From the NCBI RefSeq assembly GCF_004010195.1, contig NC_057757.1, positions 482,367 to 546,366 on the forward strand: a stretch of 64,000 nt of DNA, given 5' to 3'. The notes beneath the pieces were generated by a model. That model did not search any database, was not told where the DNA came from, and was given only the letters and a program-made list of their open reading frames with translations. This DNA is from Chiloscyllium plagiosum (lineage: Eukaryota). Shown in pieces: positions 1-64,000 of this stretch (position 1 is the stretch's first letter; every line of letters begins with the position of its first letter). Both the position numbers and the translations under genes were made by a program.

Positions 1-399
1 AATCCAGGTAATTGAAGAAGCACTGGAGTTAATTTTATTTTTTCACAGTATATGAGCATTGCTATCAAGATCACTATTTGCTGCTCAGCACTTCATGTCC
101 TTGAACTAAGTTGTGAAACCATTCAAGAGGACAGTTAAGAGCCAACTACATTGGCTGTGAGTTCGGAGTCACTTAAAAGATTAGCCGATTTACTTCCCGA
201 AAGAACATTACTGAACCAGATGATTTTACAATAGTCAATAATAGTTTTATGGTTACTGTACTGATATTAGTTTTCGATTCAAGATTTTATAACTTAATTG
301 AATTTGAATCCTTGTCATCAGACCATCAGTTTGTGCTTCTCGATTACTAGTCCAATAATACTAGCATCTTGCCACAATCTTCCCAAACTATTGGCGAGT

Positions 400-945
400 C
401 AGTGCTTGGGGATTACCATGCTGTTGAAGTGTGAATACTAAGGGAGCACTGCACTGTTAGACAGGAAGTACTAGGCAAGTGCCACATTATTGGAGGGTCC
501 ATACTAAAGATGTGTTTCACCAATGCAGCATCAACACCAGAGGAATATCAAACTGTCAGAAAGATGGTACTGAGGTTGTGCCTACAGTTACAGGGTCAGG
601 ACTGAGGGAGTATTGCACTGCCAGAGTGGCAGTACTGAGGGAATGCAGCATTGTCTGATATGATGTCTTTTGGATAAAACATTAAACGAAAGAACCCATC
701 TGCTCTCTCAAGAGATATAAAATATCCCACTGCAACTATTTTGATGAAGAGCAGAGAAATTCGCCTTGGTGTCCTGGGCCGTGTTTATCATTGAATCAAA
801 ATCACTGAATCAAATGATCTGATAATGATCACATTGCTGTTTGTGGGAGCTTGCTGTGCTACAGCATACCAGTGACTACATGTCAAAATGGGTTGCATCA
901 CTGACTGTGAAGCATTTTGTGACAATCTGTGGTTGTGAAATTGGA
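400..945 (+). mobile_element. DeuSINE/SacSINE1-like SINE with degenerate internal 33-bp array
   Basis: Decayed tactgagggagtgctgcactgtc units, followed by Deu-domain-like sequence (cacattgctgtttgtgggagcttgctgtgc). Confidence 0.65.
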
Positions 946-2613
946 GACACAAATATTTCAAATTGTTTTTTTTAATCTGGTGCACTCAAGAGTGGCAACT
1001 GATGCAGAGTGCAGCATCTCAACATGATGAATCAGAACAAGATTGTTCTGTGGGCAGAGAGCAGAGAACAATGAGTAATCTGAATCAAATAAGTTCTTAC
1101 TTACTGTGAATTTATGAAAGGCCTGGCTCTTCCTTCCCAGCTACCTGTGTTGTGCAGATTGCATCTGCAGATTGGGCTTTTGTTAAAAGTGCAACTTGAC
1201 CAAATATCAAAACTATGCAGAGACAATTGCTAAGAAAAGGTACATTTCCCTTTTGAAACCCCAGCGTGTTTTTCCAACTACACTGAGGGCTATTTTGCAA
1301 GTTGCACAAGAGACTTCACCACATCTCAGAAATGTCTGAAAGTGCCTCACAAGCACTGGATTTACTGTGAAGAGTTAATGTTCTTATAATGACGTGTTGC
1401 AGCTGAGTTGAGAGAAGTGAAATGGTTCCTCTCTTTGTCCCACTCCTCAACTGGTAGGTGATATTGCCAATTACATATCCATCTGTATTTGGCTCACTAT
1501 CAGAAACAAGTCTGCCAAGTTCTTTTAGTAACAAAGTAATAACTAGCTAATTTGAAACAAAACTCACTTGAGCAAAGGTGTAAAGATTATTAACAAAAAA
1601 CTTAAAGTGTGCAAATAAATGCAGGTACTGTTCTTGAAAACTGATACATATGCACCCACAACCTCCAAGTGCAGGATAGACATAAACTTTGCAGAGTATC
1701 ATCCTGAAAGTACTTTGGCCAAATTAAAGTTAAATTAAGTAAAGAACATCACAGATTGTCCAAATGTTGGCTATATTCAGAATTACATTAGACACATGCT
1801 GTTGGCATTGGGGCGTGTTTCTGGCGAGCTGATTTTGCAGACAGTGTGACAGATTCTGAATTTTCCCTAAGGAACCCTCCACTCGGGTTGATGAAGCTTT
1901 CCAGTGGGTTTTCAATTCACAAACTTTGATGAAATGGGTTTCAGAGAAAGACAAGGGATGGGCAAAGTCTGCTGCTTCAGGTAAGTTAGCTCACTGACTT
2001 AAGTTTGAAACCAATGGCTTCATTACATTCACAGACAGGGTCCTAGAGCTTTCTCAGAAAGTGTTGTCGCCTCAGTGACTCCAGTCAAACAGTTTGTATA
2101 CTTTGCAAGTGCAAACCTTTTTCCTGCTGCAGCCAGGACTTTTGTGCTGTTTCCAAAAGGTCCAACATATAGATATATGCCCCAGTCATTGGTATTCTGA
2201 ATTAACACTTCAAATAATATATCTTCACCACAGATGCCACCATCAGTTTAAATCTTCTCAAAATCCTGAATGTCAAATTTAAGTGACTGCACCCAACTAA
2301 GCAACCTGCCACCATTTTGGAAGCCTCAGAGAAAATGGGCTCCATGCAGCCTCCTCCCATGTCAATGTGCTTCGGAAATTATTATGTCCCATGTTACGGT
2401 CAAACCCTTGCTAAAACAAAATCACCGCAGTTCATCGAACCCTCTATCTGAATCAAACAAAAACAGAGATTGCTTGAGATACTATACCTAGGCATAAATC
2501 TTCGGTACAAAACGAAGAATAAAAAAGAAAAGCAGTTTCATTACTTGACAGTGATTCATAGAATAAGTTAGAAATAAGACATAGTTAAAAGGACAGACAT
2601 GATCATCAGACAG

Positions 2614-2740
2614 GCGAAAGTGAGGACTGCAGATGCTGGAGATTAGAGTCGAGAGTGTGGTGCTGGAAAAGCACAGCAGGTTAGGCAGCATCCAAGAAGA
2701 AGGAAAATAGATGTTTCAGGCAAAAACCCTTCGTCAGATA
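2614..2740 (-). mobile_element. Penelope-like terminal-repeat fragment with hammerhead-like core
   Basis: Same family as 42130-42255. Minus strand reads CTGACGA-aggg/cct stem-GAAAC (2737-2713). Confidence 0.6.
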
Positions 2741-2879
2741 ACCAAATTACAAATAAACATTACACTGCAGTAGCTCAGTGCAGGGACTTCCACACATAGT
2801 CTGACCATAACACTAACTATCCCCACCCTATTAAAGCTCCAGTCTGCTGTGCACCAGCTCTCAGCTGCTCCAAGGTAAG

Positions 2880-3815
2880 TATTGGATTGAAAATTGGTTG
2901 GCTAATAGGAAACAAAGGGTAGTGATAAACGGCTCCATTTCGGAAAGGCAGGCAGTGACCAGTGGGGTACCGCAGGGATCCGTGCTGGGACCACAGCTTT
3001 TTACAATATATGTTAATGATATAGAAGATGGTATCAGCAATAACATTAGCAAATTTGCTGATGATACAAAGCTGGGTGGCAGGGTGAAANNNNNNNNNNN
3101 NNNNNNNNNNNNNNNNNNNNNNNNNNNNNNNNNNNNNNNNNNNNNNNNNNNNNNNNNNNNNNNNNNNNNNNNNNNNNNNNNNNNNNNNNNNNNNNNNNNN
3201 NNNNNNNNNNNNNNNNNNNNNNNNNNNNNNNNNNNNNNNNNNNNNNNNNNNNNNNNNNNNNNNNNNNNNNNNNNNNNNNNNNNNNNNNNNNNNNNNNNNN
3301 NNNNNNNNNNNNNNNNNNNNNNNNNNNNNNNNNNNNNNNNNNNNNNNNNNNNNNNNNNNNNNNNNNNNNNNNNNNNNNNNNNNNNNNNNNNNNNNNNNNN
3401 NNNNNNNNNNNNNNNNNNNNNNNNNNNNNNNNNNNNNNNNNNNNNNNNNNNNNNNNNNNNNNNNNNNNNNNNNNNNNNNNNNNNNNNNNNNNNNNNNNNN
3501 NNNNNNNNNNNNNNNNNNNNNNNNNNNNNNNNNNNNNNNNNNNNNNNNNNNNNNNNNNNNNNNNNNNNNNNNNNNNNNNNTTCACCCAGTGAGTGGTGGC
3601 TGTGTGGAATGCTCTGCCCCAGAGGGCAGTGGAGGCCCACTCTCTGGATTCATTTAAGAAAGAGTTGGATAGAGCTCTCAAAGATAGTGGAATCAAGGGT
3701 TATGGAGATAAGGCAGGAACAGGATACTGATTAGGAATGATCAGCCATGATTATCTTGAATGGCGGTGCAGGCTCGAAGGGCTGAATGGCCTACTCCTGC
3801 ACCTATTGTCTATTG
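2880..3815 (+). mobile_element. CR1-clade LINE 3' part (reverse transcriptase), spanning an assembly gap
   Basis: VTSGVPQGSVLGPQLF...KFADDTKLGG; CR1 3' end after the gap with a short ctattgt repeat tail. Confidence 0.85.
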
Positions 3816-3839
3816 TCTATTTCTGAGACTTACTCCCCA

Positions 3840-5165
3840 CTCTGGCCTCTGCTCCAGGGCAGCTGCTCCGCGCCAGCCTCCACTCTGGGATTTGCTTCCC
3901 CACACCAGCCTAGGCTATCGAACTGCTTCCCCACAGCAGCCTCTGCTCCAGAGCTGCTTCCCCTGCATCAGCCTCTGCTCCAGGACTGCTTCCCCTGCAC
4001 CAGCCTCTGCTCCAGGACTTCTTCCCCAACCCAGCCTCTGCTCCAGGACTGCTTCCCCACCCCAGCCTCTGCTCCAGGACTGCTTCCCCACAGTAGCCTC
4101 TGCTCCAGGACTGCTTCCCCACCCCAGCCTCTGCTCCAGGACTGCTTCCCCATGCCAGCCTCTGCTCCATGCACCAGCCCCTGTTCCAGAACAGCTCCCT
4201 GCACCAGCCTCTGCTCCAGGACTGCTCCATGCACCAGCCTCTGCTCCAGAACTGCTCCCTGCACCCACCCTGCTCCAGAACTGCTCCCTGCACCAGCCCC
4301 TGCTCCAGAACTGCTCCCTGCACCAGCCTCTGCTCCAGGACTGCACCCTGCATCAGTCTCTGCTCCAGGACTGCTTCTCCACGGCAGCCTCTGCTCCAGG
4401 ACTGCTTCCCCACGGCAGCCTCTGCTCCAGGACTGCTTCCCCATGCCAGCCCACGGCAGCCTCTGCTCCAGGACTGCTTCCCCATGCCAGCCTCTGCTCC
4501 AGAACTACTTCCCCTGCACCAGCCTCTGCTCCAGGACTGCTTCCCCTGCACCAGCCTCTGCTCCAGGATTGCTTCCCCACGGCAGCCTCTGCTCCAGGAC
4601 TGATTCCCTGCACCAGCCTCTGCTCCAGGACCGCTTCCCCTGCACCAGCCTCTGCTCCAGGACTGCTTCCCCATGGCAGCCTCTGCTCCAGGACTGCTTC
4701 CCCGAGCCAGCCTCTGCTCCAGGACTGCGTCCCCTGCACCAGCCTCTGCTCCAGGACTGCTTCCCCGTGCCAGCCTCTGCTCCAGGACTGCTTCCCCTGC
4801 ACCAGCCTCTGCTCCAGGACTGCTTCCCCGTGCCAGCCTCTGCTCCAGGACTGCTTCCCCGAGCCAGCCTCTGCTCCAGGACTGCTTCCCCTGAACCAGC
4901 CTCTGCTCCAGGACTGCTTCCCCTGAACCAGCCTCTGCTCCAGGACTGCTTCCCCTCACTGGCCTCTGCTCCGGGACTGTTCCCTGCACCAGCCTCTGCT
5001 CCAGGACTGCTTCCCCTGCACCAGCCTCTGCTCCAGGACTGCTTTTCCTCACTGGCCTCTGCTCCGGGACTGCTTCCGGGCTCCAGCCTCCCCCCGGGAC
5101 TCAATTTCCCGCACCTGCCTCCACTCTGGGACTGTTTCTCCCCCCCCATCCTCTGCTCCAGGATT
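3840..5165. repeat. GC-rich minisatellite, unit about 29-32 bp (ccagcctctgctccaggactgcttcccctgca), roughly 40 copies
   Basis: Direct inspection; explains the overlapping repetitive ORFs on both strands. Confidence 0.95.
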
Positions 5166-6739
5166 CGCCAGCTCCTCCATATTTCTCCAGGTATGTCTAA
5201 GTCATTAGGTGAAAAATAACTGCAGAAATGGGGGAGAAAAGAGAGGAAAAAGGAAAAGAATGGGCAGAGCCGAGTAGCTCCGGCTGGAGTGTCTTACTCT
5301 ACCGGCATCATGTTTGTCCTTGGGACTGAGGGTCCATTTCTCAGCTTAGCAAGCTGAGAATTTCTAACAAAGGAAAACACTGTTTCAGACAAAAGAATCA
5401 GGGGGTGGTAGTGGGTCGAAAGCAACTCTGAGCAATTCCACAAGTACTGAATTACTGCAGATACGGGAAATAGCACCTTTACACATTTCAGTGCAAAGAT
5501 TCAAAATGTTTTTTGTGGTTTCATTTTTTTTTTGCCTGATTGCTGCATGTACAGTAAATGGGAATCCACCAGAGACCTTCTCAGCTCAGCATATATTCAC
5601 AGCATTTCTTCCTCATTTTTTGTATAGGAAGTACAGTCCTCTCAAAACCCGTGACTTCTACCAATCTGGGCGAAGGGCAGCAGGAGCATAGAAACGCTCC
5701 TGAACTGGACAATTATATTTGACTCTTCACCATTGCTAGGTCAAGATACTAGAAATTCCTCACAGTCAGCACTGTTGGAGCACCTCCATCACATAGGTGT
5801 TGGCGGTTCAAGATGATGCACCAGCATCTTCCCAAGGGGCATCTAGGAGTGAGCCATAAATGCTAGACCAACCAGCGAGGCTCACAACCTGTGAATTAGT
5901 TACAAACTGACCTCCATGAAAAGGTTACCAATGCTGAGCAACTAGTGTGTGGGTGCAAGGGGAGGGTTAGACTTGATTGTAACCCTCACAGAAACTGGCC
6001 ACTGGGGGAAGGGTTGCCAGAGAATCACTAGCACATTTGTGGAAATGCAAATGAAAAGCTAAGAAGGCCATGATCAAGCTCATCACCTGACAAGTCACCC
6101 TCTCCAATTCAAACTGCGCAGGTGTCTGCCATGAAAGGGAAGGAAATGGGGTAAGATGAAAATGAATCTTTGCTTATCAGGATGAAGTTATATAGCAGTA
6201 TGACACGTTTAGAGCAGAGCTGTTCTTACTGGTAAGTACCTTATGCAAATATGTCTGTTCACTAGGTACTAAAATTGAAACTACTTTCCATCTCTTTCTG
6301 TAAATGTCATTCATTATTATCTGTTGAAGAGTAAAGACCATCTGTGAAGCACTCTGAAATGAGCAGTACCATATGATTTCCAGAGGTCAGCCTACTCACT
6401 GAGTTTCTATGTGGATTATATTCTGAAAAAGAGTGAAAAGTCTATAAATCCAAGATTTGTCACCAAATATTTGAGAATGACCATTTTTTTGTGAATTACT
6501 ATCCTCTCCTGACAGTTCTCTAATCAAAGGCTTCCTCTAGAATCCAGTCTATATTTGTGTCTAAGTTTATTTGTCAGATGCATTGAAACCAGATTATTAT
6601 TTAAGTGACTGAAGAGACTGGAATGAGATGCCAGTTCTGCTGCCTGAGGATGCCTACGTTAGTGTGACAGGTATAACACTTCATCAAATTACACACTTCT
6701 GTTACACAGCCTCACTAAATCCTAAATTGCTTTACAGTG

Positions 6740-8185
6740 GATGTTTGAAGTGCAATGAATGTGTAATGAGGAAATATGGCATCTAATTATCATATAGCAA
6801 ATTCCCACAAACGACAAAATGAAAATAACTGGATTATCCATTTTTAGTGATGTTGGTTGAGAACACAGGACAAAAGAGAGGGGTCCCCTACTCCTCTATT
6901 CCACGCTCTTGAAAGGACAGATAGGCTTCGGTATAATTTTTTTTTCCCTGAAAGAATGCATCTCTCACAGGGCAGAGCTCCCTTGTTATTTAGCTTCTGA
7001 AAGTGCAGAATTTCTAAGTAGGAACCCTCCAACAGCACAGCACTAACCATCCATCAGTTCTGCACTCCCTCAGCACTGACCCTCCCATAGTGTGGAGCTC
7101 CCTCAGTACTGACCCTCCGGCAGTGTGGCAGTCCCTGAGTACTGACCCTCCAACAGTCGGTGCTCCCTCAGCACTGACCCTCCAACAGTGCAGCACTCCC
7201 TCCGCACTGACCTTCCAAAAGTGCGGCACTTCCTCAGCATTGACCCTCCGACAGTGCAGCACTCCCTCAGCACTGACTCTCGAAAAGTGCAGCACTCCCT
7301 TGGCACTAACCCTCTTGACAGTGCCCGCTCCCTCAGCATTGACCCTGTAACAATGCGACACTCGCTCAACACTGACCCTCTTGACAGTGCAATGCTCCCT
7401 CAGCACTGCCTCTCCAACAGAGCAGTGCTCCCTCAGAACTGACCCTCTGAAAATGTGGCACTCTGTCAGCACTGACCTCCAACAATGCAGCACACCCTCA
7501 GCACTGACATTTCAACAGTGCAATGTTCCATTAGCATTCACCCTTTGACAGAGTGGCACTCGCTCAGCACTGACCCTCTGACACTATGTCACTCGCTCAG
7601 CACTGACCCTCCGACAGTGTAGTGCTCCCCCAGTACTGCCCCCTGACAGTGCAGTGTTCCCTCAGCACTGATACACATGTAGTACAGCACTCCCTCAGCA
7701 ATGACCCTCCAACAGTGTGGCACTCCCTTAGTACTGACCCTCCAACAGTGCAGTGCTCCCTCAGCACTTACCCTCCAACAGCACAGTGCTCCCTCAGCAC
7801 TGATTGTCCAACAATGCAGCACTCCATCAGAACTGACCCTCTGAAAGTGCGGCACTCCCTCAGAACTGACCATCGAACAATGCAGTGTTCCATTAGCATT
7901 CACCCTTTCACAGAGCGACACTTGCTCAGCACTGACCCTCCAACAGTGTAGTACTCCCCAGTATTGAACCTCCAACGGTGCGGCGTTCCCTCAGCGCTGA
8001 TACATCTGTCGTACAACACTCCCTCAGCACTGACCCTCCAACAGTGTGGCGCTCCCTTAGTACTGACCATCCAACCGTGCAGCGTTCCCTCAGCACTGAC
8101 CCACCAACAGCGTGGCACGCCCTCAGTAATTACTTTCCAAAAGTGCGGCACTCCCTCAGCACTGACCCTCCAATAGTTCAGTAAT
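6740..8185 (-). mobile_element. DeuSINE-like element with expanded 33-bp array (array about 7020-8180)
   Basis: Reverse-complement Deu tail at 6740-6900 runs into cactccctcagcactgaccctccaacagtg units. Confidence 0.75.
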
Positions 8186-8284
8186 CCCTGAGCAGCATTT
8201 TTTCTAATTTTTGTACTGGCTCTGCATGGCCTCTGAGGGCCATGCGCATAACAGGAAGCAAAGAATAATCGAAAGTAGAAAGTA

Positions 8285-8835
8285 AGTCATAGAGTCATTG
8301 AGATGTACAGCACAGAAACAGATCCTTCGGTTCAACTTAACCAACTCGACCATCCAGTCCCATTTGCCAGCATTTGGCCCATATCCCTCTAAACCCTTCC
8401 TAATCATATATCCATCCAGATGCCTTTTCAATGTTGTAATTGTACCAGCCTCCACCACTTCCTTTGGCAGCTCATTCCATACACGCACCACCCTCTGTGT
8501 GAAAATGTCACCCCTTAGGTCCCTTTTAAATCTTTCTCACTCGCCTTAAACCTATGCCCTCTAATTCTGGATTCCCGTACCTCAGTGAAAAGACCTTGTC
8601 TATTTATCCTATCGATGCCCGTCGTGATTCTATAAACTTCTACAAGGTCACTCCTCAGCCTCTGACACTCCAGGAAAACAGTCCTCGCCTTTTCAGCCTC
8701 TCCCTATAGCTTAAACTCTGCAACATCCTTGTAAATCTTTTCTGAACCCTTTCAAGTTTCACAACATTCTTCCGATAGGAGGGAGACCAGAATTGCACAC
8801 AATATTCCAAAAGTGGCCTAACCCATGTCATGTAC
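8285..8835 (-). mobile_element. CR1/HER1 LINE 3' fragment
   Basis: RPLLEYCVQFWSP...LERVQKRFTRM and VRVWNELPKEVVEAG translations. Confidence 0.85.
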
Positions 8836-8849
8836 AGATGCATTAAACG

Positions 8850-9380
8850 TGGCAAGACTTGAAGGGAGAGCAGTTAATATAGCAGACAGTATCCTGGACT
8901 CTCTTAGTAATGGTGTAGAGTATAGCAGCAAGGAGGTCTTTCTGGACTTGAATATGATACTAATTAGACTTCAGCTGAAGTATTCTATACAGTTCTGGAC
9001 ACCATACTTTAGGAATGATGTGAATGCACTGCAGAAAATGATCACAGGAATGAAAAACTTCAGTGACAAAGACAGATTGGAGAAGTCAGGACTTTACTCC
9101 TTGGAGAGGAGAACACTAAAAGGAGATTTGATCCAGGTTTTCAAAACCATGAGGAGCTGGACAGAGCAGACAGGCAGAAACCACTTCAGTTCACATTAAG
9201 GTCAAGGACAAGGGAGCACAGATTTAAGGTGGTTTGCAAACGGATGCATGAGATATGAGAAAAACCTTTACACACAGTGAGTCGTTCGAGTCTGGAAAAC
9301 ACTGTGGAATTATTGTATCAGCAGGTTCAAATTAGGTATTCAAGAGGGCATTAGGTGACTGTATACAAACAATGTGCAGG
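8850..9380 (+). mobile_element. Degenerate CR1 LINE fragment
   Basis: LKYSIQFWTPYFRND...GLYSLERRTLKGDLIQVFK. Confidence 0.75.
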
Positions 9381-9389
9381 AGAACACCC

Positions 9390-9945
9390 ATAGCTTCAAG
9401 AAAGTTCTTTTCATTTCAGGTTTTGCAAAAGTCTTGTCTGAAACAGGAAGCATAGGACAGTTGCTCTTGAAGAAAGGGGAGTTTAAGGTTAACTCAGTGT
9501 AAGGAGTTTAGTTTGAAAGATCCAGACCAGATGTGTTTTGTTAAAATCCACTAGAGATTATTTGAAGCTGAGAAATTCTAAGATCAGTTCCAAGGAAGAG
9601 ACTACCAGATTATGAAGACGAAGAATTGAAGCCACAGTTAAATGAAGCCTCAAGAGGGGAATTCTCTCTTGTGTGAGTACTCAAAAGGACTGCTGTTAGT
9701 CCTAATGGGATTATATTTGACCATGTTTCAAAATCTTTCAATTTGTGTTATATGTAAATATTTTGGTTTACTCTATTTTGATTTTTATTATACATAATAA
9801 ATTTGTTTTCTTGTTAAACTAAATTTGCAACATTTCAATGTAGGGCCACCTCGTACAAACCAAAACAAAAATATGACCTATCAAGCCAGATTTCATTTTG
9901 GGATCTGACTTGTCAAGCAATAACATCAGCTGGGAATCGTAGCAC
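9390..9945 (+). mobile_element. Possible solo LTR remnant
   Basis: AT-rich block with AATAAA, ending gctgggaatcgtagca, which resembles LTR 3' termini. No partner LTR seen. Confidence 0.3.
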
Positions 9946-10019
9946 TCTCAATCAGCTTTCTATTTCTTTAATCACCTCTTCTCACTTTAACTTTCCTCTA
10001 TTTTCTTCTATCTCACACT

Positions 10020-10540
10020 CCAGGAAGGGCATACTGGCACTGGAGCGTGTCCAGGGGAAATTCACACGGGTGATCCCTGGAATAGTAGGCCTAACATACG
10101 ATGAACGGCTGACGATCCTGGGATTGTATTCATTAGAGTTTAGAAGGTTGAGGGGAGATCTAATAGAAACTTTCTAGATAATGCATGGCTTAAAAAGGGT
10201 GGATACTGAGAAATTATTTCCGTCAGGCGGGGATACTAGGACTAGTGGGCACAGCTTTAAAATTAGAGGGGGTCAATTTAGAACGGAAATGAGTAAACAT
10301 TTCTTCAGCCAGAGAGTGGTGGACCTGTGGAATTCGTTGCCACGGTGCGCAGTGGAGGCCGGGACATTAAATGTCTTCAAGGCAGAGATTGATAAATTCT
10401 TGATCTCGCAAGGAATTAAGGGATACTAGGAGAGTGCAGATAAGTAGTGTTGAAATGCCCATCAGCAATCACTGAATGGCAGAGTTGACTCGATGGGCCG
10501 AATGGCCTTACTTCCACTCTTATTTCTAATGGTCTTAAGA
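10020..10540 (+). mobile_element. CR1 LINE 3' fragment
   Basis: HSFKIRGGQFRTE..FFSQRVVDLWNSLP. Confidence 0.85.
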
Positions 10541-12146
10541 TCACTCTTTCCCCTCAAACTGTCGGGGTAGCTCTCTGCTTCAACCACTCCCCATCAAAGC
10601 AAGTTCCATGATCTCACTTATTTTCCTGTGAGTAAAGAAATTCCTCCCAAACTCTTTATTCAACTGTTAATGGCAATCATATTTGTGATTTTGTCTGGAA
10701 ATTCCCTACCAGTGTAAAATTAGATGATGGGTGGGATTTTGAAAACACATTGGGACTGTTTTAGGGAAATTCCTTCATAACTATGATACTCACCACAACT
10801 CTTTGGAGCTACTAAGCAATCTATTACTGTTCATTTCCCAAGCCCTTGCCTTGACCGGAGAAGAAAGCTTCTTATCAACTGCCACTTGCAGTTTACTGGG
10901 GTGAGTGACTTTACCACTGAAACAAAACAAACTGAGGCTGTGACTGAAGACAGCTTTGCCAGTGAAGGCCATCCCCAAATCTTGGAAGTAGATGAGTGAG
11001 AATGTCACAGTTTGTACTGCTCTGGGGTATTTTTAGTATCCAAGTCACTCTGACTTGACTGATAATGAGATTATGTACTGATTTATAATGAAAGGATCAT
11101 CATGTGACATACAAAAGGATTCCTCTCCATGGGTTTAACAGTTGTAAATCCAAGACTTACTCCAAAGACTTTGGCATAGAACAGGGAATAGGACTTACTT
11201 GGAGGTGGGGGAGTGGGGGGGGGCTCCTTCTGAGCCATTATCATTCTAGGCTGCTGCTAAGGAATTGTTGTCTGATGGTAAAAACTCAACCAAAGTTCTT
11301 TAGCTTCCCTAAATCCCACCAGCTGGTGTGATATACATGTGACTCTATTTGTCAACTATATGGTTAAGCACCAATGGTCTAGCAAGTTCCTCAGCTAGTC
11401 TAGCGCATAAATATGTTGATACATCCTGAGATTTTAGGGTGGTCAAATCAGATTCCATGGAAATTTTAAATTCCAGGCACTTGAAGAGAACTTATCTTTG
11501 CACAGCTGTGGAGAAAACCATGGAGTGCAGGAATAATTGGATACAGGATTTCTTTCAAAGAACAAGGTGGCTTGAATGGTTCTTTTCTCTGTGACATAAA
11601 ATTTTTATTAAATTAACTTTTTTCTATAAAATGCAGGAGTGAGTTTAATACAAGCTTTAAGGAAGCATTTGTACTTAGTTATTTCTACATTTCTAACTAG
11701 GACCATTTAACTTGATAGATTTAGGAAATGATTGCATGACCTGGTGAGTCTTCAGTTGATAAGAGACTTTGTTCAACCAGCTCATTTAAGTTACCATCCT
11801 GAATGATTACAAAAACACTATCTCGGGTTTTACCAAGCCTGTGGGAGATGAGAAAGCAAATGTTGCAGATATTGAAATCAGATAGAAATTGGTTTTAAAA
11901 ATGCAGTGTGTTCATATCTTTATATGAGATGGTTTTATTTACTATCATGCTGTTCCTGGTCTCACATAGGATACAGTAACTTCGGTATGAACACTGAGGC
12001 AATTAAAGTTGCCCTTTTTAAAGGCAGAATTATTAAGATACTAAAAAACTTACATGTATACTAATGAACAAGCAAATATTCTGATATGTATTTCCTGTTC
12101 TGTTGCTTAATTGATAGTTGCATCACAGTCCTTACATTTAAAAAAT

Positions 12147-12452
12147 GGGCGGCACAGTGGCACAGTGGTTAGCACTGCTGCCTCACAGCGCCAGAGACCC
12201 GGGTTCAATTCCCGCCTCAGGCGACTGACTGTGTGGAGTTTGCACGTTCTCCCCGTGTCTGCGTGGGTTTCCTCTGGGTGCTCCGGTTTCCTCCCACAGT
12301 CCAAAGATGTGCAGGTCAGGTGAATTAGCCATGCTAAATTGCCTGTAGTGTTAGGTAAGGGGTAAATGTAGGGGTAGGGGTGGGTTGAGCTTCGGCGGGG
12401 CGGTGTGGACTTGTTGGGCCGAAGGGCCTGTTTCCACTCTAATCTAATCTAT
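12147..12452 (+). mobile_element. HE1-type V-SINE, near full length
   Basis: tRNA-like head (tggcacagtggttagc...ggttcaattcc), V-domain gtgtggagtttgcacgttctccccgtg, CR1-like tail and aatct repeats. Confidence 0.9.
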
Positions 12453-12621
12453 ATGGGAACCTTATCGTTATCTGGAAGATTACTGTCATATATTTCTATT
12501 GGTCAACGTGGGGGTATTGCAGGATAATGTAATACACATCATATTGCGTCCATGCTGTACATCTCTACGACTATGATTCTATAAATTCAAGGACTTGGAA
12601 ATGCTGTAAAGTTGGGGTGAT

Positions 12622-12895
12622 CAGATGGCACAGTGGTTAGCCCTGCTGCCTCACAGTGCCAGGGAACTGGATTTGATTCCACCCTTGGGGGACTGTCTGT
12701 GTGGAGTTTGCACACTCTTCCCATGTCTGTGTGGGTTTCCTCTGATTCTCCAGTTTCCTCCTACAGTCCAAAGATGTGCAGATTAGGTGAAAGAAAACAC
12801 CACATGCTGGACTACAGGAGTTGGGTCTGTGTGGTATACCCTTTGGAGGGTCAGTGCAATCATTGGGTCAAATGGCCTCTTTCTGCATTGTAGAG
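12622..12895 (+). mobile_element. HE1-type SINE, diverged
   Basis: Similar to 12147-12452. Confidence 0.8.
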
Positions 12896-13869
12896 ATTCT
12901 ACATTCCTTGTTAAATCAGGTCAGAGATATGATAAAACACAATCCTTTACTTAGAACGCATTCAAGATTTAAGTACCAGGGACTTTCTCATGAGATTGTT
13001 AAGTGTGTGACATGACAAAGAAACACAGGCAATGTGAGAAAAGTTTCTTTTTACACATCTAGGTATGGCGATCTTGAGTGCACTGCCTGAAAGAGTGGTG
13101 GAAACACATTCAGTGGCAACTTTCAGAAGAGAACTGAATTGTTAAAGGGAACAACAATTACAGAACAAAGATGAAAGAGAACAGGAATGCAACTAATTGG
13201 GATAGCTCTCCCAAAGTGGGTTCCTCTGTGCTGGATTCTATGAGTTGTGTCTGTTTATGCCAGGCTCAGCAACAGTTGATCAAAAGTCCCCAAGACCCGG
13301 AACTTATTTTAAATTGATAATTAGTTACCACTGCCAAAGCTACTGTGTCTTAAATGTTTGGACCACATCTAGTTAATCTCCTTTCAACAGCAAAATTTAT
13401 TTTCAGGTCAATAACATCTCCAAGATCAGATGTGGTTTTGTTCTTTATGTCACCCAAGTATATTTACAATACAAGCCTATCCACCTGACGTATTTTCTCA
13501 TGATGCTTAATGATTCTAGGCCAAACATTGTCCTCCTATGACAGTCTACATTTTAAAAGTTGATCCAGGCTGGTCTACTTGGTGCACCTTCGTTTACACA
13601 GTCCCGGGTGTAGAACTGTGCAAGATCTACCTGCTCTGGCTGTGTTTACCTGAATTGACTCCCAGTCTGGCCTCAGTGCCTCCATTTTGAAATGCTTACT
13701 TTAATGTTCAAGTTCTGCTGTGGCTTCACCACCCCTTTACCTCTCTGTAGCCTCATGCAGTTTTACAGCCAATGTTCTCTCTGATATTCCTTTGCCATAC
13801 ATAGCCCATCTGTTGCAGTACACAATTTCTGTAAGGCTGTCTTGTGTTCTGTTTGTCTCTTTTTGTAAT

Positions 13870-14520
13870 TTAATCATTGGTGACATGTGAGCATCACCAG
13901 CAAGGCTAGCATTTATTGGCCATCCCTAATTGCCCTTGGTTCACTCACTTTGCTGTGGTTCTAGAGTCACATGTAGGATTGACTAGGAAAGGGCAGCAGA
14001 TTACCTTCCTTCACGGACATTAGTGAACCAATGGGTTTTCCAACAATCAATGATAATTTTGTGATCAACATTGCTGAGACTAGCTTTCAGTCCAGATATT
14101 TTATTCATTGAATTTAAGTTCTGCCAACTACTGTGCATTCCCAGAACAATGCCTAGTGGTATTATAGTTGGACTATTAATTCAGAGACTGAAGCCATGTT
14201 CTGGGGACCTGAGTTCAAATCCTGCCACGGCAGATAGTGGAATTTGAATTCAATAAAAATCTGGAATTTAAGAATCCATTGTTGATAGTTGGAAAAACCT
14301 ACCTGGTTCACTCATGTCCTTTAGGGGAGGACACTGTCTGCCCTACATGTGACTCCAGACCCACAGCGATGTGGTTGATTCTTAACTGCCCTCGAGGCAA
14401 CTAGGGATCGTCATTGAATGCTGGCTCACCCAGTGACACCCTCATCCCATGACTGAATAAAACAATGAACAAAATAGCCTCAGGTGTTTGAATTACAAGT
14501 TCAGTGACGTTACCATTACT
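13870..14520. mobile_element. Two copies of a tRNA-head SINE family, a plus copy (about 14150-14460) inside a minus copy
   Basis: Shared core ctggttcact..tgtcc..agggaagg...tacatgtgactccagaccca; other copies at about 40-370, 34830-35130, 49930-50230, 54370-54570 and 62820-63170. Confidence 0.7.
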
Positions 14521-16169
14521 ATGCTAGCCTGGCGCATTCCGAACAGGTAGGGACATAGATGGCTTTTATACCCACAACTCTCCAAGGTCTCTGCAATCAT
14601 CCAAATATAGTCTCTTGTTCAACTCGGATTTATAATGCCCTGTGACTGGAGGTTGTGTCTTCAGCAGTCCTAGCCCTGGCCTCTGGAATTAGCTCCCTAA
14701 ATCTCTCCACACCTTTCTCTTTTAAGTTGTTCACTTTGGCCAAACTTTTCGTCATCTGTCCTCCAATCACCTTTATGTGGCTCATAGTCAACGTTTGCCT
14801 GGTAATGCTTTTGGGAAGCAACGGCTTTCACAGATAAAAGAGTTATACAATGCAAGTTGTTGCAGTAAATGCTGTCAAAGTATAATTACCACTGAAGAGA
14901 ACATCTACAATTGATAGCTCACTAAGGCTACCTGGTGGTAGCATTCGAACAGTACAAAATCACATCATAGATGAGTTTACTACAACAGAGTCATGGATAA
15001 ATATTACCAAATCTCACTACAGAAAGTGCCAATAACTAGCCGAGAATGGGAATGGGAAGGGAAACAGTGACAGACTTTCTTCTTCATTACTTCAGTAAAA
15101 GTCTGCTTGTTGCACAGACAAGCAATGATCATGAAATTGTGCACATTTGTAATTCCATATGGTTGATCAGCTCACTAAACCCCTTCCCACATAAAGAATG
15201 AGATTATACAAGATTTATAAGCATTCAGTCTGATAGCATTGATGGAACTATATTCCAGAAAACATTTCAAATCACTAAGATAAATGCGTACTTGTAATGC
15301 CAGCAGTAAGTTAGGCCATGTGGCTCATCTGCTCTATGGCTGTTCCTGCTTCACATGAGCTTTGTCCCATCCCCTTTTCATTTACTGCTTTTTCCCTCAC
15401 ATGTCTTTATGCTATCCATCAAATACATATATATAATTTCCCTATATCGCACCCTATGGTAGTGAGTTCCTTATTCTCATCAGTTTCTCCCAAATTCCAT
15501 AATGGACTGAATGGAAAGAGAACCTGGGGCTTGAGGAAATAGACAAGAATTTTTTTAACACCATGAATTATTGTGATCTGGAATATGCCGTTTCAAATGG
15601 CAAGTACATTAAATAAGAACCTTCAAGAGTGAATGAGATACTCAAATTTGCAGAGCTGTGGAAGAAGAATAGGTGGAATCTGGTGAATCTAATTGGATAA
15701 CATTTTCAAGTGGTAGGAACTGGCACAGTAGGCCAAATGATTTCCTTTGGTGCAGTAAAATTCCATGACAGATAATTGAAGAAATATTTACTTCATTTGC
15801 CTCCTCCCTTAACTCCATAAGTTGCAGGTCAATCTTTATAAATTTCAATTTGGCATCTCACACAGCGAGGCATAACCTACTCACATAAATATGATGCACT
15901 GCCTTGATTCCTCGCTGTGACTTGCTTTCACTTTTGTTATTCATGGGGACATATACTGAGCTCACAGTGAATCACACTGACATACCCACTGTTGCTCCTC
16001 GGAGATTTGAAATATGTGACTCTTCTCCCCTACAGCTCAACGTGAGCAATGTCAGTGGTAGGGGATCTGACACCTTTGGTTTTAAGATCCACCATCCATT
16101 CCACAATATTGCCCTGGGCTTATTAAGGAGATTATAGAAGTGTGCGGTGCATTTATTGCGATCAAAGAA

Positions 16170-16700
16170 ATGGTCTCCCTCCTATCAGAAGGATGTTGTA
16201 AAACTTGAAAGGGTTCAGAAAAAAACTTACAAGGATGTTGCTGGAGTTGGAGTGCTTGAAATACAGGGAGAGGCTGAATAGGCTAAGGCTGCTTTGCCTG
16301 GAGTGTCAGAGGCTGAGGGTTGACCTTATAGAGGTTTATAAAAAATCATGAGGGGCATGGATAGGGTAAATAGACAACGTCTTTTCCCTCGGGTGGGGGG
16401 GACAGAATTAGAGGGCATAGGTTTAGGGTGAGAAGGGAAAAATTTTAAAAATACCTAATAGGCAAATTTTCACAGAGAGGGTGGTGCATGTATGATATGA
16501 GCTGCCAGAGGAAGTGGTGAAGGCTGGTGCAACTACAATATTTAAAAGGCATCTGGATGGGTTTATGGATAAGAAGGGTTTAGAGGGATATCGGCTAAGT
16601 GCTGAAATGGAACTAGATTAGTTTAGAAGATCTGGTCGGCATGAATGAGTTGGACCAAAAGGTCTGTTTCCATGCTATACATCTCTTTGATTTTATGACT
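16170..16700 (+). mobile_element. CR1/HER1 LINE 3' fragment
   Basis: Similar to 61930-62475 and 51600-52100. Confidence 0.85.
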
Positions 16701-16884
16701 CTAAACATAGCTACAGAACATGAGGTCATTCAGCCTGCCACATCTGTGCTCTCTCTCTGATAGAGCTATTCACCAAAGTGCCACAGCCCTAGTGTTTTTT
16801 GTTTACAAATAATATCCAATTCATTAATGAAAGCCTCAGCTGAACCCACCTTGACTACACTCTCAGACAAGGCATTCCAGATCC

Positions 16885-17325
16885 TGGTGATGAAGGGCTT
16901 GTTATTTGAGCAGCAGTTAAGGACTCTGCGCTTGTACTTGATAAGAGTTGAGAAAGATGAGGAAGAAATCTCATTACAACTTACAGAATCCTGAGAGGCC
17001 TACATAGAGTGGATGTGGAGAATTTGCTTCCATGAATAAGAAAGACTAAAACCTGCAGGCACAGCCTAAGTGAAGGGATGACCCTTCAGAAGTGAGAGGA
17101 GGAGGAATTTCTTCAGCCAGAGAGCAGTGAATCTGTGGAATTAATTGTCACAGAGGACTATGGAGACCAAGTCATTGAATGTCTTTCAGACAGAGATAGT
17201 TTTTTTTTATTAGTATGGGGATCAAGGCAGGAGAATGAGGTTGAGAAACATATCAACCATGATTGAATGCCAGAGAAGACTCAATGGATCAAATAACCAA
17301 ATGCTGCTCTTATGGTGTTATGGAT
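16885..17325 (+). mobile_element. Degenerate CR1 3' fragment
   Basis: ttcttcagccagagagcagtgaatctgtggaatt motif shared with the 10020-10540 family. Confidence 0.75.
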
Positions 17326-17414
17326 GGGCCAGGATCTTTCCCAGTTCACTGTTGTTCATATGTAATGCACCAATGAGGTACTACCTATTTCCCATGCCAG
17401 CTATCCTTTGAGAA

Positions 17415-17830
17415 AAGACCTGCATTTATACTATTCAGAATGTCCCAAAGTATTTCATAGGCAATGCAGTGCTTTTGAAGTCAGTTATAATGTATGAAAC
17501 ACTCCAGTCAAATGTTATGCATCCAAGCTACCACAGTCAACAGCATGATCTTGACTAGATACCCTACCTTTAGTAATGTTGTTTTAGAGATAAATACTGA
17601 ACAGGACAATGGGGGAGAACTCAATGCTCTTCATTGAAACAGCACTTTGATATCTTTTGCATTTACTGGGCCCCCAGTTTAACAACTCATTCAAAAGTCA
17701 ACACTTCTAACTGTACAGCACTCCCTCAGTGTTGACCCTGGGAGCCTCTAGGATGAGAGATAAGAAACTTTTGCACACTGTATGGACCTGGTATTTGTCA
17801 CATGAATCCTCAGTTTGAAAATAGAATATC
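17415..17830 (-). mobile_element. DeuSINE-like element with a single, unexpanded 33-bp unit (about 17705-17740)
   Basis: Reverse-complement tail and Deu domain; only one cagcactccctcagtgttgaccct unit. Confidence 0.65.
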
Positions 17831-17949
17831 TGTGTAAGGAGGCAGGCAGGAAGTGAAATTCTCAGGTGCTTTGTTGCATGTTTGATTGAATTTGTGCACA
17901 ATTTAAATGCTGCACATTGAGTACAAGTTTTGATTGCACTAGAAAAATC

Positions 17950-17955
17950 TTTATT
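17950..17955 (-). terminator. Candidate polyadenylation signal of AUNIP (AATAAA)
   Basis: First AATAAA on the minus strand, about 87 nt after the stop codon. Confidence 0.5.
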
Positions 17956-18041
17956 CTTTATAACATCTTTAACTTGCCTACAGAACACAAGGGAGAAAGC
18001 CGACAATCAAAGAAATAAAATAGCAGTCAATACATCCATCT

Positions 18042-19210
18042 TTAACAATGTTTGATCACTGCATAGCCTTCAGAATCTTGTGTAAACAGCAAATCTGCTT
18101 GTGGACAGACTGTGTCATCATATTTCAACTGTGCTATGCTGGATGATTCACACCAGAGGCCTGAATGATGCAGTTTCTCTTTCAGAGGAACATTATAGCA
18201 TATGCCGCCATTGACGCCCAATGGAAGGTTCCGATTGTTGGTAATGACCACTCCATGCCTGCTGTCTGTGCGCCGGTGAGAGATAACTCTGTTTCCCTGG
18301 GAGTCTTGGCTGAACAGGAGTGACAGCACACTCTGATCACTGCATGCTGTTTTGGGCTGTTGAAAAACCTCAGTACCTTGGGGTACATTCCAATGGTGCA
18401 GAAATGAGTTGGCTCCTGGTGATAGCGAAGGTCTTTCCAAAGATGCTAGATTAAAGTTCAACATGGGCCCAAAGACATTTTCTTTGTTCTCTGAAAATAC
18501 ATCTCTGAAACAATCTGAATTTAATTTCTTAGGCAAGTGTGCCACTTCTTGCCTTTTCGATAACTTTTGTCTGTTCACATTTTGTTGTGTGGAAGTAAGC
18601 TTGCCAAGTAACCCTGTTTCGAAACTCTGCATGCTCAGGATTTCTGACGCAGCGGCAGGTAAGTCAGTGGACTTCCCATCGGGAACAGGCATTCCCTTAT
18701 ATGATGTGTAATTCATGGCTGGTGATCTGGTTACCTTCCTGTGCGAGATAACTCTATTTCCTTGTGAGTCTTGAGTGAAATCCAGCTGAGTAAAATCATC
18801 AGGAGGCTCACTCGGAGTGGCAACAGATGCACATGTTACTCCTGCAGTACCATGTGCAGATGGTAGCTCATACTCAACAATATTGATGTTGGCACCACCC
18901 TTAAGACAGGAATGTTCTCTTTCCTTGAACATCTGGTGAGCCTGCTTATTTAGAATGTGGGTAGTGTTGCCATGTGTAGTTCCACAAAGAGGCACTCTCT
19001 CCTCTGAGCTGCAGTGGACAGCTCTTAAGATTGACGGCAACCTCTCCTCGTGGCCCACAGGAGTGGAGTAGCCAAAGTTGTCTCTGCAGAAATCATTGTC
19101 AGTGATCAGCTCAGGCTGATCTGTGTATGTTTCCTTTTCAGTGACAGAATTTGGGGAGGCAGCACCCACAGCACTCAGGATTGATATGCGTGTGGGGTCT
19201 GCAAGTTTAC
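18042..19210 (-). CDS. AUNIP: AUNIP terminal coding exon
   Basis: ttcttcacag acceptor in phase 1, in frame with the 375-aa ORF 18042..19169. Ends DLLFTQDSEGYAVIKHC*, like the AUNIP C-terminus LLFTQDSEGNQVIRH. Spliced CDS is 467 aa. Confidence 0.92.
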
Positions 19211-19751
19211 CTGTGAAGAATAAATGATAAAGAGAAACTGGGATATTTATCAGTATTATTGATCATTACAATTGTCACTCCTCACTGTCCAATCACTGAA
19301 TTTATAAAATATAGCTACAGTGAATTTACAATACAGGAACAAGGTATTCACTTCCTCTGCTCTGTGCTGGTAATTCATGAGCCTCATCTCATCCCCATCT
19401 AAATTTAAGCCTATCAATATATTCTCCATGATTTGCTAATCCAGCTTCCCTTTCAACGTGTCAATACTATTCATCTCCACCTGTATTCTCACAAGCCACT
19501 AGAATTTCCTTTTAAAATTCTAATTACATTAACCCTGGAATCCTGCACAGAACTTGGTCCGACTTACACATAACGGTTCTCATTTTGCAAATGCAGCCAT
19601 AGGCTTACCTTGATGAGGAACACTGCAGATAGCTTCTACCTGACCTCCCACCAGAAAACCAACCAGTATTGAGTTTTTTTTTTAAACTGTGTGCAGATCC
19701 CAAGCTGACTACAAAGGAACACCACAGGAAATCAACTAATTATTAAAAGAA

Positions 19752-19936
19752 TTGTGGATGCTGGAGGTGTGAAACAAAAACAGAAAGAGCTAGATGAACT
19801 CAGCACACCTGCAGCATTTGTGGGGGAAAAAAAGCAGAGTCTGGTGACTCGTCATCAGAACTGATCTGATGTTCTGATGAAGAGTCACTGAATTAAAAAT
19901 ATTAGTTCTGCTTTCTGCCCAGAGTTTCTGCAGCAT
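19752..19936. mobile_element. Fold-back Penelope-derived repeat in AUNIP intron
   Basis: Inverted arms; central hairpin 19844-19888 with CTGATGA on both strands. Confidence 0.6.
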
Positions 19937-21196
19937 AATTTTGGTTACTGTAATTTATTTTAATTGTTTTCTGCTAATTCAGGCCAGACTAGGTGCTAAG
20001 GGATGCATTAGAAGCTTGGGGTGCCGCTGCAGAGATTCAATGGAGAAAGGTCACTTGTTTGAGGCCCTTCCATCATAGTACATCATGGAGTTGGTAACTG
20101 TGTAAAGCTCCCTCATGCTGTATGCTTGCTGTAGGTGAACAGAAGCTGTAATCGTAAGTGTGTTGCCACATACTGTGCTGAGACAAACTGACCTGCTTTG
20201 CACTTTATATAAAGTTGACTTGGGTATAAAATGTACTTTTACACATTTTATGAACAGCGCATATTTTTAGAAAAACAAAGCTTATTTGCTGGTTCAAACA
20301 GGCACTTAATACTTCGCTTCCAAACATCCCATCATTTCCTACACTTGCAAAGCAGAAAGAGAATCTGGTAACTAGGAATGACTCAGATGGTTCTGAGAAG
20401 TCATTTTGACATTTGCTAGTTGCCAAGGTGGAGTGGTTACATATTATTATTTGTGAAGTAAGCACTTCCACCCTATTGCCACCTTTTAAAACAAATCATA
20501 AAAGAACATAACAGTGTGTACCTTAAAATAAAAATCAAACACAAACATCATTGATTCAATGGGGATTGTTCTGCCTGGAGCAGAAGATTAAGGCAATATT
20601 CAATTCACAATTGAGGGGTTTTGATAGAATAATTAAGGAGAACCTTTCCAGTGTTGGGAACTAGAGTGATACTGATTGACAAAGGAAGATTAAGAGAAGT
20701 TATTTTACTCAATGAGTCATTGTGATCTAGAACACAGTGCCCAAATGGCCAGTGGAAGCAGATTTTATAGGAGCTTTCAAAAAGGAATTGGATAAATACT
20801 TGAAGGAGAAAACAACTTTTGATGCAGGTGACATGGGATTAATTGGACAATTCTTTCAAAGAGCCAGAATGGGCACAATGGGACGAATGTCTTCATTCTG
20901 TGCTGTATCATTCTAATGATGAGGCTGATCTAACAAGATCTCAAAAGAGTCATTTTGACCTTGAAACAGTAACTTTTGTTTTCTTTCTAAAGATGCTGCC
21001 AGACCTACTTAGATTCTGTTGAACCCCTTAGTCTCTTGTACCACAATCTCTACTGGATAACTTTCTCACAGTATATACTATAGGGTCCATGAGGGACTGC
21101 TCAGACTCCACAAACTCAGCATTGTTGAATTTGATTCAAATTTATGTTAGTCCCCACAGCTATCTCAATGACACATAGCAAAGTAGGTTTTCATAC

Positions 21197-21341
21197 CTTT
21201 AGCCTTTGGAAAGAAGAAGGAAGAGACTGTTGTCTGTTTTATGCACTGCTGAGGAGCCCTTGTCTGAGTGAAATTTAGAGCAACCTCGGCAGTGTGATTC
21301 CTTCTGGACAGCGGATTCAGCAGCTTTGAAATGGAATGGGA
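21197..21341 (-). CDS. AUNIP: AUNIP coding exon 2 (SHSISKLLNPLSRRNHTAEVALNFTQTRAPQQCIKQTTVSSFFFPKAK)
   Basis: 145 nt, tttcttttcag acceptor and AAG|gtatga donor, phase 0 to phase 1. Resembles human FTQRRAP...QRSIASFF. Confidence 0.9.
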
Positions 21342-21825
21342 CTGAAAAGAAATTTAAAAATAAAACAAGTTAGGAATAACTTGTCACCAGCGCAAACTGA
21401 AAAAATAATATCATTTACATATATCACTGCGTAGGCCTCAGGTAGAGTATTGTGGCTAATTCATGTCACCAGATTTCACAGGAAATTTGAGTAGTAGGCC
21501 ATTTGGCCCCTCAATCCAGCTCTGCCATTCAACTAGATCATGGCTAATCTTCTATCTCAATGCCATTTTTCCACATTATCCCTAAATTCCTTAATCTATT
21601 AACTTCTGCCTCAAATGCACTCAATGACTGGGCCTCCACAGTCCTCTGTGGTAGAGAATTCCACAGGTTCATCACCATCTGCATGAAGAGAATCCCTTCT
21701 GCTCCTATCTTAGCACCAACTGGCTGACCAGCAAAAAAGGTAAAGATCTTAAAAAAAAAAGCTATCAGGTGAGAAAGTTTATAGCCTTAAAACTTGTCCT
21801 TAAACAAAGTTAAAAATCACACAAC

Positions 21826-21940
21826 ACCAGGTTATAGTCCAACAGGTTTATTTGGAAGCACTAGCTTTCTGAGTGCTGCTCCTTCATCAGGTAGTTGTGG
21901 TTCTCCACAACCCAATCCAACACTGACATCTCCAAATCAT
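21826..21940 (-). mobile_element. Second Penelope-like terminal-repeat family with hammerhead-like core
   Basis: Minus strand CTGATGA(21890-21884)-aggagcagcactca-GAAA-gctagtgc; sister copy at 55490-55635. Confidence 0.55.
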
Positions 21941-23065
21941 GCCCTTAACCATTTAGACTAAAATGTAATTGAATTATAGAACACATTTACTGCACACTAG
22001 AAAATAGACAGGCAGAGAGGGTAAGATTATTAAGAATATTTGCCTTAACATCAGTGAATCTATACAAACAGGACACCGAGTGATAACATTCACGGCTGTT
22101 CCTTTTTGAAATTAATAAATAATGTTTAATTCTGACCTCGGAATAAAACTCGGTATCAATTACCTTCTCTCCCGAATTATTGTCCTTCGCTATTATCTAT
22201 CTAGTTCAAAACATGCAGTGCTTTCATTAACTTTTGTGTTTGTGACAGTACCGCCTTTGTAAACTTGTGTATAAAAATAGTCTGTAATAGTATAATGGAG
22301 TAGCCGGCCAGTACTCTTGAAAGAACAGTGATTCCTACTCACCTGGGTTAATAGAATCCAGTAAGCTTGACTTATAGGTATCAGTGTTATGTTGTAACAG
22401 AGATGCTATTAATGAAGGGGATAATTAAAATTAAACTAAACTGTAAGAGTTTTTTTATTCCAGACTTCCAAAGAGTACAATCTCGGGGAAAAACCGTGAG
22501 AGGGATTCCCTGAGCCTTCTCAAATGTGTACCTTAACACAGGGACAAGAGACTTCAGTTAAGAGGAAAGGTTGGAAAAATTCAGATTATTCTCCTTGGAG
22601 CAACGGTTGGGAGGTGAAAGCAAGATGATGATGAGATGCTCTGATAGAGAAAGAAAAAGATATTTTCTTAGGTGATAACACATTCAAAAGCATGAGAAGA
22701 AAATTTGGAATTTGCACATTCTCCTCGTGTCTATATGGGTTTCTGCCGGGTGCTCCAGTTTCCTCCCAGAGTCGAAAGATGTGCAGATGATAGATGCAGG
22801 GTTGCGTGGCGGGCTGGGTGTGGGTGGGATGCTCTTTGGAGGGTCAATGCAAACTCGATGGGCTGAATGGTCTCTTTCTATGAGGATCTAGTGAGAGGTA
22901 AGGAGAAATTGTTTCACAAAAAGGAGTTGTCGGATTTGGAAGATCATTCCATAAATATTTCTAAAAAGTATGCATTTGTGGATGAAGAACTTCCCAAGAT
23001 TATGGACAAAACGCAGGGGGTGTGATACTAAACACAACTGCTCCCTTAAAAAGATAAAATAAAAC

Positions 23066-23512
23066 ACTGCAGATGCTGGAAATCTGAAATTAAAAACAGA
23101 AATAGCTGGAGAAACATTAGAGTTAACATTTCGAGTCTACTCACCCTTCTTCACAACTGTGTTCTGAAGAAAGATATAAAAGAGACCTAAGGGGCAACTT
23201 TTTCACGCAGAGGGTGGTACTTGTATGGAATGAGCTGCCAGAGGGAGTGGTGGTGGCTGGTACAATTGCAACATTTAAAAGGCATTTGGATGGATATATG
23301 AATAGGAAAAGTTTGGAGGGCTTTGGGCCAGGTACTGGCAGGTAAGACTAGATTGGGTTGGGATATCTGGTCGGCATGGACGGGTTGGACCAAAGAGTCT
23401 GTTTCCATGCTATAAATCTCTATGACTGGACGCGAAACGTTAACTGTTTCTCTCTCTCCACAGATGTTGTCAGACCTGTTGAGTTTCTCCAGCAATTTCT
23501 GTTTCTGATTTC
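23066..23512. mobile_element. Fold-back Penelope-derived repeat interrupted by a CR1 3' end (about 23170-23425)
   Basis: Inverted arms (gctggagaaac / gtttctccagc). The CR1 tail lies between CTGAAGA (23164) and GAAAC (23434). Confidence 0.7.
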
Positions 23513-24425
23513 TCAAAAGAGACTACTCAAGCACGGATAACCAAATAGTGTTCTTCTGCAATGTAGTTTGCTATGACTGGAATGGAGAAGCTTCGACTTT
23601 GAGCTGACCAGTCAGGAATATTTCCTGTGTTCTGTCTGTAGCGTCTTCCTGAATGTACAGAAACTAGAAATAAGTAAACTAAAATAGAACAGGATCACTC
23701 ATCCAACTTATATAGCTATGAATAAGCAGCTCATGCCTTGACTCTGAAACGGGGATAATTTATGGTGTTGCTAGGTGCAGAGCAAGTACCTCCTCAGTCA
23801 ATTTTATAGAGAATGAGTTGCTGAATAATTAGAAGATCAGTTACACATTACAGGCACCCTACTGATTGGTGACAACATGCAGTCATATAGTGTCTTTAAC
23901 ATTGTTAAATGTTCTAAGATACTTTACTGGAGCGATTCTCAGACATCAATTTGAAATTGCACAACACAGAACAGTACATGACAGAAACGGCCATTTATGA
24001 CGCCAGATTAAACTAATCCCTTCACTCTGCCCTTTTCCACCACTCCTGCCAGCACCAAACAGACTCCTACCACATTGTGTAAAAACACTTGCCCCTCACA
24101 TCCTTCTTTGAACTTTCCCCATCTTGCCTTAAACACATGGCCCCTAGTATTAGCTATTTCAACTCTTGGAAAAAGATGCTGACCATCAACTCTATGCATC
24201 ACATGATTTATTGACTTCTTTCCCCTCAGTCTCCAGAGAAAACAACCAGAGTTTTTCTAGCGTCTCCTTATAGCCCACACCTTCTAATCCTGGCAGCTTC
24301 CTGGTAAACGTTTCTGCACCTGCTCCAAATCCTCCATGTGTGGAGATAATCATTGATAAACGGGGAGAAAAACATGATTTGTGTTATGAGATTTTGAAGA
24401 TGATGCCAACCCCAAAAATACAAAC

Positions 24426-24515
24426 CTCCACTTTCTTCCTCTTTAGCTCCCTTGTGTCCAACCAAATGTCACATTCCTCGACCTTTGGGTTTCCAGACTT
24501 CTTTTTGCGTTTCAT
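24426..24515 (-). CDS. AUNIP: AUNIP coding exon 1 (MKRKKKSGNPKVEECDIWLDTRELKRKKVE)
   Basis: Manual translation resembles the AUNIP N-terminus (human EEACGVWLDAAALKRRKVQ). ATG at 24515, GAG|gtttgt donor (phase 0). Upstream acceptor ttttgtttcag at 24550-24551, so the exon includes 5'UTR to 24549. Confidence 0.9.
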
Positions 24516-25429
24516 GGGTGATCAAGAATGTCTGTTGACGGAAGGCAGGCTGAAACAAAATTCACAAATAAGACGCATTATACCATGCAATACACAATAA
24601 TCATTTTGGTCTCTGTTTCTGGGAAGCAGATCACCAACATCGCACCCGTTCAACTATGGGCACCATTATCCCCCAACATCGCACACATTAAACAGGCAGG
24701 ATAAAGGGGGCTTTATTGGAGTCCAGGGTTGAGGGGGGTAAAACAGCACATGGATGGGGGTGGGCAATGTAGGGATGCAAAGGCAGGAGATGGGGTGGGA
24801 ATTGGGGGGGGGGTTACTTTTTGGGGGATGGAGGGGCGCTGAGGTGTTGGAGGAGACGTGGAGTGAAATCCAAAAAAAAGACTTGCAATTCAACACCTCT
24901 TTGGGTCATCCCATTTGTGAATGCAGCCTACATGAGGCAGTGGCCAATTTGAGCACAGCAAGATCCCACAGTCAGTAGCATTGCAAGGGTGGCGGGGGTA
25001 CACAGCATTTTTTTTTTGTTTCCATAATTAGCGACGTTGATAGAACGTAGGAGCTAAGGCTCGGTTTCCAAGCCCCTTGTCCAAGCAGGGAAGGAGACGT
25101 TTGAAGAGGAGAGTGGAACCCCGTGATGGTTATTTTCCTTGGTTGATCAGTCCAGCAAAGACGGTGCAACTATTGAGGGCGACGGGGCGCGGATCGAAAG
25201 GGGGAAACCGCCCCCAAAGCACCCGATTACTCTAAAAATGTGGTGGTGGTGCGCATTGGATAGATGGGTGGGGCTAGTACAGGGCAGAAGGGCCGAATGG
25301 CTTTGCCCCCGCGCCGCTGAGACGATTGTGTCGACTGCTCAAACAAAACAATTCAGATTCATGCTGGCGGAAGGGGTTTGGATTTGGGGGAAACAAAAAT
25401 CACCTGAAATTAAAAATATAAACACGTTA

Positions 25430-25720
25430 TTATCTAACACGGCTCGATCCCAAGCTGGAAATTCTGAGGTAAAAGTCGCTCCGCAGAGTTCCCCCGAGGA
25501 GGGGGGGGAGTCTCCTGAAGCGGGTTTGAGTTTGGTTTTCTCGAATAAAAAAAGTTAGAAACCGTCCGACAATCTCGCGCTCGGCTTTCCCGCCCTGCGC
25601 GCGCACTCCCACCTGCCACTGGGAATGGCTGCGTGCGCACACCCCCGGCTCGGGAAAGCCTGCGCGCGCGCCCCCTCGGCCCAGGGAAAGCCTGCGTGCG
25701 CGCCTCCTCACCTCAGGGAG
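25430..25720 (-). promoter_or_regulatory. CpG-rich promoter / non-coding first exon region of AUNIP
   Basis: Most CpG-dense unique segment of the window, about 1 kb upstream of the first coding exon. TTTCCCGC (E2F consensus) at 25586-25593 and several GCGYGCGC (NRF1-like) motifs. Confidence 0.7.
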
Positions 25721-26370
25721 AGGGGAATTGTGGTAGAGGGAATGGTGGAGTGGGATGGAGGGAGAGAGTAATGGGGCAGGTGGAGTGGGGGAAATGGGAT
25801 GGAGGGAGAGGGGAGTGGGGGGAGTGGGGGAAANNNNNNNNNNNNNNNNNNNNNNNNNNNNNNNNNNNNNNNNNNNNNNNNNNNNNNNNNNNNNNNNNNN
25901 NNNNNNNNNNNNNNNNNNNNNNNNNNNNNNNNNNNNNNNNNNNNNNNNNNNNNNNNNNNNNNNNNNNNNNNNNNNNNNNNNNNNNNNNNNNNNNNNNNNN
26001 NNNNNNNNNNNNNNNNNNNNNNNNNNNNNNNNNNNNNNNNNNNNNNNNNNNNNNNNNNNNNNNNNNNNNNNNNNNNNNNNNNNNNNNNNNNNNNNNNNNN
26101 NNNNNNNNNNNNNNNNNNNNNNNNNNNNNNNNNNNNNNNNNNNNNNNNNNNNNNNNNNNNNNGTGGAAGGAGGGTGGAGTGGAGTAAATGGAATAGAGTG
26201 GAGTGGAGGGAGGGAAATGGAGTGGAGGTAATTAGGGTGGAAGGAGGGTGAGCTGAGCCGGAGAGGGTCTCAGAGGGTGAAGTAGGAATGTGGGGTTCTG
26301 GCAGAGTTGAATGGAGCAAATGAGGGAGGGATATTGCAATAGGAGGGTTGGGGAGCAAAGTGAGGTAGAT
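25720..26370. repeat. Purine/G-rich low-complexity tract containing an assembly gap
   Basis: GGGA/GGAG-rich sequence on both sides of the N run 25834-26162. Confidence 0.85.
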
Positions 26371-26629
26371 GGAAATGTGGGAAACCAGTGGGACCCCATT
26401 TCGAGCATTGAGACGTTTGGAGAGAGTCCATCAGCCCCCAACACTTCAACATTACGGTTCTGTTCCCGGAATTTAGAAGGTGAGTGGTTGATTTAAAGAT
26501 TTCAAGATACTAAGAATAGGTAGAGTTGATTGAGAGAAACTATTTCCACTGCTTGGTCTGGGAGTGGGGGCAAGGTCCACAAAGATCAGAGCCAGACCTT
26601 TCGGAAGTATAATTAAGGAAATCAAGGCC

Positions 26630-27680
26630 ATGTTTAACAGAGTGTGTCTTAAAGGGTCTCTAGCAAATGTGGAATCAGAGGGAAACTCTCCATTGTTGGA
26701 ATCATGTGTGGCACATCGGAAGACGCATGTGGTTGTTGGGAGTTGGTAATCTCAACTTCAGGACATCTCTGCAGGAATTCCTCAGAGTAGTGTCCTAGAC
26801 CCAACATCCTCAGCTGTGCATCAATGACCTTCCCTCCACCATAAGTTCAGAAATGGGAATTGTGTAATCGTTGGCAAACATGTTCAGCACCATTAGTGAT
26901 TCCTCAGATATTGAAGAGGTCCATGTCCAAATGCATCAAGACCAAGATAATGTCCAAGCTTGGGCTGAAAAATGGCAAGTAGCATTCATGCCACACAAAT
27001 GTCAGGCAATGACTGTCTCCAGTAAGAGAAAAATCTCACCATTGCCCCTTGAGATCAATGGCATTACCATCACTGAATCCCTCATTATCAACATCCTGGA
27101 CATTACTATTGACAAAAACTGAACTGGACTCACTGCATAAACTCAGCAGCTACTAGAACAGGTCAGAGGCTGGGAATCCCGCAGTGAGTAACTCACCTCC
27201 TGACTCCCCAAAGCCTGTCCCACCATCTACAAGACACAAATCAGGAGTGTGATGGAATACTCCCCACTTGCCTGGATGGGTATAGCTCCAACAGCACTCA
27301 AGAAGCTCAACACCATCCAAGACAAAGCAGCCAACTTGATTGGATATTTGTGGATGTGATGCCACTGTGTCTCCGGCCGATGCTCAGTCTCAGCAGTGTG
27401 CACTATCTCAAAGATGCACAGCAGAAATTCACCAAAGATCCTTAAACTGCACCATCCAAACCATTGACCACTTCCATCTAAAAGGACATGGACAGCAGAT
27501 ACATGGGAACACCACCCCCTGCAAGTTCCCCTCTGAACCTGCCTTGGAAATATACCACTGTTCCTTCAGATTTGCTGGGTCATAATCCTGGAATTCCCTC
27601 CCTAAGGGCATTGTGAGTCAACCTGTAGCTCACAGATTGTAGCAGTTCAAGAAGGCAGCTCACCTCCATCTTCTCCTGCC
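26630..27680 (+). mobile_element. Degenerate LINE (CR1/L2 group) reverse transcriptase and 3' region
   Basis: ggaattcctcagagtagtgtcctag (GIPQSSVL) and VQAWAEKWQVAFMPHKCQAMT; related copies at 40985-41600, 48361-48720 (minus) and 5640-5900. Confidence 0.8.
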
Positions 27681-27804
27681 ATATCCCAGGTTTTGGCCTC
27701 AGAATAATTCCAAGTTGGGGTGACAATTACCGCACAACCCCTCTGTATGCCTTCCCATGCTGTTACTGCTCCCTAGGCAAGGAGAGCTGGAATATTGAGG
27801 GCCG

Positions 27805-28090
27805 TACCATCAGTTAGCTCAGTTGGCTGGATGTCTGGTTTGCTTTGCAGAGTGACACCAGCAGAATGGGCTCAATTCCCTGCACTGGCTGAAGTTACCC
27901 TAAAGGACTCTCCTCCTCAACCCCTCCCCTCTCCTGAGGCATGGTAGCCCTCAGGTTAAGCCACCACCAGTCATCTCTCTCTCCGTCTCTCTATATATAT
28001 GTATGCATATATTGTATCCCTCTCTCTCTATCTATCTATCTCTCTCTCTCTCTAGGATGAAACAGCTATGGTCTGCTATGGCTTCACTGT
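27805..28090 (+). mobile_element. tRNA-derived SINE with internal (CT/AT)n
   Basis: tagctcagttggctgg A-box-like head; sister copy at about 58550-58750. Confidence 0.6.
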
Positions 28091-28564
28091 CAACTAGGCA
28101 ATGGGGCTTTTGGGGAGGTAAGAGCAGCACACATTGTTTTCCATCCTGATGTAGTCGCAAACATTAACATCAGGTGGCAGCAAAGTTCCAGGACAGGAAC
28201 GGAGACAGCACTTTTTTTTCAGTTGTAGCCATCTGCTGCGCTAAGCCGTGCGATGTTGGTGGGAAAACAAGCATGTTTTCCATTAACTGTTACGCCCCAA
28301 ACAATCTCTGAACTCTGCCACTGCAAGGTGATGGGCAGTCAGCTCTGGGTGAGAGCACAGCACTATCGGTAATTAGAGTGGACAGTTTGTGTTAGACTAT
28401 TCAGTAGGGCACTTGGAACGTACATGAAAAGCCTCATGGCAGAGAGTCTGGCAAGTGATCTATTGAACTGCTTAATTGAGATGTTATTCTCTACCACACT
28501 TATTCACCATGCAGACCGTGGACACTTGCTTCTGAAACATACAGGCAATAAACAACCATTGTTT

Positions 28565-28888
28565 GGATTAGATTAGATTACTTACCATGTGGAAACAGGC
28601 CCTTCAGCCCAACAAGTCCACACCGACCCGCCGAAGCGCAACCCACCCAGACCCATTCCCCTACATTTACCCCTTCACCTAACACTACAGGCAATTTAGC
28701 ATGGCCAATTCACCTAACCTGCACATTTTTGGACTGAGGGAGGAAACCGGAGCACCCGGAGGAAACCCACGCAGACATGGGGAGAATGTGCAAACTCCAC
28801 ACAGACAGTCGCCTGAGGCGGGAATTGAACTTGGGTCTCTGGCACTGTGAGGCAGCAGTACTAACCACTGTGCCACCGTGCTGCCCAT
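28565..28888 (-). mobile_element. HE1-type V-SINE, near full length
   Basis: Reverse complement of 12147-12452. Confidence 0.9.
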
Positions 28889-29004
28889 AGTGCCTCCATG
28901 ACCATGTGCCCCAAAATCCTTGCAGGAGGGATTATGGAACCAAAATTGACACAGTCACTTTAGGAGGCGTTAGACCCGCACACACCCTACAGTTCAATCT
29001 TTGA

Positions 29005-29990
29005 GGTCAGTGCTGAGGGAGAGGGCAGTGTCGGAGGGTCAGTGCTGAGGGAGAGGGCACTGACGGAGGGTCAGTGCTGAGGGAGAGGGCACCGTCGGAG
29101 GGTCAGTGCTGAGGGAGAGGGCACTGACGGAGGGTCAGTGCTGAGGGAGAGGACACTGTCGGAAGGTCAGTGCTGAGGGAGTGGGCACTGTTGGAGGGTC
29201 AGTGCTGAGGGAGTGGGCACTGTTGGAGGGTCAGTGCTGAGGGAGTGGGCACTGTTGGAGGGTCAGTGCTGAGGGAGTGGGCACTGTTGCAGGGTCAGTG
29301 CTGAGGGAATGGGCACTGTCGGAGGGTCAGTGCTAGGGAGCGCCGCACTGTCAGAGGGTCAGTGCTGAGGGAGAGGGCACTGACGGAGGGTCAGTGCTGA
29401 GGGAGAGGGCACTGACCTGAGGGAATGGGCACTGTCGGAGGGTCAGTGCTAGGGAGCGCCGCACTGTCAGAGGGTCAGTGCTGAGGGAGAGGGCACTGAC
29501 GGAGGGTCAGTGCTGAGGGAGAGGGCACTGTCGGAGGGTTAATGCTGAGGGGTTGGGCACTGTCAGAGGGTCAGTGCTAGGGAGCGCCGCACTGTCAGAG
29601 GGTCAGTGCTGAGGGAGTGGGCACTGTCAGAGGGTCAGAGCTGAGGGAGTGCCGCACTGTCAGAGGGTCAGTGCTGAGGGAGTGGGCACTGTCAGTGGGT
29701 CAGAGCTGAGGGAGCACGTGCTGTTGGAGAGTCAGTGCTGCGGGAACACTGCATTGTCAGGGTCAAGGCACACTGATAGCATGGGATAAAATATATCCCT
29801 TACCCTCCACTGCTGTGGCTTATTCCCACAGTGCTGTTTATGGGTGCTTGCTGTGCTCTAAACAGTGTCATTCTCTCATTCCCCACCCCATTACAACAGT
29901 GACTCCACTCCAGTGAAGCTTCTCACTGGCTGTAAAATGGTATAGGGCACCCTGAAACTGTGGAACCTGCACTCAAGAAGCCTTTTCATG
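29005..29990 (+). repeat. 33-bp (32-33) minisatellite array (29005-29760) followed by DeuSINE-like tail
   Basis: gggtcagtgctgagggagtgggcactgtcgga units, then gctgtttatgggtgcttgctgtgc...ttacaacagtgact...ggctgtaaa. Confidence 0.85.
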
Positions 29991-30534
29991 CAGTCAAAGG
30001 GGTTAGAGTGACTTTCAGCATTTGGATGACACTTTACCCTTGCAGTCTGACCTATCAGATGAGCTCACAAGCTGTAAACACAGCCTTGTGTTTGCTAACA
30101 CCCACTGAGCCAGACAGTGGGGCAGGTGTGTTTGTGAGAGTGTTGGAGGATTGCCAGTTTGTTCGAGGTGAGATTGGGTGGAGCCAGACAGGTGAGTAGT
30201 CAAAACTTTCAAAAACTGAAAAGTACCAATTTTTATTAGATATATTTTTAATCAGTAATGGAAGTGGTGGTTATGGAGAAAGCTAATAAAATAGATTTGA
30301 GAATGATCAGATTAGCGAAGATCTCATTGAAAGGTAGAGTAGACTCAATGGGCTGAATGGCCTCTTTCTGTTCCTATGTCTTATGACCACTACAGGCATT
30401 CCCCAGTATACAAACATCCAACTTATGGACATTTTTACTTATGAATAGGATTTCATATTAATGTTAATTTTAAACATCCACGGGAGCATTATCCCGTACT
30501 TATGTTCGGCTATTTGATATCATACAAGATTACT

Positions 30535-30768
30535 GACAGTGTGGAAGCAGGCTCTTCGGCCCAACAAGTCCACACCGACCCGCCAAAGCGCAACCCAGCC
30601 AGACCCATTCCCCTACATTTCCCCCTTCACCTAACACTACGGGGCAATTTAGCATGGCCAATTCACTTAACCTGCACATTTTTTAGACTGTGGGAGGGAA
30701 CCGGAGCACCTGGAGGAAACCCACACAGACACGGGGAGAATGTGCAAACTCCACACAGACAGTCACCT
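30535..30768 (-). mobile_element. HE1-type SINE, 5'-truncated
   Basis: Similar to 28565-28810. Confidence 0.85.
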
Positions 30769-31074
30769 GTTCCTGAAGCAGATGGAGTGTTTGACCCTTG
30801 CTGGTGGAGGGTATGAGAATTAATCAGGGACCGGCTTTAAACTGAGCGGATTACAGGGATCAGCTATCCTGTCTCTAGAGCAACTGTACTGTCCCACAGC
30901 ACCCAGCAGAATAGAGTGGGAAGGTTACATCAAGGACAGGAGGAAATGTACCTTCACAATTCCTTACCTCAATCATTCAGGGAGCACAGCACTTCAACAA
31001 TGTAACAATAATGGGACTACCTTGTGCAGCCTACTCTTGTGCAGAACAGATTTAAAATAATGAGTGTCGTTATT

Positions 31075-32062
31075 GCCAGGTGCCAAGCCAGAATCAGAAG
31101 GCACTGGGATCGAACCCCATTGTGGAGCTGAGGGAGCGCTGCGCTGTCGGAGGTCGGCGCTGGGGGAGTGGGCACTCTCAGAGGGTCAGTGCTGGGATAG
31201 TGGGCATTGTCGGACGGTCAGTGCTGAGGGAACACTGTGCTATCAGAGGGTTAGCACTGAGGGAACGTTGTACTGTCGGAGGGTCACTGCTGAGGGAGCG
31301 CCACACTTGCGGAGGGTTAGTGCTGAGGGAGCGTCACACTGTCGGACGGTCAGCGCTGAGGGAGCGCCGCACTGTCAGATGGTCAGTGCTGGGGGAGTGC
31401 ACATTATTGGACGGTCAGTGCTGAGGGAGCGCCGCGCTATCAGAGGGTTAGCACTGAGGGAGTGCTGCACTGTCAGAGGGTCAGTGCTGGGGGGGTGGGC
31501 ACTGTCAGAGGGTCAGTGCTGGGGAGTGGGCACTGTCGGACGGTCAGTGCTGAGGGAGCACTGTGCTATCAGAGGGTTAGCGTTGAGGGAATGCTGCACT
31601 GTCAGAGGGTCAGTGCTGGGGGAGTGGGCACTGTCAGAGGGTCAGTGCTGAGGGAGTGCCACACTGTCGGAGGGTCAGTGCTGGGGAGTGGGCACTGTCA
31701 GACACTCAGCCCTGAGGGAGCGCTGCACTGTGGGACATTGATCTTGTAGGTGAAGCATGAAACTGAAACCCTGTCTGCGCTCTCAAGTGGGTGTAACAGA
31801 TTCTGCAGCCAAAATTTCACAGAAAGGTTTTGGGAGATCCCCTCAGTGTCTTGGGATTGTTCATTTCTCCTGAACCAACAGTATGAAAGCAGTTGAAGTG
31901 GTCAGTATCACCTTGTGGTTTGTGGGATCTTGCTGTGCCCATGTTGGCTGCCAAGTGAGTGCCGTGATACAACAGGGATCAGAGTTCAAACACAGTTACC
32001 GTGTCATTACCTGTAAGGTGCTGTGCAAAGTCCGAGGTGGTGAAATACACGAGAGGAATGCA
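31075..32062 (+). mobile_element. DeuSINE-like element: tRNA-like head, 33-bp array (31125-31735), Deu domain and tail
   Basis: gaatcagaagg..gggatcgaacccca head; after the array ctgtctgcgctctcaagtgg...tgtgggatcttgctgtgccc...gaggtggtgaaa. Confidence 0.75.
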
Positions 32063-32774
32063 CAACCGGCATTGTTGGCAGGATTGGGTTATTAAGCTGA
32101 AAACCAACACTGTGGAAGGGAGTGAGTGAGGGAGGCTGGTATTTAATGTCCAGAACATGTTCCCCTCGAGTCTGCTGCCTCCGCTGTCACTGGTCTTGCT
32201 AAAGATTTGTCGTGCTTGCTAATATTTCATTTTCATCAATGGAGCCGAATTAATTTAATCCTTGCAGGATTTCAGAGGCTCATTGACATCTGCCTTGTCC
32301 TTCTGGCTTCTAACATCGTTGTCACAGCTTTCAGAAGTATCCTGCAGGACTTGGCAGTTTAGAAATTCAGAATTTGTATTTCTGGCCGACCATTTATTTT
32401 GTCCCTGTTCTTTTGCCCTTGCTATTTCTAAACAGTTTAAAAGAAAACTAGGGCTCGAAATGCCGCCTTTGATAGATTTTTGGAAATTTATAAAGACAGC
32501 CATTGAATACCAGAAGCATGACAGCTGCACTAAACATTCAGCCACAGCCCTAGTTCTACTGTCCAATTCTAGATAAATAGATCAGGCCCTCGATTGAGTT
32601 CAATACAGCCATGTGAAAGGACACTGCATGGTTATTTGGATAGCAATGGTGTGCAGTGATATGGGTAAAAGGCAGGAGATTGGTACTAGATCATAGAACC
32701 GGCACAGACAGAATGGGCCAAATGGCTACCTTCTGCACCATAACAGTTCTATGACATGAGACTGCTCTGCCATG

Positions 32775-33235
32775 GAGTCATAGGGTTGCACAGCACGGAA
32801 ACAGACCCTTCAACCCAACTTGTCCATGTCGACCAGGTATCCTAAATTAATCTAGCATATCCCTCTAATCCCTTCCTGTTCATATACCCATCCAGATGCC
32901 TTTTAAATGATGCAATTGTACCCACCTTCACCACTTCCTATGGCATCTCATTCCATACATGCAACACCCTCTGCTTGAAAATGTTGCCCCTTAGGTTCCT
33001 TTTACAACTTTCCCCTCTCACCTTAAATCTCCGCCTCTAGTTTTGAACTCTTTCACCCCAGGGAAAAGACCTTGGCTGTTCACTGAACCCATGCCCCTCA
33101 TGGTTTTGTAAACCTCTATAAAGGTCACCCCTCAGCCTCCGATGTTCCAGGGAAAACAGCCCAGCCTATTCAGCCTCTCCCTGTAGCTCAAACCCTCCAG
33201 TCCCGGCAACGTCCTTGCAAGTCTTTTTTGAACAT
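32775..33235 (-). mobile_element. CR1/HER1 LINE 3' fragment
   Basis: Reverse complement of the 62000-62470 type sequence. Confidence 0.85.
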
Positions 33236-33659
33236 TTCTAGATTATGGCTGTTCATCTAACTCTGGGCCATTTTCTCGCGCTTTCCTTGATGCAAAGAAC
33301 GTGTGACGATCTGCTTGTCTTGGTCTTCGACACTCTTAGTGATTAACTCATCACAAGCCTCTGGGGTGGGGAATTCTCAGGATTCACCACCCTCTCAGCA
33401 AAGAAATTCCTCCTCTTCTCAATCCAGATTGATCAGTCCTTATCCTGAGATTGTGTTCTGCTGGTTCTGCAACCTTTAGAAAGAGTGAGAAAGTGCAGGA
33501 GACGGTGCTAAAGAGATTTGGCAGTACCAAGGTGAAGGTCTTCAGTGACATGGGTAGACTGGAGTTGGTCTCCTTATGTAAAACAGTGTATGTGTAAGGA
33601 GCAGGTGTTGGCCACTTGACCCCTCAAGCCGGTTCCTCTGTTCAAAAAGATCATGATTT

Positions 33660-34635
33660 AATTTGATTTATTATTGTCACACGTACCTAGGTACAGTGAA
33701 AAGTTTTGGTTTATGTGCAGAACACGCAGAGCATGCCATACAAAGTGCATTGAGGTAATAGAACAGAGCGAGGAATGCAGTGATACAGCTACAGAGAAGG
33801 TGCATAAAGTGCAAGGTCAATGTTAAATTTAAAATTTGAGCGATCCATTCAGAAATCTAATAACAGCGGAGAGGAAGCTGTTCTTGAACCTGTTGGTACA
33901 TGTGTTTAAACTTTTGTATCTTCTGCCCAGTAGAAGAGGTTGGAAGAGATTATAACTGGGGTGGGAGGGATCTTTGATGATGTTGGCTGCCTTCCCGAGA
34001 CAATGAGAAGTTTGTCAATAGATGGAAGGTTGGCTGCGTGATGAACTGGGCTGTGTTCACAACTCTCTGTAGTTTCATACAGTCTTGTGCAGAGCAGTCG
34101 CCATACCAAGCCATGATGCATCCAGATAGAATGCTTTCTATGGGGCATCTATAAAAATTGGTCCTTGTGAACATGCTGAATTTCCTTAGCGTCCTGATGA
34201 AGAACAGGCATTGTTGTGCTTTCTTGACCGTCGTGTCGACATGAGCGGACCAGTACAGATTGTTGGTGATCATCAATCCCAGGAGTTTGATGCTCTCGAC
34301 CATCTTCAGCTCGGCACCATTGATGCAGACAGGGGTGTGCCCTTCACTCCACTTCCTGAAGTCAATGATCAGCTCCTTTGTTTTGCTGACATTGAGGGAA
34401 AGATTGTTAAGTTTGCATCACACCACTAAGCACTGTGTGTCATTCCTGTATTCAGTCTCATCATGAGTGCTGGCCTACAGTGGTGGTGCAATCAATCAGC
34501 AAATCTGTAGATGGAGTTAGGACAAAATTTGGCCTCGTAGTCATAAGTGCAGAGGGAGTGCGGTAAGGGGCTGAGTAAGCAGCCTTGCAGGGTGCCTGTG
34601 TTGAGGATTGTGGTGGCGGAGTTGCTGTTGCCTAT
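33660..34635 (-). mobile_element. Non-LTR retrotransposon (Rex1/L2-like) RT C-terminal fragment
   Basis: NTGTLQGCLLSP...YRFAD; VKKAQQCLFFIRTLRKF...FYRCPIESILSGCIMAWYG. Confidence 0.8.
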
Positions 34636-35189
34636 TGCTGATGACAGACTTGATCCAGTCTCAACTCCACTTTCTGACCCCCTCCCCCCCCCCCCCCATA
34701 ATCTCAAATCCCTCACCAATCAAACATCTAACTCAGCCTTGATATATTCAGTGACCCAACCTCCTCCTCCCTGAGGGAGAGAATTTCAAAACGTAACAAT
34801 CCTCCAAATTTTTTTTAATATATCGTATCATATTCACCAGATAAGGGTGACACTGGCTAGGCCAGCGTTTGTTGCCCATTTCTAATTGTCCAGAGGACAG
34901 TTTAAGAGTCAACCATATTTCTCTGGGTCTGGAGCTACCTGTAGGCCAGAACAGGTAAGGACTGCAGTTACTTTGCCTACAGTTCATCAGTGAACAATGG
35001 TTTTTTTGGTTGACATTAGACTCTTGATTCCAGATTTAGTTTTATTGAATTCGAATTCCAACATCTATCATCGTGGGATTCGAACCTGGGTCCTCAGATT
35101 AATAGGTTTGCAAAATTGCCATGAGGCTATCGCCTCCCCCAAATTCTTTGTCATTTCCTAAATCATTTCTTAAATGGGAACCAAAAGAG

Positions 35190-35625
35190 CTGTGGATGCT
35201 GGAAATCAGAAACAAAAGCAGAAATTGCTGGGGAAACCCAGCAGGTCAGGCAGCATCTGCTGAGAGAGAAAGCAAAGTTAAGATTTTGAGTCCAGTGTCA
35301 AAGATGGGGTGGTGCTGGAAAAGCACAGCCGATCAGGCAGCATCCGAGGAGCAGGAGGGTCAACATTTCAAGCATAAGCTCTTCATCAGGATTCCTTATG
35401 CTCGAAATTTGATCCTCCTGCTCCTGAGATGCTGCCTGACCTGCTCTGCTTTCCCAGCACCACGCTCTTTGACTCTGATCTTCAGCAACAGCAGTCCTCA
35501 TTTTCTCCATTTTGGGTCCAGTGACCCAGTTGTGAAGAATGCTGGCTGGACCCGAAATGTCATCTCTGTTTTCTCTCCAAGATGCAGACAGATCTGCTGA
35601 GCTTTTCCAGCAGTTTCTGTTTCCC
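35190..35625. mobile_element. Nested fold-back Penelope-derived repeats (inner element 35298-35508)
   Basis: Two levels of inverted arms; 15-bp flanking direct repeat attttg(a/g)gtccagtg at 35283-35297 and 35509-35523. Confidence 0.7.
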
Positions 35626-36734
35626 ATCTCTTAAAAGGGACATCCCTAATTTTCAAGATGTGCTCCCTCTTCCTAGGTGTCCATCCTGAGAGCAAACATC
35701 CTCTCAGAGTCCACCTGTCAAATCTCATCAGGGTCTTATATATGTTTGAAAAAGATCACCTCGCATTCTTTCTTGGGCATCATTGGCGAGTCCAGCATTT
35801 GTTGCCTATCCCTAGTTGCCCCTTGAAATGTGTGTCTTGCCTGCCCATTCCACAGGGTGTCAACCATAATGCTGGTCTAGCGACCCATGTAGGTCAGACT
35901 GGATAAGAATGGCAGATTCCCCCTCTCCAGAAGGACATAATGAACCAGATGAGATTTTACAGCAACCAACATGGTCACAGTCACCATTAAATTAGCTTTC
36001 AACTCCAGATTTAATTGGATTTAAATTTCACCATCAGCCATGGTGAGATTCAAACCCAAATGACCCAGGACTTCAGGGTGCTGGACCAGTCATGTTGCTG
36101 ACACACCACCACATCCTCAATTCTTTCAAACTCTAGTGAGGCCCAACCTGTTCAACCGATCTGCTGTAGGAAAGGCCGTCATCCCAGGAATCAGTCAAGC
36201 AAATCTCTCCTGAATTGTCCCGGTACAAAAGGGGGGTCCCTCCTGAAGTGGGGGCGTCTCAGAGCTGAAGCTGCTAGCTACTGGCCTGGAAGACAACGAT
36301 CCCTCTCCCTGGGCTGTATCTGGTAAACGAATTTTTATTGTACCCTACAAGCCTAGGAAGCCATGTTACTTGGCTGAGAGCAGAGGACCAGGACTCGGAC
36401 AAAAGGAAGGAGACGCTTTTGCGGATGAAGAGTTGGCACACAGGTTCTGTAGGAACGAGCAGTTTAATTAAACAGGTCACCTCTTATAATCTGCTGCCTT
36501 GATTTCAGTGCTTGTGAATAAGAGCTATTGTTGGAAATATGGTTGTGTGACCTCACACGTTTCATTAAGTCCCAACTTGTCAGTTCTTGCCCACCCTGGT
36601 CCCGTGAAAAGGCTTTTTTTAGGATTTCAGAATGCCTCTTACATAACTGTGCTTGCTTTATTTAATTTTCTTTCACTCGATGCTCTGGATGCTCAAAGTT
36701 CCGAAAGAATGACCTAGGTTCTTCCAGATGAAGC

Positions 36735-37925
36735 TCTCCTTTTGAAGTGTAGTAACACACTGCTGTAATGTACAAGATGTGGCAGTAACTTTGCCTAAGC
36801 TTACCCAGGTTCTACCTTTTTCCTGTTGATGGATAAATATTGGTCAAAAAGTAGAAGGGGGAACTTGCCCAGCTCTTTGAGGAATCGCTCTACAACATCT
36901 TGTGTCCACATATCAGTGCAGACAGTGCGTCAGTTTGAATTCTCATCTTTAAAAAATCATCTCCAACAACATGGCACTCCCTCAGTGCTGACCCTCCGAC
37001 AGTACGGTACTACCTCAGCGCTGAACCTCTGACAGTGCGGCTCGGCCTCAGCACTGACCCTCTGACAGTGCCCACTCCCTCAGCACTGACCCTCCGACAG
37101 TGCAGCGCTCCCTCAGCGCTGACTCTCCGACAGTGCGACGCTCCCTCAGCACTGAGCCTACGACAGTGCGGCGCTCCCTCAGCGCTGACCCCTCCGACAG
37201 TGCCCACTCCCTCAGCACTGACCCTCCGACAGTGTGGTGCTCCCTCAGCACTGACCCTTCGACAGTGCGACGCTCCCTCAGCACTGAGCCTATGACAGTG
37301 CGACGCTCCCTCAGTACTGACCCTCCGACAGTGCGACGCTCCCTCAGTACTGACCCTCTGACAGTACGGCGCTCCCTCAGTACTGACCCTCCGACAGTAC
37401 GGCGCTCCCTCAGCACTGACCCTCCGACAGTGCAGCCCTCCCTCAGCACTGACCCTCCGACAGTACGGCGCTCCCTCAGCACTGACCCTCCGACAGTGTG
37501 GCGCTCCCTCAGCACTGACCCTCCGACAGTGCCCACTCCTTTAGCACTGACCCTCCGACACTGTGGCACTCCCTCAGCACTGACCCTCCAACTGTGCGGC
37601 TCTTCTTCAGCACTGACCCTCCGAACAGTGCGGCACTCCCTCAGCACTGACCCTCCGACAGCGCGGTGCTCTTTCAGTGCTGACCCTCCGACAGTGCAGC
37701 ACGCCCTCAGCTCTGACCCTCCCCGACAGAGCTCTCTTTCTCCCTGACAGCACTGACCCCTGACAGTGTCCTCTGATAGTGCAGTGGTCCCTCAGCACTG
37801 ATCCCCCCCCCGAAAATGCGGCACTCTCTCTCAGTGCTGACTCTCCCAACAGTGTGGCGCTTTTTCACTGCTGACCCTCCGACAGTGCGGCGCTGTCTTG
37901 GCACTGACCCTCTGATAGTGGAGCG
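36735..37925 (-). mobile_element. DeuSINE-like element with expanded 33-bp array (36960-37920)
   Basis: Reverse-complement Deu tail at 36735-36960 contiguous with the array. Confidence 0.75.
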
Positions 37926-38382
37926 CTATAGTTGTATAGTTGTGAGCTGTGGACACAGAGGTGGGGCACTACCCAACATCCACAACCAAAATTACAATTA
38001 GCCATGACGTGTCTGTGACCTCTCCCTGTATCATATGTTTTGGAGGAGCCCGTAAGAAATGGACAAACTGATATTTTGGTGTCGGAACAAGTTTCTCCAA
38101 CAGTTTACAATGATTGGTAGTGTCTGGTCACATTTTCCAATGGGAGTGTTTTTGTCGCAATGAGACGCTCAAATAGATTTGGGTATGCTGTCAGCAGTTT
38201 AATTCCCTCCCATTGTCTGATGTGATGAATTATTGAGTGTGACCTTCACGTGTTGTATGTGATAAAGTCCTGGTAGGGTGAGGCAGGGAGGCATGGTCAT
38301 GCTTTGTGTGACGGTACAAAGACTCTGAATAAGTCTGTCCCCAAAGGCAACAAGGGAATTAACCCTTGGTTTCCCAATAAGT

Positions 38383-39285
38383 CCAGTCTGGCAGGACCTC
38401 ACTTTTAAAACTCGGTGTCCTTTGTTTCGAGTCTTTTTATGGTCTCGTCCTTATCTCTCCAGTCTACAACTCTCCGAGATCTCCTCGAATTCCAACCTCT
38501 TGACAATCCTCGGATTCCCATCACATCACTAGTGGCAGCCATGCCTTCAGCTGCCTGAGCCCTGAGCACTGGAATTCCCTCCCTAAACCTCTCCTCCTCC
38601 CTCTCTCTCCTCTCTTACTCTCAAGCTTCCTTTCTCTATCTCTATCTGTATCTCACTCGCTTTCTCTCTCCCTCTCCTCTCTCACTCTATCTCAGTATCT
38701 TTCACTTTCTCTATCTCTCTGTGTATCTCTGTCTCTCTTTCTCTCACTCTCTCTCCTTTTGCTCTCATTCTTTCTATCAATCTGTCTCTCTCCCGTTCTC
38801 TCTCTTTCTCTCTAGCCCCCCTTTCTCTCTTGCCCCAGTCTGGCAGGACCTCACTTTTAAAACTCGGTGTCCTTTGTTTCGAGTCTTTTTATGGTCTCGT
38901 CCTTATCTCTCCAGTCTACAACTCTCCGAGATCTCCTCGAATTCCAACCTCTTGACAATCCTCGGATTCCCATCACATCACTAGTGGCAGCCATGCCTTC
39001 AGCTGCCTGAGCCCTGAGCACTGGAATTCCCTCCCTAAACCTCTCCTCCTCCCTCTCTCTCCTCTCTTACTCTCAAGCTTCCTTTCTCTATCTCTATCTG
39101 TATCTCACTCGCTTTCTCTCTCCCTCTCCTCTCTCACTCTATCTCAGTATCTTTCACTTTCTCTATCTCTCTGTGTATCTCTGTCTCTCTTTCTCTCACT
39201 CTCTCTCCTTTTGCTCTCATTCTTTCTATCAATCTGTCTCTCTCCCGTTCTCTCTCTTTCTCTCTAGCCCCCCTTTCTCTCTTGC
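38383..39285. repeat. Tandem duplication, period 452 bp, containing a CT-rich tract
   Basis: 38383-38833 is repeated at 38835-39285; ORFs starting at 38721 and 39173 share identical N-termini. Confidence 0.92.
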
Positions 39286-40224
39286 ACTCTCACCCCCTCT
39301 TTCTCTCTGCCTCTCTTTTTCTCTCTCTCTCTCTACCCCTCTCTTTCCTTCTCTCTATCTCTCTCTCACTCACTCTCTCGTCCTTTGAAGACGGTCCTTA
39401 AAGCCAACCTTTTTGACTTCGCTTTCAATCGCTAATATCTCCTGTGGCTCGAAGTCAGCTTTTATCTGACAACACTATCAGGTACAGGTAGATATTGGAG
39501 AAATTCACATGATTCCTGCCAAGCTCTTTCTTGCCCTCACTACCCTGCTTGATTCAGTTGAGAGAAGTCGTTTGTGACTGAGGCCCCTTTCCCTGGCCTG
39601 GGACAGTTAGTCTCAGATATGCTATCACAGTTCGCTTCTGCATGCAGCCCACCCCCTTTGCATGGACCAACTGATTTTTAACAGAACTCAATTCCCCCTC
39701 CATCTCTCTCTCCCTCCAACACCAACTCTCTTTCCATCTTTTTCTCCCTTCATCTGTACCTTTCACTCCATCTGCCCCTCCATCTCTTGCTCTCTTCCTC
39801 CATCTGTCACTCATCCCCTCCATCTCCCCATCCCTTCACTCCAACAGTGTTGATTTTATTGATTTAGAAAGATCTCCTAGAAGAGTCTGTTTCTGAACAG
39901 ATTGCTAGAGAGACCCTCATCTTGAAATGCCTTGTTCTGAATAGACCTGCATTTCTGCTCTATTCAGCAGAAAGGGCCATTGTACAACTTCAGTTATAAC
40001 AATCAGACTCTCTCTCTCTCCACTCTCCCTCCCACCCCCCCCCCCCCACAAACCACATACCATATAATTCACCCCAGCTGCAGCCTTCGTCTCTCTTTGA
40101 TCATTCAAGCGTAATCATTTTAACACAGCCTCTGAACTGATCCATTCATGACCAGAGAAAGTTCAGTCCTCAGGGCAGGACCAGAGAGAGGTGCACAACA
40201 AACACATACACCTTACCATGCTTG

Positions 40225-40510
40225 AAGCGGACAATGCAGAGGGAGCCTTAGTCAGTATCTAACCCCATACTGTCCCTGTCCTGGCAGTGTTTGATGGGCA
40301 CAATGTAGAGGGAGCTTTACTCTGTATCTAACCCCGTGCTGCCCCTGTCCTAGGAGCATTTGACGGGGGTCAGTGTAGAGGAAGCTTTACTCTGTATTTA
40401 ATTCTGTGCTGTCCCTGTCCTGGGAGTATTTGATGGGGGACAGTGTAGAGGGAGCTTTAGTTTGTATCTAACCCCGTGCTATCCCCGTCCTGAATGTGTT
40501 TGATGGGGTT
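40225..40510. repeat. About 70-bp tandem repeat, about 4 copies
   Basis: cagtgtagagggagctttactctgtatctaaccccgtgctgtccctgtcctgggagtgtttgatgggg unit; anchors at 40241, 40310, 40380 and 40450. Confidence 0.9.
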
Positions 40511-40984
40511 TTCTCTGCACCTCAGAAACCTCACATTTCAGACAGAAAATAGCAGAGTGAAAATGGAAGCTGAAAGTGTTCTTGTGCAGTTTGAGATAAA
40601 GCAGGAATTGACAGCTACACAACTGCACAGCAGATTCAGTTCCTATAGTTACCACTATCAATATTCAGGAATCGTGTGTGAGTGAGAGCGGATGTGTTTC
40701 TTTCAGTTTACTTTCAGCTTGCGTTTTCTCATGGGTCAGATCACAAGGTGCTTAATTTCTGTTTTCATTTCTAAGCTGCTGATATGTTTGAAAATTACCA
40801 AATTTAATCAAAGCAGCTCATCTAAATGTTTGACTCCTGTGAGACTCTGTGTTCTAGCTCAATGACAACACAGGGCTTAAAAGTTCTCATTCTCCTCTGG
40901 TATGTGATTAAAATCAGTGCGCCTCATCTCCCTCGATCAGACCTGATTTCCATTAAGATTGTAAAAGCATTTTGTGCAGAAGCT

Positions 40985-41605
40985 GTAGCTACAGGAGCAG
41001 GTCAGAGGCTGGAATCCTGCATAAAGTAACTCACCTCCTGTCTCTCCAAAGCCTGTCCACCATCTACAAGGCACAAGTCAGGAGTGTGAGGGAATACTCC
41101 CCACTTGCCCCTGGATGGGGTTAGCTCTAACAATACTCAAGAAACTCAGCACCATCCAGGACAAAGCAGCACCCGCATGATTGGCACCACATCCACAAAC
41201 ATCTACTCCCTACACCACTGACACTCAGTATCAATAGTATGTACCATCTACAAAGTGCACTACACAAATTCACCAAAGATATTCAGCCATCACCTTCCAA
41301 ACCCATGATCACTTCCATCTAGAAGGACAAGTGCAGCATATACAGGGGAACACCAGCGCCTTCAAGTTCCCTTCGGAGCCACTCACCATCCTGACTTGGA
41401 AATACACCACCGTTCCTTTAATGTCACTGGGTCAAAGTCCTGGAATTCCCTCAAATAGCATTGTGGCTGCACCTACATTTCCTTAACTCTTGAGGTCCAT
41501 GCAATAACCTAGCAACCACCACCACCACCACCTCAGCAGCCAGTTAGGGATGGACATTACATGCTGGCTCAGCCAGTGATGGGTCCACGTGCTGTGAAAA
41601 GAATG
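40985..41605 (+). mobile_element. LINE 3' fragment, same family as 26630-27680
   Basis: Near-colinear similarity to 27150-27680. Confidence 0.8.
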
Positions 41606-41961
41606 TATGCACTTCTGGAGGAGGCTAGAACTCTGAGACAATGCCTGATAAATCCAATGGGAAATTAAGGAGAAGCCTCTTACCCCCTGTCCCGAGAGAC
41701 GCTCCTACAGGGAGTGGTTGAGGGGATGCTGCTGATACATGGCAGGGGAGATTCTGGATAAACATAATGGAGCAAGGAACAGAAGGAGAGGCTGATAGTG
41801 TGAGCAGAAGAGGAGATGGGTGGGACAGAATGCAGAGCAGATGGGCCAAATGACCTGCTTCCGTGCTGTAAAATATTGTGTAATTCTGTACTATTTTACT
41901 TGAATAGCAAGAGGCTATCAGCACTGGATTATCTGGGGTCAGGTTTTGATAGGTTTGATAG

Positions 41962-42255
41962 ACAAACCAACCCAACCACCCCGTGGCTCAACACTTCAAC
42001 TCCCCCTCCCACTCCACCAAGGACATGCAGGTCCTTGGACTCCTCCATCGCCAGACCATAGCAACACGACGGCTCCTTCCACCTATCGCATTTCCAACGC
42101 CCCTCCCCCAAGTCCCTCCTCCCTACCTTTTATCTTAGCCTGCTGGACACACTTTCCTCATTCCTGAAGAAGGGCTCATACCCGAAACATCGATTCTCCT
42201 GTTCCTTGGATGCTGCCTGACCTGCTGTGCTTTTCCAGCAACACATTTTCAGCTC
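41962..42255 (+). mobile_element. Penelope-like element remnant: endonuclease C-terminal peptide plus terminal repeat with hammerhead-like core
   Basis: 41962-42072 translates TNQPNHPVAQHFNSPSHSTKDMQVLGLLHRQTIATRR (PVAxHFN typical of PLE GIY-YIG endonucleases); CTGAAGA-A-GGG/CCC-GAAAC at 42164-42188. Confidence 0.75.
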
Positions 42256-42491
42256 AGTCAGGCTTTGATATCTTGGTATCCAACTTCCCACAGCAACAGA
42301 ACACCACTACTCCAGAATACAATTCTGAAATTGGTCCCACTGTTTCTGAATCCTCAGAATATGTGGGAGTCTTCCCTTTAGAACAGAGAAGATTCAGAAT
42401 CATTCAGCAAATAAGGGGAAACCGTTCCTAGTGGCAGGAGGATGAGGAACCAGAGGGACACCGATTGAGGAGAGGAGAAGGAGAATGATAG

Positions 42492-42825
42492 ACAGCATGA
42501 TAGCTCAGTGGTTAGCATTGCTGCCTCATAGCACCAGGCACCTGAGCAACTGTCTGTGTGGAGTTTGCACATTCTCCCCGTGTCTACGTGGGTTTCCTCC
42601 GGGTGCTTTGGTTTCCTCCCACAGTTCAAAGATGTGCAGGTTAGGATGGATTGGCCATGCTAAATTACCCATAGTGTTCATGGATATGTAGTTTAGGTAT
42701 ATTAGCCATGGGGAGTGCTGGGTTCCAGGGTAGGGTAAGGGGATGGCTGTGGGTGGGATGCTTTTTGGAGTATTGGTGTGGGCTCATTGGGCCAAACGGC
42801 CTGTTTCCACGCTGTGGGGATGCTA
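42492..42825 (+). mobile_element. HE1-type SINE
   Basis: Head, V-domain and tail similar to 12147-12452. Confidence 0.85.
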
Positions 42826-43309
42826 CTCTGTTCAATGTTTTCTTTAACACATCAAATTGTTCTGATCAGGAACATACTCCATGAAAGAATGGTGGAAGCT
42901 ACTTAGTTCTTCATTTATTGACGTGGGCAGAGCAAGCATGAGTTATCCATCCCTAACTGCCCCTGAATTGAGTGGTTCTCTGCCATTTCACAGGGCAGGT
43001 AAGAGTCAACCATGTAGTTTGTGGCCAAGAGTCTCATGTAGGTCAGAACGGCTAAGGGTGGCTGATTTCCTAACCTAAAGGATGTCAAATCAAGAACTTG
43101 TCTTTCTATAATGTTCCTCTGCACTTTCCAAAGTGACCAAAAGCCAGTAAGAAACATCAATTGAACTGCAGCAACTGTAGTAGTGCAGACATCTGGTCAG
43201 AGAACTTGGAAACAGCAAGATCCCAGAACTGGTCATGATTGGACTTTCTCATCACTCGATGTTGGTTGAGGCATCAATATTGGGACAACCAGAGGGATTG
43301 TGGATATCA

Positions 43310-44185
43310 GTCTAAAGGCTGAAGCCACAAAATCAGGGGTCCAGGGTCTGAGCTCTGATCAAATGCTGAGGGAATGCCTCCGGAGCACCGCATTGTCGGA
43401 GGGTCAGTGCTGAGGGCGTGCAGCACTGTCAGAGGATCAGCGCTGAGGGAGCGCCGCACTGTCGGAGGGTCAGCGCTGAGGGAGCGCTGCACTGTCGGAT
43501 GGTCAGTGCTGAGGGAGTGCTGCATTGTCGAAGGGTCAGTGCTGAGGGAGTGCCGTACTGTCAGACAGTCAATGCTGAGGGAGTGCTGCACTGTCAGGCG
43601 GTCAATGCTGAGGGAGGGGGCACAGTCGGAGGGTCAGTGCTGAGGGTGTGCAGCAGTGTCAGAGGGTCAGTGCTGAGGGAGCACTGCATTGTCGGAGGGT
43701 CAGTGCTGAGGGAACACTGCATTATCGGCGGGTCAGTGCTGAGGGAGCACCGCACTGTCGGAGGGTCAGTGCTGAAGGAGCACCGCACTGTCGGAAGGTC
43801 AGCGCTGAGGGAGCGCCGCACTGTCAGAGGGTCAGTGCTGAGGAAGCGTCGCACTGTCAGAGTGTCAGTGTTGAAGGGGCACTGCACTGTTGGTGGTAAG
43901 TGCTGAGGGACTGCCGCACTGTCAGAGGGTCAGTGCTGAGGGCATGCAGCACTGTCAGAGGGTCAGTGCTGAGGGACTGCCGCACTGTCAGAGGGTCAGT
44001 GCTGAGGGACTGCCGCACTGTGGGAGGGTCATTAGGAGTGTTCTTAATTTATGCCATCCTGTCACCGCTATTTGTGGAAGAGCTGTGGATCAGCACAAGC
44101 ATTAGAGCAGGGGCAGTAAGTTCTGTGTTTAGATGTATGGTAATCTGCAGAGGAAAAGAAAGACACTATCAAAATGTAACACTGT
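43310..44185 (+). repeat. 33-bp minisatellite array (43360-44030) within a decayed DeuSINE-like element
   Basis: gggtcagtgctgagggagcgccgcactgtcgga units; decayed tail gctatttgtggaagagctgtg. Confidence 0.85.
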
Positions 44186-45988
44186 TATAAAACGATCACG
44201 TTCCCTGAGCTGGGCTACAGCTGAATCAGATGGCGAGTCTATTTTTATCTCCTAAGTATCTTACCCTAAATACTGAGTGACCGTGTCTCTAATCCTCCCT
44301 GTAATCAAATACACTGGGTTGTGATAGCCTGTGATCTCCATCTTACTCAACCCACTTCCTACATCCTCCTGGAATCCAATGGTGGTTGTTTATTTTTTCA
44401 GTTACTTGCCCCGTTATTCTTGCTTTATTCCCTGAAAGCAGTGCCCGTGATATTAACATTCCTGTGGTTCTGTTGGATTATCAGCACCCAGGAGATGTGC
44501 AGCGACAATTCTACAATGGAGTGTTAGTAACAGTTAAGGCATGGCATTCAGAGGGGGCTTGGGTATAACCGAATCCCCCANNNNNNNNNNNNNNNNNNNN
44601 NNNNNNNNNNNNNNNNNNNNNNNNNNNNNNNNNNNNNNNNNNNNNNNNNNNNNNNNNNNNNNNNNNNNNNNNNNNNNNNNNNNNNNNNNNNNNNNNNNNN
44701 NNNNNNNNNNNNNNNNNNNNNNNNNNNNNNNNNNNNNNNNNNNNNNNNNNNNNNNNNNNNNNNNNNNNNNNNNNNNNNNNNNNNNNNNNNNNNNNNNNNN
44801 NNNNNNNNNNNNNNNNNNNNNNNNNNNNNNNNNNNNNNNNNNNNNNNNNNNNNNNNNNNNNNNNNNNNNNNNNNNNNNNNNNNNNNNNNNNNNNNNNNNN
44901 NNNNNNNNNNNNNNNNNNNNNNNNNNNNNNNNNNNNNNNNNNNNNNNNNNNNNNNNNNNNNNNNNNNNNNNNNNNNNNNNNNNNNNNNNNNNNNNNNNNN
45001 NNNNNNNNNNNNNNNNNNNNNNNNNNNNNNNNNNNNNNNNNNNNNNNNNNNNNNNNNNNNNNNNNNNNNNNNNNNNNNNNCTACATGTGACTCCATACCC
45101 CAGTGATATGATTGACCCTTAACCACTCCCTGAAATAGTCCCAGGGAGACACTCAGGGCAATTAGGGACAGCAGCAAATGCTGGCCTTGCCTATAATGCC
45201 CCTACCCCCCAAAAAAAACCTTTAAAGATTCTGATTTCCTTCTGCCGCCCCTCATTTCATTCCCAGTCCTTTAACCTTGTAAAGAGGTGAAAGGTCAGTT
45301 CTGCTGAGAATCCACTACTCCCATCATTCTTAATGTGAATCAACCCCCAACACATTTTGGAGGCCGGGATGTTAGATGTCTTCAAGGCAGAGATTGATAG
45401 ATTCTTAATCTCGCAAGGAATTAAGGGATACGGGGAGAGTGTGGGTAAGTGGTGTTGAAATGCCCGTCAGCCATGATTGAATGGCAGAGTGGACTCAATG
45501 GGCTGAATGTCCTGTGTCCTATCGTCTTATTTTAGAGCCAAACCTGTTATGAGCACTGGGGTCTGAAGGAGGAGGTCTACACAATGCTTCATTACAGCAA
45601 AATCTTGCCTAAGGACTTGCCTTAATTTTAATGGTTGAAGACTTCTTCCTAAACCATGGGTGCATGGTTATTGATTATTGCCCAGAGTAACACCTTAAGG
45701 AGAGAGTCAAGGTAAGCGTGTGCAACGTTCAAAGACACAAAAATTTGTTTTATTTACCTTTCCAAAACTCAAAGAGTTCTTTACAGTGTCCAGGTCTATC
45801 ACATCCTGACATGAGTGAGGGTAAAGTCAGCATTGTCACTGGGAGTTCTATGCTTTGTGAAGCTAGGCAGCTGGCCTGGGGAGGTATGAATGGCATTTTG
45901 GTGAACCATTCCGTCAATACCTGGCTCCTTAATGTTGCAAGTGAAATGAGACAATATCAGGGAAATGGTCATGTCTGCAGAATCTGTA

Positions 45989-46165
45989 TGTATAATACTT
46001 GGGGTACAGTACTGGTGGGGATGGGTCTACCACTGTATAACACTGGAAGACAGTACTGGTGGAGACAGGTCTGTCACTGTATAACACTGGGGTACAGTAC
46101 TGGAGGGGACAGGTCTTTCCCTGTATAACACTGGAGTACAGTACTGGTGGAGACAGGTCTGTGGC
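45989..46165. repeat. 44-bp tandem repeat, about 4 copies, abutting an HE1 SINE (about 46168-46430)
   Basis: tgtataacactggggtacagtactggtggggacaggtctgtcac unit at 45989, 46034, 46078 and 46122. Confidence 0.88.
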
Positions 46166-46614
46166 TCTGCTGTGGTTAGCACTGCTGCCTCTCAGCACCA
46201 GGGACCCCGTTTGATTCCAGCCTCAGGCAACTGTGTGGAGTTTGCAAATTCTGCCCGGATCTGTATAGGTTTCCTCTCGGTGCTCCAGTTTCCTCCCACA
46301 GTCCAATGATGTGCAGGCTAGGTGGTTTAGCCATGGGGAGTGCGGAGGAGAGAAGGCGAGCTGCTCTTCAGAGGGACGGTGTGGACTCTGTGAACCAAGT
46401 GGCCTGGTTCCATACTGTAAGGATTCTATGAATCAATGTTGTTGAATGGCCAACTCCTACACTAGACAGGAGCAGACAGTGAAATAACCCGAGAACTGTC
46501 CCGATCAGGCAGAGGGACATAGGGTTAGCTAGCTCTGAGTACCTGAGCTAATAACGAGCTCTATGGGAGTTTGAGACATGAGGCTGTGAGGAGGGGATCC
46601 ATAGTCACACGAGG

Positions 46615-47295
46615 TCATAGAGTTATAGAGATGTACAGCACGGAAACAGACCCTTCAGTCTAACTTGTCCATGCCGACTAGATATCCCAACCCAAACTAG
46701 TCCCACCAGCTAGCACCCAACCCATATCCTTCCAAACCCTTCCTATTCATACACCCATCCAGATTAAATGTCGCAATTGTACTAGTCTCCACCACTTCCT
46801 CTGGCCGCTCATTCCATACATGTACCACCTTCTGCATGAAAAAGTTTCCCCTGTAGTCTCTTCTTTATATTTCCCCTCTTACCCGAAACCTATGCCCTCT
46901 AGTTCTGGACTCCCCCACGCCAGGGAAGAGACTTTGTCTATTTACCCTATCCATGTCCCTCATGATTTTATAAACCTCTGTCAGGTCACCCCTCAGCCTC
47001 CGACTGAGGGAAAACAGCCCCAGTCTGTTCAGCCTCTCCCTGTAGCTCAAATCCTCCTACCCTGGCAACATCCTTGTAAATCTTTTCTAAACCCTTTCAA
47101 TTTTTACAACATCCTTCCAATAGGAAGGAGACCAGAATTGCATGCAATATTCCAACAATGGCCCAGCCAATGTCCTGTGTAGCTACAACATGACCTCCCA
47201 ACTCCTGTACTCAATACTCTGACCAATAAAAGAAAGTATACCAAACTCCTTTTTTACTGATCTATCTACCTGCAACTCCACTTTCAGGGAGCAAG
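46615..47295 (-). mobile_element. CR1/HER1 LINE 3' fragment
   Basis: SYRERLNRLGLFSL..RLRGDLTEVYKIMR. Confidence 0.88.
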
Positions 47296-49645
47296 ATGGT
47301 TGGGAAGGATAGGAAGAGGGCATTGGGGAGGGTCAGGGGGCCGCTCCTCACAACATGTCCCTTTGCAGCTCTTCGCCAACCCCTTGACCCAAACTCTCTC
47401 CATCAATAATGTCTGTATGTTCTCCCTTCACATCCTTGATGCTGGTTATGAATATCTGATAGATGGCATGCATTCACCATGGCAACTACCCTTCACAGCC
47501 AAATTCCTGACAAGAACCCACCGGCCCCATACGTCTCTGCGGTGATAGAATTTGCAAAGAAAGACAAGCTATTTTCTCTCGAGACCAGGGTGTTGTGGGG
47601 GACGTGGGAGTTCAGAGAAGGGTTAGGGTTGAGGTTACATTCAAGCCAACCAGTTTAGGGACGTCAGTAAACTCATCTTCACATGTAGCCTTGTTAGGTC
47701 AAAGGGCATCACAACCTCACAGGGACCATGGTGGTGAAATGGGGTCAAGGTTCACATCCAACTGCATGATGGGAGAGTTCCAAGGGCCTTAATAGTCTCC
47801 TCCTGTTCTCAGATTCTTACGAATAGTGCCCCCAACTCTGGGCTACTTTTGGCTTTTTGACAAAAGACAACTTAGTTTTGAATTCAGGGCTAAAAGCTGG
47901 ACACACCCTCAAACTTGCATTCACCAACATCAGAGAGCGTATCTTACAAATTCACGGTGAGAAAAGACTCAATGTTTTTGGAATGCATTCATTTTTAAAG
48001 TCTGTTGACATACAACCTGAAACTGAATGAATTATATAATGTACATATGTGTATTTATATATATTTTTACGTACATTTCTTTCAAACATTGGATGCTGTG
48101 GAAAGATCATTTAATGTAGGAGCCCTAGTGGAACGTTAGAGTGACTTGATGGTCTCCCAACATCTACAGTCATGGAATGCTTTAGTCACCCCTGCACCCC
48201 CTCCCCAAACATACATACATACACGCACACACCTCTATACAACAGTCCCTACACACCATCTCATATTATTTTCATAATTGATAGTTTGGGAACTCTCAAG
48301 ATACTTTTCCCTTGATTACCTGCTGGGAACGGTGCCAGCTTGTGAAGTTTTTTAAAAATTAATTTATTTCTGAGATGTGGGTGTTGCTGGGCCCAGCATT
48401 TCTTGCTCTGTCCCTAGTTGCCCCCCTTGAGAAGGTGGGGGTGAGCTGCCTTCTTGACCCACTGCAGTCCATGTTCTGTAGGATAGACCCACAATGTCCC
48501 TTAGGGAGGGAATCCCAGGATTCTGACCCAGCCACACTGAAGGAACGGCGATATATTTCCAAGTCAGGATGGTGAGGGATATTTCCAAGTCAGGATGGTG
48601 AGGGGCTTGGAGGGGAACTTGCAGGGGGTGGGGTTCCTATGTAGCTGCTGCCCCTTGTCCTTCTAGATGGAAATGGCTGTGGGTTTGGAAGGTGCTGCCT
48701 GAGGATCTTTTGTGAATCGACTCATTGGAGTTTTGCCATTTACAATTTGTGGTTGTTGGGCAACCTTACTTACCCGGTTGTGAATGAGGGTTGGAATGAA
48801 TGAATAAATGCGAGAGGTGTTTTTAACAACAGCAAAGCAGGAGACAGACTGGACCCTTGGTTGACCGTTATCAAGCCTGGGAGGTGATCAGATACTGGGT
48901 TGAAAACTGGCCACAGTAAATAAAACAGTCCTTAAGTCCAGATTGTAACTCACTCCGAACCCGTTCACTTAGACCGAGTTAATACTGGGGCCTTATTCCT
49001 GGTTCCTTTCCACACAGCGCATACACATACACACACCTGAAATGAAACCAAACTGGAGCAAATCCTCACGGAGAGCAGGGTGGGAGGCAGAAGGCTGGGC
49101 AGAGGTGGGATATTGCAAATCCCATGAATGATGAATCACACTTTTGAAGGACACAAAGTATTAATGTTGACTCTGAGGTTGCACAGCCAAACTTACAAAG
49201 ATAGGGGTAGCCTGGCAAGGCTGGAGAGGCATGCACGATAGGAGACTTTGCATATTTTATTTACATGATGAAAGCACACGTCTGGATCAGGGTGCAAGAG
49301 GGGCCAGCACTCTTAAGGGTCAGAAAAATGTAATAGCATTGATTGAGCATTCCTGCAGATGGGGGTTCTTGACTCTTTACATGGGACATGATCTTCTTGG
49401 TGCTGTGCCAGTTCCATTCAGTGTCCAATCTGAAGCTGGATTGTAGGAAGAATATCCTATCCGATGGAGTTCCAACCTCTCTGTGCTCCAGAAGGCAGTC
49501 GAGCACATCCAGGCGCTGCACTCTTCTCCCTCCCTCATGCCAGATCTCATTTCCCTAATCCCGATGTCCCCCCTCCCCCGAAGCCTGCACACGCACCCAG
49601 GTGTATCCCCACCTGCCCAGTAAGACATGTCCAATGCAGAAAGGT

Positions 49646-49825
49646 TTAAGCGGATCCTGTTCCACCTGAGCCCACGTTAAGTGTGAAGACTACCCTGCCG
49701 GCGAACTTGTCTCGCTCATCGTCATTCTTCACGTTCGACCCGTAGACTTTGCATTCAATGTTGACGTCAACGTTGTTTGTTATGTTCACAAACTTCACAG
49801 CCACCAAGGGTTGTGTGTAGTTCAC
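49646..49825 (-). CDS. ATP1B2-like: Na+/K+-ATPase beta-2-like terminal exon 7 (VNYTQPLVAVKF...DDERDKFAGRVVFTLNVGSGGTGSA*)
   Basis: VNYTQPLVAVKF and DDERDKFAGRV match beta-2. Sixth cysteine present, TAA stop, CAGCAG tandem acceptor. Confidence 0.95.
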   Translation of the reverse strand: MNYTQPLVAVKFVNITNNVDVNIECKVYGSNVKNDDERDKFAGRVVFTLNVGSGGTGSA

Positions 49826-51228
49826 CTGCTGGACAAAGAATGCACAGTGTGAGGAGTCACCCATTTAAGGCAGAGATAAGGAACTTTTCTTACTGGGGCA
49901 GTAGTGAATCTCTGGAATTTTAAAAAATTCATTCACTGGCATCGCTGGCTGGGCCAGCATTTATTGCCCATCCCTAATTACCCAGAGGGCAGTTAAGAGT
50001 CAACCCCTTTGCTGTGGGTCTGGAGTCACGTGTAGGCCAGACCAGGTAAGATGGCAGTTTCCTTCCCTGAAGGATATCAATGGGTTTTCCAACAATCAAT
50101 AACTGTTTCATAGTCATCATTAGAATCTTAATTCCAGATTTTAATTGAATTCAACTGCCACCATCTGCCATGGTTGGATTCAAATCCGGGTCCCCAGAAC
50201 TTTAGCTGGGTCTCTGGACTAACAGCTCACCATGCCCATTTACAAAGGTTGGGGCAGCCTGGAGAGACATGAACAATAAGAGACTTTGGGGACAGTGAGG
50301 TCTGCAGATGCTGGAGATCAGAGTTGAGAGTGTGGCGTTGGAAAAGCACTAGATCAAGCAGAATCCGAAGAGCAGGAAAATCAACGTTTCGGAATAAGAG
50401 ACTGCATGTTTTATTGACATGATAAAAGCACACATCTGGATTGGGGTCCAAGAGGGGCCAGCACTCTTAAGGGTCAGAGAAACGCGATAGCATTGATTCA
50501 GCACTCCTGTAGGTGGGGGTCCTTCTCCCCTGAAGTTTTTGCTGCAGAGGGCTTTTGAGGCAGGATCATTAAGTATATTCAAGACTGAGATAGACAAATT
50601 TCCAATCGGTAAGGGGACTGAGGGCTCTGGAGAAAAGGTGGGAGTTAAGGATCCTCAGGTCAATCACTGAAATGCAAAGTGGATTGGACAGACTGAGTGG
50701 CCTACTCCTGTTCATGTGACCATCATCTGGGTCGCTCTGATTCCAGCCATCATCATTGGCAACTGTGTCACCACAGTCATTGGCCCTGAACTATCAAAAC
50801 TCCCCCTCACCTAAACCTCTCCACATCTCTCTCTCTGCTTTAAGACTCTCCTTAAGATCAGATCTCTTTGGCCAAGCGTTCGACCTGACCTCAGAATCAG
50901 ACTCTGTCTGATAATCCTGCGATGGATCTCGGCATTAAGTCATTTCCATGTTTATCCTGTGTATATTTAAGGGGAAACAGGCATCATTTTAAGGGAGGCT
51001 AGGGGCTTGGTGCTTCATTGCAATGCTATTTGACACTCCCGTTGGTTCTTGCACTAAATGTCATCCCTATATTGGGATGGTTTGAGGGGCACTGTTGGGT
51101 GTGGGGCACAGACTGACGTTGTGTCCATGGGGCAAGGTAAACCAGCCACACATTTTAACAACTCCCCATCATCACCACAAAGTCCCTGAATGTGCTGATA
51201 CCAGGGAGTTACAAGCTGGTTTACTCAC

Positions 51229-51324
51229 GTGTGCCTTCTTTCCATAATACGGGAAGTACATCAGGTCCAAGGTCCCGTTGGGAGGGAAATACTGGAGCTC
51301 GTGAACTTTGTCGTCGTCTTTGGT
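51229..51324 (-). CDS. ATP1B2-like: Na+/K+-ATPase beta-2-like exon 6 (TKDDDKVHELQYFPPNGTLDLMYFPYYGKKAH)
   Basis: 96 nt, phase 0-0, conserved YFPYYG motif. Confidence 0.94.
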
Positions 51325-51507
51325 CTAAACAAGGAAAAGATATTTCAATGACTCGTTTCATCTGGCCGAATCTAATTCAAAATTCATGTGTAATAGGTGC
51401 AAGACATCAAATAGGTTTCGTAAAGTTGTGGCAGCAATTTGAGGGAGAGTGAGTGAATGAAAGGGAGTGTGAGTGAGAGAGAAAGAGTGAAAAGGAGAGA
51501 GAAGATT

Positions 51508-52100
51508 TGGTACACTTGCCTTTATTGGTCAGTGCATTGAGTATACGAGTTAGGAGGTCATGTTGCAGCCGTATAGGAGATTCGTTAGGCCACTTTTGGA
51601 ATATTCAATTCTGCTCTCCCTCCTATAGGGAAGATGTTATGAAACTTGAAAGGGTTCAGAAAAGATTTACAAGGATATTGCCAGGGTTGGAGGGTTTGAG
51701 CTACAGGGAGAGGCTGAATACGGTGGAACTGTTTTCCCTGGAGCGTCGGAGACTGAGGAGTGAGTGACCTTATGAAATCATGAGGGGCATGGATAGGGAG
51801 GATAGCCTGAGTCTTTTCCCAAGGATGGGGGAAATCCAAAACTAGAGGGCAGAGGTTTAAGGTGAGAGTGGAAAGATCTAAAAAGGGACCTAAGGGGCAA
51901 CTTTTTCATGCAGAGGAAGTAGTGGAGGCTGGTACAATTACAACATTTAAAAGGCATCTGGATGGGTTTATGAATAGGAAGGGTCTTGAGGGATATGGGC
52001 CAAGTGCTGGCAAATGGGACTAGATTAATTTAGGATATCTGGTTGACATGGACAAGTTGGACCAAAGGGTCTGTTTCCATACTGTACATCTGTATGACTT
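51508..52100 (+). mobile_element. CR1/HER1 LINE 3' fragment in ATP1B2-like intron 5
   Basis: KLERVQKRFTRILPGLEGLSYRERL. Confidence 0.88.
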
Positions 52101-53521
52101 TAAATGTAAGAAAAATGAGAGAAAGACAATGAAAGAGAGTGTGTGAGAGAGAAAAGGGGAATGAGTGAGAGACAAAAAGAGTGAAAATTAATGCGAGAGA
52201 GAGAATGATGGAGTGTGGAGGAGAGTGAAAAAAAGTGAAAAAAGAGAGAGAGAGTGAAAGGGAGTGAGTGAATGAGAAAGTGTGAGTCAGAGAGAAAGAC
52301 AAAGGGATGGGGAGAGAGATGGACAAAGAGCGATAGGGAGTGAATGAGTAAATGGAGGGAGCGAGCACAGTAGATAATGTGATTTTAATTTTTGGATTGA
52401 ATTATTGATCTGGGGAGAACTCTCCAGCTTTTCTCTGAAATAGTGGCTGTGGGATATTTAATATCCAGCTGATCCTCAAGCACAGATTGACACCCTCTCC
52501 ATCACTTTCCTCTAACTGTCCCAGCTATCCAGTCAAGGTGTGGAATGCTGGTGGTTTTGATGCACCGTATTTGATCCAATCACCATAAACTTACATGCTC
52601 AAGAAATAACATCATATCCTCTTCAATCCCCAACACCCTCCAAGAACTCAGCGCTCCTCCAGCTTCAGCCTCTTGACCATCTCCCAATTTCCCATCGCTC
52701 CGCCATTAGTGGTTCTGCCTACAGCTGCTTGGGGTATGAGCCCTGGGATTCCCCTCCCTAAACCCATCCATCCCCGACTCTCTCTACTCCTCGGAGATGC
52801 TGCCTACAATTGACCTCTTTGACTGAGAATTTGGTCACTGCTTCTAATACATCAACTCCCCCCACCCCTCTGCGAAGCGCCCCTGGGGAAAGTAAGGGCT
52901 CTACCAAAATACAAGTTGTTGTCTTGGAAAATTCTGACCCATCAGATTGCCCCTGAAAAGACAAGGCCTCTCTGGCTGGTCCATGCTCCCCCTCGAATGA
53001 CGCTCTGCTCTTTCCCTCGAAGGTGTAGCAGTGGGTTAGGCCGACTCTGTGTCTCTTTGACACTGGGGATAGCTAAAGGAGAAACAGCAAGCCCCGAGGG
53101 AGTTAAAGCGAGGAGGGCTAGCATTGGAAAAGTGGGCAGCACTGGCGAAATTGGTTCGACTCTACGGAATAACCTAGAAGCCAACACTGAGACCTCCCCA
53201 CCCCGTCACTCACAGACTTGATAAAAGGGTAGATACTCAGATCCCAATAATCTGCAGGTCAAGGGTCAACTGCTCAGGGTGGGAATACACTGCAGGGGGA
53301 AGGTAAGACAGATTTCTGTAAGCTAGCATCTCCCGCTAATGTCCAGGCATCTTACCCACTCATTTTTTTCATTTTTTGCCTATGATGATCCGATGGAATG
53401 ATCAGCAGAGGGGATGAAATGAAAGAGAGAGAGAGACGGTTAACATGTGTTCAGCTTGGAAGCTGCTGCCTGCAATGATGGCCAATGTGTCAGGCACCCA
53501 TTCCACTGGCCAGTCACTAAC

Positions 53522-53578
53522 CTTTCCTTCACAGGACACGTACGGTGTCTTCCCTTCGCCAGGTAGGAACCCGATAAT
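53522..53578 (-). CDS. ATP1B2-like: Na+/K+-ATPase beta-2-like exon 5 (IIGFLPGEGKTPYVSCEGK)
   Basis: 57 nt, phase 0-0, ttttcag acceptor, gttagt donor, fifth conserved cysteine. Confidence 0.9.
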
Positions 53579-53934
53579 CTGAAAAGGAAAATGAGAGAAA
53601 GTGGGAAATCTTGCATTTCTGTAGCACCCCTCTTGGGACATTCACAGTTGGGGAAGCACTTTTGTAAGTGTGGCTGTTGTGACGTGGGAAGTGCCACAGC
53701 GAGGGTGTATACAGCAAGTACACTGGGATCATGAGCAGATATTCCATTTTACCGATGGTTGAGCAATAAATATTGGACCCTAGCGCAGCAGGGAGAGCTC
53801 ATTCTTGCCTTTCTTGAGTGGTGGTCATGGGATTGCTTGTGTCCGCATGAGAGGATAAAAGGGACTTTTACTAAACATCTTAGTCCAAGCACGCAGAGCT
53901 CCCTTAGCGTCGACCTTATCGACAGCGCAGCCAA

Positions 53935-54108
53935 TCCACCTGAAACCTGCACACCTTTGGACTGTGGGAGGAAACGAGAGCACCCAGAGGAAACCTACGG
54001 AGACACAGGGAGAATGTGCAAACTCCACACAGACTGTCGCCCGAGGGTGGGATCGAAACCAGGTCCCTGCCACTGGAAGGCAGCAGTGCGAACCACTGAG
54101 CCACCATC
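53935..54108 (-). mobile_element. HE1-type SINE 5' part immediately after the exon 4 donor
   Basis: Head and V-domain on the minus strand. Confidence 0.8.
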
Positions 54109-54120
54109 TCACGAGCTCAC

Positions 54121-54326
54121 CTTATTCATCTTGACGAGGATGCAGGGTTTCCCTTCACTGTATCCATACGTCTTGTCCTCTAGCCCCGAGCACTGGCCCA
54201 GCATGGTTCGATTGAATTGGCAGGATCGCTTCGGGGTATTGCGAACATCCCCGCTGTCCTCTTGCAGGTAATATGTCCCTGGCTTGCACTGGTCATTGTT
54301 CGAAACCTGAACACTGTCATTATAGG
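54121..54326 (-). CDS. ATP1B2-like: Na+/K+-ATPase beta-2-like exon 4 (SYNDSVQ...[17 protein letters not shown]...[16 protein letters not shown])
   Basis: 206 nt, canonical splice sites, four of the six conserved extracellular cysteines. Confidence 0.95.
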
Positions 54327-54764
54327 CTGGAGGAGCAGAGGAATTAAGAATCTACAGGTGACCATAAACAATTGTCAGGAAAAGCTCATCTGGCTCACTA
54401 ATGTCTTTTAGGGAAGGAAATCTGCCAACCTTTCCTGGCCTGGTCTACATATGATTCCAGACCCACAGCCAATGTGGTTGACACTTAAAGGCTGTCTGAA
54501 ATGTTCTAGCAAGCCATCCAGTTCAAGGCAGCTAGGGATGGACAATAAATGCTGCCCACATGTCCCGAGTGAAAAACAAAATCCTTCTGTCTACGTCACC
54601 ATGTGGACCTTTCTCTCCAGTCGATGTCAGAAGCTTGCCTCATACCAGAAAGCGGGATCGCTGGGGGTGAATCTACTAAAGATAGCCCCAGCAGAAACTA
54701 ACATTGGTACAGAAACTGTGGGCCGAATGGCCTCCGTTTGTGCCATAACAGTGCAATAGGCTGG

Positions 54765-56340
54765 GCAATAGGACTCGTGTACTGAGGTAGTACGGGCTGA
54801 GGTTAGAAATGGGAAAGGAGAGGTCACTCTGTTGGGAGTTTTCTATAGGCCTCTGAAAAGTTCCAGAGATGTAGAGGAAAGGATAGCAAAGATAATTCTG
54901 GATAGGAGCGAGAATAACACAATAGTTGTTACGGGGAACTTTAACTGTCCAAATATTGATTGGAAATATTATAGTTTGAGTACTTTAGATGGGTCAGTTT
55001 TTGTCCAATGTGTGCAGGAGGGTTTCCTGACACAGTATGTCGACAGACCAACAAGAGGTGAGGCCACATTGGATTTGGTACTGGCTAATGAACCTGGCCA
55101 GGCTTTAGATTTGGAGGTAGGTGAGCACTTTGGTGATAGTGACCACAATTTGGTTATGTTTACTTTAGCGATGGAAAGGATAGGTATATACCGCAGGGTG
55201 AGAGTTATAGCTGGGGGAAAGTCAGTTATGATGCGATTAGACAAGACTTAGGATGCATAGGGTGGGGAAGGAAACTGCAGGGGATGGGCAAGGTGACCGA
55301 ACAGGTAGATGAGGGTAAAGTGGTTGATGTGGTGTATATGGGTTTCAGTAAAGTGTTTGGTAAAGATCCCCATGGTAGGCTATTGCACAAAATACGGAGG
55401 CATGGGATTGAGGTTGATTTAGCAGGTTGGCTCAGAAATTGGCGAGCTGAAAGAAGGCAGAAGGTGGTGGTTCATGGGAAATGGTCATACTGGATTTGGA
55501 GACGCCGGTGTTGGACTGGGGTGTACAGAGTTAAAAATCACACAACACCAGGTTATGGTCCAACAGGTTTATTTGGAAGCACACTAGTTTTTGGAGCACT
55601 GCTCCTTCTTCAGGTGTTGTGTAATTTTTAACTTGCTAAGATTCTTGGTAGTGTGCACGAGCAGAGAGATCACAGTGTCCATGTGCGTAGATCCCTGAAA
55701 GTTGCCACCCAGGTTGATGGGTTGTTAAGAAGTGTGTCAGCTTTTATTGGTAGAGGGATTGATTTCGGAGCCATGAGGTCATGCTGCAACTGTACAAAAC
55801 TCTGTGCGGCTGCAAATGGAGTATTGCGTACAGTTCTGGTCGCCGCATTATAGGAAGGATGTGGAAGCTTAGGAAAGGGTTCAGAGGAGATTTACCAGGA
55901 CGTCGCCTGGTATGGCGGGAAGGTCTTATGAGTAAAGGCTGAGGGAACTGAGGCTGTTTTCATTAGAGAGAAGAAGGTTGAGAGGTGACTTAATAGAGAC
56001 ACATAAGATAATCAGAGGGTTAGATAGGGTGAATAGTGAGAGCCTTTTCCTTGGATGGTGATGGCTAGCATGAGGGGACATGGCTTTAAATTGAGGGGTG
56101 ATAGATATAGGACAGAGGTCAGAGGTAGTTTCTTTACTCAGAGAGTAGTAAGGGTGTGGAAAGCCCTGCCGCAACAGCAGTAGACTCGCCAACTTTTAAG
56201 GGCATTTAAATGGTCATTGGAAAAACACATGGATGAGAATGGAATAGTGTAGGTTAGATGGGCTTCAGATTGGTTTCACAGGTTTCCACAACATCAAGGG
56301 CTGAAGGGCCTGTACTGTGCTGTAATGTTCTGTGTTCTAT
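54765..56340 (+). mobile_element. Internally deleted CR1 LINE (APE endonuclease joined to RT and 3' end)
   Basis: GVFYRP...GNFNCPNIDW...PTRGEATLDLVL...FGDSDH (endonuclease), then KVTEQVDEGKVVDVVY (RT). Confidence 0.9.
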
Positions 56341-56420
56341 GCTTACAGAGAGAGGAGTCAGAAAGTGAAGAGGGGAGATGGGGTAAAGTCAGTGATGGTT
56401 GCTCCACGAGGTCTACTCAC

Positions 56421-56525
56421 AGTCTAGGTACGCGTTGAGGGCTTGGACATGTGCCTGCCATGTGCTTTCATGTGATGTGTTGAACGTAACAAGTAGACTG
56501 TCTGTTCTTGGGCGGATCATCAGAC
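56421..56525 (-). CDS. ATP1B2-like: Na+/K+-ATPase beta-2-like exon 3 (GLMIRPRTDSLLVTFNTSHESTWQAHVQALNAYLD)
   Basis: 105 nt, ttttctttcctag acceptor, gtgagt donor, GLMIRP motif. Confidence 0.93.
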
Positions 56526-56664
56526 CTAGGAAAGAAAACCCCATTGGTGATTCACTTGCCAGAGACTGTCAAATCCACAACTGATGCCGTCCATTATGAT
56601 GAGACCATAAGAAACAGGAATAGGCCATTTGTTCCCTTGAGCCTGCTCTACCATTTAGAATCAT

Positions 56665-57005
56665 AGTGCGGAAGCAGGCCATTCAGCCTATCAGGTCCAT
56701 GCTGACCATCTGAAGACCATCCCATCTAGACCCACCTCCCTATACCTGTAACCCTGCATTGCCCATGTCTAATCCACCTAGCCTGCACATCCTGGACATG
56801 AACAGGACAATTTCCCATGGCCAATTTACCCTAATCTGCACAACTTTGGACTGTGGGAGGAAACCGGAGCATCCAGAGGAAACCCACGCAGACACAGGGA
56901 GAATGCGCAAACCCCACACAGACAGCTGCCTGAGGGTGGAATCGAACCCAGGTCCCTGGTGCTGTGAGGCAGCAGTGCTAACCACTGAATAACCGCGCCA
57001 CCCCA
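56665..57005 (-). mobile_element. HE1-type SINE
   Basis: Reverse complement of HE1 head, V-domain and tail. Confidence 0.85.
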
Positions 57006-58156
57006 CCACCCAGTAAGATCATGACTGTCTAAGATCACGACACTCCTCACGTCCTCTGTCCTGCCCTTTTCCCCATTACCCTCTATTTCCTCTCCTGATC
57101 AAGAACCTCTCTATCTCAGCCTTAGACTATCAGGCATAGATACAGGCCAGTCAGTCCCACTGCTCCATACTGGTCTCCATTTACACTCCAAATGAGCTTC
57201 CTCTCATCTCATTGACAGAACTTGTTGTTAAATATTGAAGAAGAGGCCCCCATTTGGATTGTAAAAGTAATCAAGCAACATGGGAATAGCGCAGGAAATT
57301 GAGATCGAGGGAGACTAGTTAGCCATGATCTAGCTGAATGTGAGAATAGGTCTGAGGGACTAATTGTGTCAATTTCCTGTGATCCTGATGGTTAGCAACA
57401 TTATAAGGAAGTGGTCATGTCCAGTTCATTTATCGCAACCTCATGGGCAGCTAGAGGCCGCAATCAAAAGGACTAATGGAATGAAAAGTCTTTCCCAGGA
57501 CAGAGCTGGAATACAAAGGATTGAAGATGATGATTGTTTGATCTCTGTTGCTGGGGTAACAGGTTCAGTCCTGAGGCCCCCATCGCTCCCCATGAACCTC
57601 TGAGGAAGGGGTAATGGGGAATAGCACGGATTGACTCTGTAATAAACATCTATTAAACATCAATTGAATGTTGGGTAAGGGATAGAGTAAATGGATTTAC
57701 AGACCTCCAGAATCTAAATGGCAGAATGTGTTTGGGCTATTATTCTTTTTCTTTATTTATTCATGGGATGTGGGCATCACTGGCTGGGCCCATCACTTAT
57801 TGCCCCATCCCTATTTGTCCCCCTTGAGAAGGTGGGGGTGAGCTGTTTTCTTGACCCGCTGCAGTCCATGTGCTGTGGATAGACCCATAACCCATATGGC
57901 TGCTGCCCTTGTCATAGAGATGTCCAGCAGAAACAAACTCTTCAGTCCAACCTGTCCATCTGACCAGATATTCTAAATTAATCTAGTCCCATTAATCAGC
58001 ATTGTCCTTCCACTTAGAAATGATTGTTGGTTTGGAATGTGCCGTCTAAGAGCCTTTGGTGAGGCTATGGCATCCACACATACACACACACACACACACA
58101 GACACCCACACGCAGGCAGCCACAGACACACAGACACCCCTTGCAAATCTCTTTAC

Positions 58157-58285
58157 CTGGGTTCGTGATCCGATCTTGGTACTTTGGCGTGTATTCATTA
58201 ACGGTCTGGAGCATCACCCACATGGTCAGGCTGAAGAGACCAGTTAGGAAAGTATAAAAGACTGCATAAAACATCAGAATCAGTG
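58157..58285 (-). CDS. ATP1B2-like: Na+/K+-ATPase beta-2-like subunit exon 2 (transmembrane helix; [43 protein letters not shown])
   Basis: 129 nt, AG/GT bounded, phase 1-1. [15 protein letters not shown] is the beta-2-type signature. Exon 1 was not found in the window. Confidence 0.93.
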
Positions 58286-59552
58286 CTGCAAGAGATCAGA
58301 ATATTGCAGGGCATCAGTGTGTTAGCACAGGCGATAGTCACTGTTCATACAGTCCTTCCCCATTCAGATTTGATGCAATCAGCCCATTCCCCACCATCCT
58401 AACCCTGACAGGGGGTTGGGAGATTAGGTTGTGCCCTAGTTGCTAGGTCTCACCAACATTGCAACCAAACCCAGCGTCATGTCCTTCGATTGACATTCCC
58501 TGCGCAATGGGCAAGTGTCCCTTTGCATTGAGCCCAAGGTGGAGTGGGGTCATGGTTGCCTCAGTTGGCTGGAAGGCTGGTTTGCCATGCAGAGTGATCC
58601 AACAGTGTGGATTCAATTGCTGCACTGGCCTAGGTTACCGTGAAGGACTCTCCTTGACCTCTCCAGGGGTGTGATGACCTTTAGGTTAAACCACCACTAG
58701 TCATCTCCCTGTAATGACAGAGTGGTCCTCTGGGACAATGGTGACTTTACTAGAGAGTGCAGCATGTCAGGATCAGGCTCATTGGCCCAAATGCTTCATG
58801 CTCCACACACGTCTCCCTGCACCTTCCTCAACCCATTGACATGATCCCTTAATAGCCTACTCCAGAGTGTGTTCCTCCAGGTTCCCCATAAATGCAGCAA
58901 ATTCTTCATCACACAAAGGGGAGTGGAAAGCTGGTACTCTTGCTCCACACAACCACCCACTCCACCCCAGAAATAAAGCTGCCTAGGCTGAGTGCCCAAT
59001 TGGAAATTTCAGAACTGAGGTTGAGAGATTTTTGATGGTAATTTAAAGTTAGGTGAATTAAGGTTAAACAAATGGAGTTCAGCAATAGGTTCCTGTGTAA
59101 CAAACTAGAGGAGCTGAATAGCCTCCTGTTCCTGTGAAAAACATTCCTTGCAACTGTTAAGTATAGTTTGCAAATACCATTGGTCCATTCTAACATAGGA
59201 TGTTAACCAAAGCATATTTACAGTTGCTTATTTGTATTTTCATTAAAAAGACCCTCAGATCCCTTTCTGCAGTCTTTTTCCATTTAAATGTTGATCCGGC
59301 CATAACCTCACTTTTTCCCAGATTATATTCCACCTGCCAAGTTTTTTGCCCACTCACTGAACCTGTCTCTGCCCCTTTGTAGAGTCTATGTGTCATTCTC
59401 ACCAATTTGTTTCCTACCTATTTTTGTGACGTTTGCAAAGTTGACAACAATACATTCACTTTCCTCATCGAAGTCATGGATATAATGTAAATAAGTGTGG
59501 TCCCCAGCATTAATCCCTAGTTATAGGTTGCTATCCTGAAAATGCCCCTTTT

Positions 59553-61395
59553 AGGAAAGACTGGAAGAGAGAGCTAAGAAGAGCCAGGAGGGGACATGAG
59601 AAGTCGTTGGCTGATAGGATCAGGGCAAAAAACTAAAGCTTTCTATAGATATATCAGGAATAAAAGAATGACTAGAGTAAGATTAGGGCCAATCAAGGAG
59701 AGTAGTGAGAGGTTGAGCAGGAAGTCAGAGGAGATAGGGGAAGCACTAAATGAATATTTTTCATTGGTATTCACACTGGTGAAAAATAATGTTGTTGAGG
59801 AGAGTACTGAGATACAGGCTACGAGACTAGATGGGATTGAAGTTCACAAGGAGGACGTGTTAGCAATTCTGGAAAGTGTGAAAATAGATAAATCCCCTGG
59901 GCTGGATGGGATTTATCCTAGGATTCAGTGGGAAGCCGGGGAGGAGATTGCTGAGCCTTTGGCTTTGATCTTTATGTCGTCATTGTCTACAGGAATAGTG
60001 CCAGAAGACTGGTGGATAGCAAATGTTGTTCCCTTGTTCAAGAAGGTGTGTAGAGACAACTCTGGTAATTATAGACCAGAGAGCCTTACTTCAGTTGTGG
60101 GTAAAGTGCTGGAAAAGGTTATAAGAGATAGGATTTATAATCATCTCGAAAGGAATAAATTGATTAAGGATAGTCAACACGGTTTTATGAAGGATAGCTT
60201 GTGCCTCACAAACCTTTATTGAGTTCTTTGAGAAGGTGACCAAACAGGTGGATGAGGGTAAAGTGGTTGATGTGGGATATATGGATTTCAGTAAGGTGTT
60301 TGATAAAATTCCCCACAGTAGGCTATTGCACAAAATGCAGAGGTATGGGATTGAGGGTGATTTAGCGGGTTGGATCAGAAATTGGCTAGCTGAAAGAAGA
60401 CAGAAGATGGTAGTTGACGGGAAATGTTCATCCTGGAGTTCAGTTCCTAGGGTACCACAAGGATTTGTTTTGTATCTACTGCCGTTTGTCATTTTTATAA
60501 ATGACCTGGATGAGAGTGTAGAAGGATGTCCTAGTAAATTTGCAGACGACACTAAGGTCGGTACAGTTGTAGAAAGTGCCGAACGATGTTGTAGAGGGAC
60601 ATAGATAAGCTGCAGTGCTGGGCTGAGAGGTGGCAAATGGAGTTTAATGTGGAAACGTGTGAGGTGATTCGCTTTGGAAGGAGGAACAGGAATGCAGAGT
60701 ACTGGGCTAATGATAAGATCTTTGGTCGTGTTCATGAGCAGAGAGAATTCGGTGTCCACGTACATAGATCCTTGAAAGTTGTCACGCGGGTTGATAGAGC
60801 TGTTAAGAAGGCATACGGTGGGTTCACTTTTATTGGTAGAGGGATTGAGTTTCGGAGCCATGAGGTCATGCTGCAGCTGTACAAAACTCTGGTGTGGCTA
60901 CATTTGGAGTATTGTGTGCAGTTCTGGTCACCACATTATAGGAAGGATGTGGAAGCTTTGGAAAGGGTTCAGAGGAGATTTACTGGAATGTTGCCTGGTA
61001 TGGAGGGAAGGTCTTATGAAGATAGGCTGAGGGACTTGAGGCTGTTTTCATTAGAGAGAAGGTTGAGAGGTGACTTAATTGAGATATATAAGATAATCAG
61101 AGGGTTAAATAGAGTGGACAGTGAGAGCCTTTTTCCTCGGATGGTGATGGCTAGCATGAAGGGACATGGCTTTAAATTGAGGGATGATAGATATAGGGCA
61201 GATGTCAGAGGTAGTTTCTTTATTCAGAGAGTAGTAGGGGCATGCAACGCCCTGCCTCACCAATTTTAAGGGCATTTACATGGTCATTGGATAGGCATAT
61301 GGACAAGAATGGAATAGTGTAGGTTAGATTGGCTTCAGATTGGTTCCACAGGTCGGCGCAACATCGAGGGCCGAAGGGCCTGTACTGCAGTATAA
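59553..61395 (+). mobile_element. 5'-truncated CR1 LINE ORF2 (RT), frameshifted
   Basis: KSPGLDGIYPR, PEDWWIANVVPLFKK, KFADDTKVG and HLEYCVQFWSPHY across three ORFs. Confidence 0.93.
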
Positions 61396-61561
61396 TGTTA
61401 ATTCCAACTCCATGTTTATGAGTTAGCCAATCCTCTATCTGTGCGAATATGTAACTGCCCATAACATGGGCTGTTACCTTATCAGGTAGCCTTATGTGTG
61501 GAACCTTACTGAACACCTTTTGGGAATCCAAATATGAGACACATACCTATCTATTGCGAGC

Positions 61562-62478
61562 AATAGAGGTACAGTTAGTAAGTTTGCAGATGACACCAAA
61601 TTTGGAGGTGTAGTGGACAGCGAAGAGGATTACCTCAGATTACAACAGGATCTTGACCAGATGGGCCAATGAACTGAGAAGTGGCAGACGGAGTTTAATT
61701 CAGATAAATGCGAGGTGCTGCATTTTGGGAAAGCAAATCTTAGCAGGACATACACACTTAATGGTCAGATCGGAGGGAGTGTTGCTGAACAAAGAGACCT
61801 TGGAGTCGCAGGTAGATAGGATAGTGAAGAAGGCGTTTGGTATGCTTTCCTTTATTGGTCAGAGTATTGAGTACAGGAGTTGGGAGGGCATGTTGCGGCT
61901 GTACAGGACATTGGTTCGGCCACTGTTGGAATATTGCGTGCAATTCTAGTCTCCTTCCTATCGGAAGGATGTTGTGAAACTTGAAAAGGTTCAGAAAAGA
62001 TTTACAAGGATGTTGCCAGGGTTGGAGGATCTGAGCTGCAGGGAGAGGCTGAACAGGCTGGGGCTGTTTTCCCTGGAGCGTCGGAGGCTGAGGGGTGACC
62101 TTATAGAGGTTTACAAAATTATGAGGGGCATAGATAGCGTAAATAGACAAAGTCTTTTCCTGAAGGTTGGGGAGTCCAGAACTAGAGGGCATAGGTTTAA
62201 AGTGAGAGAGGAAAGATATAAAAGAGACCTAAGGGGCAACTTTTTCACTCAGAAAGTGGTATGCGTATGGAATGAGCTGCCAGAGGATGTGGTAGAGGCT
62301 GTTACAATTGCAGCATTTAAGAGGCATTTGGATGGGTATATGAATAGGAAGGGTTTGGAGGGATATGGGCCGGATGCTGGCAGGTGGGACTAGATTGGGT
62401 TGGGATATCTGGTTGGCATGGACGGGTTGGACCGAAGGGTCTGTTTCCGTGCTGTACATCTTTATGACTCTATGACTC
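61562..62478 (+). mobile_element. 5'-truncated CR1/HER1 LINE with ctatgact tail
   Basis: KFADDTKFGG start; RPLLEYCVQF; KLEKVQKRFTRMLPG. Confidence 0.92.
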
Positions 62479-64000
62479 TTTACCTGTTCCCTTTTATCTA
62501 TCCTGCTTGTCATTTCCTCAAAGAATTCCAATACATTTGTCAAACATGACTTTCATGAGCCCTTTATGAAGCCATGCTCACTCTGCTTATTCATATTATG
62601 TATTTCTGAATCTCTGCCATCACTTCCTTTATAATGGCCTCGAACATTAACCCAGTGATGTGTTAAGCTAATTAGTTACTCGGCCTATAGTTACCTGATA
62701 TCTCTCTCCCGCCCCTTTTGAATAAGCATGTTATATTGGCAAATTTCCAATTCTCTGGAATCTAAGGATTATTGAAAGATTTCTACCAGTTCGTTCAGTA
62801 CCTCATCTACTGTAGGATGGGGAGGGAATGGCCTACTGGTATTACTGCTAGATTATTAATCTGGAGACCCAGGTATTGCTCTGGGGACCCGAGTTTGAAT
62901 TGCGCCATAGCGAATGATGGAATCTGAGTTCAATAATAATAAGTATTGTCAACTGTTTGAAAAACCCATCTGGTTCACTGATGTCCTTCAGGGAAGGAAA
63001 CTGCCATCCTCACCTGGTCTGGCCTACATGTGACTCCAGACCCACAGCAGTTGACTCTCAACTGCCCTCTGAAGTGGCCTAGCAAGGCAGTCATTTCAAA
63101 GGTAGCTAGGGATAGACAGTAATGTTGGCCAATCGGTGTCGCCCATGTCTCACAGGTGAATAAATAAAAAGGATGCATGCAACCCATCTGGTCCATGGAA
63201 CATATTGGCTTGTGATTCCGTAGCACTTTTGTCTTAAGTGATAGTTTTTGCGTTTATTTCCTCTCCATGCCCTCCCCCTCTCATCCTTAGTTTCCTTGAT
63301 TATTTTTGTATTTTTAAAATGCTGTTAGTGTCCTGTGCAGTAAAGAGGGTTACTCTTCGGAGGGTCGGTGTGGACGGGTTGGGCCGAAGGGCCTGTTTCC
63401 ACACTGTAGGGAATCTAATCTAATCTAATCTAATCAATTCTTCTGCCATTTCCTGGCTCCCCATTATTATGTCCCCAGCCTCATTCTCTGTATTCTTTAG
63501 GCCTTTCTCTTCTTAGTTATATATTTAAAGAAGCTCTTACTGTCTGATATTATAATACTTGCTAGTTTGACTTCAAAGTTTATTTTCTCCCTCTTTTTTG
63601 TCCTTCATCATCTTTTAAAATTTTACCCATTGTCTGGTTGCCATTAACATTTGCCACATTGTTTGGCACATTTTTCTTTCAATGTAGTACGTTCTTTATT
63701 CCCCTGGTTGGTTTATCCCTTTCCTAAAGGCCTCCTTCCTCACTAGGATGTATCTTTGCTGTGAATCATAAAGTTGTGAGCTTTGTTTTCAAGGCATTGC
63801 TGCAGCTGCCTAATTACAAATGGCTGAAACTGGAGCCTCATTAACTTTTAAATGAAAACTAATTCCATTTTAGGGATTGAAGATGAGTGAATCAGAGGTT
63901 TTGAGAAGGCAGGGAGCTATGAGGATATTGATTCACAGAGGGTGGGGGTATACGGACTAGTTGAAGACAGGAGACTCGATGATGTAACATATTACCATTC

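Follow-up and report, generated by a model that had tools for sequence, protein, structure and literature searches.

A probable fossil of a minimal type I hammerhead ribozyme in a Penelope-like element of a shark genome

Position 42164 of the DNA analysed here (the window, a stretch of 64,000 nucleotides) opens a series of letters that resembles a hammerhead ribozyme core and lies close to coding sequence of a Penelope-like element (PLE), raising the question of what kind of ribozyme this is, how its helices pair, and whether this copy could still work. An earlier note on the same DNA had proposed that several dispersed copies form one shark family of hammerheads, that the hexamer following the GAAA(C/T) box changes between copies yet stays palindromic, and that this hexamer is a helix III loop through which two copies dimerise. 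The four strings on which it drew (42164-42194 and 23434-23444, and 2737-2707 and 35389-35359 on the minus strand) all lie at those coordinates. Our analysis indicates that 42164-42195 is very probably a decayed minimal type I hammerhead lying in the pseudo-LTR of an endonuclease-bearing chondrichthyan PLE, probably of the Neptune clade, and most likely a dead fossil. The class itself has been known since 2014 (PMC4209133); the register of the motif, the origin of its variation and the families to which the window copies belong differ from the earlier proposal.

Table 1. Hammerhead-bearing pieces in the window and anatomy of the copy at 42164
Feature	Coordinates	Strand	Remarks
Family A copy	2613..2739	-	begins at core; 12/12 core letters; helix I unpaired; C,A at 15.2/16.2
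Decayed family C inverted pair	19772..19931	both	cores 19874 (+) and 19858 (-)
Decayed family C piece	20948..21017	+	without CUGANGA box
Family B copy, core 21890	21804..21900	-	12/12 core letters; G,C palindrome; both helix II end pairs lost
Family C inverted unit	23066..23511	both	minus core 23154 (C3 to G); plus box 23164, GAAA 23434
Family C inverted unit	35180..35628	both	plus core 35532, C3 to G; host of family A insertion
Family A inverted unit	35298..35508	both	minus hammerhead 35389 head to head with plus copy starting inside helix II
Probable 14-bp target-site duplication, left copy	41938..41951	+	13/14 letters identical to 42257-42270
PLE GIY-YIG endonuclease coding-end remnant, 38 codons	41962..42075	+	97% identity to P0001; 5' truncation just upstream
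3' untranslated/pseudo-LTR sequence	42073..42159	+	joins endonuclease remnant across internal deletion near 42072
Helix I 5' strand, positions 2.4-2.1	42160..42163	+	partners 42192-42195
Catalytic box C3-A9 and extra unpaired A	42164..42171	+	12/12 core letters in this copy
Helix II, 4-nt loop	42172..42183	+	3/4 pairs remain in this copy
G12-A15.1 box, two-letter helix III remnant, U16.1, C17	42184..42191	+	register of Fig. S3, PMC4209133
Helix I 3' strand, positions 1.1-1.4	42192..42195	+	second half of the hexamer of the earlier note plus one base
PLE tail 3' of ribozyme, to insertion boundary	42196..42256	+	common to other family A pieces
Probable 14-bp target-site duplication, right copy	42257..42270	+	pairs with 41938-41951
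Family A piece	50289..50398	-	starts inside helix II; without CUGANGA box; C,G kept at 15.2/16.2
Family B copy, core 55613	55491..55621	-	5-bp helix II, 4-bp helix I; G12 to A

The copy at 42164, hereafter the index copy, sits 89 nt after the endonuclease remnant on the same strand (Table 1). Translation of this remnant yields a peptide that matches residues 306–343 of P0001, a PLE protein assigned by its source to Chiloscyllium punctatum, at 37 of 38 positions, which bears out the claim that a PLE endonuclease peptide adjoins one of the copies. P0001 itself gives a sub-threshold GIY-YIG match, and a protein search with it returned 94 longer relatives, the majority of which carry a reverse transcriptase (RT). 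Because a Pfam search of the 38-residue remnant found no match, we assigned it to PLEs through P0001, and on this protein match 41962-42075 is read as the end of a PLE in a shark-like genome. The match ends at residue 343 of 359, 16 residues before the C-terminus, and the depth of mapped contigs dips at 42070-42079 in three runs; the two observations fit an internal deletion near 42072, whose size we infer.

At the outer boundaries of the insertion, mapped-contig depth falls to about zero from 42260 in three runs, and a 14-bp direct repeat brackets the whole unit. This repeat is a probable, not a certain, target-site duplication, as a search with identical geometry at 2000 random places found an equally good match at 66 of them. 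Just inside its left copy, nine bases (41952-41960) repeat the end of the duplication; at this 5' junction they may be filler or another small duplication. The described anatomy of PLE insertions includes truncation, tails and inverted partners (10.1101/2021.04.23.441226; PMC11167929). We also considered the frame that runs through helix II and the tail as the start of a PLE, and found no convincing match to any of 95 PLE proteins.

Inside the hammerhead, the four helix I positions of the index copy read C-G, U-A, a U.U mismatch and A-U, and the 5' strand has no alternative letter at 4% or more of depth in three runs, among the rows listed. The extra unpaired A after the C3-A9 box is typical of minimal hammerheads (PMC4209133). 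At 42180, 98–99% of mapped depth in three runs reads G, from which we conclude that helix II of family A has a fourth pair. The two-letter helix III remnant (42188-42189) is C,A in the index copy and C,G in its family. Cleavage is predicted between 42191 and 42192, after C17.

How the letters after GAAA are to be read depends on the register. Minimal PLE hammerheads usually lack loop 3, and their GAAA box is followed by two mutually complementary letters, U16.1, H17 and then the 3' strand of helix I (PMC4209133). Placed in this register, the hexamer of the earlier note consists of N16.2, U16.1 and H17, the base at the cut site, followed by the three letters that open the 3' strand of helix I. 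We compared the two registers on the 12 window copies that have a GAAA-type box, a thirteenth being dropped because of a one-base deletion. The U-H pair of letters is present in 11 of 12 copies in the published minimal register, whereas the hexamer-loop register gives a closed helix III together with U-H in one; the hexamer is a perfect palindrome in three (the index copy and two family C copies). Among 16 non-redundant motifs from related elements, described below, the corresponding counts are 15/16 for U-H in the minimal register, 1/16 for the hexamer-loop register and 0/16 for a palindromic hexamer. By its place in this register, the dimer-forming palindrome would be the four letters A15.1-N15.2-N16.2-U16.1, not the hexamer that follows. 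Positions 15.2/16.2 read CG in families A and C and GC in family B; eight of the 12 window copies have CG, TG or CA there, and 11 of the 16 relatives keep a Watson-Crick combination. Self-complementarity fails in the index copy, which marks it as a decayed member.

The mis-registered hexamer also accounts for the failure of the earlier note to find a helix I in cis. With the register corrected, 18 of 27 helix I cells are Watson-Crick in the nine window copies that have both strands, against a permuted mean of 10.7 (fraction 0.007, with three families only), and sliding the partner strand reduces the count to 1–8. Families A and B open helix I with C-G and family C with U-A; the second pair is U-A or A-U. 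Read from this pairing, helix I exists but is short. Within family A it is weak: 0.44 of cells pair, no better than when family C 5' strands are combined with family A 3' strands, and at the third pair U faces U in most of the family A depth. Run X1 has A at 42194 in 40% of depth and T at 42196 in 32%, which suggests a subfamily whose helix I would have four perfect pairs; A at 42194 is rare in runs X14 (1%) and X15 (10%). A MAFFT alignment of eight window copies, which puts both family B rows one column out of register, showed no excess of pair counts over shuffles (pairing 337/500, covariation 190/500).

Relatives outside the window provide an independent view of the same structure. We fetched 86 loci from an alignment of P0001 and 15 relatives, 47 of which were eligible in that they reach the end of the endonuclease and continue for at least 400 bases beyond. 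In 19 of these 47 loci a core with helix II follows 103–175 nt after the protein match on the sense strand; the opposite strand gave 0/47, and the shuffle mean was 0.06. The 16 non-redundant motifs have 40 of 45 helix I cells in Watson-Crick pairing versus 23.9 on permutation (0/20000), although eight of the 16 form one family by reading, so that the permutation overstates their independence. These motifs span about 40% protein identity, from invertebrate relatives to the shark. Several of them, namely the eight-member family, read like the Acropora row in Fig. S3 and Table S1 of PMC4209133, which Table S1 labels Neptune. The relatives also have a Cys-rich linker between the RT and the endonuclease, partial in P0001, of a kind shared by Neptune and Nematis (10.1101/2021.04.23.441226). 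Together, the Acropora-like motif family and the linker suggest that the index element probably belongs to the Neptune clade. Loci L080–L086 are animal-type PLE genes in two genomes filed as bacterial MAGs, one of which (L085) has a hammerhead, and probably reflect host contamination.

A search of 62,680 called bases with profiles built from the window's own copies recovered 14 pieces that carry part of the motif. By their helices these divide into three families: five pieces belong to A, two to B and seven to C. Of nine scored copies, five keep all 12 core letters, one of these five being split by an insertion. What stands of the proposed single shark family is therefore that the copies in this shark-like genome are minimal type I hammerheads carried by PLEs; the string at 23434 belongs to family C, and a CR1-like LINE fragment (23166-23427) separates it from its box at 23164. 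This LINE 3' fragment is 88% like 62208-62469, and the hammerhead it splits has no helix II 5' strand. The fragment shares letters with the hammerhead at both ends, which suggests microhomology joins. The pseudo-LTR location is directly visible for family A; within the window, no coding remnant adjoins the copies of families B and C.

The insertion at 35168-35640 is nested, with an inverted unit of family A interrupting a family C hammerhead at its helix II and GAAA box, in keeping with the reported tendency of PLEs to insert into PLEs (PMC6765202). The inner unit is flanked by a 15-bp duplication (35283-35297/35509-35523) and the outer unit by a 12-bp duplication (35168-35179/35629-35640), each with one mismatch. 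The minus-strand hammerhead at 35389 keeps 12/12 core letters, with U,G at 15.2/16.2. Folded alone, this copy forms helices I and II (z -1.6); within the inverted unit, 35298-35508 folds as one long hairpin and the hammerhead pairs have probability 0. A search for target duplications around ten insertions gave long matches in three, short matches of 8–9 bp in three and none in four. Copies at 2739, 35390-35395, 50398, 55611-55635 and 21898-21938 start at or near the core or turn inverted there, and mapped contigs switch strand near 42156-42169. Cores on the same strand are 1.3–20 kb apart and of mixed families. Across the window, no contiguous copy has at once a complete core, an undamaged helix II and self-complementary letters at 15.2/16.2; the suggestion that the copies are inactive or need a partner is probably correct.

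Large minisatellite arrays with units of 30–33 bases occupy 3760-5130, 7030-8290, 28900-29720, 31140-31730, 36940-37930 and 43360-44040, and the 33-base family occurs in both orientations. Two segments of 300 bases, 38383-38682 and 38835-39134, lie 452 apart and show 100% identity, which points either to a tandem duplication of very recent date or to an artefact of assembly. On the minus strand, a long open exon at 18045-19262 matches Pfam PF15334 (Aurora kinase A and ninein interacting protein, E 1e-11), and upstream of this exon the same strand carries the hammerhead pieces at 19858, 21890 and 23154, perhaps in an intron.

Why, then, does the hexamer vary? We mapped three contig sets on 42020-42290 (68,988, 82,585 and 14,268 records), in a mapping that favours the window's own letter, A at 42189. 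G is the commonest letter at 42189 in all three runs (51, 53 and 57% of depth), and on this ground the palindrome 42189-42194 in the index copy is best explained by a single CpG deamination, G to A. Letters other than G make up 43–49% of depth at this position, above the level at other CpGs; we prefer to read this high share as mapping bias towards the window letter, and it may instead represent a true C,A subfamily. At the CpGs 42183-84, 42188-89 and 42191-92, C-to-T or G-to-A changes occur at 4–15% of depth, and the non-CpG core letters have no variant at the 4% threshold among the rows listed. The catalytic G12 sits in a CpG and reads A in 9–15% of depth, as expected if inserted copies decay freely. 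The window as a whole is depleted in CpG to 0.29 of expectation.

The sixth letter of the hexamer (42194) is T, A or C depending on the run, with A at 40, 1 and 10% and C at 7, 3 and 11% of depth, and its variation is unlinked to any first-letter change shown. Judged from these letters, the changes of the hexamer between copies track CpG decay together with the helix I differences among families, and the palindromic hexamer of family C may have arisen from a family A-like one through a change at the same CpG and a matching change at position 2.1. The decay products C,A (42188-42189) and T,G (35365-35364) are mutually complementary, so that heterodimers are possible in principle; the window contains no C,A and T,G pair of the same strand and family. 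A general lesson is that CpG decay of a C-G palindrome can mimic covariation.

Taken together, these observations suggest how the parent element may have worked. Its hammerhead motif would have lacked a helix III of its own, and in a tandem transcript two copies would pair through the self-complementary A-C-G-U, each lending its U-H and helix I 3' strand to the core of the other, so that the cut would fall after C17. Published assays found no cleavage of monomers and low cleavage of dimers (PMC4209133; PMC6765202), and in the anole element cleavage took place only with the element's protein, while insertion in vitro did not need cleavage (PMC11167929); from this work we infer that the shark element's protein was probably needed as well. 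For the index copy, reverse transcription would have begun in the tail and stopped inside the endonuclease gene, and the copy would then have lost an internal piece. Later, presumably neutral, decay would comprise the G-to-A change at the CpG of the dimer palindrome and the loss of one helix II pair. The index copy has no intact partner in the window, and the window copies are most likely fossils. As a monomer the index copy has helix II pairs at about 0.24; its helix I pair probability of 0 and a fold no better than that of shuffles (z +1.0) count against the preferred reading.

A different reading accepts the structure and assigns it another role, namely that the motif is kept mainly as a structural or protein-binding signal rather than a working ribozyme, with weak catalytic variants amplified as subfamilies. 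Two of five family C cores, 23154 (-) and 35532 (+), share the C3-to-G change and possibly represent a dead subfamily that was propagated. The same change abolished cleavage in the anole element, whose insertion in vitro was independent of cleavage (PMC11167929), and Naiad and most Chlamys PLEs spread without hammerheads (10.1101/2021.04.23.441226). The U.U at the third helix I pair in most family A depth points the same way. Against this, the C3-to-G count comprises two copies only, dead variants could be mobilised in trans without any other role for the motif, and the persistence of core and covarying helix I from shark families to invertebrate relatives at about 40% protein identity argues for long-term selection on a catalytic fold. 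On balance we consider a mainly signalling role unlikely.

The proposal that the hexamer is a palindromic helix III loop, kept by covariation and mediating dimers, fares worse. The perfect palindromes in the index copy and two family C copies are in its favour, and a co-fold of two unchanged index copies does pair through the hexamer. However, this co-fold spans the predicted cut site and would block, not permit, cleavage; the required register is found in one window copy and one relative, palindromes are absent from the 16 relatives, and the sixth letter varies among T, A and C while G remains the commonest first letter. We regard this proposal as largely refuted and very improbable. Also very improbable is that the index copy is active or domesticated and cuts a host transcript. 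Its 12 core letters are intact, and pairing with a U,G-type copy, in which the CpG has decayed the other way, is conceivable. Its self-complementary pair and one helix II pair are lost, however, and the nearest same-strand core lies 6.6 kb away, belongs to another family and lacks C3. Moreover, of the 208 open stretches on the plus strand from 26.3 to 63.7 kb, 150 were searched against Pfam without a match, and this search showed no host gene over the copy.

The bare boxes CUGANGA...GAAA are not clearly above chance, with nine in the window; dinucleotide shuffles average 4.7, and 12 of 200 reach the count of the window. Requiring also 3 bp or more in helix II and U-H at four letters beyond the GAAA box, a descriptor set after the matches were seen, leaves three versus a mean of 0.095 (0 of 200 shuffles). 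Scans against the Rfam hammerhead models, a check proposed in the earlier note, covered the whole window and two short stretches and recovered no hammerhead family at E up to 10, an outcome that the note had listed among those refuting its proposal; they were run without a minimal hammerhead as positive control, and the miRNA-type matches in them reflect the inverted repeat. This negative counts for little in our view, since the published motifs had themselves been identified by a pattern descriptor. Pattern scans for the shark motif with its tail gave 0 matches in metagenome contigs and 0 in viral contigs. Despite the bare-box count and the Rfam result, a chance match in an ordinary repeat is next to impossible, as the core is common to three shark families with different helices, recurs with constant position and orientation in 19 of the 47 related loci, which we count as refutation, and belongs to a published class.

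The preferred reading, a decayed minimal hammerhead of a PLE pseudo-LTR, places the shark copies close to several described systems. The minimal hammerheads of metazoan PLE pseudo-LTRs (PMC4209133) share the CUGANGA box with an extra base, the G-C at the base of helix II, GAAA-N-N-U-H, self-complementary 15.2/16.2 letters, a short helix I (2–5 bp) and a place after the endonuclease end; they too are mostly solo and truncated, with some close pairs on opposite strands. The shark copies differ in their 4–5 bp helix II, in the mostly U.U third helix I pair of family A and in that all window copies are decayed, and the rows of Fig. S3 examined include no cartilaginous fish. With the Neptune PLE of Acropora digitifera (PMC4209133; 10.1101/2021.04.23.441226), relatives in the P0001 alignment share the motif type and the Cys-rich linker, whereas the shark copy keeps only 38 endonuclease codons and its clade assignment is indirect. 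The anole Poseidon element PAc (PMC11167929) likewise has a pseudo-LTR hammerhead followed by a tail that marks the start of reverse transcription; it belongs to another clade, and its cleavage was assayed, whereas the shark motif is known from sequence alone. Non-LTR retrozymes (10.64898/2026.07.22.740005) carry type I hammerheads related to those of PLE pseudo-LTRs, and one chondrichthyan genome is among those described. They are head-to-tail tandems with one hammerhead per unit, unlike the solo or inverted window copies, and we rejected a retrozyme origin on the spacing and mixed families of the same-strand cores.

We found no description of the shark PLE families A–C in the literature, a point on which the supplements of the 2026 retrozyme survey may bear. 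These families extend a known ribozyme class to particular shark PLEs, and the copy at 42164 alone adds little. The role of PLE hammerheads is presented in print as an open question (PMC11167929; 10.1101/2021.04.23.441226), and a genome with several high-copy PLE families would be good material for addressing it. If the motif were kept as a signal, it would be a protein-binding or boundary signal for retrotransposition, and with the very many copies in the shark, subfamily genetics alone could test its role.
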